Origin: Nitrosopumilus sp.
Lineage (GTDB): Archaea; Thermoproteota; Nitrososphaeria; Nitrososphaerales; Nitrosopumilaceae
Direction of reading: 5' to 3'
DNA length: 64,000 bases
Assembly (NCBI GenBank): GCA_965197525.1
Contig: OZ240211.1
Coordinates: forward strand, 1,344,001 to 1,408,000
The notes under the pieces are model-generated. The model saw only the letters and a list, made by a program, of their open reading frames with translations. It was not told the DNA's origin and ran no database searches. Position numbers and translations under genes: made by a program. Positions 1 to 64,000 of this stretch are shown one piece after another. How positions within the stretch are numbered: the stretch's first letter is position 1; each line of letters opens with the position of its first letter.

Positions 1-559
1 TCAAGAGATTACCGATGATACAACGTATGATGAAGGCCAGATAGTTGAGATTGATCAAGATGAGATGACTGTGACTTTTGTGGCACATCGAGGTTGGGGA
101 TCTGACGGAAAGACAGTCTACTATATCATTACTGATGTCACACCATTGGGGCCAGCACAAACAATTGGCGTCGCATACGCCTCAACCAATGCAGAACTAA
201 TCTCTCACTCCAGCGCAGGTGATCTCTACCAATTTAAGAATGGCATCCAAGGTTCTGGTGCATTAGGATTCCAGCCTGAAATTGCAGACAGGTCACTCAG
301 TGATGAAAACTATAGTCCTATGTGGAAGGTTTATCTTGCTGAATGGCACGATGCAGATACTGCAAAAATTTTAGAGTCGATATCTGATCTTGATTCATTT
401 CGTGCTAATGATTTGATATCAGTCAGTATTGCTAGGCCGACTGTTAGTGATTATATAATTAATTCTCCATTTATAGATCCATTTCAGCAATGGGATGATG
501 ATACTGATAATGATGATGATGATGAGGTAGACGATGAAGATAACGCAGATGGAACTTGA
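1..559 (+). CDS. Conserved thaumarchaeal hypothetical protein (DUF7482-like repeat), 5'-truncated by the window edge, with an acidic C-terminal tail
   Basis: The frame of ORF 65..559 is open back to base 2; HRGWGSDGKTVYYIITD and YSPMW motifs; Asp-rich tail. Confidence 0.55.
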   Translation, partial: QEITDDTTYDEGQIVEIDQDEMTVTFVAHRGWGSDGKTVYYIITDVTPLGPAQTIGVAYASTNAELISHSSAGDLYQFKNGIQGSGALGFQPEIADRSLSDENYSPMWKVYLAEWHDADTAKILESISDLDSFRANDLISVSIARPTVSDYIINSPFIDPFQQWDDDTDNDDDDEVDDEDNADGT

Positions 560-626
560 CGATGTATGATATGCATGGTTACAGCAATAGATGTTACGAT
601 AACATTCACAATACTAAACGGATAAA

Positions 627-1451
627 TTGCTTGATAACAAATCTATTTTAAAATTGACTCTAGGGAAGCTATACATTGTGGGTGTCGGACCCGGACATCA
701 CGATCATATGACGTTTCGTGCAAAAGAGGTTATTGCTCAAAGTGATACAATCGTTGGATATGAGACTTATGTAAATCTGGTTGCGGATCTTATTGAGGGC
801 AAAACCATTTATCGATATGCAATGACTCAAGAAGTAGAACGAGCTCACCAATGTATAGATCTTGCAAAATCTGGAAAGATAGTCTCACTTGTATCAAGTG
901 GTGATCCCGGGATTTATGGTATGGCAGGATTAATTTTTGAGACTCTTGCAGCTACAGGCTGGAATCCCAAAGACGGTCTTCAAGTGGAGATTGTGCCTGG
1001 CGTATCTGCATTAAATTCTTGTGCATCAATTATCGGATCACCATTAATGACTGATTTTGCAGTTCTTAGTATGAGCGACCTGCTTGTTCCATGGAAAATT
1101 ATTGAAAAGAGAGTAAAAGCTGCAGCACAAGGCGATTTCGTCATTGTAATTTATAATCCTGCAAGCAAGAAGAGGATTCACCAATTGCAAGATACAAGAC
1201 AGATTTTGTTGCAGTATAGAAAACCTACTACCCCTGTTGCAATCATCAAAGGCGCATTTCGGGAATCTGAAACTATTGTTATGACTGATCTAGAAAATCT
1301 CCCAAACCATTCTGACAAACTAGGCATGATTTCTACTGTCATTATTGGCAATTCTTCTACCTTTACCTACAAAGACCTGATGATCAACCCTAGAGGCTAT
1401 AAATCAAAATATAATCTAGAGGAGCAAACAAACCCCAATCTCAAGGTCTAA
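627..1451 (+). CDS. cobJ: Precorrin-3B C17-methyltransferase (CobJ/CbiH)
   Basis: LYIVGVGPG, VSSGDPGIYGMAG, VPGVSA, DFAVLSMSDLL, IYNPASKKR motifs of the tetrapyrrole methylase CobJ family. Confidence 0.9.
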   Translation: MLDNKSILKLTLGKLYIVGVGPGHHDHMTFRAKEVIAQSDTIVGYETYVNLVADLIEGKTIYRYAMTQEVERAHQCIDLAKSGKIVSLVSSGDPGIYGMAGLIFETLAATGWNPKDGLQVEIVPGVSALNSCASIIGSPLMTDFAVLSMSDLLVPWKIIEKRVKAAAQGDFVIVIYNPASKKRIHQLQDTRQILLQYRKPTTPVAIIKGAFRESETIVMTDLENLPNHSDKLGMISTVIIGNSSTFTYKDLMINPRGYKSKYNLEEQTNPNLKV

Positions 1452-2491
1452 TGACTATATCTAATTGCTTCATTTTGTTCTTCAGTTAAATTCAAACTAT
1501 TTCTTATAGGAGAGACTATTTTTACTAGATAATCTCCAACCGTCTGTTTTAGGTCACCTGGGTGCAATCGCTTTTCTGCGAAATCTGTTTCAATTTGTGT
1601 ATAATCTGAATATGTTATATTTCCTCCAAACTTCTCAGGCCTTTCTACATTAATCTCCTTGAACTCGTGCAAGATTAGTGTTCTTACAATCTCTAAAACT
1701 GGATTATTCGCGACGTTCCCTTCTTCACACCATGCTTTGCTAATCTTCTTTTTTATCTCTTCATCTGAGTTATGAATGAATATTCCCGAGTTGGGATCTG
1801 ACTTGCTCATCTTGCTTCCTAGAGAGTTCTTTGCATCAAGGGGTTTTACAAGTCCAGGCAGCAGTTTATGATGAACAGCGATTGGAATCTGCCATCCCAT
1901 TTTAGGATAAATCTCTCTCACTAACATATGGATCTTTCTTTGATCCATTCCTGAGTGAGCAATATTGACATCTAAAGAATGGATGTCTACTGCTTGCATT
2001 GCAGGATACAACAGTTTAGCAACATCGATTTTTTTATCATCCTCCGAACGCCCCATAATTGTGAGTGTCCTCATAGTTCTTGCAATTGACATATGTTTTG
2101 TAAATTTTACAAGCTCTGTCCAATACTCTTTCTTCTCTTCATATAGTTTTGAGCCTAGGATGATATCGGCATCAGGACAGACTAATTTGAAAGCATCTTG
2201 ATAGTATTTGGAAATTTTGGAGATTCTCTCCCAATCTCCGCCAAGTTTGTCGTTAATTAGAGTATGCCAATCGGCAAGAAAAATTTTACATCTTACACCC
2301 GCCTTTGTAAAATCATTGATTTTAAAACCTGTACTAATTAGACTACCTAGATGTAGAAATCCAGAGATTTCCAAACCAATGTAATGTGTTGGAGAAGAAG
2401 TTGTTTTAAATAAATTAATTAATTCCTCATGTGTCACCACCTCTTCAGTGGGAGGTCTTTCAATCAACCTTATTTTTTCTAAAATATCCAA
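1448..2491 (-). CDS. tyrS: Tyrosyl-tRNA synthetase, archaeal type
   Basis: YIGLEISGFLHLGS (HIGH-like), YPAMQAVD, GMDQRKIHM, KMSKS. Confidence 0.95.
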   Translation of the reverse strand: MDILEKIRLIERPPTEEVVTHEELINLFKTTSSPTHYIGLEISGFLHLGSLISTGFKINDFTKAGVRCKIFLADWHTLINDKLGGDWERISKISKYYQDAFKLVCPDADIILGSKLYEEKKEYWTELVKFTKHMSIARTMRTLTIMGRSEDDKKIDVAKLLYPAMQAVDIHSLDVNIAHSGMDQRKIHMLVREIYPKMGWQIPIAVHHKLLPGLVKPLDAKNSLGSKMSKSDPNSGIFIHNSDEEIKKKISKAWCEEGNVANNPVLEIVRTLILHEFKEINVERPEKFGGNITYSDYTQIETDFAEKRLHPGDLKQTVGDYLVKIVSPIRNSLNLTEEQNEAIRYSH

Positions 2492-2658
2492 ACCACAAAA
2501 CTTTTGATCAGTAAACGTATAAAGCTATTCAAAACCAGTTCTCTGGTTTTGATATCTGGATAAAACATGCATTCGCTGCGATTGGTGTAATATGTTGCAT
2601 AACCCCTATAATTACCTGAATATTCTAATATACGTAATCTGTCAGCTTTACTGTTAAT

Positions 2659-2720
2659 TCAGATTGAGATAACCCTAATGGTAACTCCCACTACACCATC
2701 GGCGCATCACTCTTCATCAT
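2659..2720 (-). ncRNA. Candidate C/D box sRNA
   Basis: Minus strand: ATGATGA (C box) ... CCGA (D'-like) ... CTGA (D box) over 62 nt; C box overlaps the zinc-finger stop codon; no target identified. Confidence 0.25.
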
Positions 2721-2911
2721 TTACAATTCTTCTTATGTTTTCTTAGTGTCTCTAGCGTATCAAATTCGGCACCACATGCTCTACATTTCTCTTTCTTTTT
2801 GTTATGGGCTTTTTCCTGATGTTTTTTCAGTCTGTCTGAATCAGGAAGAACGGTTCCACACTTTTTACATTTTAATTCATTTTTGTTTCTTCCAAACAAT
2901 CCCATACCCAA
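2717..2911 (-). CDS. Small tandem C2H2 zinc-finger protein
   Basis: CKKC...HQEKAH and CRAC...HKKNC. Confidence 0.8.
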   Translation of the reverse strand: MGMGLFGRNKNELKCKKCGTVLPDSDRLKKHQEKAHNKKKEKCRACGAEFDTLETLRKHKKNCK

Positions 2912-2964
2912 TATATCTTCACATACTAGAAATAGTTTTACGAAATGAGTCTAAACTCCTAAAT

Positions 2965-3537
2965 CTAAGTCCGTGATCCATCTAGGCTCTTTCTAGGCTT
3001 TATGCTTAGGTAAAATGCATGTGCACTAATAATAAAGGCCGCAAGAAACACCTTAGTTGCAAAGACTAGGTTCCACGGTCTATCTGGATCTGGATAAGCT
3101 ACTGACAATTTATCAATATCTGGAACCACCCCATTAACTATCCCTGCAGTTATCTGTGCGTTTAATACTGTAAAATTGTACAACACTTCATAGAAGGTTA
3201 TGATTGTAAATCCCAACAACATTAGTTGTAGTAGTGCCATTCTTGTGCCTACAATCTTATCCCCAGCTGTTCGTCTCCATCCAATTCTAGAGCAACAGTA
3301 CCATCCAATTATAGTTGAAAAAAATATCCAAGTAGAGACTCTAGCAAAATTTTCAAACGGAATAGTTGTATTGTGAATTGCTTCTCCCATCACATAAGTT
3401 CCATTTTCTAACCACTCCATTGTAGTTACGTAAACCCCAAAGATTAGCGATGAGGCCATTATAATCCCACTGACGTAAAAAATATACAAATAAACCCTGT
3501 AACTTGGATCTGTTCTTTCAAGGTGTCGAGGTTTCAT
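2965..3537 (-). CDS. Conserved membrane protein
   Basis: 190-aa ORF with about 4 hydrophobic segments. Confidence 0.7.
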   Translation of the reverse strand: MKPRHLERTDPSYRVYLYIFYVSGIIMASSLIFGVYVTTMEWLENGTYVMGEAIHNTTIPFENFARVSTWIFFSTIIGWYCCSRIGWRRTAGDKIVGTRMALLQLMLLGFTIITFYEVLYNFTVLNAQITAGIVNGVVPDIDKLSVAYPDPDRPWNLVFATKVFLAAFIISAHAFYLSIKPRKSLDGSRT

Positions 3538-3755
3538 AATGCCGTTTTCTTAATTTTGAATTATAAAAATTCATGCTTCTATGACGATGACGATTATGCG
3601 TACATACTCTCACTAGAGAGTAAGTATCTATTGAAAGTTATAATTGATACACCTCCCAGAGGTAATAGAAGAAAGAGGATTACAACAATTCTACCTCATT
3701 TAGGTCAATTACTCTACAACGCCAACTTTATTGCCACAACCGTTCATGATGTATC

Positions 3756-4244
3756 ATGAATATTATCGGTGAAGCGATTGGAGAACTTTGTAAGACCATC
3801 TTGCCCATCCCAGAAGAGTATTATTTCGGAGATCATACCTCATCGATAGCGGTATGTACACTCTCAAGTATTAGTTTATTACGTGATCTTTCAAACTCTA
3901 AAATCTTAAACAGTATCTCAGTTGTTGGAAGATTACTTTCTGAAAATAAAGGAATTGATGGGATTATAAAACACCTATACAAGAATCAGCAAATAACGAC
4001 TATGATAGTTTGTGGCAAAGAAGTCTGGGGACACAAAGCAGGCCACTCTTTATTGGAACTACATAAAAATGGAATAAATCAAAACAAGAGAATCATTAAC
4101 TCATCTAGCCCTGATCCATTTATTACTGCATCTGCCTCTGAAATAAAACACTTTCACGATCATATCACTTTGATAAATCTGATTGACGAGACCAATCCAA
4201 ATATGATAGTCAGAGAGATTCAACGAATACTATTACAGCGCTAA
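3756..4244 (+). CDS. MtrA-like (tetrahydromethanopterin S-methyltransferase subunit A-like) cobamide-binding domain protein
   Basis: IAVCTLSS, VVGRLLSENKGIDGII, IVCGKEVWGHKAGHSL, RIINSSSPDPFI resemble the MtrA domain, including the His position. Confidence 0.75.
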   Translation: MNIIGEAIGELCKTILPIPEEYYFGDHTSSIAVCTLSSISLLRDLSNSKILNSISVVGRLLSENKGIDGIIKHLYKNQQITTMIVCGKEVWGHKAGHSLLELHKNGINQNKRIINSSSPDPFITASASEIKHFHDHITLINLIDETNPNMIVREIQRILLQR

Positions 4245-4600
4245 TACCCATTCTTCTGTCTATCTATGTTTATTTGATTCTTTTTTCTATATTCTGCAAC
4301 AATATCTTCTGGATTGAGATTCAACTCTATTGATGCCTGAACGACAAAATGCCAGATATCAATTAACTCTTCTTTGGCTTCTGCCTCATTGAATTTAACT
4401 GGATTCTTCCACCACTTCCAATTTGTCAGTCTTTGCAATTCAACTGCTTCATGAATAATTGCAGTACATAATGCAGAAACCTTCTCTTCTGTATCTTTGG
4501 GATACCTATCTGATTTGATGACGTTCGCTAGATTCTTTTGAAGTTTGAATATTGTATCTAGCGTATCACCACTGTTTTTTGTATCTAATGACAACGACAA
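4241..4600 (-). CDS. All-alpha (dimeric/MazG-like) dUTPase
   Basis: IIHEAVEL...WKWWK...EELIDIWHF...EYRKKNQINIDRQKNGY. Confidence 0.85.
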   Translation of the reverse strand: MSLSLDTKNSGDTLDTIFKLQKNLANVIKSDRYPKDTEEKVSALCTAIIHEAVELQRLTNWKWWKNPVKFNEAEAKEELIDIWHFVVQASIELNLNPEDIVAEYRKKNQINIDRQKNGY

Positions 4601-4630
4601 GTTTTTGTCAGATACCAGTCTTAAATCTTT

Positions 4631-5533
4631 TTAGAAATGCATCATATCTTCATATATTTTACATCGGTTCTCGATATCACCATCTTTAATACCTAACAAC
4701 CCATCCAAACCATACCCTCCAACTGCAAAAGATCCCATAACATTCCCATAAGTTATCGCTTTTTTAATATCTGAAAAACTTGTCGTGTTCTTTCCTGCCA
4801 GATAACCAATCATTGCGCCTGCAAAAGAGTCACCTGCACCTGTTGGGTCTAATACATCTTCTAGCGGGAACCCAGGCATTGGAAATACTGTATCTTGATA
4901 AAACATTAGAGAGCCATGTTCTCCTTTTTTAATAATTATGTATTTTACTCCCCATTCCATCATCTTTTTTGCACATTTAATCAAGTTAAACTCTTTTGTA
5001 AGCAATCTTGCTTCCTCATCATTAATTACTACCCCGTCAACTGATTGGATCATCTTAATTACCGCATCACGTTTTGTGGATATCCAAAAATCTATCGTGT
5101 CACACATTGAAAATTTTATTTTATCAAATTGCTCTAATACCAAAACATTCTGCTCTGGATCATTATTTGCAAGATATACAAATTTAGATTTTCTATAGTC
5201 GTTAGGTACACTGGGCCTAAAATCTGTCAAGACATTTAGTTCGGTGCTCAACATAGTCCTAACACCTAATGTCTCGTCATATTTACCATCATAATGGAAG
5301 GTTTTACCTTTTTTTATGGTTAAGCCCTGTAAATCAAGGCGTTCTGATAGGATTCTATGATATTTTTCTGGAAGATCATCTCCTGCTACTGCAATCAATC
5401 CGGTATCCACAAAATTACTTGCCGAGATTGCAGCAAATGTCGCAGCACCCCCTAAAACATTCTCTAGAGTTCTTTTTGGTGTTCTGATGGTATCTGATGC
5501 TACAGAGCCGAAGACAGACAGCATAAGACACAA
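4631..5533 (-). CDS. PfkB/ribokinase-family carbohydrate kinase
   Basis: LGGAATFAA, INDEEARLL, KKGEHG, DPTGAGDSFAGA. Confidence 0.9.
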   Translation of the reverse strand: MCLMLSVFGSVASDTIRTPKRTLENVLGGAATFAAISASNFVDTGLIAVAGDDLPEKYHRILSERLDLQGLTIKKGKTFHYDGKYDETLGVRTMLSTELNVLTDFRPSVPNDYRKSKFVYLANNDPEQNVLVLEQFDKIKFSMCDTIDFWISTKRDAVIKMIQSVDGVVINDEEARLLTKEFNLIKCAKKMMEWGVKYIIIKKGEHGSLMFYQDTVFPMPGFPLEDVLDPTGAGDSFAGAMIGYLAGKNTTSFSDIKKAITYGNVMGSFAVGGYGLDGLLGIKDGDIENRCKIYEDMMHF

Positions 5534-5536
5534 AAA

Positions 5537-5989
5537 TTAATTTTGATGTATAAATTTACTTGTCTGTTCGTTTGTTGGATAGAATACAAATGGAATGTCA
5601 ATAGATGCAACAAACACATCATATCTTGTCTCACCTGTAATCTTTATCTTTCCTGTGTCATCTCTAGTCTCAATGTCTTTATGAAACGTGCCTTTAACAT
5701 TTGTACTATCCAGCGGATTTAAAACAAATGGTTCTAATTGACCCATTCCTATTATCTCATCATCAGAGATTATCGAGAATTGAGTCTCACCTGCTGTCAA
5801 CAGTAATAATGTAGGATTTTCAAATTTTAACTCTATATTATAATCCAAACCATTCTCATCTTCATTAAATAACTGACTTTCTACGATGTTAGTTTTTATC
5901 TGTGATATGGATGTGTATTGTACGTACCCAAAGGCAATGATACCTAATACGATTAAGAATACAATTGCTCCCTTTTTCGCAGATCCCAT
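5537..5989 (-). CDS. Membrane-anchored LEA-like hypothetical protein
   Basis: N-terminal TM helix followed by a beta-rich FENPT...GET domain. Confidence 0.55.
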   Translation of the reverse strand: MGSAKKGAIVFLIVLGIIAFGYVQYTSISQIKTNIVESQLFNEDENGLDYNIELKFENPTLLLLTAGETQFSIISDDEIIGMGQLEPFVLNPLDSTNVKGTFHKDIETRDDTGKIKITGETRYDVFVASIDIPFVFYPTNEQTSKFIHQN

Positions 5990-6120
5990 ACTTGGTTTTT
6001 CATAGTTTTTATTTTAACTCAAGCCCAAAAAAATTGCAATAAGTTGTGTAAAAATTTTGATCTAATCTCTAGTCTGATTAGAGCTAGCGTAATAAATTCA
6101 AATTTTATAAATTATATTGA

Positions 6121-6615
6121 TTGGCACGAATCAAACTCAAAACAGGTGAAAACGAGATAGAGGTGGATTCAAAAGATCTCTATGTCGATAATCAATTACT
6201 GAGTCAAATTATCACTAGCATCTCAAACCATCTACCAGAAGACAAGCCAAAAATAGTATATGATGCAGAATCAGTATCTGAACCACCATCATTACCACAA
6301 CAAGTTAATTATTCATCCCAATCTGGTTTGGAATATCTAAACGATGCTGAAGTTTACGAACCTGAATTTACCCAACCAAAACATATTACGATTAAAGAGA
6401 TACCATCAAAATTAAACATTTTAGAGTCTGATGGGTTCTTTGAATCACAAAGAACAGTAACAGAGATTCTTCAACAGCTTCGAGAGTATGGTTGGTCTGC
6501 AAATCCTCTAGATGTCTCAAAAACTTTGGTAAAGATGGCATTTAACAAAGAGATAGTGCGAAATTTTTCAAATGACAGAATTCATTATTTCCAACCAATA
6601 CCCACTTTATCCTAA
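6121..6615 (+). CDS. Conserved hypothetical protein with a possible C-terminal winged helix
   Basis: 164-aa ORF; MARIKLKTGENEIEVDS N-terminus; FFESQRTVTEI C-terminal domain. Confidence 0.6.
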   Translation: MARIKLKTGENEIEVDSKDLYVDNQLLSQIITSISNHLPEDKPKIVYDAESVSEPPSLPQQVNYSSQSGLEYLNDAEVYEPEFTQPKHITIKEIPSKLNILESDGFFESQRTVTEILQQLREYGWSANPLDVSKTLVKMAFNKEIVRNFSNDRIHYFQPIPTLS

Positions 6616-6802
6616 AACTAAGACACTTCTTCTAGAACCGCACATTACTCCGGCACAATAAAAAATGTTGTCAGTTTGACAGAATCTAATTCCATAAACA
6701 CAGGCTTTACATAATGATCTTTTGAATTATCTTCAATGAGAATCTCTTTTCATGAAATGACGTTCAAATATCAATGACACGTATCTAATTTCATCAAAAT
6801 CG

Positions 6803-7021
6803 TTATACCTTGTCATTTTGTGCATCTTGATTCTTACTGAGATGTTCTAAAATGGCCCTAATCTCCACACCCAAATCTTGTGCATCTTTTGCGATGTCTA
6901 GCTTTTCAGGAATACTATTTTTAAAATCCAAATCTTCTGACATAATACTCTGTTTTTGTATACAATCAAGATGATCTTGATCTGTAGCTGAGATTTTATG
7001 ACACATACTACATAGTTTCAT
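6803..7021 (-). CDS. Small hypothetical protein (CxxC/H motif)
   Basis: 72-aa ORF beginning MKLCSMCHK...HLDC. Confidence 0.55.
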   Translation of the reverse strand: MKLCSMCHKISATDQDHLDCIQKQSIMSEDLDFKNSIPEKLDIAKDAQDLGVEIRAILEHLSKNQDAQNDKV

Positions 7022-7077
7022 AAATTATACTCATTAATACCACGATTTAATAATTTCATTTTATCTCTTTGTTACGT

Positions 7078-7151
7078 GGGATCGTAGTCTAGCTTGGTAT
7101 GATACTAGTCTGGGGGGCTAGTGGTCGCAGGTTCAAGTCCTGCCGATCCCG
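7078..7151 (+). tRNA. tRNA-Pro (GGG)
   Basis: Acceptor stem GGGATCG/CGATCCC, anticodon arm CTAGT-CTGGGGG-GCTAG, T-arm GCAGG-TTCAAGT-CCTGC; CCA not encoded. Confidence 0.93.
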
Positions 7152-7916
7152 TTACAATCTTAAAACTTTTAACAAATTATTGAAATTTTCTTGTGTCCTG
7201 TACTGTTTGTACTGCCGTAATGCATCAATAATCTCCTCTTTTGGTGGATTTTTGTATATTTTTTGGATTTTTTTTGCAATTCCTGTTCCAATGAAGAAAG
7301 CCTGAGTAATTGATGTAACATTAGAAGGGCGTCTACTTGTACTAGAACTCTCAAAATCAATCAACATAGCTTTTGTTTCACTCACAATAACATGCTTTGA
7401 GATATTGTTTAGTTCTCCATGATCAAAGCCTATCTCATCTAATCTATAACAATCTTCTAAAATATTTTTTATAACAGTCTTTAGTCTTTTAGAACTGCCT
7501 ACTCCTTTTAACAAATCCACCCAATCTCGAAATTTTTTACCTTGAATATGTTCCATGACTAGAAAATTTCTACTGACATCAAACATTTCGGGGCCAACGT
7601 TTACAGAATTTGCTAATTTTAATAAAACAGCTTCATCTTGCATTCGCTCTCTTTGTGAGTCAGTTCTTCTAATCTTTAATGCAATCTTTTTATTTTCATG
7701 TTTTGCAACAACTACAACACCAACGTATCCTTTACCTAAAATGGCTAACCCTCCAATTGTAGTGGGCCCAGTTAATGAGATTGCACTAATCTTTAGTGTT
7801 TCCAACTCTTTAATTCTTGATTTTATCTGTCGACTGGTTGCTTTAGGATATCCTAAAACATTAGAGTAGGGCTTGTCTACAAATTTTTTAATTGAAATAA
7901 AGGAATACATCATCAA
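7152..7916 (-). CDS. RIO/Bud32-like serine/threonine protein kinase
   Basis: LGKGYVGVV, ALKIRR, DHGELNN, LIDFES. Confidence 0.8.
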   Translation of the reverse strand: MMMYSFISIKKFVDKPYSNVLGYPKATSRQIKSRIKELETLKISAISLTGPTTIGGLAILGKGYVGVVVVAKHENKKIALKIRRTDSQRERMQDEAVLLKLANSVNVGPEMFDVSRNFLVMEHIQGKKFRDWVDLLKGVGSSKRLKTVIKNILEDCYRLDEIGFDHGELNNISKHVIVSETKAMLIDFESSSTSRRPSNVTSITQAFFIGTGIAKKIQKIYKNPPKEEIIDALRQYKQYRTQENFNNLLKVLRL

Positions 7917-9222
7917 TTAAAATTAACTCACTTGCTACCTCTTTAATTGATTTGGTTAAATTTTTCTTGCCGACTGAAACTTCAACACCTTCTTTTAAAT
8001 CCCTTTGAAGGCCTTTTGGAACATTTTTTTTGGCGTCTTTTAAACAGTCAACCATAAACTCTGTTGCATTAACATATCGTCTCTTCTTTAATGCTGTAAT
8101 TTTTTGATCTTTTCCAATCCACATAGGTTCATTATTTCTAAGATTTTTAGATATGAATTTTTTAGAATCATCTTGCCTGAAAAACTCGGGCCCATTTTGA
8201 GAGTATATGTAGCTAATTTCTATAGATTCCAAGAAGAAGAACAAGTAAATCTTCTTATCTTGCCCTACATGCGGTCTGCTTCTAAGTACTGTAAACCCGT
8301 TTGATTCTAACTGCGATGATAACACACCTACCATTTTTTTTATCTGACCCCATATTATATCAGGCCTATTTTCTTTAAAATTAAATCTCACCACTAGTAG
8401 ATTGTTCCAATATGTTTCTGAAATTCTGGTTTTGGCCTCTATAAAAAATTCTTTTGATGGTTTATCCTTGAATGCTCTGCATAAAAGAATGAATTTCCCG
8501 ATATTCTCTGTTGATATTGCAGCAGCTAAATTCCTGTTACTGTCAACCGGATCCATAATCACTAGCGGCGTGTCAAATATTTTTGTAGCCTCGCCAATAA
8601 CTTGCTTTTCTTTTATCTCTGACATTGAGTTTATCAAATTCCTGAAACTTTTGTATCTTAAAATTAAAACCTCTGCAACATAACCACTGAATCCCTGTGT
8701 TGCAATCTCTGCTCCCAGAATTTTATTTGATCTTAAAAATGTCTTCAGAATTCTAACCTCGTTTCTCATCTTAGGTGTTAACGCCTTTCTCATATGTCTA
8801 GTATGAAATGGGGATCTGTCTGCTGCACTTTTCCACTCGCCATTCTTTACATCATAACATGGCACAATATTCACTCGAGTATCTTTAATTTTTCCTTCAA
8901 CATATGGGTGTTGAGAATATCTTATGTCTCTGGAATCAACAGGCAATACACCCAAACCAATCTCCAAAGAAATCTTTTCAAATTCTTTCTCCGATACATT
9001 TTTTTTAAATCTAATAAATATGTCAATATCTGAATTTTGCATCAACCATGTTTTTTTTGCAAACGAACCGCCTAATTCCAAATCTTTTATTTGTGGATAT
9101 CTTTTAATCTCATTTTCAATTAACGTGCATATTTCTTTAGCAGTTTTTTCACGCAACTGCTCTGTTTTTTTTGGGGGCTCGACGTATTTGGAAATCTTGG
9201 AGATTGTGTCTTTCATTTCCAT
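7888..9222 (-). CDS. cca: CCA-adding enzyme, class I archaeal
   Basis: GGSFAKKTW...SDIDIF, HPYV, SAADRSPFH, GFSGYVAEVL, DPVDSNRNLAAA. Confidence 0.95.
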   Translation of the reverse strand: MEMKDTISKISKYVEPPKKTEQLREKTAKEICTLIENEIKRYPQIKDLELGGSFAKKTWLMQNSDIDIFIRFKKNVSEKEFEKISLEIGLGVLPVDSRDIRYSQHPYVEGKIKDTRVNIVPCYDVKNGEWKSAADRSPFHTRHMRKALTPKMRNEVRILKTFLRSNKILGAEIATQGFSGYVAEVLILRYKSFRNLINSMSEIKEKQVIGEATKIFDTPLVIMDPVDSNRNLAAAISTENIGKFILLCRAFKDKPSKEFFIEAKTRISETYWNNLLVVRFNFKENRPDIIWGQIKKMVGVLSSQLESNGFTVLRSRPHVGQDKKIYLFFFLESIEISYIYSQNGPEFFRQDDSKKFISKNLRNNEPMWIGKDQKITALKKRRYVNATEFMVDCLKDAKKNVPKGLQRDLKEGVEVSVGKKNLTKSIKEVASELILIDDVFLYFN

Positions 9223-9390
9223 ACCTTAATCTCCACTGAACTCTTGCAATCAGTTTGGCCATATGGATTTATTTTATTTTTTTTAAACTTTATCCTCAAT
9301 ATTTCATGCATAGCATAACCAATCATTCTTACTCTTTCAACTCTTATCCCGTTCAACCTCCTTTTAATTTTAAATATTGTGATGTAAGAT
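9213..9390 (-). pseudogene. thpR: Remnant of RNA 2',3'-cyclic phosphodiesterase (ThpR/LigT, 2H family)
   Basis: Minus frame reads YITIFKIKRR...IKFKKNKINPYGQTDCKSSVEIK*, resembling the C-terminal third of archaeal ThpR (PHITxFRIK...KLKKSxLTPxGPIY); His of HxT reads Tyr; in-frame stop upstream; overlaps the cca start. Confidence 0.6.
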
Positions 9391-9501
9391 TCTAACTAAC
9401 TCTCAGTCTCATCCCCTTGGTTAGTTTGATAAACTAGGATGATTTGCCAACCTGATACGTATTCTCAGTTAACTTCATACTGATCTCTGATTCCCTAACA
9501 T

Positions 9502-10053
9502 GTGTTGAAAAAACTAATCATATGTTTGACAGGCATGCCTGGAGCTGGTAAATCTACTATTGCAAACGGATTAGAATCTAGGGGCTATCGTGTTATTAAT
9601 TTAGGCAACCAAGTCCGCAAAGAAGCAGAGAGAAGAAATTTAGAATTAACTCGTGATGTTCTTGGAAAACTCATGCTAGAACTACGAGAAAAAAATGGTC
9701 CTGGTGCAGTAGCAGAACTAGTTAAACCACAGATAGAATCTTCAACTGCTAATGTAATAGTGGTAGATGGAGTAAGATCAAATGATGAAGTCCAAGTTCT
9801 CAGAAAATTCGGAACAGTGAAATTATTGGCAGTTCATGCATCCACAGATACAAGATTTGATTTTCTTCAAAAAAGAGGGAGACAAGACGATCCTAAAACA
9901 AAAGAACATTTTGATGAGAGAGACAGTCGTGAATTAGGAGTAGGTATTAGCAATTCAATTGCACTATCTGACTATGCAATATCCAACATTAATCTAACAA
10001 AAGACGAGTTAATAGAAAACACTTTCAATCTCATTCAAAGTTGGCTAGAATGA
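9502..10053 (+). CDS. Dephospho-CoA kinase-like P-loop kinase (archaeal COG0237 type)
   Basis: LTGMPGAGKS Walker A; VVDGVRS; RGRQDDP; ERDSRELGVG. Confidence 0.8.
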   Translation: MLKKLIICLTGMPGAGKSTIANGLESRGYRVINLGNQVRKEAERRNLELTRDVLGKLMLELREKNGPGAVAELVKPQIESSTANVIVVDGVRSNDEVQVLRKFGTVKLLAVHASTDTRFDFLQKRGRQDDPKTKEHFDERDSRELGVGISNSIALSDYAISNINLTKDELIENTFNLIQSWLE

Positions 10054-10448
10054 AGATCCCCCACATTAATTGTCACATCAAGATGATATCCACTATTAAT
10101 CCTTCAGAAGATCCTAGCAAAATATCTACAGCAATAGCTAACGTTTTTCCTTACTCTGTAATTAAAACCAACAGTCTCTTAATAACAGCTACATCACAGG
10201 AGTTAAGATCATTTGAGATGATTTATGAAGCAATCCATAACCATCAATCCCAAAAAGCTTACAGCCGTCATTTGCAAAATAACATTAATGGTAATACAAC
10301 ATGGTTTCTTCTTAATAAACAAGCAGCATTTGTTAAAAGAGTGGTAATATGTGATGAATCAGAGGAATCTCCATTAGGCCCAATAACGGTAACTCTTACA
10401 TCCTCAAATATTGATGAGATCATCGACTGGCTAGTTCAGCAAAATTAG
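10050..10448 (+). CDS. UPF0201/DUF54 RNA-binding-like protein
   Basis: INPSEDPSKI...LNKQAAFV...ESPLGPI. Confidence 0.75.
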   Translation: MKIPHINCHIKMISTINPSEDPSKISTAIANVFPYSVIKTNSLLITATSQELRSFEMIYEAIHNHQSQKAYSRHLQNNINGNTTWFLLNKQAAFVKRVVICDESEESPLGPITVTLTSSNIDEIIDWLVQQN

Positions 10449-10496
10449 TGAAATGTTGTTAAGAAAATTCACGCATTATCGATTATTTTTTTTAGT

Positions 10497-10898
10497 TTGA
10501 AACTAAAATCTATTTTTCAAGGTTATTATCTAATGTTGCTAAAATTAGTTATAATTGCAGGCATTGTTATCTTTGGGGTCACGCTTTTTGCTAGTGATAT
10601 CCAAACATTTCTTCCAACCACCTCCTCAATTGCTGTTGATTCACTCACAGCTGACGTTGCTGACCTTACTGTGCAGGCATCTGATTCTGTAGAACAACGC
10701 CTAGATACCACAGTTGATACAATTAAAAACACAGCATACGACGTTTTAACAACACAATTCAACAACGCTGAAGTACTAATAACTGATGGAATTACTAATG
10801 TAACTGATTCAACTCAAAATGTAATTGATGATGGGTTATCAAATTTTAAACCTATTGAACCACTAACTAATCTGTTTAACAATAGCTCAAGTCCTTAA
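10497..10898 (+). CDS. Membrane-anchored hypothetical protein (probable start about 10533)
   Basis: N-terminal TM helix followed by a Thr/Asp-rich helical region. Confidence 0.6.
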   Translation: MKLKSIFQGYYLMLLKLVIIAGIVIFGVTLFASDIQTFLPTTSSIAVDSLTADVADLTVQASDSVEQRLDTTVDTIKNTAYDVLTTQFNNAEVLITDGITNVTDSTQNVIDDGLSNFKPIEPLTNLFNNSSSP

Positions 10899-10910
10899 CT
10901 ACCATTATTC

Positions 10911-10979
10911 TTAATGCTCCATATGGCCGTGTGGTCTTTTGACTGCTTGTTTACCGTGCAGAACGCCACAACATGCCAT
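10911..10979 (-). pseudogene. 22-codon micro-ORF, possible truncated ATP-cone-domain protein
   Basis: MACCGVLHGKQAVKRPHGHMEH*; the VKRxxGHxE motif resembles an ATP-cone N-terminus; further stops follow immediately. Confidence 0.3.
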
Positions 10980-10989
10980 GGTATGAATG

Positions 10990-11721
10990 CTATTTTTTAC
11001 CATTCTCTTTGAACAAAGCGACTAATCTTGGTAATGATGATGCCCCGGTCTCTCTTATACTCAAGTCCATGTTAGGTGACATCTCTGTACTAGACGGATT
11101 GATCTCTATTATTACTGCATTATTTCTTCTTGCATAGTTTGGAAGTGTATTTGCCGGTGATACTACAAGTGATGTTCCTACAACTATCATAAGATCACAC
11201 TGACTTGCAAAATCTATAGCTCTTTCCCATGTATCCTGCGGCAGACCTTCTCCGAACCACACCACATCTGGTCTAAGCATATTGCCACACTTGCAGATGG
11301 GTAAACTATCGTTGTATTCTGTTAGTACTCTATCTTTAAAATCACATACGGTACATCTGATCTTTATGATACTTCCATGCAGTTCTTGCACATTTGAACT
11401 GCCAGCTCTCTGATGCAGTTCATCAACGTTCTGTGTCAAGACTGCAACTTGGACATACTCTTCCAACTCTGCAATTGCCTTGTGACCTTGATTTGGCAGC
11501 GCTTGCAAAATATTTTTTCTTCTGTCATTGTACCACTCCCAAACTAATTTTGGATCCTCATAAAATGCATCTATGCTTGCTAGTCGCATTGCATCGTGAT
11601 TTCTCCATAATCCGTCTTTACCTCTGAATGTGGGTATTCCGCTCTCTTGTGATATTCCTGCCCCTGTCACAAAGGCAATTTTTTTGATCTCATTAATTCG
11701 TGTCTTGATTAGATCAAACAT
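10990..11721 (-). CDS. cobB: NAD-dependent protein deacylase (sirtuin)
   Basis: TGAGISQESGIPTFRG, TQNVDELHQRAG, ELHGS, CTVC/CKC Zn site, RPDVVWFGE, GTSLVVSPA. Confidence 0.95.
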   Translation of the reverse strand: MFDLIKTRINEIKKIAFVTGAGISQESGIPTFRGKDGLWRNHDAMRLASIDAFYEDPKLVWEWYNDRRKNILQALPNQGHKAIAELEEYVQVAVLTQNVDELHQRAGSSNVQELHGSIIKIRCTVCDFKDRVLTEYNDSLPICKCGNMLRPDVVWFGEGLPQDTWERAIDFASQCDLMIVVGTSLVVSPANTLPNYARRNNAVIIEINPSSTEMSPNMDLSIRETGASSLPRLVALFKENGKK

Positions 11722-11722
11722 C

Positions 11723-12622
11723 TCATTTAATCTCCACCTCTAATAGATCTTTTGCAGTTATCACACAATCAAATATTTTTTTTGCCTCCTCCAAATGCCT
11801 TGTTTCATCTTTGTACCTTGCTGAAAAATGTGTTAAAATTAGATTTTTTACATTTGCATTTTTTCCCAAAACAGCTGCTTGGCTTGCAGTTGAATGCTGC
11901 GTATCTATTGCCTTTTGCTCTTCATCATCTAGGAATGTAGCATCAAACACAAGATAATCACATCGCTGAAAAAATTTTTCTAATTTCTTTGTAGGCGCTG
12001 TATCACCGGAAATTCCTATCTTTTTCCCTGCTCTACTTGGACCTAGTACCTGTTCTGGCCTTATTACCTTTGTATCAACGACAACTCTCTGTCCGTTCTG
12101 TAATTTGCTCCATAATTGGCCTTTTGGTACTTTTAACTCGTGTGCTTTTTCTGCATTGAATCTTCCAGGTCTATCTTTCTCTTTGAACAAATATGAAAAT
12201 GCTGTAACTGAATGATCTGCCTGGCACACCTCTATTGAAAATTTTTCATCCTCAAAAATAATACCCTCTTTAACAACGGTAATTGGTGCATCAAACGATG
12301 ATCTAAAACCCAGGATCTTTATACTATTATCAATGAATTCCTTTATCCCCTTTGGTCCAAAAATCTCTAATGTCTTTGTCCTCTTTTGCATAGACATTGT
12401 TTGTAATAATCCTAAAACTCCTATACAATGGTCACCATGTAAATGGGTAACAAATAATTTCATCTTTTTATTCCAGCCTAGCCCTGATCTCATATATGCC
12501 ATTTGTGTGGCCTCTCCTGCATCAAACATCAAGATCTCCCCATCTCTCTCTAAACAAACACATGATAATCCTCTATCTTCGGTGGGTTGAGATGCTGACG
12601 TACCTAAAAACACAAGTTTCAT
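11723..12622 (-). CDS. rnz: Ribonuclease Z
   Basis: FLGTSASQPT, THLHGDH, SGDTAP, HSTASQAA, LTHFSARY. Confidence 0.95.
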   Translation of the reverse strand: MKLVFLGTSASQPTEDRGLSCVCLERDGEILMFDAGEATQMAYMRSGLGWNKKMKLFVTHLHGDHCIGVLGLLQTMSMQKRTKTLEIFGPKGIKEFIDNSIKILGFRSSFDAPITVVKEGIIFEDEKFSIEVCQADHSVTAFSYLFKEKDRPGRFNAEKAHELKVPKGQLWSKLQNGQRVVVDTKVIRPEQVLGPSRAGKKIGISGDTAPTKKLEKFFQRCDYLVFDATFLDDEEQKAIDTQHSTASQAAVLGKNANVKNLILTHFSARYKDETRHLEEAKKIFDCVITAKDLLEVEIK

Positions 12623-12831
12623 TTCATTATGATTATTCTAATCAGGCTTTTATGCCTATAGATTCAATCAATCTAAAAAATTAAGATTTGGACAACGCTG
12701 ATCCAATATTCTTAATATCATGAAACCAAAACTGCCCTAACTGCAACAACTGCTAATGATTGGAGTGTAAAACATGCCAATTACAAGTAAAATCATTTAA
12801 CACAGCATTATTTTACGAAACAATACTAGTA

Positions 12832-13716
12832 CTATTCTGCTATTGTTTTGGCAATCGTATTTGTAATATCCACCATTGTAGATGTCTTGTTAGGAATTGT
12901 ATTAGTGCTGATAATTTCTTCCACCCCTGACTCTCTTATCTTTTTCTCTGCATTATCTATCAAAAGAGCGTGTGTACATACTACATACACTTTGTTACAT
13001 CCTTGTCTTCTGAGAAACTCTGTAGCTTTCACTATGCTACCTCCAGTACTTATTATATCATCAACTATAATTAGATCTCTTTTTACTACATCAGCATTAT
13101 CGGTTTCAATTTGAACCTGTCCCGTCTTTTTATCCCTCTTCTTCTCTAAAGCAATACACTCTGATCCAAACTCTCTTGCAAATTCTTGAGCTCTATCTCT
13201 TCCACCCTGATCAGGGGAGACTACCAATGGATCTACCAAATTCAATCCTTTACAATATTGCACAAGATCTGGAATTGCCGTTACATTTTCTGTGTTCATG
13301 TCAAAATGTTTTAATCCTAATACACTATGAATATCAACTGTAATAATTTTTGACGCACCTGCACCTTTGAACAACTTTCCGAGAACTTGCATAGTAACAA
13401 TCTCGCCTGACAGAAATTCTTTATCTTGTCTTGCATACCCCATGTATGGAACTACGGCAATTACATCTGATGATGTCTCTTTGGCCTTTGCAATTAATGA
13501 TAATACATGTACAAGATTTGTATCAACTGGCGGGCAGGTTGACTGTACAACAATGGTCTTATCCTTTGATAAGCTCCCACTCAATGTTATCTTACTCTCC
13601 CCATCTGGGAATATTCTAATCTCTGATTTCACCAACTCGGCGTTTATCTTCTCAGACAGCCCCTCTGCTAAACCCTCAGAGGTTTTTCCCGAAACTATTG
13701 TTACTTTGCTCAACAA
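12832..13716 (-). CDS. prs: Ribose-phosphate pyrophosphokinase
   Basis: FPDGES, PYMGYARQD, VDIHS, SPDQGG, VDDIISTGGS. Confidence 0.95.
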   Translation of the reverse strand: MLSKVTIVSGKTSEGLAEGLSEKINAELVKSEIRIFPDGESKITLSGSLSKDKTIVVQSTCPPVDTNLVHVLSLIAKAKETSSDVIAVVPYMGYARQDKEFLSGEIVTMQVLGKLFKGAGASKIITVDIHSVLGLKHFDMNTENVTAIPDLVQYCKGLNLVDPLVVSPDQGGRDRAQEFAREFGSECIALEKKRDKKTGQVQIETDNADVVKRDLIIVDDIISTGGSIVKATEFLRRQGCNKVYVVCTHALLIDNAEKKIRESGVEEIISTNTIPNKTSTMVDITNTIAKTIAE

Positions 13717-13755
13717 AAAAATATGATTTGTAGGGATTCTTAAGTTTTGAGAACA

Positions 13756-15555
13756 TCATTCATCCTCACCGCCACCACGACCTAGATCACCCATACCATA
13801 TTCTTCAATCACTTCTTCTCTTTGTTTGTCAAACATATCAATCTCCTTTTGTTCACGTTTTTCATCTCCTTGATATATAGTCCTAATTGGCCATGGAATT
13901 CTAATATCATATTTTTTGAACTCTTCATACATGATCAGTCTCATATCCGTTTTAGTCTTGAATTGTGCACCATAGTCTCTAACATAGAGCCATAATGAAA
14001 AATCCAACGCAGAGTCATTAAACTGATTAAATCTGATAACGGGTTGGGTTATATCAACATGAACATCTTTATCACAGCCACAACTTGGTTTGTTCTCATC
14101 TAGATACGGACACCGTGTCTGTCTTACCAGGTGTCTTCCTTTTCCATCAATAGTCTCTTTCATTGCGCGTTGTCCGACCTTGACCAGTATTGCTGCAACT
14201 TGTTTGGGATTGTTAAGATAGGATACCCCTACTTGTACAATCGCAGGCACCATCCTTATCTCTTTTGAGTAATTAATAATCTGGGAATTAACCAACTGTC
14301 TTGTTGGAATTATAGCAAACGACTCATTCAGTGCATCTCGAATATATGTAACTCTGGGAGTAATTTTATGCACGTATCCGTTATATCCCGTATCTAGTTT
14401 TATCCGCTCTCCTTCTGCGAATATCTTCTCTTTTCGAATCAAAATATACGCGAAATAGTTCTGCATTGTCTCTTGTAGTGCCAACCCAATACCGATAGCC
14501 AATCCTCCTGTTGCAGTGGCAAGAACGATCAAATCAATACCCCACCAGCTAACAACTCCAATAACGACTGCGCCAAAAATTCCCAATGGCAAAACCTGTC
14601 TAATATTTTTTGGTAAGTGTTTTCTCTTCTTTCGCGCATATCCCGGCGGTTTTGCACCAGCAACTATTGGCTCAAATCCATTTAACCTCTTCTCTTCTCT
14701 CCACGTATCAATTGGATATATCTCCTCACTGTCTTTACCTATTCTAAGTTTTTTCCCTGATTGATTGTTCTCTGAAACCGCATTATCAAAATAATTAATG
14801 TATTTCATTCTCTCTGACTTTTTCCACTCTTCAAATGGATTCTCGACTAATTGTTCATAACTACCAATTGGTAATCCTTTCATCGTTCTAAATGTTTCAA
14901 GAAACCTTCTACCTTCGTCAGTTTTGAGCTTTTCTCTGAATTTCTCATCTGTTATATCTTCGGGTGTGTTTTTAGGTGCTATCCACTTGAAACATTTGTG
15001 GAATAAATCCTTCTCATCGTCTTGAAATCCTCGCAGATCCTTCCATGCTTGAAAATCACTTTTTTCAAGATTGGATTTCTCTCTCTTTGTAAGCATTATA
15101 GGGATTAGCTGAGCAACAGAATACCCAATCACCAGTATGTTAATTGTATTAAGAATTTTTGAAAAGCTTTCTGCAGGAGTTAACTGCATATTATTATTTT
15201 GTGTTGTTGTGGCATTGTCTTTATCTGTTGCAATATCTACAGAATTTATTGTTTCTATTTCTTCAAATACATCAAAAGATTGGATATACACATTCATACT
15301 AGTAATGAGGACTATTGCAAAAAATGGCAATATGCCCACCCTAACAAATCTTGAAAGGTGAGGTCTCACATACTTAAATTTCTGTTTTTTGACCCAGTTT
15401 GAGAATCTACGATAAACTAACACAATAGTTACAATTCCAATAATTAAAATCGCAAGTGTAATTTGTAAGGCCTCAGATGATCCAACCAATTCAAAGACAT
15501 TATGAACTCCGCTTGCTTGGCCTGCAACTACATCTATTATCTCGTCTTCGACCAT
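13756..15555 (-). CDS. MscS-family mechanosensitive channel with long insertions
   Basis: GGLAIGIGLALQETMQNYFAY, GERIKL, IPTRQL, VGVSY, FNDSALDFSL, DIRIPWP. Confidence 0.85.
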   Translation of the reverse strand: MVEDEIIDVVAGQASGVHNVFELVGSSEALQITLAILIIGIVTIVLVYRRFSNWVKKQKFKYVRPHLSRFVRVGILPFFAIVLITSMNVYIQSFDVFEEIETINSVDIATDKDNATTTQNNNMQLTPAESFSKILNTINILVIGYSVAQLIPIMLTKREKSNLEKSDFQAWKDLRGFQDDEKDLFHKCFKWIAPKNTPEDITDEKFREKLKTDEGRRFLETFRTMKGLPIGSYEQLVENPFEEWKKSERMKYINYFDNAVSENNQSGKKLRIGKDSEEIYPIDTWREEKRLNGFEPIVAGAKPPGYARKKRKHLPKNIRQVLPLGIFGAVVIGVVSWWGIDLIVLATATGGLAIGIGLALQETMQNYFAYILIRKEKIFAEGERIKLDTGYNGYVHKITPRVTYIRDALNESFAIIPTRQLVNSQIINYSKEIRMVPAIVQVGVSYLNNPKQVAAILVKVGQRAMKETIDGKGRHLVRQTRCPYLDENKPSCGCDKDVHVDITQPVIRFNQFNDSALDFSLWLYVRDYGAQFKTKTDMRLIMYEEFKKYDIRIPWPIRTIYQGDEKREQKEIDMFDKQREEVIEEYGMGDLGRGGGEDE

Positions 15556-15702
15556 CTAGCACACATCTCCCTTTGTATAGGTAATACAGACATCTATTAT
15601 CATTTCTAATTGTTATTTTTACTCTTTTTTTATTAAATTTATCAAATTTTTATACGCTAACTGATGTAACCTTTAACAAGGGGGAATCTTATTAGTTGTT
15701 TT

Positions 15703-17052
15703 ATGACCCTTCAAGAGTCTATTTGGGATAATGGCTCCCCCTCGCTAAAATCCTATACCCTCTCAAACTTTCGCACCCTGCCCCAAATTCAAAAACTTGG
15801 TGAGGATGCTCAATTTGAGATGGAAGTTGTAGGAAATGTCTTACCATTTAAAGCAAATAACTATGTCATTGAACAGTTAATTGACTGGAATAACATACCA
15901 AATGATCCAATCTTTGTCTTGACATTTCCTCAAAGAGGAATGTTAAAACCAGAACATTATGAAAAGATGGAGACTGCTCTGAAGAATAATGCTGATAAAA
16001 AAGAGATTGCATCTATTGCAAACGAGATTCGTTTACAGTTAAATCCTCATCCTGCAGGTCAGATGGAATTAAATGTTCCAGCACTTAGTGATGGGACTAA
16101 ACTATACGGAATGCAACATAAATACAAAGAGACTTGTCTCTTCTTTCCTAGCCAAAGTCAGACATGTCATGCTTATTGTAGTTTTTGCTTTAGATGGCCT
16201 CAGTTTGTTGGAATGGATGAGATGAAGTTTGCTATGCAAGAAGGAGCACAGCTTGCTCAATATGTTAGTGAACACCCTGAAATCTCTGACATTCTCTTCA
16301 CTGGCGGTGATCCAATGATTATGAGGGCAAAGATCTTTGGCAAATACATTGATACGTTAATTGACGCAAAACTCCCCAATCTCAAAACAATCAGGATTGG
16401 AACAAAAGCGTTGGCATATTGGCCTTACAAATTTTTGACAGATCCTGATGCCCAAGAGATGCTAGATATCTTTAGAAAGATTACTGACAATGGAATACAC
16501 CTAGCATTTATGTCCCATTTCAATCATCTAAATGAACTATCTACCGCTGTTGTCAAAGATGCAATCAAGGCAGTACGAGCAACGGGCGCGCAAATAAGAA
16601 CCCAATCTCCTCTTCTAGCACACATAAATGATGACGCAGAGATGTGGGCAAAGATGTGGCAAAAGCAAGTCGATTTGGGATGTATTCCATATTATATGTT
16701 CGTAGTTAGGGATACTGGTGCCCAACATTACTTTGGCGTTTCTTTGGATAAAGCATGTGATATCTTTACTCATGCATACTCTCTGGTAAGTGGTTTAGCT
16801 AGGACCGTACGTGGACCAAGCATGTCTGCAACCCCTGGAAAGGTGCACGTTCTTGGAACTGCAACCATAAATGATCAAAAAGTTTATGCACTACGATTCT
16901 TGCAAGGCAGAAATCCTGACTGGGTAAAAGAAATATTCTTTGCCAAATATGATAAAGATGCGATATGGTTAGATGATCTCAAACCTGCATTTGGTGACAA
17001 GTTCTTCTTTACTGACGAGCTCGAACGATTCAAATCCTCTAAAATGAGTTAA
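15703..17052 (+). CDS. KamA-family (lysine 2,3-aminomutase-like) radical SAM protein
   Basis: CHAYCSFCFR (CxxxCxxC), ILFTGGDP, IRIGTK, HFNH, QSPLLAHIND, PYYMF. Confidence 0.85.
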   Translation: MTLQESIWDNGSPSLKSYTLSNFRTLPQIQKLGEDAQFEMEVVGNVLPFKANNYVIEQLIDWNNIPNDPIFVLTFPQRGMLKPEHYEKMETALKNNADKKEIASIANEIRLQLNPHPAGQMELNVPALSDGTKLYGMQHKYKETCLFFPSQSQTCHAYCSFCFRWPQFVGMDEMKFAMQEGAQLAQYVSEHPEISDILFTGGDPMIMRAKIFGKYIDTLIDAKLPNLKTIRIGTKALAYWPYKFLTDPDAQEMLDIFRKITDNGIHLAFMSHFNHLNELSTAVVKDAIKAVRATGAQIRTQSPLLAHINDDAEMWAKMWQKQVDLGCIPYYMFVVRDTGAQHYFGVSLDKACDIFTHAYSLVSGLARTVRGPSMSATPGKVHVLGTATINDQKVYALRFLQGRNPDWVKEIFFAKYDKDAIWLDDLKPAFGDKFFFTDELERFKSSKMS

Positions 17053-17333
17053 ACTTTATTGCTAAATCTGTCATATTAAATAAATTGGGCATATCAAATT
17101 TTATTTCATAAAATAATAAAATACTACATCTGGTTTATCTTGTAGATGTGAAACAACGCGCATGTCTTTCAATCTATACATTTTGTGGCTAACTAACGCT
17201 GATTTTTTGTGACATGCTTGCGCATTTGATAATTATAAGATTATCCAAATACAACGTCATTCAGTTGCAATACGGCTAGATTGATCCAACTTGATACAGA
17301 AAGAATAAAACATTAACTCGGTTTTCCAAAGTC

Positions 17334-18488
17334 ATGGTAGAAAGCAATTATGATATTTTAGGAATAGTCGAGGGTTCAACTGAGAAAGAGATCAGAGATG
17401 CGTTTAGACGACTAGCTTTACAATACCATTCAGACCGCGGAGGTCAAAACGAGCAATTTATAAAAATTAAACAGGCATACGATGATCTAAAAATCGGCAA
17501 AAAACATCCTGATACTGATAGTGAAAAACTAAGAAATTCCAAGGTATATTCTGGTGATACAGAAGCCGAGGTCAGACGGAAAAATCAAATTCTAGGCCAA
17601 GAGCTATTCAAAGAGATGCAGGATGCCGAAGAGTGGGCAGCGGCATTAAATAACTCAAATTCAGTTGGGACACGTCTGTTTGGTTCAAAAACGCTAGGTG
17701 AGATTGAGTTGGAACGAAAGGCTAACGGCGCGTTATCAATCAAAGGCAATTTTATGGCAGGGAGTCTAACATATGACGGTTCTATTATCATGCAAGGCAG
17801 TATTACTAGTCCATCTTGGACACAAGAGTTTCAAACGAATATCCACCTGACAAAAGGAGATTTCAAATTTATTGAACCATTGGAGAACAAATACAAAATT
17901 GAGAATGGTGCAAAGATTACTGTAGATGCCGGAAATATAGTTGTAGGAAATATTTATGGTAGAAAATTCAGGGTTGAGGATCCTCAAGGCAGGGTTGGTG
18001 TATATCAAATCCAAGAGCATAAGACGCGTCTTTCAGCTCCTAACGGAAAAATTATTGCAGAAAATCTCGTAGACACAGTTATACTTGAAGCAGATACCAT
18101 CATTGTTCTCAATGTAGAGGATGATGTTACACTATCTGCACGTGAAGTTTTATTTTATGGGGGGAAACTTACCTATGACTCTGTTATCGAATTGAAGCAG
18201 GGAGGTATAATTAGATTTTTTGAGAGTTTTTCGATTCAGGGTTTAAGCGGTGACGCAATCATTAAGCTTGAGAACGGGAAAAAAATCAGGCTCTTTGATC
18301 TTAAAACTAAGAAAATCAAAGATCTAGCTGATGAGTTTGTTCCTAATAAAGAGAACTATCAAAAGGACACAACAATGGTGGGGCACGGTTTCACAATTAC
18401 ATATGAGATGCTAGACTACCTCTCAAAGAAAGCAACCAAAAAACGTAAGACCAGCTGGGCTTCAAGATTTGGATTTACTAAAAACTAG
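17334..18488 (+). CDS. J-domain (DnaJ-like) protein with a C-terminal beta-helix-like region
   Basis: NYDILG...IRDAFRRLALQYHSDRGG...FIKIKQAYDDL. Confidence 0.8.
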   Translation: MVESNYDILGIVEGSTEKEIRDAFRRLALQYHSDRGGQNEQFIKIKQAYDDLKIGKKHPDTDSEKLRNSKVYSGDTEAEVRRKNQILGQELFKEMQDAEEWAAALNNSNSVGTRLFGSKTLGEIELERKANGALSIKGNFMAGSLTYDGSIIMQGSITSPSWTQEFQTNIHLTKGDFKFIEPLENKYKIENGAKITVDAGNIVVGNIYGRKFRVEDPQGRVGVYQIQEHKTRLSAPNGKIIAENLVDTVILEADTIIVLNVEDDVTLSAREVLFYGGKLTYDSVIELKQGGIIRFFESFSIQGLSGDAIIKLENGKKIRLFDLKTKKIKDLADEFVPNKENYQKDTTMVGHGFTITYEMLDYLSKKATKKRKTSWASRFGFTKN

Positions 18489-18614
18489 TCTGTCTTGTTT
18501 ATTACAATATATTGATTCATGTTTACATAAACTTTGCATGTTAGATAGTGCTATGTTTCAATCTTTGTTGTATTAGAATTTCATTTGAACTTTTTTTATT
18601 AACATCACGCCATA

Positions 18615-19280
18615 TTACATTCTCATTATATCCGAATGTAACACATCATAAGCTCGTGATGAATCACGTCCATTAATAATGATTATTATACCGTCTTGGC
18701 TGAAAAACGCATTTACCAACTCTATTCCATTTGCATGTAATACCTCTGCCACATATGACACTACATCTGATTGATTATGCGAATTTGGCATTGAGATTCG
18801 AATCTTTGCAAGACCCGTATTAAACAAATCATCCCTTTGAGAGACGCTATTGAAAATTTCTCTAACATCCTCCATATCCTCAGTAAGAAATCTAAACGAG
18901 TCTGCTAATCTAAAAAATTCATAATTGTTAGTTACCTTGGAGAATTTATCTAATATTGTCATCGGATCCATCTCCTTTGAATCTTTTACTGAAAACTTGA
19001 CGTCCATAATTCCATCCGTTAGTGATAATCTTGCATCCTTCAAAATTGATTCTTCTTTTAGCTGTTCTTTGACCTCAAAAGAATCTGCATATCGCTTGAT
19101 CGCAACTACAATAGTATTGAGATTGACGGTACTTCCTGCAATCTTTTCTATATCTGGTTGAATTTTTACTGCTAGTGCGGTATAGTTTATCAAATCCATC
19201 TTCATGCAATCATAAATTGATCGATTTCTACTAATTATTGCCCTTACAACTTCTGGAACTGATACGCCTGTAATTCTCAT
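18615..19280 (-). CDS. ACT-domain-containing regulatory protein
   Basis: INYTALA/TIVVAIKRY N-terminal domain and C-terminal ACT-like region. Confidence 0.7.
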   Translation of the reverse strand: MRITGVSVPEVVRAIISRNRSIYDCMKMDLINYTALAVKIQPDIEKIAGSTVNLNTIVVAIKRYADSFEVKEQLKEESILKDARLSLTDGIMDVKFSVKDSKEMDPMTILDKFSKVTNNYEFFRLADSFRFLTEDMEDVREIFNSVSQRDDLFNTGLAKIRISMPNSHNQSDVVSYVAEVLHANGIELVNAFFSQDGIIIIINGRDSSRAYDVLHSDIMRM

Positions 19281-19402
19281 TTATACTATTACATATGTTA
19301 CTTATAATAACATTTTGTCATAAATTTCATAATAAACAATAAATTTTAAAATAAACAATAAACTTTAAATTATGTAATATATATTACATATTGTAGATAA
19401 AA

Positions 19403-19906
19403 ATGACAACATTCTTTGATAATGAGATAGATAGGATCTTCAAGAGAATGTCAAATCCTTTTTTTCACATGGATGACATCTTTGGAGATCTCCCAGCAGA
19501 TGAGGCCAAGTCATACAGTTTTGGTTATACCATGACAGTTGGTCCTGATGGGAGGGTTGTTGTAAGGAAGCTTGGAGATGCTGCTACTGATAAACCAGAT
19601 CTGCCTCCAAACTTTGATGTACGAGAACCAATCGTCGATACGATCGTCGATGAAAAAGAAGAGGCAGTAAAACTCATAGCTGAGATGCCAGGAGTTGAAA
19701 AGACAGATGTTAAAATTCTTGTTGATGAAAACAAGATGGTGGATATTTCAGCAGAACGTGATACCAAAAAATATCATATACGTGTCCCATTAAAGCACAA
19801 AGTTGTTGAAGATTCTGCAAAAGCATCTTACAAAAACGGAATTCTACAACTAGTATTCAAACTAGTTGACAACAAACCAACTGGTAAAAAAGTGGAGGTT
19901 CAATAA
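19403..19906 (+). CDS. Archaeal small heat-shock protein Hsp20
   Basis: YTMTVGPDG, REPIVD, AEMPGVEK, ASYKNGILQL. Confidence 0.9.
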   Translation: MTTFFDNEIDRIFKRMSNPFFHMDDIFGDLPADEAKSYSFGYTMTVGPDGRVVVRKLGDAATDKPDLPPNFDVREPIVDTIVDEKEEAVKLIAEMPGVEKTDVKILVDENKMVDISAERDTKKYHIRVPLKHKVVEDSAKASYKNGILQLVFKLVDNKPTGKKVEVQ

Positions 19907-19945
19907 CCTCTTCTCTTTTTTTTTTGATAAAGAAGAAGTGATATT

Positions 19946-22087
19946 ATGAGTGAGATAATTTTAAAGATATCTGAAACCTCACAGCAACATGTTGGGAGAG
20001 GCAGAGGGATTGTTGACCCAAAGATTATTGAGGAACAAAAATGGAATACCGGTCAAATTATGGAATTAGCACATAATAAAAAAACAGCAGTAAAGCTATG
20101 GCCCGGCACACCTGACGAATATGGAACAGGAGTAATCAAGATCGATGGAATTACAAGACAAAATCTAGGTGCTGGTATAGGTGACAAAGTTTTACTAAGA
20201 CCGATCGAGTCAGTCAACGCCAAACAGATTGTATTATCTCCAACACAGAAAATTACCACAGAAGGTTTACAGGAATATATGGTTTACAACTATCTTAATC
20301 ACGTGTTTACAACCGGAGATTCAATATCCCTAAATACACATATGGGTAGCAAGATTGAGTTCATTGTAACTAGCATCTCGCCGTCAAGACCCTCCATTGT
20401 TACAGAAGATACTGTATTCAAACTTGGAACAATAACCAAACCGGTTAATTCCTCTATACCCAGAGTAACATACGACGAACTTGGGGGTCTGAAACGTGAA
20501 GTCTCAAAGATTCGTGAGATGGTTGAGCTGCCCATGAGACATCCTGAGTTATTTGAAAAAATTGGTGTTGATGCACCAAAAGGCGTTTTGTTGTATGGGC
20601 CACCTGGAACTGGTAAGACTCTACTTGCCAAAGCAGTTACTGGAGAGACTAATGCTCATTTTATTACATTGTCAGGTCCTGAGATTATGGGCAAGCATTA
20701 TGGAGAGAGTGAAGAGAGAATACGAGAAATTTTTGCACAGGCAAAAGAGAATGCTCCTAGTATTATTTTTATCGATGAGATTGACTCCATTGCTCCAAAG
20801 AGAGACGATGTGTCAGGCGAGTTAGAGAAACGTATTGTATCTCAACTATTAACGCTGATGGACGGTATGAAATCTAGAGGACAAGTTGTAGTTATTGCAG
20901 CTACCAACAGACCTGACTCTATTGATCCTGCACTCAGAAGACCGGGCAGATTTGACAGGGAGATTGAAATTGGTATTCCCGACGATCAGGGAAGATTCGA
21001 TATCTTGTCTATTCACACTCGTGGAATGCCAATTAACGACCAAGGAGTAGACCTCCGACAAATATCAAAGATTACACATGGATTTGTAGGAGCTGATTTG
21101 GAGATGTTATCAAAGGAAGCTGCAATGAGCTCTCTGCGCAGGGTTCTTCCTGAGATTGATCTTGATGAAGAAAAGATCTCCTCTGATATCCTTCAAAAGA
21201 TTCAGATTAGCAATAAAGATTTCAAAGATGCGTTAAAAGAGATTAAGCCAAGTGCCCTTCGGGAAGTTCAAGTGCAAATTCCAAATGTTAGCTGGGATGA
21301 TGTTGGTGGACTAGATCAGCTCAAAGAAGAGCTTCGCGAGTCAGTAGAGTGGCCAATAAAACACAAGGAAGCATATGATTATGTTGGCGTCGAATCTCCT
21401 AAAGGAATCTTACTTTATGGCCCTCCTGGAACTGGCAAGACAATGATCGCCAAAGCACTTGCAAAGATGACCGAATCCAACTTTATTAGTATAAAGGGAC
21501 CAGAACTACTCTCAAAATGGGTAGGCGAATCTGAGAGAGGAGTGCGAGAGATTTTTAGAAAAGCACGACAGGCCGCACCATGTATAGTATTTTTAGATGA
21601 GATTGACGCACTAGTCCCAAGAAGAAGCAACAACGATTCATCACACGTTACAGAAAATGTTGTCTCTCAAATTCTAACTGAGATTGATGGATTAGAGGAA
21701 CTACACAATGTCCTGATAGTTGGCGCAACAAACCGTCTAGACATTGTAGATGAGGCCGTTCTCAGACCAGGCAGGTTTGATAGGATTATCCAAGTCCCAA
21801 ACCCTGATACTTTAGGACGAGAACATATCTTTAACATTCATACACGAAACAAACCTCTTGCATCTGACGTAGAGATCTCGAAATTGGCAGAGTTAACCGA
21901 TAACTTTAGCGGAGCCGAGATTGCAGCAGCAACTAATAGAGCAGCAATAACTGCTCTGAAGAGATATGTCAGCGACAATTCTCGTAGTCTTAAAAACATA
22001 AAGATTACTCTACAAGATCTAACTGATGCTATAACAAAGGTTAAACCTCAAAAGGTAGAAGTTCCAATCACACAGTTCATAAAATAG
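19946..22087 (+). CDS. cdc48: CDC48/VCP-family AAA+ ATPase
   Basis: N-domain plus two AAA modules (GPPGTGKT twice, [22 protein letters not shown]). Confidence 0.95.
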
Positions 22088-22116
22088 TCTAAATACTAAT
22101 GATATTGGTATAAAAC

Positions 22117-22335
22117 ATGAAACTTTATCTTGATTTTGAACCGTGCAAAGACTGTCATACTATGATGAATGAGTTGAGCAGTCCTGAAATGTTACTATCT
22201 GATGAAAAGACTAGGACTGATGAATCTGCAAAATTTCTCCGACATTTAACATATAATCACACCGAAGTAGTTCAAGCTGTTCTAAATGATCTTCCAAAAC
22301 AGAAAAAAGATCAAGAGCCTGATTTTTATCAGTGA
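22117..22335 (+). CDS. Small conserved hypothetical protein
   Basis: 72-aa ORF with CKDC and RHLTYNH. Confidence 0.65.
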   Translation: MKLYLDFEPCKDCHTMMNELSSPEMLLSDEKTRTDESAKFLRHLTYNHTEVVQAVLNDLPKQKKDQEPDFYQ

Positions 22336-22455
22336 GATCTTCTTCAGCAACTTACAAAATAATAATTAACATTAACTCTTATCACACGTTTATACATTCA
22401 TCCATTTTTAGTTCGGCAGCAGCAACTTCAAATTTATTATTATCGTAATGTCTTA

Positions 22456-22500
22456 TAATCTAATTAAAAATAATCTAATTAAAAATAATCTAATTAAAAA
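22456..22500. repeat. 3 x 15-bp perfect tandem repeat (TAATCTAATTAAAAA) covering the tfb stop codon
   Basis: Units start at 22456, 22471 and 22486. Confidence 0.9.
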
Positions 22501-23419
22501 TATCCAGCGTATTTTTTATTAACGCTGCTCTATTTCTAATTGTAACGTCACTTATCTCAGTCTCCTTTGCGAATTTATTTTGAGATATTTTCTCATCATT
22601 TATGATACATGAAATATACAACGATGCAGCAGCTTGTGCCATAGGATGTTTCCCTGCAGTAATACGCTCTTCTTCACATCGCTTTAGTATGTTTAATGCA
22701 TCTCGTTTTGTTTTCTCTCTCAAATTCATATTGTTTGAGATTTTTGAGATAAATGAGGCTGTATCATACTGTTCTAGATGCAGTTCTAATCTCTTTACAA
22801 TGGTCCTCAAGTCTCTGGCAAGTATCTTCTTTTCTACGTTACCTGCTTTTGCAATATCATTTAACGTTCTTGGGATGTTGTTTTCTCTGCATGCAGCATA
22901 TAATGCAGCTGCAATCAATGATGTTCTAGTTCTTCCTCTAGTCAATTTTGCACTAACTATTTTTCTGTAAATATATGCTGCATTTTCCACTACATTGTTT
23001 GGAATTCCTAGTTTTGTCTTCATTGCATACAACAGACTAAATGCTTTGCTCAAATTAGCCATCTTTCTTGTCTTGCTTCGTTGATCCCACATACGTAGTC
23101 TATTAAACTCGTTTTTTACCTTGTTTGATAATACAGTACCAGAAGAATCTTTACCTACACCAATTACAGTTGATAGACCTCTATCATACATCGCTAAAGA
23201 TGTAGCAGAATTTATTCTTGCATGCATCATCAAATTTTGTTGTAAGTGTACACCACTCTCGTATGAGGAATCATCTATTTGTTGCATCAGAAGAGTCCCG
23301 CAACCACCGCAAACAACCTCGCCTCTCTCAAAGTCGGTTATTGTTTGAACAGTTTTGCACGTGTCTAGTTTACACTTGAGATCATTACTGATCGAATAAT
23401 TTTTTTTCACTACTAACAT
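22490..23419 (-). CDS. tfb: Transcription initiation factor IIB paralogue
   Basis: Zn ribbon (...GEVVCGGCG), RLRMWDQRS, two cyclin repeats, GKHP, ISDVTIRNR. Confidence 0.92.
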   Translation of the reverse strand: MLVVKKNYSISNDLKCKLDTCKTVQTITDFERGEVVCGGCGTLLMQQIDDSSYESGVHLQQNLMMHARINSATSLAMYDRGLSTVIGVGKDSSGTVLSNKVKNEFNRLRMWDQRSKTRKMANLSKAFSLLYAMKTKLGIPNNVVENAAYIYRKIVSAKLTRGRTRTSLIAAALYAACRENNIPRTLNDIAKAGNVEKKILARDLRTIVKRLELHLEQYDTASFISKISNNMNLREKTKRDALNILKRCEEERITAGKHPMAQAAASLYISCIINDEKISQNKFAKETEISDVTIRNRAALIKNTLDIFN

Positions 23420-23567
23420 ATTTTAGCTGTTATAAAATAAAAACAGTTAGTTTCAGGTAATTTTATACCCGTAATTCAATCTCAAGTACGAAAAATTCCT
23501 TAAATTTTTGATAACGTGAATTCCATTTACGGTTTGATATGCCTTGTAATAAATGTTAAACATATTT

Positions 23568-24865
23568 CAGTAGTCGGAAATGTACCCCCTAAACCAACCA
23601 ACAGATGTTCTCAATTATGTTAACATTTTTCGAACATACCGATCTATTATCTACAGTGCCCTTACCCACCTTAGTGTTAGCACAAAAAGGTGGGCAGGTA
23701 CACCGTAATAAGATCGGAGAAAGGATACTTAATACCTTGTCAGGAATACTAGAATCCGCATCTATGGGATTCCCTACGAGGAACAATGCCCAATACGGGA
23801 TGAGCGAGTTTGCAGCCATACTGATGAAGATGTCTGAATCCAACATAGCCTCCGAGGAGGCAATCCGGCTGCTCAAGCACGCCAAAAAGAAGATGCCGTC
23901 GCCCAAGTGGTTTCGCAACATGATAAACTCGCTGGAATCAGACAGTGCAGACGAACTCTGCATGGATATGATCACCGCACCGCAAGGCTTGCCAAGAATA
24001 CGTGCCGGTACAAGGGGGGCGTACTAGAGCAATAGATAAACACCTGATACCAAGGCACGACAAGGACAACATGTCACATCTGACAAGGCCCAAACCAAAG
24101 GGCGGTACAAGCAAGTTCGAGTGTTACGCAACAATGCATGTGGTAGCAGAACAGGTTCCGGCCATTTTGGAGTGCATGCAGGTCACGCGCAGCGTGGATG
24201 ACGCCGACTTTGTGCGTAAATTCGTGCAAAAACTCAAGGGTTACAGGATACGGGCCCGGCTGCTGCTGATGGATCGCGAGTTTTACTCGACTGAGATAAT
24301 CAGGCTTGTATCAGAACAGAGACACAAGTTCCTGATGCCGGCAGTCAAGAACACGGGGATAAAGAGGGTGATACGGGAGCATCACGATAAATTACGCAAG
24401 GCAGTCTCACAGTACACCGTCAGAAACGCAGCAGGCCAGTCTGCCACATTTACATTGATAATCACGCCCTCAAAAAAGATAGACGACTCTGATGCCGATG
24501 CCACAGAAAGATACCATGTCTTTGCCACCAACCTTTCCCAGGTCAGGGCACTAGACGAGATTGATACACTTCCAGAGGAATACAGGAGAAGGTGGTGGAT
24601 ATAGACAGGATACAAGCAGGTCGAGCAGGTGCGCCCGAGGACAACAAGTCGCAATGCGTCGTTTAGGGCAATAATGTTTTACGTCTCGCTGTTCATGTAC
24701 AACACGTGGGCAGTAGAGCAGTACCGTGAAGATTCGAGTTATGATCGGGTAACTCTGGCACTTGTTGCATATGCTGCGGCAATGGCTGCATTGGAATTAT
24801 GTAGGATTGTGGGTCAACCATATGATGTCGGAGGATCTGCCTAAGGGGTAAATTTCCGACTACTG
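23568..24865 (+). mobile_element. ISH3-type (IS4 superfamily) insertion sequence, 1298 bp
   Basis: TIRs CAGTAGTCGGAAAT(G/T)TACCCC at 23568-23588 and 24845-24865 (20/21 match); 5-bp TSD TATTT; GC visibly higher than flanks. Confidence 0.9.
23605..24844 (+). pseudogene. Disrupted DDE transposase (frameshift near 23980-24020; in-frame TAG at 24602-24604)
   Basis: AIDKH (first D), LLMDREFYS (second D), RRRWWI*TGYKQVEQ where the family motif reads RWxIE. Confidence 0.85.
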
Positions 24866-24968
24866 TATTTTGTGTATGCACTCATGTCCAATGCAAATCT
24901 GGGTACGAATTTGCAAAAATTATGTCTTTGTTTATATGGGATCTGAGCCCACACATTTTTGCAGATTG

Positions 24969-25160
24969 CTACTTTCTAATTGATTCTAAAGAATGTCCAC
25001 GGTTGGTGATCATCTGAGTAACGGCTTCTACGGTGTAATCAATTCCATGTTCTTCATCGAAATGATTTCTCAATTTTTGAATCAGACCCACCGTTTTCTC
25101 CTCATCTAATACGTAATCACATTCAAAACCATAGTCTTCGCATCTTAGTTTTAACGTCAT
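24969..25160 (-). CDS. DUF1059-like small metal-binding protein
   Basis: MTLKLRCEDYGFECDY...NHFDEEHG; ATG at 25160 preferred over the longer ORF start. Confidence 0.75.
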   Translation of the reverse strand: MTLKLRCEDYGFECDYVLDEEKTVGLIQKLRNHFDEEHGIDYTVEAVTQMITNRGHSLESIRK

Positions 25161-25670
25161 TTGATCTAGGTGGTATATAGAACCTATAAAAACTATGGAC
25201 ATAAATGACAGATAGTCCATACATTCTAAATTATTTCGTCACATCGCCTCTTACATGATACAAGCCAGATAATTAATTCATAAATTTGGATGAAAGGTTT
25301 AGAGTTCGTTTTCTTGAAGTTCGGCGTTAGGTATATTTCTGCGATACAAGATCACGAATATCCATACTGCTTGAACGTAACTATTATGGAATAGTCGTAA
25401 TCAATACAGCTGCAAACACGGTTTATCAGTCACGTATTAACTGTAGGTGATCATTAATGAGTGCAATTATTAATAATTAATTCAAAATGATGATGATACA
25501 ACCTAATAATTTGTGAAATCTTTCACATATGTAGATTTGACCAGTAACTTGATAGAAGTATTCACAAACAGTAACTTCATAAAGTTATCATAGAACTATA
25601 TCATGGTATGTAGATTAAACAATGTGATTTACATGAACTATAATTTTGTTTTTAAAAACACTTGGTCTGA

Positions 25671-25943
25671 TTATTTAAAAAATTGATCGACCTGATCTCT
25701 AAACTTGAGAGTAATCTTTCCAAAATCTGTAAAATCATCTGCAGTTGGATATTTCATTTTCGTTGCATATTGATTGATGAACACTGACAATGCGCCACCA
25801 ACGATCAAATTATTAACACAATCTGCTATGTTATTCGAATACGGAAATGCAACCTTGATAAATGGCAAGTATGTCTCTGTTTGCGAGATCATTAGTTTGA
25901 TGTGCTCTTCAACATGTTTTTCAATATCCTCTGGAATTGCCAT
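25671..25943 (-). CDS. Conserved thaumarchaeal hypothetical protein
   Basis: 90-aa ORF MAIPEDIEKHVEEHIKLMISQTETYLPF. Confidence 0.7.
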   Translation of the reverse strand: MAIPEDIEKHVEEHIKLMISQTETYLPFIKVAFPYSNNIADCVNNLIVGGALSVFINQYATKMKYPTADDFTDFGKITLKFRDQVDQFFK

Positions 25944-26060
25944 AATTTTGGCTCCCTAATTTCTTATAAATATGATATTATTCTTGACTGCGCACCTGCT
26001 CAAAACAAGCCTACACATCTTAGAGAAAAAAAACAATTCAACTCTCACTCTGTCGTCTTT

Positions 26061-26408
26061 ATGTCAATAAAATTAAATTTATACTCTAAACTCTTGTCTA
26101 TATTGCTAGAATTAGACAAAAAAGTATTTGGAAAGATAACAACAAAGGAGATTATTGGCGCCGCACCACCTGCATTTCCTGATACTCGAGATATTTTAGA
26201 AGAAGAGCTTGAATCATTACTTGTGCAGCTAGTCCCGCTATCAAAAGAGAATCTAGAAAGGCTCTTAGAGCAACAGCAGATCGTGCAGTTACATGTTAAC
26301 AACAGACCAGGTGCTATGGCTCTAGCTCAAACCAAAATTCGTTTATTCAACGACTACAATCAAAAGTATATTCAAGCCATTAAACAAAGACTGGAAACAT
26401 TATCTTAA
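26061..26408 (+). CDS. Hypothetical helical protein
   Basis: ORF 25902..26408 with a likely ATG at 26061; NRPGAMALAQTKI motif. Confidence 0.6.
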   Translation: MSIKLNLYSKLLSILLELDKKVFGKITTKEIIGAAPPAFPDTRDILEEELESLLVQLVPLSKENLERLLEQQQIVQLHVNNRPGAMALAQTKIRLFNDYNQKYIQAIKQRLETLS

Positions 26409-26683
26409 ACATACAACCATTAAAAATGGATACAAAGATCAGTGGGGAAAATGAAAATTGAGACAAGTTAGTAAAGATGTATCTAATAATCCAGAATTGT
26501 TTGTTGTAAACAATAATGCACAAGTAAAAACCATCAAACGAAGGACACATCTATTTCAAACCCGTCATCCCTGCATACTAGTGATTTAGAATATTTTAAC
26601 ACTGCAACAGTCTCATTTGCCGTCATACCGTTTTAAGTTACAATTAGAGATTTTTGTTGAATACATAATTTTATCATTTGCGT

Positions 26684-28171
26684 TTATTTGTCTTCTGTAT
26701 TTTTAGGATCTTTTTTGATAAATCCTCCTTCAGTTGGTTCTGGAGGAGGTATCTTCTTTGATCTTCCTAGTCCCATGGTTGTAATAATTACCGATGATAA
26801 AATAATAAAGAATACAAGTTGTGGATATGCATCAGCATTTGGCAGTCCCATGGTTATAGGATATGTTGCAAGTACAGCCGCTGCCAAACCTCTTGGGATC
26901 ATAGCATTTGTAACTGCTCTATCCAATCGTGAGAATCTCTTTGTCAACGTTATTTTACCTACAAACACTCTTCCAAAATAGACCACAATTGTCACTAGTA
27001 TTCCGAATACCAAGTATTCTATCTGTCCAAAACTTGCCATAAGTCCTACAAAGACAAAAAAGAACGATCGTACCAAAAATGTTAACTGATTGTGTGTTGG
27101 GTCATCGATTTCAATTTTCGGAATTCTAAATTTGAGTACGCGTGAGAGATGTTGTTTATTTCCAATCATTAATCCAAATACTAGTGCTGTTAGTGCACCT
27201 GACTCTCCAAACGTGTTTGCCAAGAAGAATAACACAAATAATATTCCCAATGTCAGCATGTATGCGTGTTGTGCGTTACCAAGTTTTGTTGATATATACA
27301 TCCATGGAACGCCCACTCCAAATCCCAGAATCAACCCAACGACTATTGCTCTTCCTATGGTTTCTTGCAGTGTTGTTATGTCAAATTGCCCTGCTAGCAC
27401 TGCTTCAAATAATATGAATGCAATAATTGTGGCTAAAATATCAGTTAGCGCAGACTCGAAACTTAGCATTGATTTTACCTCTTCTGAAATTTTGATATTT
27501 CTGACCAGTCCAAATACAATTGCCGAACTACTACCACCTACAATGGCACCTAGCAATATACTATCAAGCCATAACCATCCTAGTGCAAAGTGGGCAGCAA
27601 TTGAGATTATTGAAACTGACAATATAAAACCAATAATTGCAAGAGCAAATGAGAAATGAGCAGTCTTTATGACATGTCTAATATCCAGATTCAATCCCCC
27701 ATCAAACATGATAATTATCAATGCCAAGGCTGCAAAATACGGAACTATCTGTATTACAGTCTCTGGTTGAATAATTCCTAGTATTGGTCCAATAATTACT
27801 CCAAGAATCATAAGAAAAGCTACATCTGGAATGCCAGTTTTTTTAAAGAACGCCTCGCCCATAACTCCGAGAAAGATTACCACACCAGCTGCAAGTAGTA
27901 TAACATGGGCTTCTGCAAGCGATCCGTTCTCACTGATAATCCCATTCATCACTCCCTGCAGTTCTGCAAGAAATTCGTTCTCACTGATAATCCCATTCAT
28001 CACTCCCTGCAGTTCTGCAAGAAATTCGTTCTCACTGATAATCCCATTCATCACTCCCTGCAGTTCTGCAATCTTTTCAAAAACTATATTCAAATCTAAA
28101 TTAGATAATGGGATTATATCCTCTATCTGTCCCTGAATTAAACTTAGAATAGATAAAGATAAAAAATACAC
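26684..28171 (-). CDS. Cation:proton antiporter (CPA1/NhaP-like) with an N-terminal tandem repeat
   Basis: FKKTGIPDV, LIIIMFDGG, GGSSSAIV, FESALTD, PRGLAAAVLA. Confidence 0.9.
   Translation of the reverse strand: MYFLSLSILSLIQGQIEDIIPLSNLDLNIVFEKIAELQGVMNGIISENEFLAELQGVMNGIISENEFLAELQGVMNGIISENGSLAEAHVILLAAGVVIFLGVMGEAFFKKTGIPDVAFLMILGVIIGPILGIIQPETVIQIVPYFAALALIIIMFDGGLNLDIRHVIKTAHFSFALAIIGFILSVSIISIAAHFALGWLWLDSILLGAIVGGSSSAIVFGLVRNIKISEEVKSMLSFESALTDILATIIAFILFEAVLAGQFDITTLQETIGRAIVVGLILGFGVGVPWMYISTKLGNAQHAYMLTLGILFVLFFLANTFGESGALTALVFGLMIGNKQHLSRVLKFRIPKIEIDDPTHNQLTFLVRSFFFVFVGLMASFGQIEYLVFGILVTIVVYFGRVFVGKITLTKRFSRLDRAVTNAMIPRGLAAAVLATYPITMGLPNADAYPQLVFFIILSSVIITTMGLGRSKKIPPPEPTEGGFIKKDPKNTEDK
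27925..28071. repeat. About 3 x 51-bp in-frame tandem repeat (AELQGVMNGIISENEFL)
   Basis: Units start at 27925, 27976 and 28027. Confidence 0.9.
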
Positions 28172-28276
28172 TGCAAACGTCTTTTTTCTTTCTTCATAAA
28201 AATTATTCTTGATTAATTTAACTACATGGATCCTTTTTGTTAATAGTTACACATAAAATCACTCATTTCATATCTC

Positions 28277-28857
28277 TTGTACTTGAGCGGCACAGACGCA
28301 CTACGTGAGGATCACAAACAGATTAAGCGTCTTGATGCAGTCATTATAAAATGTTATACCAGTCTTTATGCTGGAAGAGATGTTCCATTTGCAGATTTGG
28401 AAAAGATCTCACTAGTAATAGAAGAATTTTTAGATTCTATTCATTATTCTAGAGAAGAGGATTCGTACTTTCCTTGTGTTGCAAGTTACGATACTTTCCT
28501 TGTGTTGCAAGTTGAAGCTTGAAGGCTGAGATTAGAGTTCTTTTAATTGAACACGAATTTTCAAGAAATATTGCACGACAGATAAAAAAACATGTTAAAA
28601 CTTGGCACCAAAGCAACAATGATAATGCACGCGAACCTGTCGCACGATACCTCAGAACATATTCGATATTCTTAATGGATCACATGCGAAAAGAAGAGGA
28701 TTTCTTTGATAAAGCCGAGGCTCAGATACTTTCAAAAGAAGAAGAGTACGACATGTACGAGCAGTTCAAGTCAGTTATGGCAATATCAAAGAAACAAGAA
28801 GATATGATAAAAGAGATTGAATATTTAGAGAAACAGTCTTGGGTTACTTCAACGTAA
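28277..28857 (+). pseudogene. Hemerythrin-domain protein split by a 23-nt insertion
   Basis: DH, HYSREE, EHE and HMRKEE metal ligands are spread over ORFs 28277..28522 and 28519..28857; deleting 28496-28518 restores one 185-aa frame. Confidence 0.8.
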
Positions 28858-28889
28858 GCTCTTTATGGGTTATTTCGATATTTTTACTT

Positions 28890-29405
28890 ATGAAACCGTT
28901 TATTCTATGGATGACCGGACTTCCTTGTTCAGGCAAGACTACAATAGTCAAAGATCTACAAAAAAGTATTCAAAATTTAGCCATGCTTGACGGTGATGAG
29001 TTACGGGAATGGTTCTCGCCTAAAGACTTTTCAAAAGCAGGCCGTGATGAGCATAACAAAAAAGTTGCGCATCTAGCAAAACTTTTACTCAAACACGGCG
29101 TCTCAAGCGTTGTGTCTTTGGTATCGCCCTACATCGAGAACAGGGAGAATGCCCGGGCAATTATCGATGCAGGTGACCAATTTGCAGAATGTTATGTAAA
29201 ATGTTCACTTGAAGAGTGTGAGCGCAGAGATGTCAAAGGCATGTATGCAAAGGCAAGAAGAGGCGAGATCAAAGGATTTACTGGAATTGACGATCCTTAT
29301 GAATCTCCGGAGAGAGCTGATCTAGTAGTTGATACAGAGCACAGCTCCTTATCTGATAGTGCAGCCCAGGTAAAGGAATTTCTTAGAGGTAGAAATCTAC
29401 TCTAA
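28890..29405 (+). CDS. cysC: Adenylyl-sulfate kinase
   Basis: MTGLPCSGKTT, LDGDELR, RDVKGMYAKARRGEIKGFTGIDDPYE. Confidence 0.93.
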   Translation: MKPFILWMTGLPCSGKTTIVKDLQKSIQNLAMLDGDELREWFSPKDFSKAGRDEHNKKVAHLAKLLLKHGVSSVVSLVSPYIENRENARAIIDAGDQFAECYVKCSLEECERRDVKGMYAKARRGEIKGFTGIDDPYESPERADLVVDTEHSSLSDSAAQVKEFLRGRNLL

Positions 29406-30221
29406 CTTTTGAAACTCTCTGACTAGCTCATCATGTACCAACCCATTTGTAACGAGAATCCCGTTGTGATGATATACATCTCTATTGTTATATGTGATCT
29501 GTCCTCCTAACATATCTGTCATCTTTCCCCCAGCTTCTGAAATGATGCAGTGTGATGCTGCCGAATCCCACTCTTTGATCTTGTTTGTAGTTGTAAGATA
29601 TACTTCTGCTTCCCCTGAACTGATCTTTCCAACCTTTAGGGAACTTCCAATACTCTGGAAATCCATTACGTTTAATCTCTTGATAAACAACTTCTCTCTA
29701 TCTGACAAATGATGTCGGGATCCAACAACCCTACATTTTGAAATTTCTGAAACCTGAGTTACCGTAATCTTTTCCCATCTATTACCAGAGTATCTAAAAG
29801 CACCACTGTTCTTTTGCGCAACAAATAATGTATTTTCAGTAGGCCATCCTATCACTCCAATTATTGGTTTTTTATTTCTGATCAGGGATATCATTACTGT
29901 AAACTCCCCTGTCCTGTCAATGAAATCTGACGTTCCATCAAGTGGGTCTACAATCCATATACTATCTCTTGACAATCTACCGGCATCATCAACATCATCT
30001 TCTTCTGATAAAATCTGGTGTTCCGTGTCCCGTGATAATATCTCCTTGATAATTTCATTACTCTTTAGATCAGCATCTGTAACTGGAGAGTCGTCATTCT
30101 TTGTAGACGTCTTGTAATCTCTGTTCTGATAAATCTCTAATATTGCATCTCCTGCTTTGATGACTGCCTGTACTGCGATATCCAACTCGGGTATCTTATC
30201 TGTAATCGGAACCGCCTTCAA
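29397..30221 (-). CDS. cysQ: 3'(2'),5'-bisphosphate nucleotidase
   Basis: SPVTDAD, LSEE, VDPLDGTSDF, GSSLK, EWDSAA. Confidence 0.9.
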   Translation of the reverse strand: MKAVPITDKIPELDIAVQAVIKAGDAILEIYQNRDYKTSTKNDDSPVTDADLKSNEIIKEILSRDTEHQILSEEDDVDDAGRLSRDSIWIVDPLDGTSDFIDRTGEFTVMISLIRNKKPIIGVIGWPTENTLFVAQKNSGAFRYSGNRWEKITVTQVSEISKCRVVGSRHHLSDREKLFIKRLNVMDFQSIGSSLKVGKISSGEAEVYLTTTNKIKEWDSAASHCIISEAGGKMTDMLGGQITYNNRDVYHHNGILVTNGLVHDELVREFQKLE

Positions 30222-30234
30222 TTATAATTACTAC

Positions 30235-30441
30235 CTAGGTTGTGAGTTCCGGTTTTAATGTCCATACAACTCCTAGAACAATAAATGGTATTGTCATAAC
30301 TCCAATAATTCCTAATATGGTGTTAAACTGTTCTTGTGATACCTCTGGATTATTCACTATCCATGGTAGTGGTAACGTGATAATTACCCAAATAATTCCC
30401 AGCAATATTATTAATTTGGCCTTTGCTTTTCTACTCTTCAT
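30235..30441 (-). CDS. Small two-TM membrane protein
   Basis: 68-aa ORF with two hydrophobic helices. Confidence 0.65.
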   Translation of the reverse strand: MKSRKAKAKLIILLGIIWVIITLPLPWIVNNPEVSQEQFNTILGIIGVMTIPFIVLGVVWTLKPELTT

Positions 30442-30480
30442 GTCTATTCTACTTTAGTGTCGTATTAAATTCATGTGAAT

Positions 30481-31230
30481 TTATTTTATTGACTCTCCAC
30501 CATCTACTGTAAGTACTGCGCCTGTAATCCATGATGCATCATCATCTGATGCAAAGTATAGGACCGCCCTTCCTATCTCATCGGGCTGACCAATTCTGCC
30601 TAATGGATGTTCTTTCTCCACGAACTCTCTATCATTTTTGGTCAACATAAACGGTTTTGTCATATCAGTCTCTACCACACCTGGACAGATACAGTTGACT
30701 CTGATCTTATCTTTGGAATATTCTAACGCCCAACACTTTGTCAAATGAATCAAAGCAGCTTTTGAGGCAGAGTATGCATCAGCAAAGAATCCTTGGTATG
30801 CCTTTATTCCCGCATCAGATGCGATATTGATTATTGACCCAGACGTCTTTTGTAGATGAGGTATCGCTTCTTTTGTGAATCTGAACTGCCCTGTAAGATT
30901 CACATCTAAAACATCATTCCATTCTTCCTCTTCTATTTCATGTAATTGTCTTATTCTGGGAAATATGCCTGCATTATTTACCAGAATATCCAACTTTGAG
31001 CATCTTTCTATTATATTATTTATCGTACGTTTTACCTCGCTTTGCTGCCTGACATCCGCTGCTATTCCAATACTGTTTGGAATCTTCGATACTGCTTTGT
31101 GTAATCTCTCTTGATCCTTTGCAGTGATTACCACGGTTGCTCCGTTTTCTGATAAAATTTTTGCAGTCGCAAATCCTATACCGCGACTTCCACCTGTTAC
31201 CAATGCAATTTTTCCTGATAGCTTTTTCAT
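30481..31230 (-). CDS. Short-chain dehydrogenase/reductase
   Basis: TGGSRGIG, NNAG, YSASK, PLGRIGQP, VDGG. Confidence 0.92.
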   Translation of the reverse strand: MKKLSGKIALVTGGSRGIGFATAKILSENGATVVITAKDQERLHKAVSKIPNSIGIAADVRQQSEVKRTINNIIERCSKLDILVNNAGIFPRIRQLHEIEEEEWNDVLDVNLTGQFRFTKEAIPHLQKTSGSIINIASDAGIKAYQGFFADAYSASKAALIHLTKCWALEYSKDKIRVNCICPGVVETDMTKPFMLTKNDREFVEKEHPLGRIGQPDEIGRAVLYFASDDDASWITGAVLTVDGGESIK

Positions 31231-31478
31231 AGATTTTAGATCTAAATTCGTAATTTATAATATTCACACAACTATCTGAAAATATTTTCCAAAAAGTATC
31301 AATTCAATACAAAATTTCGCTAACTGTTAGAAGATCAGATTCTTATACCAAATATTCATGTATGCTCCTATTACTACTATTGCTATCTACTAACACAGCA
31401 GACCCCGCAGAATAATGACTTGTCATACGATGCTATGAATTGAGGAAATCTCTTTTAAAGTTCTGCTATGTTGTGGGT

Positions 31479-31925
31479 TTACATCCCTTCATTCTCTAAA
31501 ATGATCACTGATACTGAGCCATTGGTCTCACCGTTTGGATCAACTGTAACTGTGATCTCTTGCGTCTCTGGAATTGTAATGTTGTCTTCTCCACCGTACT
31601 CCCAAGTGTAATATTCTGAGATCTCAGTTTGATGTAAAGTGCCTACTAGTTTGAACTCTTCTGAAAAATCAAATGTATCACCACGTAGAGTTATTGTCAT
31701 GATTTGTGGACTGCTTCCATTTGGCACAAATATAAATTTGTACTGCCCTTCTTTTGCAGTAAATACACTAGTATAGATTCCATCAACATATAATTGAGGA
31801 TCAGCCAATGTTGCATGAAATACTGTATTGCCTCTTTTTTCAAGCGGTGAGCTAGATAACGAACCTATTAGGAATATTCCAGCTATGACGACGATTGGTA
31901 CTATCACCATTATCTTCTTATTCAT
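31479..31925 (-). CDS. Membrane-anchored or secreted hypothetical protein
   Basis: N-terminal hydrophobic anchor; FHATLADP; beta-rich. Confidence 0.6.
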   Translation of the reverse strand: MNKKIMVIVPIVVIAGIFLIGSLSSSPLEKRGNTVFHATLADPQLYVDGIYTSVFTAKEGQYKFIFVPNGSSPQIMTITLRGDTFDFSEEFKLVGTLHQTEISEYYTWEYGGEDNITIPETQEITVTVDPNGETNGSVSVIILENEGM

Positions 31926-32310
31926 TCTTGAAACATTCTTGCTTTATCTATTATAAAAATATCTGTACTGCCGCTCCAGTTTACTGGTGTGTAAATGGAG
32001 TTAAATTGCATACCGTATTATGCTCACTACATCAGACACAACATGGATCCCAAAGATCGATTACATTACTATACCAAATACATACATACATGCAGGAAAT
32101 AGAGGTGGATATCAAATTACTCTTGTCAGATAGTATCCCTATAACTTGTATGTCCTAACACTACTACGCGTACATGTTAGTAGAGTGTCTATATGACGAT
32201 ATTCAAACCATTCTTGAAAATTGTTTTGATATATTCTTGTTAATTATTTTTAGTTTAATACTGATCTTTTTTTACATATTATATTAACTATCTATTTCAA
32301 AAACAAAACC

Positions 32311-32973
32311 ATGGCTAATCTGTCTGACAAATGGTCTCAACCTCCACCAAGACCAAGCATATCTGAGAAGATCAGCGATACAATCAAACCAAAAGGAGCT
32401 TTAAAACCACGAGTGCAAGAGGGAATCAAGAGATTACGAGCACAGATAACCAAATTAGATTCAATGCTAACACACTTACAAGAACGCGACGCAAAACTAT
32501 TTCAACGAATTGTAGATGCTACACAAAAGCACGACACTCATAACGCTAAAATTCTTGGAAATGAACTAGCTGAAATAAGAAAAGTCACAAAGATCTTAGG
32601 TAGTGCAAGAATAGCATTGGAACAAATTGAGTTACGACTAGTTACATGCAACGATCTAGGCGATACTATAGTGACCATCATGCCAACTATGGGGTTGATG
32701 AAGAGCCTAACATCCTCGCTTGGACGAGTGATGCCTGGTGCTGAACAAGAGATTGGCCAGATGGCAAGCATGCTTGGTAGTTTCATGACTGAAAGTTTCC
32801 TAGGAGATTCAGAGTTTGGTGTTGATGCATCCACTAATGAAGAGTCTGAGAGTATCCTAAGGGAAGCAGCTGCTGTTGCAGAAAGTTCTACAAATGAGAT
32901 GTTCCCTTCTGTTCCTACGGATCCCCAAAAAACAGGTACTGCAACCAGTAATCCTGCCTCAAAATTCATGTAA
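32311..32973 (+). CDS. ESCRT-III/Snf7-family protein (CdvB paralogue)
   Basis: Coiled coil RLRAQITKLD...NELAEIRK...LEQIELRL...LGDTIV. Confidence 0.85.
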   Translation: MANLSDKWSQPPPRPSISEKISDTIKPKGALKPRVQEGIKRLRAQITKLDSMLTHLQERDAKLFQRIVDATQKHDTHNAKILGNELAEIRKVTKILGSARIALEQIELRLVTCNDLGDTIVTIMPTMGLMKSLTSSLGRVMPGAEQEIGQMASMLGSFMTESFLGDSEFGVDASTNEESESILREAAAVAESSTNEMFPSVPTDPQKTGTATSNPASKFM

Positions 32974-33083
32974 TTTTGATACTCTAGTCATATGACAAGC
33001 TTGTTATCGAAATTTTTCTATTTTATAATAAATATACAACTAATCCTGTTTGCATAAACTTCATATACATTTTCAAAACAGCA

Positions 33084-33284
33084 TTGAACATGACCTCTAA
33101 AGCTATTACAGTCGGTGTTGGTATTCCAATGATTATAGTAGGCGCCTTGATGGTATGGCTATGGGCTCCCGTAGCTGAAGATCTTCAAAACCAAGTTGAA
33201 CTTGTGGGGGGCACTATCGGGATTTTGGGAGTAGTATTCTTTGTTGCGGGATTATTTTATACAAAAGAACCCATAATGCATTGA
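33084..33284 (+). CDS. Small two-TM membrane protein
   Basis: 66-aa ORF with two hydrophobic helices. Confidence 0.6.
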   Translation: MNMTSKAITVGVGIPMIIVGALMVWLWAPVAEDLQNQVELVGGTIGILGVVFFVAGLFYTKEPIMH

Positions 33285-33326
33285 AAAGTCACTAATTAAA
33301 TAATGATAAAACGTTTGTGTTGTTAG

Positions 33327-34040
33327 TTGAAAGTCCGACTATTTGAGATATTTACATCAGTTGAAGGCGAGGGTATTCTTTATGGAACAAAGACTCTCTT
33401 TGTACGATTGGCAGGATGCCCCTTTACCTGTTTTTATTGTGACACCAAAGAGACTCTTCCGCTTGATTCAGGTACTGAATATACAATTGATGACGCCACT
33501 CGTCTGATTGACTGTAGCCTAAAAAACTATACTTACAAAGTTAATTTTACAGGAGGCGATCCGCTGATTCAACACGAAGCAGTGGCATTACTTGCAAAAC
33601 ACATTCAAGATAAAAACATCCCAACATATCTTGAATCATCATGCTTTGACATTGACCGATTTAATCACGTCTTACCATTCATTGATATTGTTAAAATTGA
33701 ATTCAAAACCAAAGATTCCGATTTTGTTGTTTCAAAACATTATGCAAAATTCATCAAACACACTATGAAATGTCTTCAATCCTCAATTGATACCAAAAAA
33801 ACCACATTTATCAAAATCGTAGTTAGCTCAAAAACCCAACTTGGAGAATTTAAAAGATTGGTAAAAGAGATATTCGATATTGCTACAAACCACAACATTG
33901 ATGGATTTGTCATTCAGCCCACATATGGTATATCTGAACCTTCATTAGATCATCTATTACGTTTGTATGATGTGGTCTATCCATATTACAGCAACGTAAA
34001 AGTAGTTCCTCAATTGCACAAACTGATTGATGCCCCATGA
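33327..34040 (+). CDS. queE: 7-carboxy-7-deazaguanine synthase (radical SAM)
   Basis: EIFTSVEGEG, FVRLAGCPFTCFYCDT, FTGGDPL, PQLHK. Confidence 0.9.
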   Translation: MKVRLFEIFTSVEGEGILYGTKTLFVRLAGCPFTCFYCDTKETLPLDSGTEYTIDDATRLIDCSLKNYTYKVNFTGGDPLIQHEAVALLAKHIQDKNIPTYLESSCFDIDRFNHVLPFIDIVKIEFKTKDSDFVVSKHYAKFIKHTMKCLQSSIDTKKTTFIKIVVSSKTQLGEFKRLVKEIFDIATNHNIDGFVIQPTYGISEPSLDHLLRLYDVVYPYYSNVKVVPQLHKLIDAP

Positions 34041-34108
34041 TCTGGACTAGCACTTATGTTCCCTGTTGATTAGATTCAAATACTAGAAAAACCACATGTG
34101 ACTATAAG

Positions 34109-34669
34109 ATGGATAACGAACGCGTAAAAAAACTCATTAGAGAATTAATAATCGAGGTTGGAGAGGATCCTACCCGCGAAGGGCTACGAGAGACACCTCA
34201 ACGAATTGCAGATATGTACCGTGAAATTTTTGGTGGATATGATTCTGATTCAGAGCTATCTGTGCAATTCTCAGAGGATTCTGATACAGTTATTGCTCGT
34301 GACATTCAGTTTTACTCCATGTGTGAGCACCACATGTTACCATTCTTTGGAAAAATTCACATTGCCTATTCACCAAACGGTAGAGTCTTTGGAATATCAA
34401 AACTTGTTAGACTAGTTGAGAAATATTCAAAGAGACTCCAAATTCAGGAGCGGTTGACTAAAAATATTGCAGATGAGCTGTATTCTCAAGGTGTAAAAGG
34501 CGTTGTCGTCTTAGTCGACGCAGAGCATCTTTGTATGAAGATGCGTGGTGTCAAAAATGACGCAACACTCTCGTCATCAGCATTCAGAGGAATCTATGAA
34601 AGTAAAGAAGAAAAATCAAGTATCATATCACTTGTACGAAGACGCTCATTGGACGCTGCTACCTTTTGA
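34109..34669 (+). CDS. folE: GTP cyclohydrolase I
   Basis: REGLRETPQR, SMCEHH, LQIQERLT, AEHLCMKMRG. Confidence 0.95.
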   Translation: MDNERVKKLIRELIIEVGEDPTREGLRETPQRIADMYREIFGGYDSDSELSVQFSEDSDTVIARDIQFYSMCEHHMLPFFGKIHIAYSPNGRVFGISKLVRLVEKYSKRLQIQERLTKNIADELYSQGVKGVVVLVDAEHLCMKMRGVKNDATLSSSAFRGIYESKEEKSSIISLVRRRSLDAATF

Positions 34670-34714
34670 GCACAATCCTGAAAAATTAAATAATCAATAT
34701 TTTTTGATATAGCC

Positions 34715-34966
34715 ATGGGAGCAAATCCATATGTTCATATTCCAAAAGAATCTTGGCCAAGTTGGACATGGTATGCAATCGAATGCATCATTGTAATTGC
34801 AATTTCTATGGGAGTGTCAAGTCAAATCACTGACTCTATTGAAGGGCTTACACCTGAAATACAGAATTATGTGTTTATGGGAATTGTGGGTGGCTTTTTT
34901 CTGGCTTGGTATATTGGAATTAGAGGCTTTATTCTCAAAAAGAAGATTCTTAGAAACAAGTACTAA
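34715..34966 (+). CDS. Small membrane protein
   Basis: 83-aa ORF with two TM helices. Confidence 0.65.
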   Translation: MGANPYVHIPKESWPSWTWYAIECIIVIAISMGVSSQITDSIEGLTPEIQNYVFMGIVGGFFLAWYIGIRGFILKKKILRNKY

Positions 34967-34968
34967 AA

Positions 34969-35652
34969 CTATTTGAGATATTTTGTTTTATCATTCATTT
35001 CTGCGTCTTTGAATGCCCTCTTTCTATTATTACAAGATTCACATACCCCGCAATGGTATTCTTTACTAGAATAACAACTCCATGTTTTAAAGATAGAATT
35101 ACCTAAAGTCTCTAGTCCAATATGTAACAGATCACTCTTTGATAATCCTTTATAGTATGGTGACCACAGCTCTATCTTCTTTCGTAATTTTGATTTGATT
35201 CCATCTATCTCTCCTTGGTTTAGTGCAGATTCTAGTTTCTTTGCAAACGACGGTCTACAGTCAGGGTAATTCTTGTCTCCTATGTGAGCACCATACACAA
35301 CTAGTTCTGCGTCAAGCGTAAAGGCCCATGCAGTAGCTATTGACAAAAATACGGCATTTCTAATTGGGACTACAATTGAGTATTCAAACGTGCTAGGAAT
35401 CTTTCTTTTGGTACTAGTCAAGACATTAGAGTCGCCATACAGCTCTTTCATGAAACCAATATCAACTATCTTGTGTTGTTTTAATCCTATTTTTTTTGCA
35501 AAAGATTTTGCAGATTTAATCTCTCTATCTGCTTTTTGTCCATATGAGAATGTTATTCCATACAATTCGTACTTTGTTTTCAAGTACGACGCTGTACATA
35601 CAGAATCAATCCCTCCACTAAAAACAACAACCGCCTTCTTTTTCCTCATCAT
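34969..35652 (-). CDS. queC: 7-cyano-7-deazaguanine synthase
   Basis: FSGGIDS, SYGQ, VVPIRN, YPDCRP, TWSCY...CGVCESC. Confidence 0.95.
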   Translation of the reverse strand: MMRKKKAVVVFSGGIDSVCTASYLKTKYELYGITFSYGQKADREIKSAKSFAKKIGLKQHKIVDIGFMKELYGDSNVLTSTKRKIPSTFEYSIVVPIRNAVFLSIATAWAFTLDAELVVYGAHIGDKNYPDCRPSFAKKLESALNQGEIDGIKSKLRKKIELWSPYYKGLSKSDLLHIGLETLGNSIFKTWSCYSSKEYHCGVCESCNNRKRAFKDAEMNDKTKYLK

Positions 35653-35664
35653 CCATATCTCTCA

Positions 35665-36585
35665 TTATATCACACATGCGCCATCACTTGGCTTGCAAAT
35701 TATTCTACGAGATTGTATATTTACTGCAGTAAATCCTCTTCTCATAGCTGAGCTAATCCGTTTCAAATTAGCAGAGCTATCTGAAAATGCAATTACTGAA
35801 GGCCCTGCTCCACTTATTGTAACACCTAATGCCCCTGCCTTGATGGCCCCTTCTTTAACTTTGGTAAATCCTGGAATCATACGTTGTCGTGCAGGCTCTA
35901 CTATTTTATCCCTTATCGAACTTCCAATCAACTGAGAATCTTTAGTCATGAATCCTACTATCATTGTAGACGCATTTGATAAATTTACAACACTATCCTC
36001 GAACTTTATCTTTTTTGGGATTAGACTCCTTGACATCTCTGTCTTCTTTTTTGGAACTTGAATTGTTGGAACTGCAATACACATTCTAAGATCTGATGGT
36101 GGTTTTATCCTTACTACATTCAAGGGATCAGTCTTTACAATTACAAAACCTCCTAGAACAGAAGCTGCAACATTATCATAGTGAACTGTACCTGCACTTG
36201 CCTGTTCTCCAATACCTGCAAATTCTACCAAAGCATTTCTACCCAGTTTTAATCCAAATAACTTGTTAAATGCCACCGCTGTTGCAGCAGCTGATGCAGC
36301 ACTACTACCCATTCCAAATCCTGGTGGCACCCCTTTCTTGATTTTAATCTCTACACCTTTTTTTATCTTAAACTCTTCTCTCATACTTTTTGCAACAAGT
36401 CCTGCTGTATTCTTTTCTGGATTTGTTGGAATCTCATCATTAGAAATAATTGTGATATCTTCTTGATCCGTTTTAGTTAATGTAATTGTATCGTAAAATG
36501 CATCAACTGCTAATCCAAATACATCAAATCCCGGACCTAAATTTGCAGTAGATGACGGTGCCCTGACTGTTATCTTTGATACCAA
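35665..36585 (-). CDS. thrB: Homoserine kinase
   Basis: APSSTANLGPGFD, GMGSSAAS, HYDNV, ISGAGPS. Confidence 0.95.
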   Translation of the reverse strand: MVSKITVRAPSSTANLGPGFDVFGLAVDAFYDTITLTKTDQEDITIISNDEIPTNPEKNTAGLVAKSMREEFKIKKGVEIKIKKGVPPGFGMGSSAASAAATAVAFNKLFGLKLGRNALVEFAGIGEQASAGTVHYDNVAASVLGGFVIVKTDPLNVVRIKPPSDLRMCIAVPTIQVPKKKTEMSRSLIPKKIKFEDSVVNLSNASTMIVGFMTKDSQLIGSSIRDKIVEPARQRMIPGFTKVKEGAIKAGALGVTISGAGPSVIAFSDSSANLKRISSAMRRGFTAVNIQSRRIICKPSDGACVI

Positions 36586-36591
36586 CTGCTT

Positions 36592-37344
36592 CTATACCTC
36601 CTCTCCCAAGTTAAGAATCCTGCTCAGTGCACCTTCAAGATTAACAAACCCTTCTTCTGTAACATTTGATATAGGGATCAACCCCTGCGCAAATCCTCCT
36701 AGATTCAAACCTCGTAAAATGTTTGTAGTCAACGAATAACTCTCGCCATCTGCCTCTTTTGCAATAGCGTTCTCTAATGTCTTCAGACTAGTTGACCATC
36801 GCAGAATATTTTTTGTCTCTTCCCTGATGAGATCTGTCTTTGTTAGGACGTTGATAGTGGGAAGATTTAGACGCAGCCTTACTGATGTAGCCAAAAGCGC
36901 AATTGAGACAAAATTTACTGGTCTAGTAATTAACGCACCATCAAAGAGAAAGACATTTGTCTTTTCATCCGATGAGATATTTTCAACTATAAAGCTCCCA
37001 CTAGAACGGTATGCAAATAGCTCAATCTGGCCAGGAGCATCAATAATCAAGTAATCTGGATTTACTTGATTTATCTCATTTTGTATATCATCAATCTTTG
37101 ATGCAATGAGATCAGTTGCTATTACCATTGCACCGTTTGGTCCAAGCTCGTACTGCTGCATGATGGATACATAATCTACATAATCTCTGACGTCTATATC
37201 ACAAGTATAAGGAAGATTATCTACACCAGGATCCAAGTTTAGAATAGACGCAAATACTTCATTTTTTGTATAATGTTCGTACAGTTTTGATGAAAGTAAT
37301 GATTTTCCTGATCCAGCAGTTCCTGAAACAAAAATTGACTTCAA
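36592..37344 (-). CDS. GPN-loop GTPase
   Basis: GTAGSGKS, NLDPG, LGPNG, DAPGQIE, TKTD. Confidence 0.9.
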   Translation of the reverse strand: MKSIFVSGTAGSGKSLLSSKLYEHYTKNEVFASILNLDPGVDNLPYTCDIDVRDYVDYVSIMQQYELGPNGAMVIATDLIASKIDDIQNEINQVNPDYLIIDAPGQIELFAYRSSGSFIVENISSDEKTNVFLFDGALITRPVNFVSIALLATSVRLRLNLPTINVLTKTDLIREETKNILRWSTSLKTLENAIAKEADGESYSLTTNILRGLNLGGFAQGLIPISNVTEEGFVNLEGALSRILNLGEEV

Positions 37345-37621
37345 TCCACCTAGCTTTTTTATCTGCTAGTATTTCAAACTAGCTTACTGCGTATCTCTGA
37401 GCATTAGATTGTGCTTGCTCTTCTTTGTTTCTTTGATTCCTCACTTGCATTCAAACTGCTTCAAATAAAGTTCTCACTTTAAGACTTGTTTTGGCATAAA
37501 ATTACATCAAATTCTCAATTTATTCATAATGCATCAAATAATACCTTTGATTGATATACTCAATTAATTTTATTGCACGCCTGATTTTGTGTATTCTTGA
37601 TAATTTTCTCAACTTTCATAT

Positions 37622-38659
37622 TTGTATGATTTGAAAAATTATCAAATGAACTGGAGATTCGTAGCTATTCCCATCACTTTAATTCCCATCTTTATCATTG
37701 CTATCCAATTCGACATTCAATTAGATGACGTGCTAGCCATTGGATTATTTCCATTTATTGGCGCAGTTGTAGCAATGATGATAAAACTCGGCCTACAAGG
37801 AGTCAAATTTGCATATATAGCAAGAAAATATCTTGGCAGCTTTGATTCCTTCTTTAAGCTTGTTGGCGTCCGTGTTGGTAGCGAATTCATTAAATTTACT
37901 ACGCCTATGTTCATTGGAGCCGAGTTTATCGTAATCTATTATTTACATAAAAAAGGAGCAAAACCAGCACAATCTACATGGATTGCAATTCTGGACATTG
38001 TAACTGAGGTGCTAGCTGCAGGCCTTCTATCGATAATGGCAGGTATTCTTGCACTACTAAATGGTGCATATGTAGTTGCAGCAGTTGTCTTGGGTACTAG
38101 CATTACTGTAACAGCTCTGTGGATGATAATGTTCTTCCTGTCATCCAAACGTACGTTCCAAGTTCCACAGATATTGGCTACTATTGGAAGAAAATTCGGA
38201 AAAGCCAAAGGAGCCAAACTCGTTGATCAGACGAATGTTTGGATGGAGGAAATGTGTACAATGAGTAGGAAAAATTTGAAAACTCCTGAATCCAAGAAGA
38301 TCTTTACAGTATCATTTTTAATCTCACTTGTATCGTGGTCATTTTATGGAATTTCATTTATGATTATTGCATTTGGAACTGGATTTGTAATTAACGCATT
38401 TGATTCTATTATGGCAGTCATGGGTGCCAATGCAATCGGAAATCTACCAATCACAATAGGCGGTTCTGGTTTAGCTGAGTTTGGAATTATTGCATACATT
38501 AACAACTTGGATCCGTTTGCCTTTGAAGTTTCAGAAGGAATACTTGCTTGGGATGCAGTTATTGGATGGCGAATTGCTACGTACTATGTTCCCATTATAA
38601 TCACATGGCTACTTTTAGTTAAACTAGCTCTGAGTAAAATTCCTAAAACCAAATCGTAA
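37622..38659 (+). CDS. Lysylphosphatidylglycerol synthase TM-domain / flippase-like membrane protein
   Basis: Multi-TM; FTTPMFIGAE, PITIGGSGLAE, GWRIATYY. Confidence 0.8.
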   Translation: MYDLKNYQMNWRFVAIPITLIPIFIIAIQFDIQLDDVLAIGLFPFIGAVVAMMIKLGLQGVKFAYIARKYLGSFDSFFKLVGVRVGSEFIKFTTPMFIGAEFIVIYYLHKKGAKPAQSTWIAILDIVTEVLAAGLLSIMAGILALLNGAYVVAAVVLGTSITVTALWMIMFFLSSKRTFQVPQILATIGRKFGKAKGAKLVDQTNVWMEEMCTMSRKNLKTPESKKIFTVSFLISLVSWSFYGISFMIIAFGTGFVINAFDSIMAVMGANAIGNLPITIGGSGLAEFGIIAYINNLDPFAFEVSEGILAWDAVIGWRIATYYVPIIITWLLLVKLALSKIPKTKS

Positions 38660-39001
38660 TCATTCATTTTATAGAGCCAGTCTCTATATTTTTTGGTAAT
38701 TATCCCACATATTTGGCATTACAAACTGTGATAATTTTTGCACCGTGAATACAGGCTTTTCTTTACGTATAACATGTAATTTTGTTGTCCTACTATATCA
38801 CCCAGTTAATGCTCTTCTAATATAAGAGATCTGCATCATATGATGTCAGTATAATTTAGATATTCTTCACTAAATGTCCTACTTGCATCTTATCTCACTG
38901 TTTTTTCTCATTTTTACTAATGCTAGGTTGGATTCGCATTCAACCTAATCTTTTACAACTCTATAGATTTTTAATCAATTAATTTTTCTACACTATTAAT
39001 C

Positions 39002-39583
39002 ATGATTATTGTAATTGAAGGTGGAGATCAAGCAGGCAAGTTCACACAAGCAACTCTACTCTACAAGGCATTAACAAAGAACAAGATATCTGCCAAATTA
39101 TTCCATTTCCCTGATTATAAAACACCGATAGGCAAGAAGATTAAACAGTATTTAGATGGAAAACAGGCATTCCCTCCCCAAGTAATTCATTGCTTATTAT
39201 CTGCAAATAGATGGGAGAGACTTTCTGATATTTTAGCAGCTAAAAAAAATAACTCTATTCTGATCATGAATAGGTACTATCATTCAAATCTGGTTTACGG
39301 TAAAGCCAATGGTTTGGCACAGAAGTGGCTTGAGAATTTAGATGACGGCCTTCCAAAACCTGATCTCGTTATTTTACTTGATATCACACAAAAAGATTCA
39401 TTTCATAGACAAAAGACTCGTAGAGATAAATTCGAAAAAAACACAGAGTTTTCAAAAAAAATATCCAGAATCTATAAAACTATTGCAAAGAAAAACCACT
39501 GGAGCATAATTGATGCATCACAATCAAGAGAAGAGGTTCACTACGAAATTTTAAATGTACTCTCAAGAAAATTAGGCTTATGA
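39002..39583 (+). CDS. tmk: Thymidylate kinase
   Basis: IEGGDQAGKFTQ, FPDYKT, ANRWE, NRYYHS, PDLVILLD. Confidence 0.93.
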   Translation: MIIVIEGGDQAGKFTQATLLYKALTKNKISAKLFHFPDYKTPIGKKIKQYLDGKQAFPPQVIHCLLSANRWERLSDILAAKKNNSILIMNRYYHSNLVYGKANGLAQKWLENLDDGLPKPDLVILLDITQKDSFHRQKTRRDKFEKNTEFSKKISRIYKTIAKKNHWSIIDASQSREEVHYEILNVLSRKLGL

Positions 39584-40815
39584 AAAAAAAGTATTTGAAC
39601 ATTATTGATCCTATTCATGATTTTATTCAGATCTATGACCACGAATTACCGATAATTAATCACTCTGTCTTTCAACGACTGCGGCGTATACGACAACTCA
39701 GTAGCGCTCATCTAATATATCCCGGAGCTCATCATACAAGATTTGAACATTCGCTGGGTGTTATGCATATTGCAGGCCAAGTAGGTCACATACTACATGA
39801 CAAAGAGATCTTTAAACTAGATGACATCAAAATGCTTCGTCTAGCTGGCCTCTTACATGATGTTGGCCATGGACCGTTCTCTCACATATTCGAGGAGATA
39901 ACTTTGAAAAATAAAATCTCACATGAAGATATTACCAAAGAAATTATCTTAAAATCTGAAATTGGGGATATTCTATCAAAAAACGGATTCGACAAAAAAT
40001 TTATTGCTAAATTATCCGTAGGAGAATCAAAACACCAGTACCTAAATGAAATCATTTCAGGTGTTCTAAGTGCTGATATGATGGATTATCTCAAACGTGA
40101 TGGATATTTTACAGGCGCAGAACATGCCAAAATTGATCATAAAAGAATTATCCAATCACTTGTTGTCTACAAAAAGAGACTAGCATTGGAGCGTTCAGCA
40201 TTATCTTCTTTTGAATCCATGATGTATTCCAGATATCAGATGTTCAAGACAGTATATTTTCATAAAAGTGTGCGAGCCACAGAAGTCATGCTAATTGAAG
40301 CACTAAAGTCATCAAACGACGTGTTTAATTTTTCATCTTTTAATCTTGATGAATTTCTTAAACTTACTGATGAGTATGTCTTGTCTGCTATCTTGTTATC
40401 GAAATCTCCAAAAATAAAACACGCCCAACAATTTGTAAATTATTATCATGATAGAAAATTGCTAAAATGTGTATTTGAAAAAACCTTTACTAGGCATAGC
40501 AATCTCTCGGCAACTCCGACTGACCAACTACGTACAGAACTCTCTAAACGTTCAAAGATAGATGAATCTGAAATTTTTATAGATAACTCTATCACTTCAT
40601 CCATTCCTTTAGCACCCTCTAAAAATGAATCAAAAAGTATAGTTCTGGTCAATAATAAAGATGGCAAATTATCAGCAACTGAGATGGAAATATCTAGAAT
40701 ATCACTCATCTCCTCAATGTCTGGATTTATGAACATACTACGTGTATTTACTTTTGAAAAACACAAGAAAAAAGTTGAAATTGCAGCAAAATCACTGTTT
40801 GGTGAATCAAGATGA
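39580..40815 (+). CDS. HD-domain phosphohydrolase (SAMHD1/dNTPase-like)
   Basis: [46 protein letters not shown]. Confidence 0.88.
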
Positions 40816-41495
40816 AAAAACTAGTTGTCATTAAATTATCCGGAAGGGTTTTTGGAATAGATAACATCAAAATTCTAAAAGACTATGCAAAATTTCTAAT
40901 AAAAATCAGCAAGATATGTCAACCGATTATCGTTGCAGGTGGTGGCACCATCGCACGACATTACATATCTCATGCAAGATCTTCTGGTGCTGATGAGTCG
41001 ACTCTTGACGAATTGGGAATAGAAATTTCCAGACTTAATGCCAAATTATTGATTTATGCATTGAAGAGTAAGTCTTATTCCCATCCACCCACCACTCTGC
41101 AAGAAGTTAGACACGCAGTTGATGATGGATTAATTGTAGTAGTAGGAGGTTTATACCCTGGTCAAAGTACCAATGGTACTGCCGCACTAATTGCAGAAAA
41201 AATACAAGCCGAACAATTTTTGAATGCAACTGATGTAGATGGCGTGTATGATAGGGATCCTAACAAATTCAAAAAAGCAAAAAAATTCAAACATATCAAC
41301 CTGAAGAATTTAAAAAACATGTTAGTCAAAGAAGATTCCATTGCAGGCGGTTATGATCTGATGGATATTGTTGCTCTCAAAGTCATAGAACGCTCTAAAA
41401 TTAATACAAGAATCTTAAAATCTGATCCAAAGATAATTGAGAGAGCAATCAAAGGTGAGAATGTAGGGACTGAGATAACTTTCTCTACCAAATAA
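40812..41495 (+). CDS. pyrH: UMP kinase
   Basis: [32 protein letters not shown]. Confidence 0.93.
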
Positions 41496-41500
41496 TTCTA

Positions 41501-41869
41501 CTAGGCGTCATTTTGAATTGTAGGCCTAGTCTCAGACCAAATCTGGATACTCTTTTCTTTATATTCTGACATACCGGAATCTCTTAATTTTTTATAGATT
41601 GATAACGCTTCTTCTTTTGAAACTGCCTTTGACTGTGCTTTTGTAAAGCCGTCGTTATCTACAATTACTGCTACATATCCATCAGGTGAATTAATTACGG
41701 CAGTGTACTCTTCTATACCAACAGGATGGAATTTTCCATCAATCTTTTTAGTTGTCAGAGTTAGCATACTAAATCCAGCAACTTCAAACATCTTCATCTG
41801 TGATTTGCTTGCTCTCTGTTTTCCTTGTTGCATTGCCTGAAAGTACTGCATACTCAGTTTATTTGGCAA
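41501..41869 (-). CDS. Conserved hypothetical protein
   Basis: 122-aa ORF. Confidence 0.65.
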   Translation of the reverse strand: MPNKLSMQYFQAMQQGKQRASKSQMKMFEVAGFSMLTLTTKKIDGKFHPVGIEEYTAVINSPDGYVAVIVDNDGFTKAQSKAVSKEEALSIYKKLRDSGMSEYKEKSIQIWSETRPTIQNDA

Positions 41870-41893
41870 TGATATAATAACTATCTTAACATT

Positions 41894-42101
41894 GGTTCTG
41901 TCGGGTTATCGAGATCTAATGTATTAACTCAAAAATTGGTGTTCTTTTTTTCCAAGTTAACGAGTCAAATCTCGTATTGTTGACTGACATATCGACTATT
42001 TGGATTACCGGTCTGCACGGTTCCAACATTGCATTCTCAAAAGTGAACGACTACGCTTCATTTATGCCACCTTTTTTAGCTCTCGATAACCCGACAGAAC
42101 C
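41894..42101. mobile_element. 208-bp MITE, IS1595-family type
   Basis: 21-bp perfect TIR GGTTCTGTCGGGTTATCGAGA; 8-bp TSD TTAACATT (41886-41893 and 42102-42109); 41985-42069 matches 50624-50708 at 69/85. Confidence 0.88.
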
Positions 42102-42136
42102 TTAACATTTAAGATATCAAAAAGAGATGTAAATTC

Positions 42137-42700
42137 ATGAATCCTAAAATCTTTGTTGGTATCGCAGTTGCTGCACTTGCTATAATTTTAGGAGGAATTC
42201 TTTTAGTGGGACCAACTCTTGTCATCTCTTCTGATAGCAACGATGCTACTGGCACTACTACTCCTGGTTTCTCAGAGCCTAAACCCATCCAAGTTGAATT
42301 GGATGATATAGTTATATCAAAGGTTTCAGAGCGTTCAGCAACAATTGATTTAGCATTTATTGTCTCTAATCCTAACCCTCGCTCTATTATTGTTCAGACT
42401 ATGGATTATCAACTATACGAGACTGGATACTCTAACGTTGAACAAATAACTGGCGGTGAGATTGGCAGTAGACCTACAGGAATGGTAGAATTTGGTTCAA
42501 ATTTTTATACTCTTCTTGGAGAAAATTCTATTACACTGCGTGACTCTGTTACCTTGAAAAATACTGGTAACACGCCTGAACTCTGGGCATCTTTACAAGA
42601 CAATACTGCAAATTGGCGCATTACAGGTGACATATTCTATAATCTAAGTTCGATGACTAGTGGTCAAGAAAACGAGCTTCACTTTGAATTTACAAAATAA
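42137..42700 (+). CDS. Membrane-anchored LEA_2-like protein
   Basis: N-terminal TM; FIVSNPNPRSIIV...YQLY. Confidence 0.65.
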   Translation: MNPKIFVGIAVAALAIILGGILLVGPTLVISSDSNDATGTTTPGFSEPKPIQVELDDIVISKVSERSATIDLAFIVSNPNPRSIIVQTMDYQLYETGYSNVEQITGGEIGSRPTGMVEFGSNFYTLLGENSITLRDSVTLKNTGNTPELWASLQDNTANWRITGDIFYNLSSMTSGQENELHFEFTK

Positions 42701-42798
42701 GTTAAACGATATCATAAAATTCAATTATTATGATAATTTGTTTTTAGAAAAAAAATATTGACAAAGTTATAAAAGCCTGTTTTGTAACTTTTTATTAA

Positions 42799-42909
42799 AT
42801 GGCAGAAGCAGGTTTAGCCGCATATGGCTCAGCAGTAGGAGTGGCAATTGCACTAGCAGTAGTGTGTTTCGCTCTTCGTGGTAAGGGACATCCTGAACCA
42901 CTAGATTAA
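42799..42909 (+). CDS. 36-aa single-TM microprotein
   Basis: MAEAGLAAYGSAVGVAIALAVVCFALRGKGHPEPLD*; not in the ORF track. Confidence 0.55.
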   Translation: MAEAGLAAYGSAVGVAIALAVVCFALRGKGHPEPLD

Positions 42910-42954
42910 ACAATAAGGATTTATTTTTCCTTTTAATATTTTTAGATTTTCCTA

Positions 42955-43605
42955 TTAATCTTTGTCGTCGAATTTCAACATCTCTGCAAGATTCAGCTGT
43001 TTTGAATTCTTTTTCTTGATAAAACATCTCTCATAGTATTGGCAACCAGAACACTGTTCTGATGGTTCAAGGATTGGCACTCTCTTTTCCTTTAACAAGT
43101 CGTGTAATACTGTCACTCGTCGTACTACTTCCTCAAACATCTTTTTGTTGCGCGATAGTGAAAATGTTGTGTCTTTCTTATCAGCTGTAAGATAAACTAT
43201 CACTCCATCTGCTTTATCATATATCCACATACATGCGTTAAGGTACAGTATATCGTGCGCAGCTGGATTATCTAATTCTTTGGTCGTGCTTCTGAACAAA
43301 ATAATTATGTCATCAGCTATCATATCTGCCTGTCCTCTTAGATTGATGTCATTGTGTGAGTAATCTCTTCGCTGAGTTGCAGACTGTGATTTACGTAATA
43401 GTCCTGAGAACAGATCATTGAATTCTCCTGCATTTTCAATCTCTTTGGGGTCAACTCTGTCATAATATGAACGTCTTAGGCATTGGATTACCTCTTCTAA
43501 ATGAATCGTTTGAATATCAGACGCATCTATCTCAATATCAGCCTCTTTTCTAATGGCATTGATTGCATTATCAATCACACTTCGAAAATCCCTATCCCCC
43601 ATCAT
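42955..43605 (-). CDS. Solo Cas4-like PD-(D/E)xK-fold Fe-S protein
   Basis: QCLRRSYY plus CSGCQYYERC (4 Cys); GQAD; no CRISPR array or other cas gene in the window. Confidence 0.75.
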   Translation of the reverse strand: MMGDRDFRSVIDNAINAIRKEADIEIDASDIQTIHLEEVIQCLRRSYYDRVDPKEIENAGEFNDLFSGLLRKSQSATQRRDYSHNDINLRGQADMIADDIIILFRSTTKELDNPAAHDILYLNACMWIYDKADGVIVYLTADKKDTTFSLSRNKKMFEEVVRRVTVLHDLLKEKRVPILEPSEQCSGCQYYERCFIKKKNSKQLNLAEMLKFDDKD

Positions 43606-43691
43606 GATACATCTTGAGATTTTTCATGCTTTTTATGTCTAGCTTTCTAAATTAGCGTATCCGCTTCAGATTTTTGCTATCTGATTTTAAA

Positions 43692-43922
43692 TTAAATCAT
43701 ATTGGTTATAATTTTTGAAATCTTTCCTGAAAATGCTAGTATCACAAAATGTAATCCAAATCCAACAACTGCGCCTAAAAGTAACTCTCCTGTTGTGAAA
43801 TAAATTCCAAGGAACAGTGCCAGTGGGGGCAGCGCAAAGATCATGGCTAAAAACGAGCTAACCCAGATAAGCCTAAACAACACTTCAGACGATATTTGGT
43901 TTTTTTTCTTTGGAAACTTCAA
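43692..43922 (-). CDS. Small membrane protein
   Basis: 76-aa ORF with two TM helices. Confidence 0.65.
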   Translation of the reverse strand: MKFPKKKNQISSEVLFRLIWVSSFLAMIFALPPLALFLGIYFTTGELLLGAVVGFGLHFVILAFSGKISKIITNMI

Positions 43923-43945
43923 AATTAAGGATCCTACTACTGCTA

Positions 43946-45007
43946 CTACTCTTCTTCCTCTATAATTAACTTTGACATTGTAATATCAGTTGCAATCTTT
44001 TGTTCTACTGCAAAAGCAATAGCTGCTAGATTCCTAATCTCAAATGATGTTAGTTTTGTGATGCCAACAATTGTTGCAAAGCTAAACATCTTTGTAAATG
44101 ATCTAATAGATGTACGGTATATTGACATCTCAAATGCGCGTTCAAATTCTGCAATGGCATCTAGCTCATTTTCAGATTGCGGAACAAGATCTTTGTATTT
44201 TGTACCTGCTATCTCATTGAACGCATCTCTGACAGTACCTACTGCCATTATTCTTGACAATAGTTCTTTTGCAGGAGGGCTAGTAGGTATTATTAGATCT
44301 TCTATCTGTTCATCTTGCAGCCCCCAGAACTTTCCTCTTATTACACTTAGAATATTGTAAAAATCAATATCCATAGCCACTATTTTTACTGCTTCCTTGT
44401 CAGAATAATTTTTCATTGCCGATGCTAGCTGCCGAAACAATATCTTGTCAAAATACGTATCCAGAATTTGCAAGTTCTTTCTCTCGTTGTACAACGCTGC
44501 AGCCTTTGCTATCTCATCTGCAAACTGTGCTGAATTTAAACTTGCAACTGCCTCTTCAAAATCTTTTGCAACTAATGCCTTGACTACGATATCTCTTTGC
44601 TTAATCAACTCTTCGGCATGAAGGTTTATGTGAGATTCAATCTCCTCTTGTGATTTTCCCAATATCTTCCCTTTTAGGATTAGTTTCAGATTAGAGATAA
44701 TAAATTTCATATAATATGCATCCAAAACCCCTGAACTACCTGATGTTTTTGCAATGGAGTAATGAATATCTGCTAGTTTACTTCTGAGTGCTGCTTCAAT
44801 ATTTTGTGAAGTGTATGGTTTTTGTACATTTGCTACTGCATCACTATATATGGTATTTTTTATTCTAGTCAACAACTCCTCCAAATCTCTTGCTTCAGCA
44901 AGCGTCTGAAAATCAGATTTTGTTAGTAATTTACCTCTTTTACTATATGCTTTTACAGAGGCATAGACATTTTTTGAACCACCCATAATAGCCAAGTCTT
45001 TTGCCAA
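43946..45007 (-). CDS. atpC: A/V-type ATP synthase subunit C
   Basis: YASVKAYSKRGKLL...; ATP synthase AC39-like fold, FEIRNLAAI; lies near the atp cluster. Confidence 0.88.
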   Translation of the reverse strand: MAKDLAIMGGSKNVYASVKAYSKRGKLLTKSDFQTLAEARDLEELLTRIKNTIYSDAVANVQKPYTSQNIEAALRSKLADIHYSIAKTSGSSGVLDAYYMKFIISNLKLILKGKILGKSQEEIESHINLHAEELIKQRDIVVKALVAKDFEEAVASLNSAQFADEIAKAAALYNERKNLQILDTYFDKILFRQLASAMKNYSDKEAVKIVAMDIDFYNILSVIRGKFWGLQDEQIEDLIIPTSPPAKELLSRIMAVGTVRDAFNEIAGTKYKDLVPQSENELDAIAEFERAFEMSIYRTSIRSFTKMFSFATIVGITKLTSFEIRNLAAIAFAVEQKIATDITMSKLIIEEEE

Positions 45008-45045
45008 CTGATTTTAATGTTTGGTGAAATATTGTGTTGAAATTC

Positions 45046-45726
45046 TTATGTGATCTTCTCTAGTAGTGTGATTGCTTCCTTTTTTTCTTGTTTTGTTAGT
45101 TTTGCAAACGCCATTAGTATCTCTTTTTGGATTACTAGTGACTCATCTGAAATATGCTGTAGTTTTGAGAGATCAAACGGGAGTAATTGATCTATCTTAC
45201 CATCGCAAAATGCCTTTACATATTTTTGAAAGATTGAGTATGTAAAGAGAGGGCTTGTTTCTAATAAACGTGATAAAATTACTTGGAACTCTCTTTCTTC
45301 TGGTTCTGATACTCGGACGAACGCTTTGAATAGACTCTTTCTATTTTTTACCTCATCAATTGACAATGCCACTAAAATTCCCTTCTTTGTTAAATGGTAA
45401 TACGGAATTCCTTTCTCCTGCAGTACCTTTGGACCTCTCTTTAACGGCAATCGTCCATTCTCTTCTGCAATATCCATAGGCAGTAAGATCTCATCAAGAT
45501 CCCGAAATATTCCTGAGTAGATGTTCTTTGAAGAGATTCCTTGTTTCTTTGCTATTCTCTGTGAGATGCCGGTTCTTGTTCTCTCCACTGGGTTTAGATT
45601 ACTGCCTAAAATTGCGATAATTGTTCTTTGTCTGCAAGCTTCTCCTGTTAAATTATTGCCTTTTGTCTTGAATGTGTTAAAAATTGCCAATCCTGTATCT
45701 GATTTTGTTTTTACTACGCTTATCAT
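45046..45726 (-). CDS. Conserved hypothetical protein, possible winged-helix regulator, divergent from amt
   Basis: TRTGISQRIA helix, GIPYYHLTKKG. Confidence 0.6.
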   Translation of the reverse strand: MISVVKTKSDTGLAIFNTFKTKGNNLTGEACRQRTIIAILGSNLNPVERTRTGISQRIAKKQGISSKNIYSGIFRDLDEILLPMDIAEENGRLPLKRGPKVLQEKGIPYYHLTKKGILVALSIDEVKNRKSLFKAFVRVSEPEEREFQVILSRLLETSPLFTYSIFQKYVKAFCDGKIDQLLPFDLSKLQHISDESLVIQKEILMAFAKLTKQEKKEAITLLEKIT

Positions 45727-45841
45727 GATATATTTTTTATATTTTATGTTACTTTATAAATATATTCAAATATAATTATTTACTTTTTTATTTGTTTCAA
45801 AGTTTCGAATCCTTAAATAATTTTCATCTGCGAAAAATTTA

Positions 45842-47404
45842 ATGAATTCTAGAAACTACAAGTATGCTCTATTACTTGTAGCCGCAGTATCTATCACAGC
45901 AACCGGTGCTATGTCACAAGCATATGCACAGAGTGTTGATGATGGTATGGACGGATATGTCAAGGGAACTAGTGGAATTTACACTGGTAACCCCAACGAA
46001 TGTTGGTATGATGACGGCGCCGGTGGAATGCTACCCTGTAAAGTAGATACAGGTGATATGGCATGGATGCTGACTGCAACGTCATTGGTACTCTTCATGT
46101 CTCCAGGTGTCGGTTTCTTTTATGGCGGTTTAGCCAGATCAAAGAACATCGTCAACGTACTTGGTATGACCCTGATAGTAATGGGTTTAATGTCAGTACA
46201 ATGGATTCTATGGGGATACTCACTAGCATTTGGCGGAATTGATTCAGACGCAAACTTGTTCATGGGAAATCTCGATTATGTCGGATTTAACCAAGTGTCT
46301 CCGTATGCACCGTTAGGTGAGGTAGGACCATGTTCTGATACATGGGCAGCTGCTTACCAGATGAGTACGATGACAGACGAAGAAGTTTGTAGTCTCAGTT
46401 GGCCAGGTACAGTGCCTCACCAACTCTTTGCAATGTTCCAAGGAACATTTGCAATAATCACACCGGTACTAATTATTGGTGGATTAGTTGACAGAATCAA
46501 ATTCAGCGCATTGATGATATTCGTACTTCTATGGGGAACCTTCGTTTACGATCCAATAGCACATTGGGTATGGGGAGGCGGATACATAGGAGGTGGATCA
46601 TTAGATCTCGATCCAGATCTATCACCGTCATATGCACTTGACTTTGCAGGTGGTACTGTAGTACACATATCTTCAGGATTTGCAGCATTGGCAGGAGCCC
46701 TAGTCCTTGGCAGACGTCTTGGATATGGCAAAGTGCCAATGGAACCACATAACATTCCGCTAGTAGTCCTCGGAGCAGGAATCCTCTGGTTTGGATGGTT
46801 TGGTTTCAATGCAGGAAGTGAAGTACAGGTAGACGGTATTGCCGTAAGCGCATGGACTGTTACAAATACAGCAACTGGTATGGCCGTAGTCACTTGGGTG
46901 CTCATGTCTTGGGCACATACAGGAAAACCAAGTATCGTTGGAGCCGCATCAGGCGCGATAGCGGGATTGGTAGCAATCACGCCAGCGTCTGGATGGGTAG
47001 GCCCGATGGCAGCGATCATAATCGGTATTGCAGCTGGTACAATTTGTTATGCATCAATTGCATTCAAGAATGCACGCAAATGGGACGACGCATTAGATGT
47101 ATGGGGAGTACATGGAATGGGCGGTCTTACAGGTGCAGTTTTGACTGGTACATTAGCTAGCCCACACATTTGGGATACCGGAGACGGTATTGGTGCATGG
47201 ACTGGTACACCAGAAGGAATGGAACAGCAAGCAATCAGCATTTTAGGTGCTGCAATCTCCATAGGTTATGCCTTTGGTGTTACGATTGTAATCCTAAAGG
47301 TAATGGATGCCGTATGGCCTGGTGGAATCAGAGTCACTCCTAAAGAAGAGGAGATTGGTCTTGATTTGGCCCAACATGGCGAAAGAGCATACGTAAACGA
47401 ATAG
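45842..47404 (+). CDS. amt: Ammonium transporter
   Basis: DTGDMAW, FFYGGL, FQGTFA, AHWVW, DFAGGTVVH, WFGWFGFNAGS, HGMGG. Confidence 0.96.
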   Translation: MNSRNYKYALLLVAAVSITATGAMSQAYAQSVDDGMDGYVKGTSGIYTGNPNECWYDDGAGGMLPCKVDTGDMAWMLTATSLVLFMSPGVGFFYGGLARSKNIVNVLGMTLIVMGLMSVQWILWGYSLAFGGIDSDANLFMGNLDYVGFNQVSPYAPLGEVGPCSDTWAAAYQMSTMTDEEVCSLSWPGTVPHQLFAMFQGTFAIITPVLIIGGLVDRIKFSALMIFVLLWGTFVYDPIAHWVWGGGYIGGGSLDLDPDLSPSYALDFAGGTVVHISSGFAALAGALVLGRRLGYGKVPMEPHNIPLVVLGAGILWFGWFGFNAGSEVQVDGIAVSAWTVTNTATGMAVVTWVLMSWAHTGKPSIVGAASGAIAGLVAITPASGWVGPMAAIIIGIAAGTICYASIAFKNARKWDDALDVWGVHGMGGLTGAVLTGTLASPHIWDTGDGIGAWTGTPEGMEQQAISILGAAISIGYAFGVTIVILKVMDAVWPGGIRVTPKEEEIGLDLAQHGERAYVNE

Positions 47405-47473
47405 GAAAACACCCACCTTTTTTCTTCTTTTTATTTAATCACAATAAATTTAGGTGCGATCATTTTTTCAAAT

Positions 47474-48256
47474 GTGTTGCTAATATCTACCACAGAACTT
47501 TATACAATTTTGAATGATCCTAATGTGATAATAACTGATACACGTTCCTTTCAAGAATACTCTCAGGGTCATATACCAGGGGCAGTAAACTTGGATCTAT
47601 TTGCGTTTCATTGGATTGATACAACAAAACAAGGTATTGATAATTTTAATACCCAAGTACAAAGCCTACTTTCATTTATTGGAGTAACATCTGAAAAGAA
47701 AGTCATATTTTATGATAACGCATCTGGAATGACTGCTGCAAGAGGTGTTTGGATGTCCATGTATCTCTCTCATTATGATGCTTTTATTTTAGATGGTGGA
47801 GTAACAAAATGGAAAAGGGATGGTCTTTTACTTGAAACCAAACCAAATGGTTTTCGACCATCTAGGTTTAAAGGTAAGATTAACTCTGAAATTATTTCAG
47901 GTTTTTCATATATTCAAGAGAATCTAAAAGATATTACAATTATTGATGCGCGTTTGCCTCAAGAGTATGATGGAACAGTAATTCGTGCAGCTAACGGTGG
48001 TCATATACCGAATGCTGTTAATATTGATTGGAGTGAAAATATCAACCCAGAAGATGGAACATTCAAGAATGATAAAGAACTCTCTGCCGTGTATAACTAT
48101 CCAAAGGATTCTAAAATTGTAACGTATTGTCACGGTGCATACAGAGCAGCTAATACCTTTCTAGCATTAAAGAAATTAGGATTCAAAAACGTTAGTGTAT
48201 ATTTAGGCTCTTGGGGCGAATGGGGAAATCGTTTAGAATTGCCAGCTGAAAAATAA
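47474..48256 (+). CDS. Thiosulfate/3-mercaptopyruvate sulfurtransferase (tandem rhodanese)
   Basis: GHIPGAV, GHIPNA, YCHGAYRAA, YLGSWGEW. Confidence 0.92.
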   Translation: MLLISTTELYTILNDPNVIITDTRSFQEYSQGHIPGAVNLDLFAFHWIDTTKQGIDNFNTQVQSLLSFIGVTSEKKVIFYDNASGMTAARGVWMSMYLSHYDAFILDGGVTKWKRDGLLLETKPNGFRPSRFKGKINSEIISGFSYIQENLKDITIIDARLPQEYDGTVIRAANGGHIPNAVNIDWSENINPEDGTFKNDKELSAVYNYPKDSKIVTYCHGAYRAANTFLALKKLGFKNVSVYLGSWGEWGNRLELPAEK

Positions 48257-48270
48257 TAATGGCTATTAAA

Positions 48271-48290
48271 AAACAAACAAACAAACAAAC
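48271..48290. repeat. (AAAC)5 microsatellite
   Basis: Read directly from the sequence. Confidence 0.8.
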
Positions 48291-48407
48291 GAATTACCCA
48301 GCAAGTTAGATCTGTCTGCACATACATGCAAGATTATTTCTTTAACATCTAGATATTATTAGAAATTTAATATACGAATTACTCATTCACTTGACATTAT
48401 CTAGTCT

Positions 48408-50510
48408 CTATTTGCTTTTTTTCCAAACAAATTGATTGTAAATCAATTCTGGTCTAATCTGTCTGAATGGTTGCGAACCACCTACATACCACTTTGTAAA
48501 GAACTCATACAAGTGCAACCTGAGAGATTGAATGTACACAATTAATCCCTCTATCATCATTATTCCTAGATTGCCCCCAATAATCATGGCTATTGCAGCG
48601 CCGGATTCAATACCTCCTAAAGATGTAAATGCATTATTTACAGTCAACAATAACGCCGCATGCACCAACAACATAATCCCTATTCGCGCATAACTAATGG
48701 TGTGAGCTAAACTCTCAACGGTTTTTCCTAATAACACCTCCATGACGACACTTGCCGGATCTCCTCCGTCCTCTGGATGCTTTTTTGCATGCATTATTCC
48801 ACCAACCATCATGATTACCATTGATGCAATTACAATAACTACCGCAATTCTTGTAACAATCCAAACTTGTGCCCAATCCCCTAGGAACATTGTCACCCAA
48901 GGAACAGCCTCTGTGTGTGCTCTAGAGTACATGTTTATTACATCATATTGGGAACCGATAGCGCACATCATAATGACAACGATTCCGCCGTATAGTGCAA
49001 CATTTGGAATAGCCTCTGTAAATACAACCAACTTGTGTCCTTCTTTTAACAATCTAATTATCCGCAACATCATAGCCCAAAGCAGATGCACAATCCCTAT
49101 GAATAGTGAAACTTTGAGGATATCAATGACTTGATCAAATGTTAGTTCAGCGACGCTCAACACTCCTACTATCCAACTAATCGAGTGCAACGCTCCTCCT
49201 TCCTCTAACAGTCCTTCAAATGGTGTCAAATGATCAAGGTGATACCCAAACGCTTCTCCTGCACCCACACCTGCAATAGCAGCCGACGCTCCAGAAATTG
49301 CAATTAGCATTCCCCATCTAGATAGCTCTCCTTGTCCTTTAAACTTGAATAGCAAACCTAATCCCATAAGCAGTAATCCATGACCCATATCTGCAAACAT
49401 TAATCCATAAAAGATTGGCCACATCAAAGCAATCATTGGGGTTGGATCTGGCTCTCCGGCCTTTGGTATTCCCTGACTCTTCGTAATGACCTCAAAAGTT
49501 TTAATGAATCTTTTATTATCAAACAATGTTGGAGTAGTCGCTTTGAGTTTTGGATCAGTTATATCTTCTACTACTGACATCCATTGCTTTGTCGATTCCG
49601 TAAATTTTGCTTCCATCTTTTCTGGAATAAATCCTTGAATTACTGCAAAGTTTTTTGTTCCACCTGGTTTTCTCAAAGTTTCAAGTACATCTTTTGCAAT
49701 AAGGGCTTTTTCATGGATGGATAAAATGTCCCTTCTATTCTTTTTTGTTAGCCCAGCTAGCTCTTTTTTTACGGCTACTTGTTTTGCAGTAAGTTCTTTT
49801 ATCTTTGTTTCTGCAAGAGTATATGCTTCACTAGGAATTTGAGGAAAACCCTCTGGAATCTTAAATGTATGCGTATTGAAACTTCTTAAAATTTTCAGAA
49901 TCTTTTCGGCATCACTACTAGGTACAATTACAAGAATCGCTGCCTTGTCCTTATTCTCTAAATCATATTTGTAAATTGTGGCATCCTCAAGTGAACGATT
50001 TATCTCATCATAATCACTTGAGTTAATTACAAAGATATTTACAAAGAATTGCCTCATTAAACCGAATCCAGACAAATCCATATTCATCTTTCTAATTATT
50101 TGTAATGTCTCTCTAAGCGAATTGAACTCTTCGATGGCAAGTCTAGTGTTTGCCGCATCTTCTAAAAGTTTTGCCGGTCTCTCAATAATTCTAGGAGCTT
50201 CTTCACTTAACTCTTTGACCATCTCTTCTATTTCATCCATCTCGTAGTCTTTCTTCTTGATTACGGTTCCTTTGAATAAAATCTCCATTATTCCTACAGT
50301 CGCAGGAATCCCCATTCCTTTGACTATATCATCAACTGACTGAAAAGTTTGTTGTGCCTTTAAGAGCAGATCATCAATTTCAGGTGTCACTCGATCACCT
50401 TCGGCGTCAATCTTATGATACCATTCAAATTCCGTTAATCTAGAAATTGCTCTAGGTGACTCACTTCTCGGTAATATCACAGTTCCTAGTTTCAAATCAG
50501 CGGTTCCCAA
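48408..50510 (-). CDS. atpI: A/V-type ATP synthase subunit I (a)
   Basis: PDPTP, FYGLMFADMGHG, ISYARI, LRLHLYEFFTK. Confidence 0.93.
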   Translation of the reverse strand: MGTADLKLGTVILPRSESPRAISRLTEFEWYHKIDAEGDRVTPEIDDLLLKAQQTFQSVDDIVKGMGIPATVGIMEILFKGTVIKKKDYEMDEIEEMVKELSEEAPRIIERPAKLLEDAANTRLAIEEFNSLRETLQIIRKMNMDLSGFGLMRQFFVNIFVINSSDYDEINRSLEDATIYKYDLENKDKAAILVIVPSSDAEKILKILRSFNTHTFKIPEGFPQIPSEAYTLAETKIKELTAKQVAVKKELAGLTKKNRRDILSIHEKALIAKDVLETLRKPGGTKNFAVIQGFIPEKMEAKFTESTKQWMSVVEDITDPKLKATTPTLFDNKRFIKTFEVITKSQGIPKAGEPDPTPMIALMWPIFYGLMFADMGHGLLLMGLGLLFKFKGQGELSRWGMLIAISGASAAIAGVGAGEAFGYHLDHLTPFEGLLEEGGALHSISWIVGVLSVAELTFDQVIDILKVSLFIGIVHLLWAMMLRIIRLLKEGHKLVVFTEAIPNVALYGGIVVIMMCAIGSQYDVINMYSRAHTEAVPWVTMFLGDWAQVWIVTRIAVVIVIASMVIMMVGGIMHAKKHPEDGGDPASVVMEVLLGKTVESLAHTISYARIGIMLLVHAALLLTVNNAFTSLGGIESGAAIAMIIGGNLGIMMIEGLIVYIQSLRLHLYEFFTKWYVGGSQPFRQIRPELIYNQFVWKKSK

Positions 50511-50708
50511 GATAAATTTCTGGAATTTTATTCGTGTTTAATATCTTTCTGATTTATTTTTCGGTTCTGTTGCATTCACGAGTGGTATTATTAACAATAA
50601 CAATCACTCAGAACACTGGACTTTGACATATCGACTATCTGGATTACCGGTATACAGGGTTCCATCATCGCTGACTCAAAAACGTCAGACTGCGCTTCAC
50701 TTATGCCA

Positions 50709-50926
50709 ACTCTACTATCCCTAAACCTAGGATGTTTTGCCTCTTTTGTGTCTGGGTTATTACAGGTAGGGCACCTTCTGCCATCCCTCCATATTCTAGA
50801 TTCAAACCATTTCTCTGCTGTATCATTATCAGGAAACATCTTGAATAACTCCATCAAGGTAATACCTTTTCTAAATGATTTGCCTGGTGCTTGTGTGTCT
50901 TTCTTGTTTTTATTCATATATCTCAT
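50709..50926 (-). pseudogene. IS1595-family transposase, N-terminal fragment only
   Basis: GKSFRKGITLMELFKMFPDNDTAEKWFESRIWRDGRRCPTC matches the IS1595 Zn-ribbon N-terminus; no DDE domain follows. Confidence 0.8.
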
Positions 50927-51190
50927 ACTGATCTGACCTCTTGCCTGCCTTGCACTCGTGCATAAGACCTCTTTAAAATTAATATACCACAAAAAGAATC
51001 AAAAGATGGCTCAGAGCAAAGCCTATTCATCATGAATCGGCTTTCAGTCAATAGTTCTCCCAAACTAGAGCCTTTTCTTTTCATCATCGCCATTCTTTTC
51101 ATACATACTATACGTTTTAACTACATATATACTATATGTTTTGGCTATATATAGTAAACAATTATATAATGATTATAGCTATGTTTGTGT

Positions 51191-51334
51191 ATGAGCATGA
51201 AAGTCGATGGTGCATATTGGCGACACGAATGTAACAGGTGCAATGAGATTTGGTACAGCAGGAATGAATCTCCTAAGAATTGTAACAACAAGAAATGTAA
51301 TTCTCCATATTGGAACAAGGAACGTGTAAGGTGA
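51191..51334 (+). CDS. 47-aa zinc-ribbon microprotein (passenger)
   Basis: MSMKVDGAYWRHECNRCNEIWYSRNESPKNCNNKKCNSPYWNKERVR*; not in the ORF track. Confidence 0.65.
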   Translation: MSMKVDGAYWRHECNRCNEIWYSRNESPKNCNNKKCNSPYWNKERVR

Positions 51335-51448
51335 GACAACCCAAGGGTTTGATAGGTCAGGGAATTTGAGACTACCCAAGTATAGTTCAACATAAAAGTA
51401 AATTTTTATATTATTCACATTTATATTATATTTTAAAAACTACTTGAC

Positions 51449-51592
51449 ATGAGCGAGATTCTATCGCAAACACGACTGGTAAGCGAAGACGAAGTTAAGA
51501 AATTGAAGGAGGAATTTGTAAAACAAGACGATCTCATAAAAGGAGATTGTTTTTTGGATCTGCTAGACGAAATTGACAAGCATATCAATTAG
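51449..51592 (+). CDS. 47-aa acidic helical microprotein (passenger)
   Basis: MSEILSQTRLVSEDEVKKLKEEFVKQDDLIKGDCFLDLLDEIDKHIN*; AT-rich TATA-like region upstream. Confidence 0.45.
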   Translation: MSEILSQTRLVSEDEVKKLKEEFVKQDDLIKGDCFLDLLDEIDKHIN

Positions 51593-51827
51593 TGCATCCG
51601 ATGAACACGATTTGCGTAAAATAGGCATGAGAGTGTATTACTCTGCACATGTTCAAATGGATGAATTCTGGAATTACGTGATACAAAGAAAGGCAACCGA
51701 TTCAGGACACCTACAGTCGCAGGAACGCATATTTCAGATGAGAACCCTAAACAAATCTTTACGTATGATCTACGATCAATCAACCGATTCAATTTTTTGT
51801 AAACTTGTAACCTTGAATGATTTTTGA
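51573..51827 (+). CDS. Hypothetical passenger ORF
   Basis: 84-aa ORF overlapping the preceding micro-ORF; no recognised motif. Confidence 0.3.
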   Translation: MTSISISASDEHDLRKIGMRVYYSAHVQMDEFWNYVIQRKATDSGHLQSQERIFQMRTLNKSLRMIYDQSTDSIFCKLVTLNDF

Positions 51828-52051
51828 TTTTTCAACTACCATACTCAGCTTCAGATAATCCAACCGAATCCAAAACTTGATTTCAGCACCCGATAACTTC
51901 ACAGAACCAAGTATACCCATGTATATAATCCCCATAAATTACAAGGCTTGTTTTTAATAAAGGTGCTTTTTTTATTTATTTGGTTTTATTTTACCACTCG
52001 TGAATGCAACAGAGCCTATTTTTCCAAACATTAAAATTTATTATGACTTGA

Positions 52052-52660
52052 TTGCATTCATTGACATCTAATTTAGCACTGGAAAAGACGATTGACAACG
52101 TTTTGCTCAATACCGAAAAAAATATTCAGGCAAGCATCAAATCTGGTCTAGAGGACTCCCAACAAAGACTAGATGATTCTCTATTGATGCTAGATGCTGA
52201 ATACGATAAAATCTTGTTTGATGCTAAAAAAGAGGCTGACAAGCTTGAAAAACAGATAATTGGCGGCGCTGATATTAAGGCTAGAAATCAGCAACTAGTC
52301 CTGTTAGAACAAGCAGTTGATGGTGTATTTTCAAAAGCATTAGAACATATTACAAATATTGATAAAAGCGGTGACTATACAAATCTCATCAAGGCATTGA
52401 TAGTAGAGTCAACCCAAATCTTAGGAACTAACGAAGTTATTGTTTTTACAAATAGTAAAGACAGAAAAATAGTTGAATCTGTACTTTCAGAATTCCCAAC
52501 AGCAGTCCTGTCTTCTGACACATTTGACTGTCTGGGCGGCATTAAAGCCCACTCTAAGGATGGAACAATGACATTTGATAATACACTTGATGCAAGAATT
52601 CAACGTATGAAGCCTTTAATAAGGAAAGATATTGCAGCAAAATTCGGAGTGGGAAATTAA
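52052..52660 (+). CDS. atpE: A/V-type ATP synthase subunit E
   Basis: Coiled-coil N-terminus; LGGIKAHSKDGTMTFDNTLDARI. Confidence 0.88.
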   Translation: MHSLTSNLALEKTIDNVLLNTEKNIQASIKSGLEDSQQRLDDSLLMLDAEYDKILFDAKKEADKLEKQIIGGADIKARNQQLVLLEQAVDGVFSKALEHITNIDKSGDYTNLIKALIVESTQILGTNEVIVFTNSKDRKIVESVLSEFPTAVLSSDTFDCLGGIKAHSKDGTMTFDNTLDARIQRMKPLIRKDIAAKFGVGN

Positions 52661-52661
52661 A

Positions 52662-52943
52662 ATGGTAGCTACGAGTAGAATTGTTTGGATGAGTGCCGAT
52701 ACTTACTGCAGTCCAGAAAAACAATATGGATTATTAAAATCGCTAGTTGACTTTTACCACAAGGCGCAACAAACTCTTAGAGAAGGTAGATTATTATCTG
52801 ATATACGTACTCTGCCAATACTGACTAGTCTTCTTAAAACTAGAATTGATATTAAATATGACCAGATGCCAAAAATAGATCAATTAGATAAAAGTATGCA
52901 AACCCCATTCAAATCAATTACAGGAGTGAAAGTATCGAATTGA
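52662..52943 (+). pseudogene. atpA: ATP synthase subunit A reduced to an in-frame N-/C-terminal fusion (93 aa)
   Basis: Occupies the atpE-[A]-atpB slot; MVATSRIVWMS joined to DTYCSPEKQY...[11 protein letters not shown]; no Walker motifs; stop overlaps the atpB TTG start. Confidence 0.85.
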
Positions 52944-54325
52944 CAACAACAGGTGGAATCCAATACAGTAAGATTGCCGAGATCAAAGGTCCTCTAGTTG
53001 TGGTAGACGACGTTGAGAGTGCAGCATTTGATGAGTTAGTTGAGATTGAAACTACTGACGGCGAAAGAAGATTGGGTAAAGTCCTTGAAGTAGGAAATGG
53101 TAAAGCAGTTGTCCAAGTTTTTGAGGGAACAACTGGTTTGTCTATATCTGAAACCAATGCAAAGTTTGTAGGTAAAGTTATGGAGATGCCAGTATCAAAA
53201 GAGGTGCTAGGTAGAGTCTTTGATGGATTAGGTAGACCAAAAGACGGACTACCGGATCCAATTGCTGATAAATTTATTGACATTAATGGCGAACCTATGA
53301 ATCCTGAACAGCGTGAATATCCGAAAGACTTTATTCAAACCGGCGTCTCCGTCATTGACGGAATGATGACTCTGGTAAGGGGACAAAAACTTCCAATATT
53401 CTCAGGCTCAGGCATGTCTCACAATCTTCTGGCAGCACAAATTGCAAGACAGGCCAGTGTTCTTGGAACACAAGATGACTTTGCTGTAGTATTTGCAGCA
53501 ATAGGCGTGCAGTATAGTGAGGCAGAATATTTCAGACGAAGTTTAGAAGAGTCTGGAGCACTCAAAAGGAGTGTGCTATTTTTAAATACAGCAGACGATC
53601 CTGCAATTGAGAGGATTATTACTCCACGTGTAGCACTTACTGTAGCTGAGTACCTAGCTTTTGATTTAGGAATGCATGTTTTAGTTATTCTAACTGATAT
53701 GACAAACTATGCAGAGGCATTAAGGGAGATAAGTGCAGCACGAGAAGAGGTTCCTGGAAGAAAAGGATATCCAGGCTATCTTTACACTGATCTTTCAACA
53801 ATATATGAGCGAGCAGGTAAACTAAATGGAAGAGATGGAAGTGTTACCCAAGTTCCTATTCTATCCATGCCATCGGATGATATCACTCATCCGATACCTG
53901 ATCTGACAGGTTATATCACAGAAGGTCAAGTAGTACTAGGCAGAGATCTATTCAGACAAGGCATATATCCACCAATCAATATTTTGATGAGTCTTAGTAG
54001 GTTGATGAAAGATGGTATTGGTGAAGGCAGTACAAGAGCAGATCACGGCGAAATATCCAACCAAGTCTATGATGCGTATTCTCGATCACAAGAGGTGAAA
54101 GCATTAGCAGGTATTGTTGGAAAAGCAGGCCTAACTGACATTGATCTTAAATATATGGACGTAGGTGAGATCTTTGAAAAAGAGTTTCTTACACAAGCAA
54201 CTGATGAGAATAGAACTATTGAAGAGACACTGGCAATTCTATGGAAGATTGTATCAAAACTACCAAAAAGCGAGATTACAAAGATCAAAGACAAATTTAT
54301 TGATCAATACTACAAGGACGAATAA
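52940..54325 (+). CDS. atpB: A/V-type ATP synthase subunit B
   Basis: [54 protein letters not shown]. Confidence 0.96.
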
Positions 54326-54328
54326 ATA

Positions 54329-54961
54329 ATGTCATTTGGACAAAACGTTGCTGCGACAAAGATTGAACTGCTAAAATATAAAAAATCAACCCAAGTTGCA
54401 GTCATGGTTCAGAAAATTTTAGATGACAAACGGAAAATTCTTTTAAAAAATGTCGAAGAAATGATTACTGAAGCATCAAAAGCAAGAGGTGGGATTTGGG
54501 ATCCACTACAAGACATCTATACAGCAGTTAATGAAGCATATCTGGCACTTGGTACCAATACAGTTGATTCTGTTGCCGAATCAACTCCACCTGTGATGGA
54601 AGTAGATGTTTATATTAAACGTGTAGTTGACGTAAAAATTCCTGCACTCACAGTAACTGAAAAGGATACAAAATCAATGCCTTATGGATTTGCAGATACA
54701 AATTCTTCTATTGACAGAGCTGCCAAACAGATCAAAGAGCTACTTCCAAAAATCTGCAAAGCAGCCGAGTATGAAAATTCTATCTTTAGTCTTGCCAAAG
54801 CATTAGAAAAGACTCAAAAGTTGTTAAATGCACTTGAAAACGTAATTATTCCTCAATATAGCCAAAAAATTAGATTTATTTTAGCTACTCTTGAGGAGAG
54901 AGAGCGAGAAGAATTCGCAAAGTTAAAAAAAGTCAAAGCAAAGATGGAGAGTAGAAAGTAA
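54329..54961 (+). CDS. atpD: A/V-type ATP synthase subunit D
   Basis: ATKIEL, LNALENVIIP, LEEREREEFAKLKKVK. Confidence 0.93.
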   Translation: MSFGQNVAATKIELLKYKKSTQVAVMVQKILDDKRKILLKNVEEMITEASKARGGIWDPLQDIYTAVNEAYLALGTNTVDSVAESTPPVMEVDVYIKRVVDVKIPALTVTEKDTKSMPYGFADTNSSIDRAAKQIKELLPKICKAAEYENSIFSLAKALEKTQKLLNALENVIIPQYSQKIRFILATLEEREREEFAKLKKVKAKMESRK

Positions 54962-55092
54962 TGGCAAACAAAGAGATAAAAAAATTATTAAACAAATCTA
55001 AAAAGAAACTAGACGCTGACTACGATAATTTTGTCAAATCTATCGAGACTGATCTACAGTCGTTTAAAAAGACAACATTATCTCAGATCTAA
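54961..55092 (+). CDS. 43-aa helical microprotein within the atp operon
   Basis: MANKEIKKLLNKSKKKLDADYDNFVKSIETDLQSFKKTTLSQI*; ATG overlaps the atpD stop. Confidence 0.6.
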   Translation: MANKEIKKLLNKSKKKLDADYDNFVKSIETDLQSFKKTTLSQI

Positions 55093-55143
55093 ATTTAACG
55101 TCTATCATGATTTAAATAAGGATCTAAAAAAGCCACTTCATAA

Positions 55144-55449
55144 ATGAAAACAATCGTCATGTTACTTTTGGCAGCATCAGTAATCTCAATTCTTGGTTCA
55201 ACTGGAATTGCATATGCCCAAGAGGACTCTGCATCTAGCGGTGACTCTATGAAACTTCTAGGAGCTGGTTTAGCATTTGGTATTGCAGCCGGCGGAGCAG
55301 GAATTGGTCTTGGTCAGGTAGGTGCAGCAGGACTTGCAGTTATTAGCGAGAATCCTGCATTACAGTCAAAGGTGTTTATCTTCGTAGGCATGGTTGAATC
55401 AATTGCCATCTACGGCATAGTCATGATGTTTATCATCTTGGGACAGTAG
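55144..55449 (+). CDS. atpK: A/V-type ATP synthase proteolipid subunit c (K)
   Basis: GAGIGLGQVGAAG...FVGMVESIAIYG with the ion-binding Glu. Confidence 0.93.
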   Translation: MKTIVMLLLAASVISILGSTGIAYAQEDSASSGDSMKLLGAGLAFGIAAGGAGIGLGQVGAAGLAVISENPALQSKVFIFVGMVESIAIYGIVMMFIILGQ

Positions 55450-55485
55450 GTCAAACTATATATTTTCAATTTTTTGTTTTATCTC

Positions 55486-55947
55486 TTAATTATATTTTAG
55501 TTGGTTTACATCCAGTACTCGTGCACAATATCTGCATTTTAACACCCTTTTGACTTTATCAACCACTACCATCACTGATTCTATATGTTCTGTACTGTTT
55601 GTAACGCAGTCTAAATTTGGACATTTGAAAATTCTATCTATCTCGTTTGGTAGAGCCACTCTTCTCTTTTCAACAAGTTTGTACTCTTTTATCATGTTAA
55701 TTGTCGCTTTTGGTGCAATAACTGCCAATTTGTTTGTGTCATCATCTTTGAGAAATTTATTCTCTACTTTGATTATATCCTTTTTCTTAAATTTTCCACT
55801 TGGAACATTCAATGCTATGGTAATCAGGCTACCATCGTTACCATCAATTCTTAACGCAGTCAGCACTTGCAAGCCCTTACCTTCATCGATATGATCAATT
55901 ACGGTCCCTTCTTTTATTCGTCGAACTAGTAGATCAGAACGCTCCAT
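55486..55947 (-). CDS. pyrI: Aspartate carbamoyltransferase regulatory chain
   Basis: IKEGTVIDHI, KKDIIKVE, CPNLDC...CRYC. Confidence 0.95.
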   Translation of the reverse strand: MERSDLLVRRIKEGTVIDHIDEGKGLQVLTALRIDGNDGSLITIALNVPSGKFKKKDIIKVENKFLKDDDTNKLAVIAPKATINMIKEYKLVEKRRVALPNEIDRIFKCPNLDCVTNSTEHIESVMVVVDKVKRVLKCRYCARVLDVNQLKYN

Positions 55948-55987
55948 CAGAATATTTGTATAGTCACTTGTATATATTATTGAAAGA

Positions 55988-56917
55988 GTGAACGAATTCT
56001 ATCATAAAGACATCATCTCTATTAAGGATTTAACTAGAGATAAACTTGAACAGATTTTTGCTGCTACTGAAAAAATTATGCAATTAAATCCAACGCAGAG
56101 ACACGAGATCTGTAAAGGTAAAACCCTAGGGTATCTATTTTATGAACCTAGTACACGAACTCGTCTTAGCTTTGATTCTGCTATAGCATCAGTTGGTGGA
56201 ACATCTTTGGGCATCTCTGACGTTACGTCATCTTCTGCGCAAAAAGGTGAAAGTCTTGCTGATACTGTCAGAATGATGTCTATCTATTCTGATATTCTTG
56301 TTTTACGGCATCCTTTAGATGGATCAAGTAGGTTTGCCTCTGAGATCTCAGACAGACCTGTAATCAATGCTGGTAGTGGAACAGAAGAGCATCCTACACA
56401 AGCAATACAAGATCTATTTACCATCAAACAAGAGAAAAAAAAGATAGACGGTCTAAAAATTGGGGTTGTAGGCGATCTGAAATACGGGCGAACGATCTAT
56501 TCTTTATTATATGGATTGGGTAATTATGACGTCGAAGTACATCTGATCTCTCCTGAATCACTACGAATAAGATCTGATTCAACGTATGATATAAAGAAGA
56601 GACTGGATTTTACCGAGTCCACTAATATTGAAGAGTACATCGACGATCTTGACGTTCTTTATATGACACGAATTCAAAAAGAGAGATTTCCTGACGAGGA
56701 AGAGTATCGCAAAGTTAAAGGAAGCTATGTTGTAGGTCTTGACATGCTACAAAAGATGAAGCATGATTCAATAATTTTACATCCACTTCCAAGAGTAGAT
56801 GAGATTACCTCTGATGTGGATAAAACTCCTAATGCCAAATATTTCAAACAAGCCGAGTATGGCAAACATACCCGTGCAGCAATATTGGGTCTTATACTTA
56901 ACGAGGATGGTTTTTGA
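55988..56917 (+). CDS. pyrB: Aspartate carbamoyltransferase catalytic chain
   Basis: EPSTRTRLSF, HPTQ, GDLKYGRT, RIQKER, HPLPR. Confidence 0.96.
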   Translation: MNEFYHKDIISIKDLTRDKLEQIFAATEKIMQLNPTQRHEICKGKTLGYLFYEPSTRTRLSFDSAIASVGGTSLGISDVTSSSAQKGESLADTVRMMSIYSDILVLRHPLDGSSRFASEISDRPVINAGSGTEEHPTQAIQDLFTIKQEKKKIDGLKIGVVGDLKYGRTIYSLLYGLGNYDVEVHLISPESLRIRSDSTYDIKKRLDFTESTNIEEYIDDLDVLYMTRIQKERFPDEEEYRKVKGSYVVGLDMLQKMKHDSIILHPLPRVDEITSDVDKTPNAKYFKQAEYGKHTRAAILGLILNEDGF

Positions 56918-56968
56918 TATTATTTAACATCGCATTCAATATATCTAGAGACATCTCAAACTAGATAG

Positions 56969-57679
56969 TTGACTGACACAAAAATCATTCCAATATTTCC
57001 TTTAGATCTAGTCTTATTTCCAAGACAAGAGCTTCCACTTCGAATATTTGAGCCTAGATACAAACAACTAGTTGATGATTGTATGCTAGGAGACAAGCAG
57101 TTTGGTGTATGCCTAATTGACAGAATCAATTCTCTTAATGGTTGGGACTCACCTAAAATGATTGGAACTATTGCTAAAATCTCTAAATGTGAAGATGCTG
57201 AGCTTGATGGATCAACATTGCATATTGAAACTATAGGCCGCAGCTCTTTTCAAATTCAAAAAATAATTCCACCCGATATTCCGCAACCTGCCAACTATGA
57301 TCCACATTCAGTACAAGGATTACAAGACATATATGAAATTCATGAAAAGCTTGGAATACAAAAAAAGATGTACATACGTGCACACGTTGAAATGATGCCA
57401 GAGATTGACGAAAATATCTCTCTTACACAATGGGAAAAATTAATAGAATTATGGAAAAAGAAGATCATACACCAAGCCTTACCTCAAATAGTTGACTCGC
57501 ATTCTTTAGATCATATGTTACAACAATACTACCTTGACACCGTCACTCCTACAATTGATTATGTATATTCTCTGTCTGCGCTTGGTGCAAGTAATCCAAA
57601 TGAACTCCAACCAATCTTGGAGGCTACAAATATGGATGAATTAATTCGTCGGGTTCAAGTACTAATGACTGTAAAATAA
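56969..57679 (+). CDS. Lon peptidase N-terminal (substrate-binding) domain protein
   Basis: IPIFPL...VLFP...LPLRIFEPRYKQLV...FGV. Confidence 0.85.
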   Translation: MTDTKIIPIFPLDLVLFPRQELPLRIFEPRYKQLVDDCMLGDKQFGVCLIDRINSLNGWDSPKMIGTIAKISKCEDAELDGSTLHIETIGRSSFQIQKIIPPDIPQPANYDPHSVQGLQDIYEIHEKLGIQKKMYIRAHVEMMPEIDENISLTQWEKLIELWKKKIIHQALPQIVDSHSLDHMLQQYYLDTVTPTIDYVYSLSALGASNPNELQPILEATNMDELIRRVQVLMTVK

Positions 57680-57719
57680 CAGTAATCAGATACAAATATG
57701 AGATATAGATAGTTTAATC

Positions 57720-59126
57720 ATGGTAATGACGACTATGGCTATGACTACCACAATGATAGCCATGCTGCAGTCAAGAAAAATTATAATATTTGGACTAGTC
57801 GCTGTTTTATGTCTATTTTTTCCAAGTGACGTTTATGGTCACGGTTTAGGGCTTGATACTATCTCATCAGTTGATGTTCAAGGCAAGAAATTGTCCATAT
57901 CAGTAGAGATGCCATTAACTTTTGAGGACGCCCAAGACCAAATCACAATCACTGCCACTGAAGATGAAACCAAAGAGAATGCTGCCAACGTAACTTTCTT
58001 GATTGGGTTATTTCATGACAACGAAATGATCTTTAGGAATTATTTCTTTGCAGAAGATGGCATCTTATCTATTACGATAACACCAACACAAGATGATGAG
58101 ATAACAATTCATGGTATCCAAGATTCACTACTTGGTGCATGGCACCGGACACCAACAGAACCAATAGAGATAACAGGACCTATCTTTACCTCAGGCGGTC
58201 TATATAATTTTGAGATTGAGATACGAACTATCGATGAGCCAACCAATATCATAGAGAACTCGGGTGTTTATAATGCTGATTTGAGCGTAATTGAGACTGT
58301 ATCATTTATTCAACAAGACTCTCAAAACAACGATGTACAATTTCGTTTTAAATCATATTTTGACTCTATCTCTAACTTTCAATATCACCCTAGCACTCAG
58401 CAAGTGACATTTGAGATGCCATTTGATTGGAGCGAAAAACAGGCATCTCATGTATCTGTAGTACACCTTGAGACTCATTTTCCAAAAGATTTTGTTGAAT
58501 TTTTATCTCCTAGTTACACTGGAACTGCAAATGGCATTCCTCTCTTTAAATCATCTGTAACTATTGACGATTATACAGAAGATGATGAGAGAATAGTTCA
58601 TTTTGTTTTATTGCAAGATCATTTGAAATTTTTAAAAAATGAGATGAAAAAATCAGACACTCCATTATCTGATAGTATTATGTTTACACTATCTACTAGT
58701 CCGGATATTGTATTTCCATTAGAAGCATACACAAGAAGTGAAGATTTTAAAATAAACCTTTCATGGGATCCATTAGATGTAGAGCCTGAAATCCCTACAA
58801 ATTTTATTTTTACTATTAGAGATGGAAAAACCAATGAACCATTAAGAAATTCCGATTATACATTTGTAATTATTCAAAATGATCAAGAGATTTATCGTAC
58901 AACAGGAACTGCTCAGATTGGAGGTGAGTTTGAAAAATTTACTTTTAAAGAGGAACAGACAGGTCCGACCACCATTAAATTCGAAAACATTAGAAATACC
59001 GGTCAAGAAACTGAATTTGCACTAGTTGTCGTACCTGAATTTGGAGCTATAACTTTGCTTGTTCTTGTAATCTCAATAACTAGTATAATATTTATCACAA
59101 GACAAAAAACCATTCTAACTGTCTAA
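57720..59126 (+). CDS. PEFG-CTERM surface protein (true start probably slightly downstream)
   Basis: Signal peptide ending VYGHGLG; C-terminal VVPEFG + TM helix + basic tail. Confidence 0.85.
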   Translation: MVMTTMAMTTTMIAMLQSRKIIIFGLVAVLCLFFPSDVYGHGLGLDTISSVDVQGKKLSISVEMPLTFEDAQDQITITATEDETKENAANVTFLIGLFHDNEMIFRNYFFAEDGILSITITPTQDDEITIHGIQDSLLGAWHRTPTEPIEITGPIFTSGGLYNFEIEIRTIDEPTNIIENSGVYNADLSVIETVSFIQQDSQNNDVQFRFKSYFDSISNFQYHPSTQQVTFEMPFDWSEKQASHVSVVHLETHFPKDFVEFLSPSYTGTANGIPLFKSSVTIDDYTEDDERIVHFVLLQDHLKFLKNEMKKSDTPLSDSIMFTLSTSPDIVFPLEAYTRSEDFKINLSWDPLDVEPEIPTNFIFTIRDGKTNEPLRNSDYTFVIIQNDQEIYRTTGTAQIGGEFEKFTFKEEQTGPTTIKFENIRNTGQETEFALVVVPEFGAITLLVLVISITSIIFITRQKTILTV

Positions 59127-59506
59127 AGCGCAACTAGCTTTACAGTATCCATATTCTTATTCCTCTGAAAATCTTTTGTTATTGTCAAAACCTTCTCTGC
59201 ATCTCCATTAATTAGAAATAACTCCATACACTTTTCTTTCTCAATTTTACTATGCAGATGCGTTGTAATAAGATCTTCAAAATTATGTGTAATCCCAGAA
59301 ACAACATGATCAAATTCGTCGTTGTGAACTACCAGTAAAATGGCATGAATGTCTCCCGATAAATTCGCTTTTTGCTTCTCTTCGGATACGAACGCTCTTG
59401 TGGCAGCTCTTATGGCCTCAGACCTGCCTGAAAAACCTATTGTTGATTGTAATTTTTCTAACTCTGATAATATCTCATTATTTAGTGATATTGAGACTAT
59501 GGGCAT
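59123..59506 (-). CDS. NikR-family (RHH + ACT) metal-responsive regulator
   Basis: MPIVSISL...GFSGRSEAIR...HLHSKI...CMELF. Confidence 0.88.
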   Translation of the reverse strand: MPIVSISLNNEILSELEKLQSTIGFSGRSEAIRAATRAFVSEEKQKANLSGDIHAILLVVHNDEFDHVVSGITHNFEDLITTHLHSKIEKEKCMELFLINGDAEKVLTITKDFQRNKNMDTVKLVAL

Positions 59507-59596
59507 ACACCAAATATTATTAACTATTTTATAAGTTTAGCATTAAATATTATTAATATATTATAGATTTATTAATAACTTGGATCAGTACTGGGT

Positions 59597-60865
59597 ATGA
59601 ATCGCCAAACTAAACTTGCAGTTGCAGCAATCATGATTATAATTCCTCTAAGTATTGTAGGAGTTTATAGTACTAGTATTGATTCACCAACAATTGATGA
59701 GTCTAGTGATTCAAAATTAAAAGTTATTGCATCATTTGATCCACTTTATAGATTCTCAAAAATAGTTGGAGGTGATTTAGTTGATGTTACTTTACTTGTT
59801 CCAGTAGGCGTAGAGCCACATGATTGGGAACCAACAGTAAATGATGTAAGAGAAATAAATGCATCTGATCTAATAGTTATCAACGGCATAGGTTTTGAGA
59901 CCTGGGTTGATGATCTGTATATTAATAATTATCAAGGAAGAATAATTGATACTAGTATTGGTATTTTTAATGATGAAGAAAAAGGACACACTGATGAAGA
60001 AAGGCATGATGAAGAACATGAAGAGGGACACACTGATGAAGAAAGGCATGATGAAGAACATGAAGAGGGACACACTGATGAAGAAAGGCATGATGAAGAA
60101 CATGAAGAGGGACACACTGATGAAGAAAGGCATGATGAAGAACATGAAGAGGGACACACTGATGAAGAAAGGCATGATGAAGAACATGAAGAGGGACACA
60201 CTGATGAAGAAAGGCATGATGAAGAACATGAAGAGGGACACACTGATGAAGAAAGGCATGATGAAGAACATGAAGAGGGACACACTGATGAAGAAAGGCA
60301 TGATGAAGAACATGAAGAGGGACACGTACATGAATCAGGCGATCCTCATATTTGGTTAAATCCAGTTTATGCTAAAATTCAAATCCAAAATATTGCAGAT
60401 GCGTTCTCTGAATCTGATCCTCAAAATAGAGAATATTATCAGAAAAATGCTGTTGCCTATATCCAAAAACTCGATCAACTTGATTTACAAATTAGAGACG
60501 AGTTATCTGGTTGCAAAACTGATTTTATAGCTTTTCATAATGCATTCTCGTATTTTGCAAATGAGTATGGTCTTACACAACACACAATTGTTTCATCAAG
60601 TGGTTCTCATGGTGAGGTTACGGCCAAGACGCTACAAGATGTAATTTCTACTGCTAAATCATTAGATATCAAAATAATTTTCAGTGAAGAGAATGTATCT
60701 TCTAGAACATCTGAAATAATCGCAGATGAAATCGGAGGTGATGTATTGCTCTTATCACCGTTGGAGATAACTAATACCGAAGATGATAATGATGATGATG
60801 ATGCCGACTATATCTCTCGAATGACTACAAATCTTGAAAATCTAAGAGTAGCTCTATGTCAATAA
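59597..60865 (+). CDS. znuA: Zn/Mn ABC transporter substrate-binding protein with an expanded His/Glu loop
   Basis: EPHDWEP, DPHIWLNP, FHNAFSYF, IFSEE. Confidence 0.88.
   Translation: MNRQTKLAVAAIMIIIPLSIVGVYSTSIDSPTIDESSDSKLKVIASFDPLYRFSKIVGGDLVDVTLLVPVGVEPHDWEPTVNDVREINASDLIVINGIGFETWVDDLYINNYQGRIIDTSIGIFNDEEKGHTDEERHDEEHEEGHTDEERHDEEHEEGHTDEERHDEEHEEGHTDEERHDEEHEEGHTDEERHDEEHEEGHTDEERHDEEHEEGHTDEERHDEEHEEGHTDEERHDEEHEEGHVHESGDPHIWLNPVYAKIQIQNIADAFSESDPQNREYYQKNAVAYIQKLDQLDLQIRDELSGCKTDFIAFHNAFSYFANEYGLTQHTIVSSSGSHGEVTAKTLQDVISTAKSLDIKIIFSEENVSSRTSEIIADEIGGDVLLLSPLEITNTEDDNDDDDADYISRMTTNLENLRVALCQ
59984..60319. repeat. 8 x 42-bp perfect tandem repeat encoding GHTDEERHDEEHEE
   Basis: 336 bp, identical units at 42-bp spacing. 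Confidence 0.95.
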
Positions 60866-61578
60866 TTGCTGAGATTAGTAATCTGACAGTTGGCTATTCC
60901 TATGTTAATGCGCTTGAGAATGTCAGTTTTTCTGTCAAATCTGGAGATTTTTTAGGCATAATCGGCCCTAATGGCGCAGGCAAATCTACTTTATTTGATG
61001 CTATGCTGGGGCTATCTCCTAGGTACGAGGGCACTATCAAATTTTTTGGAGAAGATATCAAAAAATCACGAGGCTATCTCAAAGAGATTGGATACGTACC
61101 GCAAAAACCTGTCTTTGAAAGAAACTTTCCAGTAACCGTAACCGATGTCGTTAGAATGGGATTGAAAAAACAATCAGATGAAAAAAAGATTGATAAAATT
61201 TTACAACAATTATGGATACACGAACTACGTAATAGGAGAATAGGCGAACTGTCAGGAGGTGAGCAACAACGAGTCTTCATTGCAAAAGCCCTTGTTCACA
61301 GTCCGAAGATACTGATCCTCGATGAACCTGTAACTGGCATTGATGTACAAAGTCAAGAGTTGTTTTATAGTATTCTTCGTAAACTAAACACTGAACAAAA
61401 AATTACCATTATTTGGTCTTCTCATGATTTAGATGCAGTCAACAAACTAGCAAATCATGTAGCATGTTTAAACAGAACGTTATTTTTTCATGGTGAATCG
61501 GAAAGATTTTTCTCCGATGATCAACTTGTTAAACAATATTCTGAAGCTTCTATGCAAAAACATATGCACCATCATTGA
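60856..61578 (+). CDS. znuC: Zn/Mn ABC transporter ATPase
   Basis: GPNGAGKST, LSGGEQQRV, LDEP, SSHD. Confidence 0.88.
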   Translation: MSIIAEISNLTVGYSYVNALENVSFSVKSGDFLGIIGPNGAGKSTLFDAMLGLSPRYEGTIKFFGEDIKKSRGYLKEIGYVPQKPVFERNFPVTVTDVVRMGLKKQSDEKKIDKILQQLWIHELRNRRIGELSGGEQQRVFIAKALVHSPKILILDEPVTGIDVQSQELFYSILRKLNTEQKITIIWSSHDLDAVNKLANHVACLNRTLFFHGESERFFSDDQLVKQYSEASMQKHMHHH

Positions 61579-61584
61579 TGTATC

Positions 61585-62403
61585 ATGTCCTTTGAAATTC
61601 TCACCTTTAGTTTTATGCATAGAGCCCTGATATCTGGAGTTGCAATAGCAATTCTTTGTTCAGTGGTTGGATTATTCCTAGTCTTACGCCGTTATTCCCT
61701 ATTTGGAGACGCGTTAGCACATTCGTCATTTGGTGGAGTTGCGTTTGGATTATTTGCAGGAATCTATCCATTATGGACAGCATATGGTGTGTCGATAGCG
61801 AGCGCCATAATCATCACAAAAATCAAAGACAAATACAACATATCCGGTGATGCATCTATTGCCGTTCTGTTATCTTCTGGTATCGCAGTGGGGCTTGTCA
61901 TTATTGGACTATCTGGAGGATTTACGATTGATATCTTTAGTTTTCTCTTTGGGAGTATACTGCTTGTTAGTGTTGATGATACTATTTTGATACTATCACT
62001 AACAGGAGCAATTCTAATTATAATTTTATTATTATATAGACAAATTCTTTATTCTACATTTAATGAACAGCAGGCCAAAGTCAGTGGGATTCCGGTAGAG
62101 AAAATAAATTATTTAATAGTTTTTATGGCAGGCATTACAGTTGTTACATCAATCCAACTCGTAGGTGTATTGTTAATCTCTGCTTTGTTTGTAATCCCAA
62201 ATATTACTGCAATTATGTATGGTAGAGGATTTCAGCAAACTGCTATAATTTCAATGGGCTTTTCTGTATTTTCTGTTGTTATGGGAATTTTAATCTCTTA
62301 CGTATTTGATATCACGCCTGCAGGTACGATAGTATTGTTGTCAATCGCCTTACTTGCTGGAACTATGGGAATAAAATCGGCAGGACTGCTATCTAAGAAT
62401 TGA
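61585..62403 (+). CDS. znuB: Zn/Mn ABC transporter permease
   Basis: GDALAHSSFGG, FLFGSIL, VGVLLISALFVIP. Confidence 0.88.
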   Translation: MSFEILTFSFMHRALISGVAIAILCSVVGLFLVLRRYSLFGDALAHSSFGGVAFGLFAGIYPLWTAYGVSIASAIIITKIKDKYNISGDASIAVLLSSGIAVGLVIIGLSGGFTIDIFSFLFGSILLVSVDDTILILSLTGAILIIILLLYRQILYSTFNEQQAKVSGIPVEKINYLIVFMAGITVVTSIQLVGVLLISALFVIPNITAIMYGRGFQQTAIISMGFSVFSVVMGILISYVFDITPAGTIVLLSIALLAGTMGIKSAGLLSKN

Positions 62404-63988
62404 CAAGATCGTTTAATCTTCTTTTATCCTGTATACACTTTACATAAAATAACGATGTACCAATGATTCCTAGTGCAATTAATGGTGAGACGATCTCTGT
62501 ATACTCTAATTGAACATTACTAGTTGTAGTAGTTGTTGTAATTTGTGACACGTCAAGTGGAATCTCTGTAATTGTTACGGTTCCAATCTTATTTGCTTCT
62601 TGTTCAACAAACCATACATTGTCATTGCTATCTGATGTCATAAATTGCACAAAAGATGATTGACTTGGCACTAGAACCTCTCTTAGATCATCATTGTCTG
62701 GATCGTAGACTCCTATACTATCTACTACATGCTGTGCAAACCAGATATTACCATACCTGTCAAACGCCATACCAAATGGTAATGCATCACTATTTGGCAC
62801 TATAGTTCTCTCAAAGTTCTCAAGATTTCGATTAAATTTTGTTATTGCCAAGCCTGCATGCTCTGTAATCCAGAGGTCCCCATTCTTATCAAATGTTATG
62901 AATTCTGGAGCCTGAAGGGAGATTGTATTATTAGAAAACTGAGTAATATTTCCGTCTGCTGAATCAATAAATCCAATCTCTCCTTTTGCAGTTGTTGTAT
63001 ACCAGAGGTCCCCATTCTCATCTACTGTTAATGCAAACGGTAGTGACTCTTTATCTGGTAATACGTATTCTTCAAAGATGTCTTGTTCTGGTAGATATTT
63101 TATAATTGTATTTTTATTAATTATACTTGTCCAGACATTACCATCAAAATCCGCTTGAATATTTAGAGGAATATTCTTTATCTCTTTTGGTTCTAGCTCT
63201 GGCAGTGTTTTGGTTTTAACTTCTCCAGTGTCGATGTCAAGGTATCCTATCTGACCCACTGTTGGATTTACAAACCATACATTGTTGTTGCTATCAATTG
63301 TTAAAAATGTCGTGACACCTTCTTCTTCAAATGTATGCGGCACAAATTCTTTTGTATCAAGTACAAATTGCCATATTCTAGGAACTGCAGCATCACTTAT
63401 CCAAATAGAATTTGTCTTTTGGTGATACACTGGGAATAATGGTGCTGACGTTTCGTCTGGGAATTCATACTCTATAATACTTGTCTGAATATTTGATAAT
63501 CTTGGTTTTACATTTAAATCCATTATTATTGATTCGTTAGCGTTCTCTGTTCTTAGAATTTCTACCTCTACTTCCCATTTACCTGAAAATCCAAATATTA
63601 GTTGTCCCTGAAATTCTACTGGTTTTGCATTATCATCATCACCTTTGCCCGTTATTGCTTCCATCGGAATTTGGATTGGAGATATGTTCTTTGATGGATT
63701 TGACACCTTTACTTTGATTTCTTTCAAATCATCTACAGGTGTGCCATTAATATTGCTAGCAATTACTTGAATTGTATTATCTCCACTTGAGAACGGCATA
63801 ACCTCAATATCGTATTTTATATTTTCTGAAAATTCTACAACTTTAAATCCATAGACGTTCTCTTGTGCATCGACTTTTTGTATCTCTCCTGCAGGAAGCG
63901 TACCACTTGTAAGTAGACCGACCACTCCTAATAGTATAATCCCTAATACCACATCGACTTTTAGTGTCTTCTTTAGTTTTTTATACAC
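62393..63988 (-). CDS. Surface protein with an Ig-like domain and a Vgb (virginiamycin B lyase-like) beta-propeller
   Basis: N- and C-terminal TM segments; repeated DxxGxLW/NVWF blades. Confidence 0.75.
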   Translation of the reverse strand: MYKKLKKTLKVDVVLGIILLGVVGLLTSGTLPAGEIQKVDAQENVYGFKVVEFSENIKYDIEVMPFSSGDNTIQVIASNINGTPVDDLKEIKVKVSNPSKNISPIQIPMEAITGKGDDDNAKPVEFQGQLIFGFSGKWEVEVEILRTENANESIIMDLNVKPRLSNIQTSIIEYEFPDETSAPLFPVYHQKTNSIWISDAAVPRIWQFVLDTKEFVPHTFEEEGVTTFLTIDSNNNVWFVNPTVGQIGYLDIDTGEVKTKTLPELEPKEIKNIPLNIQADFDGNVWTSIINKNTIIKYLPEQDIFEEYVLPDKESLPFALTVDENGDLWYTTTAKGEIGFIDSADGNITQFSNNTISLQAPEFITFDKNGDLWITEHAGLAITKFNRNLENFERTIVPNSDALPFGMAFDRYGNIWFAQHVVDSIGVYDPDNDDLREVLVPSQSSFVQFMTSDSNDNVWFVEQEANKIGTVTITEIPLDVSQITTTTTTSNVQLEYTEIVSPLIALGIIGTSLFYVKCIQDKRRLNDLVNS

Positions 63989-64000
63989 AAAAATATTGCC

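Follow-up and report, generated by a model that had tools for sequence, protein, structure and literature searches.

The window, a stretch of 64,000 nucleotides taken from a Nitrosopumilus genome of 2.21 Mb (a single contig of 2,210,164 bp; the genome is called G000 below), carries an ATP synthase operon in which the place of atpA, between atpE and atpB, is occupied by an ORF of 93 codons. Three questions are raised by this locus: what the ORF is, where the catalytic A subunit is encoded, and why a remnant has stayed open and in frame. Coordinates are those of the window unless another sequence is named. The atpE-atpB interval contains the following features.

52662..52943, + strand: atpA remnant ORF (the stub), 93 codons plus TGA.
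52662..52694, + strand: remnant of atpA codons 1-11; aligns to AtpA 1-12, its DNA having been compared with the 5′ ends of relatives.
52695..52697, + strand: deletion junction codon GCC, codon 12, give or take one codon.
52698..52940, + strand: remnant of the last ~81 codons of operon atpA (tail of the C-terminal helical domain), assigned by identity to operon AtpA C-termini.
52940..52943, + strand: TTGA stop/start overlap between the stub TGA and the atpB TTG, read from the sequence.

The translation of the ORF (93 aa, followed by TGA) consists of AtpA residues 1-11 joined in frame to the last 82 residues of AtpA. The atpE stop (52658-60) and the stub ATG (52662) are separated by 1 nt; the stub TGA (52941-43) overlaps the atpB TTG (52940-42). 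This TTGA overlap was also found in the canonical operons inspected and in every stub allele. When the stub was compared by BLASTP with the genome's own full AtpA, residues 1-12 aligned to AtpA 1-12 and residues 13-86 to AtpA 513-586 (E=4e-15). Relative to the canonical 592-aa AtpA of the genus, ~499 codons are absent. Microhomology at the junction does not exceed 2 nt; the codon GCC differs by one mismatch from the GGC of canonical atpA on the 5′ side and likewise from the GTC on the 3′ side. The alignments clearly indicate that the relic lost its ~499 internal codons by one in-frame deletion.

Pfam profiles matched to the stub gave 0 families at E<=0.01; the stub is therefore devoid of Walker motifs. 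PF00006, PF02874, PF16886 and PF22919 are all missing, and the stub cannot be classed as an AtpA catalytic subunit. What remains of AtpA, its last ~82 residues, extends beyond the end of PF22919. The original prediction, made from the letters of the DNA, had described a 282-nt, 93-aa in-frame fusion between atpE and atpB that lacks Walker A/B motifs and results from an in-frame deletion of about 500 codons. Each of these points was recovered: the ORF coordinates and both overlaps were reproduced, the junction at codon 12 is single, and both halves match the termini of AtpA.

The catalytic subunit is encoded elsewhere. A complete atpA (591 aa; canonical, 592 aa) lies alone at G000:C1:187366-189141, 1.2 Mb from the operon. 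A search of the whole genome for PF00006 returned two genes only, atpB and this relocated atpA. The relocated AtpA carries PF02874, PF16886, PF00006 and PF22919, all above cut-off, and the P-loop GAFGTGKT. Its dN/dS relative to a 97%-identical homologue (P0004) is 0.037 over codons 1-450 and 0.075 from codon 451 onwards. Four domains, P-loop, full length and purifying selection identify it as a genuine AtpA. The A subunit of the cell is now encoded by this gene; there is one complete set of subunits and no second operon. The reading of an ATP synthase lacking its catalytic subunit is wrong. Among the outcomes envisaged beforehand, a full atpA elsewhere in the genome is the one that the PF00006 search revealed; replacement by a second operon, this one being newly dead, is contradicted by the presence of only two PF00006 genes and by purifying selection on atpB and atpE.

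The relocated atpA is flanked by a membrane-protein gene and a 188-aa gene. In G134 and G021, the same two genes are ~580 nt apart, without atpA. This comparison of flanks points firmly to insertion of the relocated atpA into an intergenic spacer. A TATA-like sequence, TTTAAATA, has its centre ~27 nt ahead of its ATG, a placement that would fit a leaderless archaeal promoter. Three TnpB-like genes (Cas12f1-like TNB domain), two of them nearly identical, are found within 11 kb around it. Their positions are given in L017 (G000:C1:178000-197999).

1628-2827: TnpB-like gene.
4391-5602: TnpB-like gene.
11607-12815: TnpB-like gene.

TnpB elements were considered as the vehicle of the relocation and rejected. 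In P0004, atpA occupies the same spot in the same context and the adjacent TnpB copy is lacking; the TnpB next to atpA was therefore inserted later.

The stub descends from the original operon copy, since it is nearer to operon AtpA than to the relocated copy: over its last 82 aa, identity is 60-70% with the operon AtpA C-termini of most compared congeners (54-58% in three), versus 32.5% with the resident relocated AtpA. The operon AtpA C-termini compared all end in GVKVSN or a near variant. The pace of change in the stub and in its neighbours was obtained by comparing G000 with L081, a contig from a JGI metagenome that encodes a 92-aa stub homologue (86% identical) with the identical junction.

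Stub: 13 non-synonymous and 2 synonymous changes; dN/dS 1.73.
atpB: 1 non-synonymous and 19 synonymous changes; dN/dS 0.01.
atpE: 4 non-synonymous and 6 synonymous changes; dN/dS 0.18.

The counts of non-synonymous and synonymous changes in the stub differ from those in its flanks (Fisher p=9e-6). No purifying selection on the stub protein was detected in this comparison (1.73 versus 0.01-0.18 for the flanking genes), and its amino-acid sequence is no longer constrained. The stub had been suspected to be more diverged than atpB, and these ratios bear this out. dN/dS between the stub and its canonical relatives was discarded as a measure: dS is saturated (0.7-1.4) and shows only a ~2-3x higher dN; the stub-versus-stub comparison is the informative one. 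The stub is homologous to atpA, has lost the essential parts, evolves neutrally and coexists with an intact copy elsewhere, as a pseudogene does. The stub is almost certainly a relic of atpA, the working gene being elsewhere.

The persistence of this relic as an ORF was addressed by comparison. The arrangement of atpA was searched in 151 congeneric species genomes. The normal order is atpE-atpA-atpB, with the TTGA overlap in the contexts inspected. The atpE-atpB interval of related lineages contains the following.

L086, L089 and G002: full atpA.
G018: 48-codon ORF, AtpA 1-41 plus MGVKVSN.
L088: 28-codon ORF.
L087: 7-codon ORF, M-GVNVSS.

With the 93 codons of G000, this makes four different deletion alleles. 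All four keep an ATG located 1-3 nt after the atpE stop, the frame, a terminal ...V(S/N)VS(N/S) and a TGA on the atpB TTG. Four in-frame outcomes would arise by chance with a probability of ~(1/3)^4 = 1.2%, a figure drawn from a small sample of alleles and read against a tree in which G018, L086, L087 and L088 form an unresolved polytomy. The alleles of G018, L087 and L088 may be nested derivatives; each step would still have kept the frame. The sole indel seen inside a stub is of 3 nt. Among possible substitutions in the stub, 5.7% would create a stop; the sole nonsense change observed (L081) lies two codons from the end and places the stop 2 nt before the TTG. A conserved GVKVSN tail is seen in every operon AtpA and in none of the solitary ones. 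It is therefore probably conserved for its position before atpB, in the atpB initiation region, and not for the function of AtpA.

Overlapping gene pairs of Haloferax volcanii and E. coli are translated by termination-reinitiation (PMC6728339, PMC10666635). Such coupling requires overlaps or very short spacing; a spacing of ~20 nt nearly abolishes reinitiation, for which the final 15 nt of the upstream gene are enough (same references). The spacing of a termination-reinitiation pair is found here (1-nt gap, TGA/TTG overlap), as it is in G018, L087 and L088. A mechanism can be proposed on this basis. With a weak TTG start placed on the upstream stop, atpB would depend on ribosomes terminating there; the relic ORF would persist in frame because of this need. 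Once atpA had become redundant, only deletions leaving a bounded mini-ORF would have been tolerated. Translation would be relayed from the atpE stop to the mini-ORF ATG and from the mini-ORF stop to the atpB TTG, and the coupling of E to B would thus be kept after the departure of atpA from the operon. Only the ATG of the mini-ORF and its last ~6 codons would be needed; the 82 C-terminal codons present here would be filler that has not yet been deleted. The four in-frame alleles, each with its start and stop, favour selection for such a relay. That the mini-ORF serves as a termination-reinitiation relay to atpB is fairly probable from these comparisons. Retention of the stub for coupling to atpB had already been suggested from the single sequence; the four alleles add comparative support. 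In all, the stub shows 15 changes in 273 nt, fewer than the flanking synonymous sites predict (dS 0.12-0.15), and the relay accounts for this slow overall change only partly.

The first alternative is a neutral leftover: the redundant operon atpA would have been partly deleted, the 282 nt would be junk, the frame coincidental and atpB self-initiating. A stub dN/dS of ~1.7 is what would be expected of junk, lengths of 7 to 93 codons across lineages fit progressive decay, and a single in-frame deletion has a prior of 1/3. A GGAG-containing stretch is located 13 nt upstream of the weak TTG of atpB in G000 (it is not conserved in G018) and might permit some independent initiation. This explanation is nevertheless rather unlikely. 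In all four alleles, and despite the internal indel, the frame is kept, the ATG adjoins the atpE stop and the stop falls on the atpB start, with a joint chance of ~1% or less. Even the most reduced allele, that of L087, has kept a complete ATG-plus-6-codon ORF with its start and stop. Stops could arise by 5.7% of substitutions, yet the sole nonsense change is at the extreme 3′ end.

A second alternative is that the stub works as a small protein, such as a regulator or assembly factor that stems from the C-terminal helices of AtpA and still docks on the A3B3 head or the stalk. In its favour, at least three diverged strains have the ORF intact, its co-transcription with atpE and atpB is probable, and a contiguous helical segment of the C-terminal domain is kept. 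Against this stand the 13:2 ratio of non-synonymous to synonymous changes between two strains (1:19 for atpB) and the location of substitutions at positions invariant across all canonical AtpAs. The equivalent ORF is moreover down to 48, 28 or 7 codons in related lineages, the common part being the first residues and the last six, and no Pfam domain is recognised in the stub. A regulatory or assembly peptide, which the original prediction had listed, is disfavoured by the dN/dS of 1.7 and is very unlikely.

The deletion itself is real. The atpE-stub-atpB segment is spanned by Logan contigs from two other runs, of two samples, with 0 differences. In a different organism (other study, ~4% diverged), a 5.2-kb contig spans the stub with 72 substitutions and 0 gaps. 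In those three runs, the normal continuation from atpE to atpA of co-occurring archaea is visible as loose ends. A scan of JGI metagenomes with the stub peptide gave no confirmed relative. Contigs from RNA libraries of a sponge metatranscriptome, at ~96% identity, run from atpE into the stub and from the stub into atpB; such contigs can contain DNA and say nothing about translation, and they are a weak hint that atpE, stub and atpB are co-transcribed. A real, older deletion had been favoured over a misassembly. It is common to diverged strains, the stub evolves faster than atpB, and the contigs from other runs pass from atpE through the stub to atpB without a full atpA. A collapsed assembly, or a second ATPase operon that has taken over from a dead one, is refuted and was given next to no credence: many MAG contigs of the genus end inside atpA and some congeners (G153, G158 and G070) have a second, presumably V-type operon, but the independent contigs from two samples, the gap-free ~4%-diverged organism and L081 all carry the same structure, the one-contig 2.21-Mb genome has just two alpha/beta-family genes and no second operon, and atpB, atpE and the solitary atpA are under purifying selection.

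Shortened atpA matches in MAGs (G119, G137, G061, G058, G108, G131, G105, G079, G042, G091, G103 and G124) were considered as partial deletions or two-copy genomes and rejected: all are canonical atpI-atpE-atpA operons cut by contig ends. G153, G158 and G070 encode a second atpA, 54-55% identical to the query and absent from G000; it presumably belongs to the V-type operon described for deep-sea lineages.

The relocated gene belongs to a distinct type of solitary atpA, recognised by the tail ...DKQFGTLK.... Among the 151 species genomes, this type was found in G000, G018 and G117 only; a larger protein collection holds about 25 further clusters. Every context of this type that was inspected is solitary, at least five different genomic contexts are represented, and several adjoin integrases or DDE transposases. 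None of the genomes sampled holds both an operon and a solitary atpA. Similarity among the flanks of the G000, G018 and G117 solitary loci ends at the coding sequence, and neither a cassette boundary nor a mechanism of insertion was definable from these three.

The solitary genes are mosaic. Sliding windows place a breakpoint near codon 445, and from codon ~450 onwards the solitary genes have a strongly divergent C-terminal domain in common. In the tree of the 3′ part, all seven solitary genes form one clade (100/100) with a stem of 0.71 subs/site; a constraint that unites G018 and P0014 with their species relatives is rejected for this part (p=0.0004). In the tree of the 5′ part, G018 and P0014 fall within their own species group, beside the operon atpA of L086, and a single clade of solitary genes is rejected (AU p=1e-82). 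Over its first 123 nt, the G018 stub matches the solitary gene of G018 at 118/123 positions, versus 110/123 for the G002 operon gene. The 5′ parts of G018 and P0014 differ by a dS of 0.12, their 3′ parts by a dS of 0.77. In trees of the operon genes, G000 groups with G104 and G134, and G018 with G002, L086 and L089; species with intact operons are interleaved.

Since the 5′ three-quarters of the solitary genes of the G018 lineage match the lineage's own operon copies, the solitary genes are recombinant. The trees indicate a divergent 3′ module common to host lineages and, in the G018 lineage, a 5′ part that tracks the host. Two origins would fit these data: the solitary gene may have spread horizontally and then undergone gene conversion by the resident copy, or it may be an old paralogue whose 5′ part was kept similar by concerted evolution. 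A wider scenario may be entertained, tentatively: a variant atpA with the divergent C-terminal domain would have spread between Nitrosopumilus lineages as a solitary gene, often beside integrases or transposases, recombined and repeatedly displaced the operon copy, selection keeping each time a minimal relay mini-ORF that couples atpB to atpE.

Two of the host genomes deserve separate mention. The region of the G018 solitary atpA (L016, G018:C1:1254000-1272000) has an unusual composition. It contains a TraG/VirD4-like ATPase, an MCM P-loop fragment, a DDE transposase and proline/arginine-rich tandem repeats (about 4500-5400), and looks like an integrated mobile element. In G117, atpB, atpI and atpE are absent from the assembly, and the operon may have been broken up further. 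On L092 (G117:C80), a coiled-coil/zinc-finger transposase-like ORF (3409-3840) is located at the contig end, just past atpK.

The remainder of the operon of G000 and its surroundings are as follows.

43985..44947, - strand (extent of the Pfam match): atpC (subunit C/d), PF01992, E=6.8e-59; open frame of 355 aa without stops.
48408..50510, - strand: atpI, 700 aa, divergent from atpE; PF01496.
50563..52016, no strand assigned: ~1.45-kb insertion between atpI and atpE, an IS-like cassette delimited by spacer comparison.
52052..52660, + strand: atpE, 202 aa; PF01991, E=2e-16; dN/dS as given above (L081).
52940..54325, + strand: atpB, 461 aa, intact; PF00006, PF22919 and PF02874; dN/dS as given above (L081).
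54329..54961, + strand: atpD, 210 aa; PF01813, E=1.8e-50.
54961..55092, + strand: conserved 43-aa ORF overlapping the atpD stop by 1 nt; same place in relatives, no Pfam match.
55144..55449, + strand: atpK (c subunit), 101 aa; PF00137.

The prediction that atpI, E, B, D, K and C are intact holds: all six have Pfam matches, atpI, E, B, D and K are full length, and the atpC frame has no stops. atpC lies inside the window, 3.5 kb past atpI; atpF is 565 kb away from the operon. Along its whole length, AtpI is 86% identical to the AtpI of G134 and G104.

The canonical operon of neutrophilic Nitrosopumilus (atpI / atpE-A-B-D-K) and that of G000 have I, E, B, D, the 43-aa ORF and K in common, down to their order, orientation and start/stop overlaps, and G000 keeps atpC and atpF outside the core cluster. 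They differ in that the atpA slot of G000 holds a 93-codon relic and the working atpA is solitary, with a divergent C-terminal domain. Wang et al. 2019 (PMC6863869) describe vertical inheritance of the A-type operon in neutrophilic ammonia-oxidising archaea; the searched text of that paper does not mention a solitary atpA arrangement. Literature searches found no description of this arrangement.

The systems of Huber et al. 2019/2023 (PMC6728339, PMC10666635) also consist of co-directional genes of a heteromeric complex, and resemble the present one in the 4-nt overlap (here TTGA) and the 1-3-nt spacers. The 3′ segment retained here is of at least 18 nt, 15 nt having been shown to be sufficient in those systems. 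Unlike in those systems, the upstream "gene" is here a decaying relic in which only start, frame and stop are conserved, the start codon is TTG and not ATG or GTG, and coupling is proposed from sequence comparison.

The locus also shares with ordinary relocation or displacement pseudogenes an intact paralogue elsewhere, loss of the catalytic domains and relaxed selection on the remnant. Pseudogene remnants are normally frameshifted or randomly truncated; the four alleles found here keep an open, correctly bounded ORF. The displacing gene also departs from ordinary displacement in being a mosaic, its 3′ quarter being common to several host lineages. Gene relocation, relics and translational coupling are each known; their combination here is new, namely a recombinant solitary catalytic subunit displacing the operon copy in at least two host lineages together with a replicated series of frame-preserving relics.

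This has consequences for annotation. From the operon alone, the organism would be annotated as an ATP-synthase-deficient ammonia oxidiser, or the 93-aa ORF as "subunit A"; the homologue P0003 is indeed called "subunit A" by the JGI pipeline. In several lineages, a recombinant solitary variant can take the place of the core catalytic subunit of an A-type ATPase that is supposedly inherited vertically, and the picture of strict operon co-inheritance is thereby qualified. The remnants of 93, 48, 28 and 7 codons form a natural deletion series, suggesting that nothing matters beyond the ATG, the frame and the last ~6 codons. This series makes translational coupling testable in a phylum without genetics. 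If both the spreading variant and the kept relay are true, they would provide natural, replicated evidence of termination-reinitiation coupling as a selected trait in Nitrososphaerota.

Some other features of the operon were recorded. The atpI-atpE spacer measures 1541 nt in G000 versus ~85-120 nt in relatives. The insertion responsible contains an ORF of 133 aa (50591-50992, - strand) with a weak match to an IS1595 Zn-ribbon; its C-terminus resembles that of the TnpB-like genes near the relocated atpA. The promoters of atpI and atpE may have been disturbed by the 1.45-kb insertion. The AtpE of G000 has only 66% identity with those of its closest relatives, among which identity is 85%; those of G018 and G002 are likewise divergent (51-60% identical to others). 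The peripheral stalk may have co-evolved with the altered A subunit, or AtpE may simply evolve fast.

The 43-aa ORF, which is lysine-rich, was found at the same position in G018 by an ORF scan and is a called gene in L087 and L088. It is a candidate for the missing peripheral-stalk partner (H/G), because no homologue of subunit H/G is known in neutrophilic ammonia-oxidising archaea, according to Wang et al. 2019 (PMC6863869). Farther downstream, a ZnuA-like gene (59597-60865) contains eight identical 14-residue His/Glu-rich repeats at 59984-60331 of the window.
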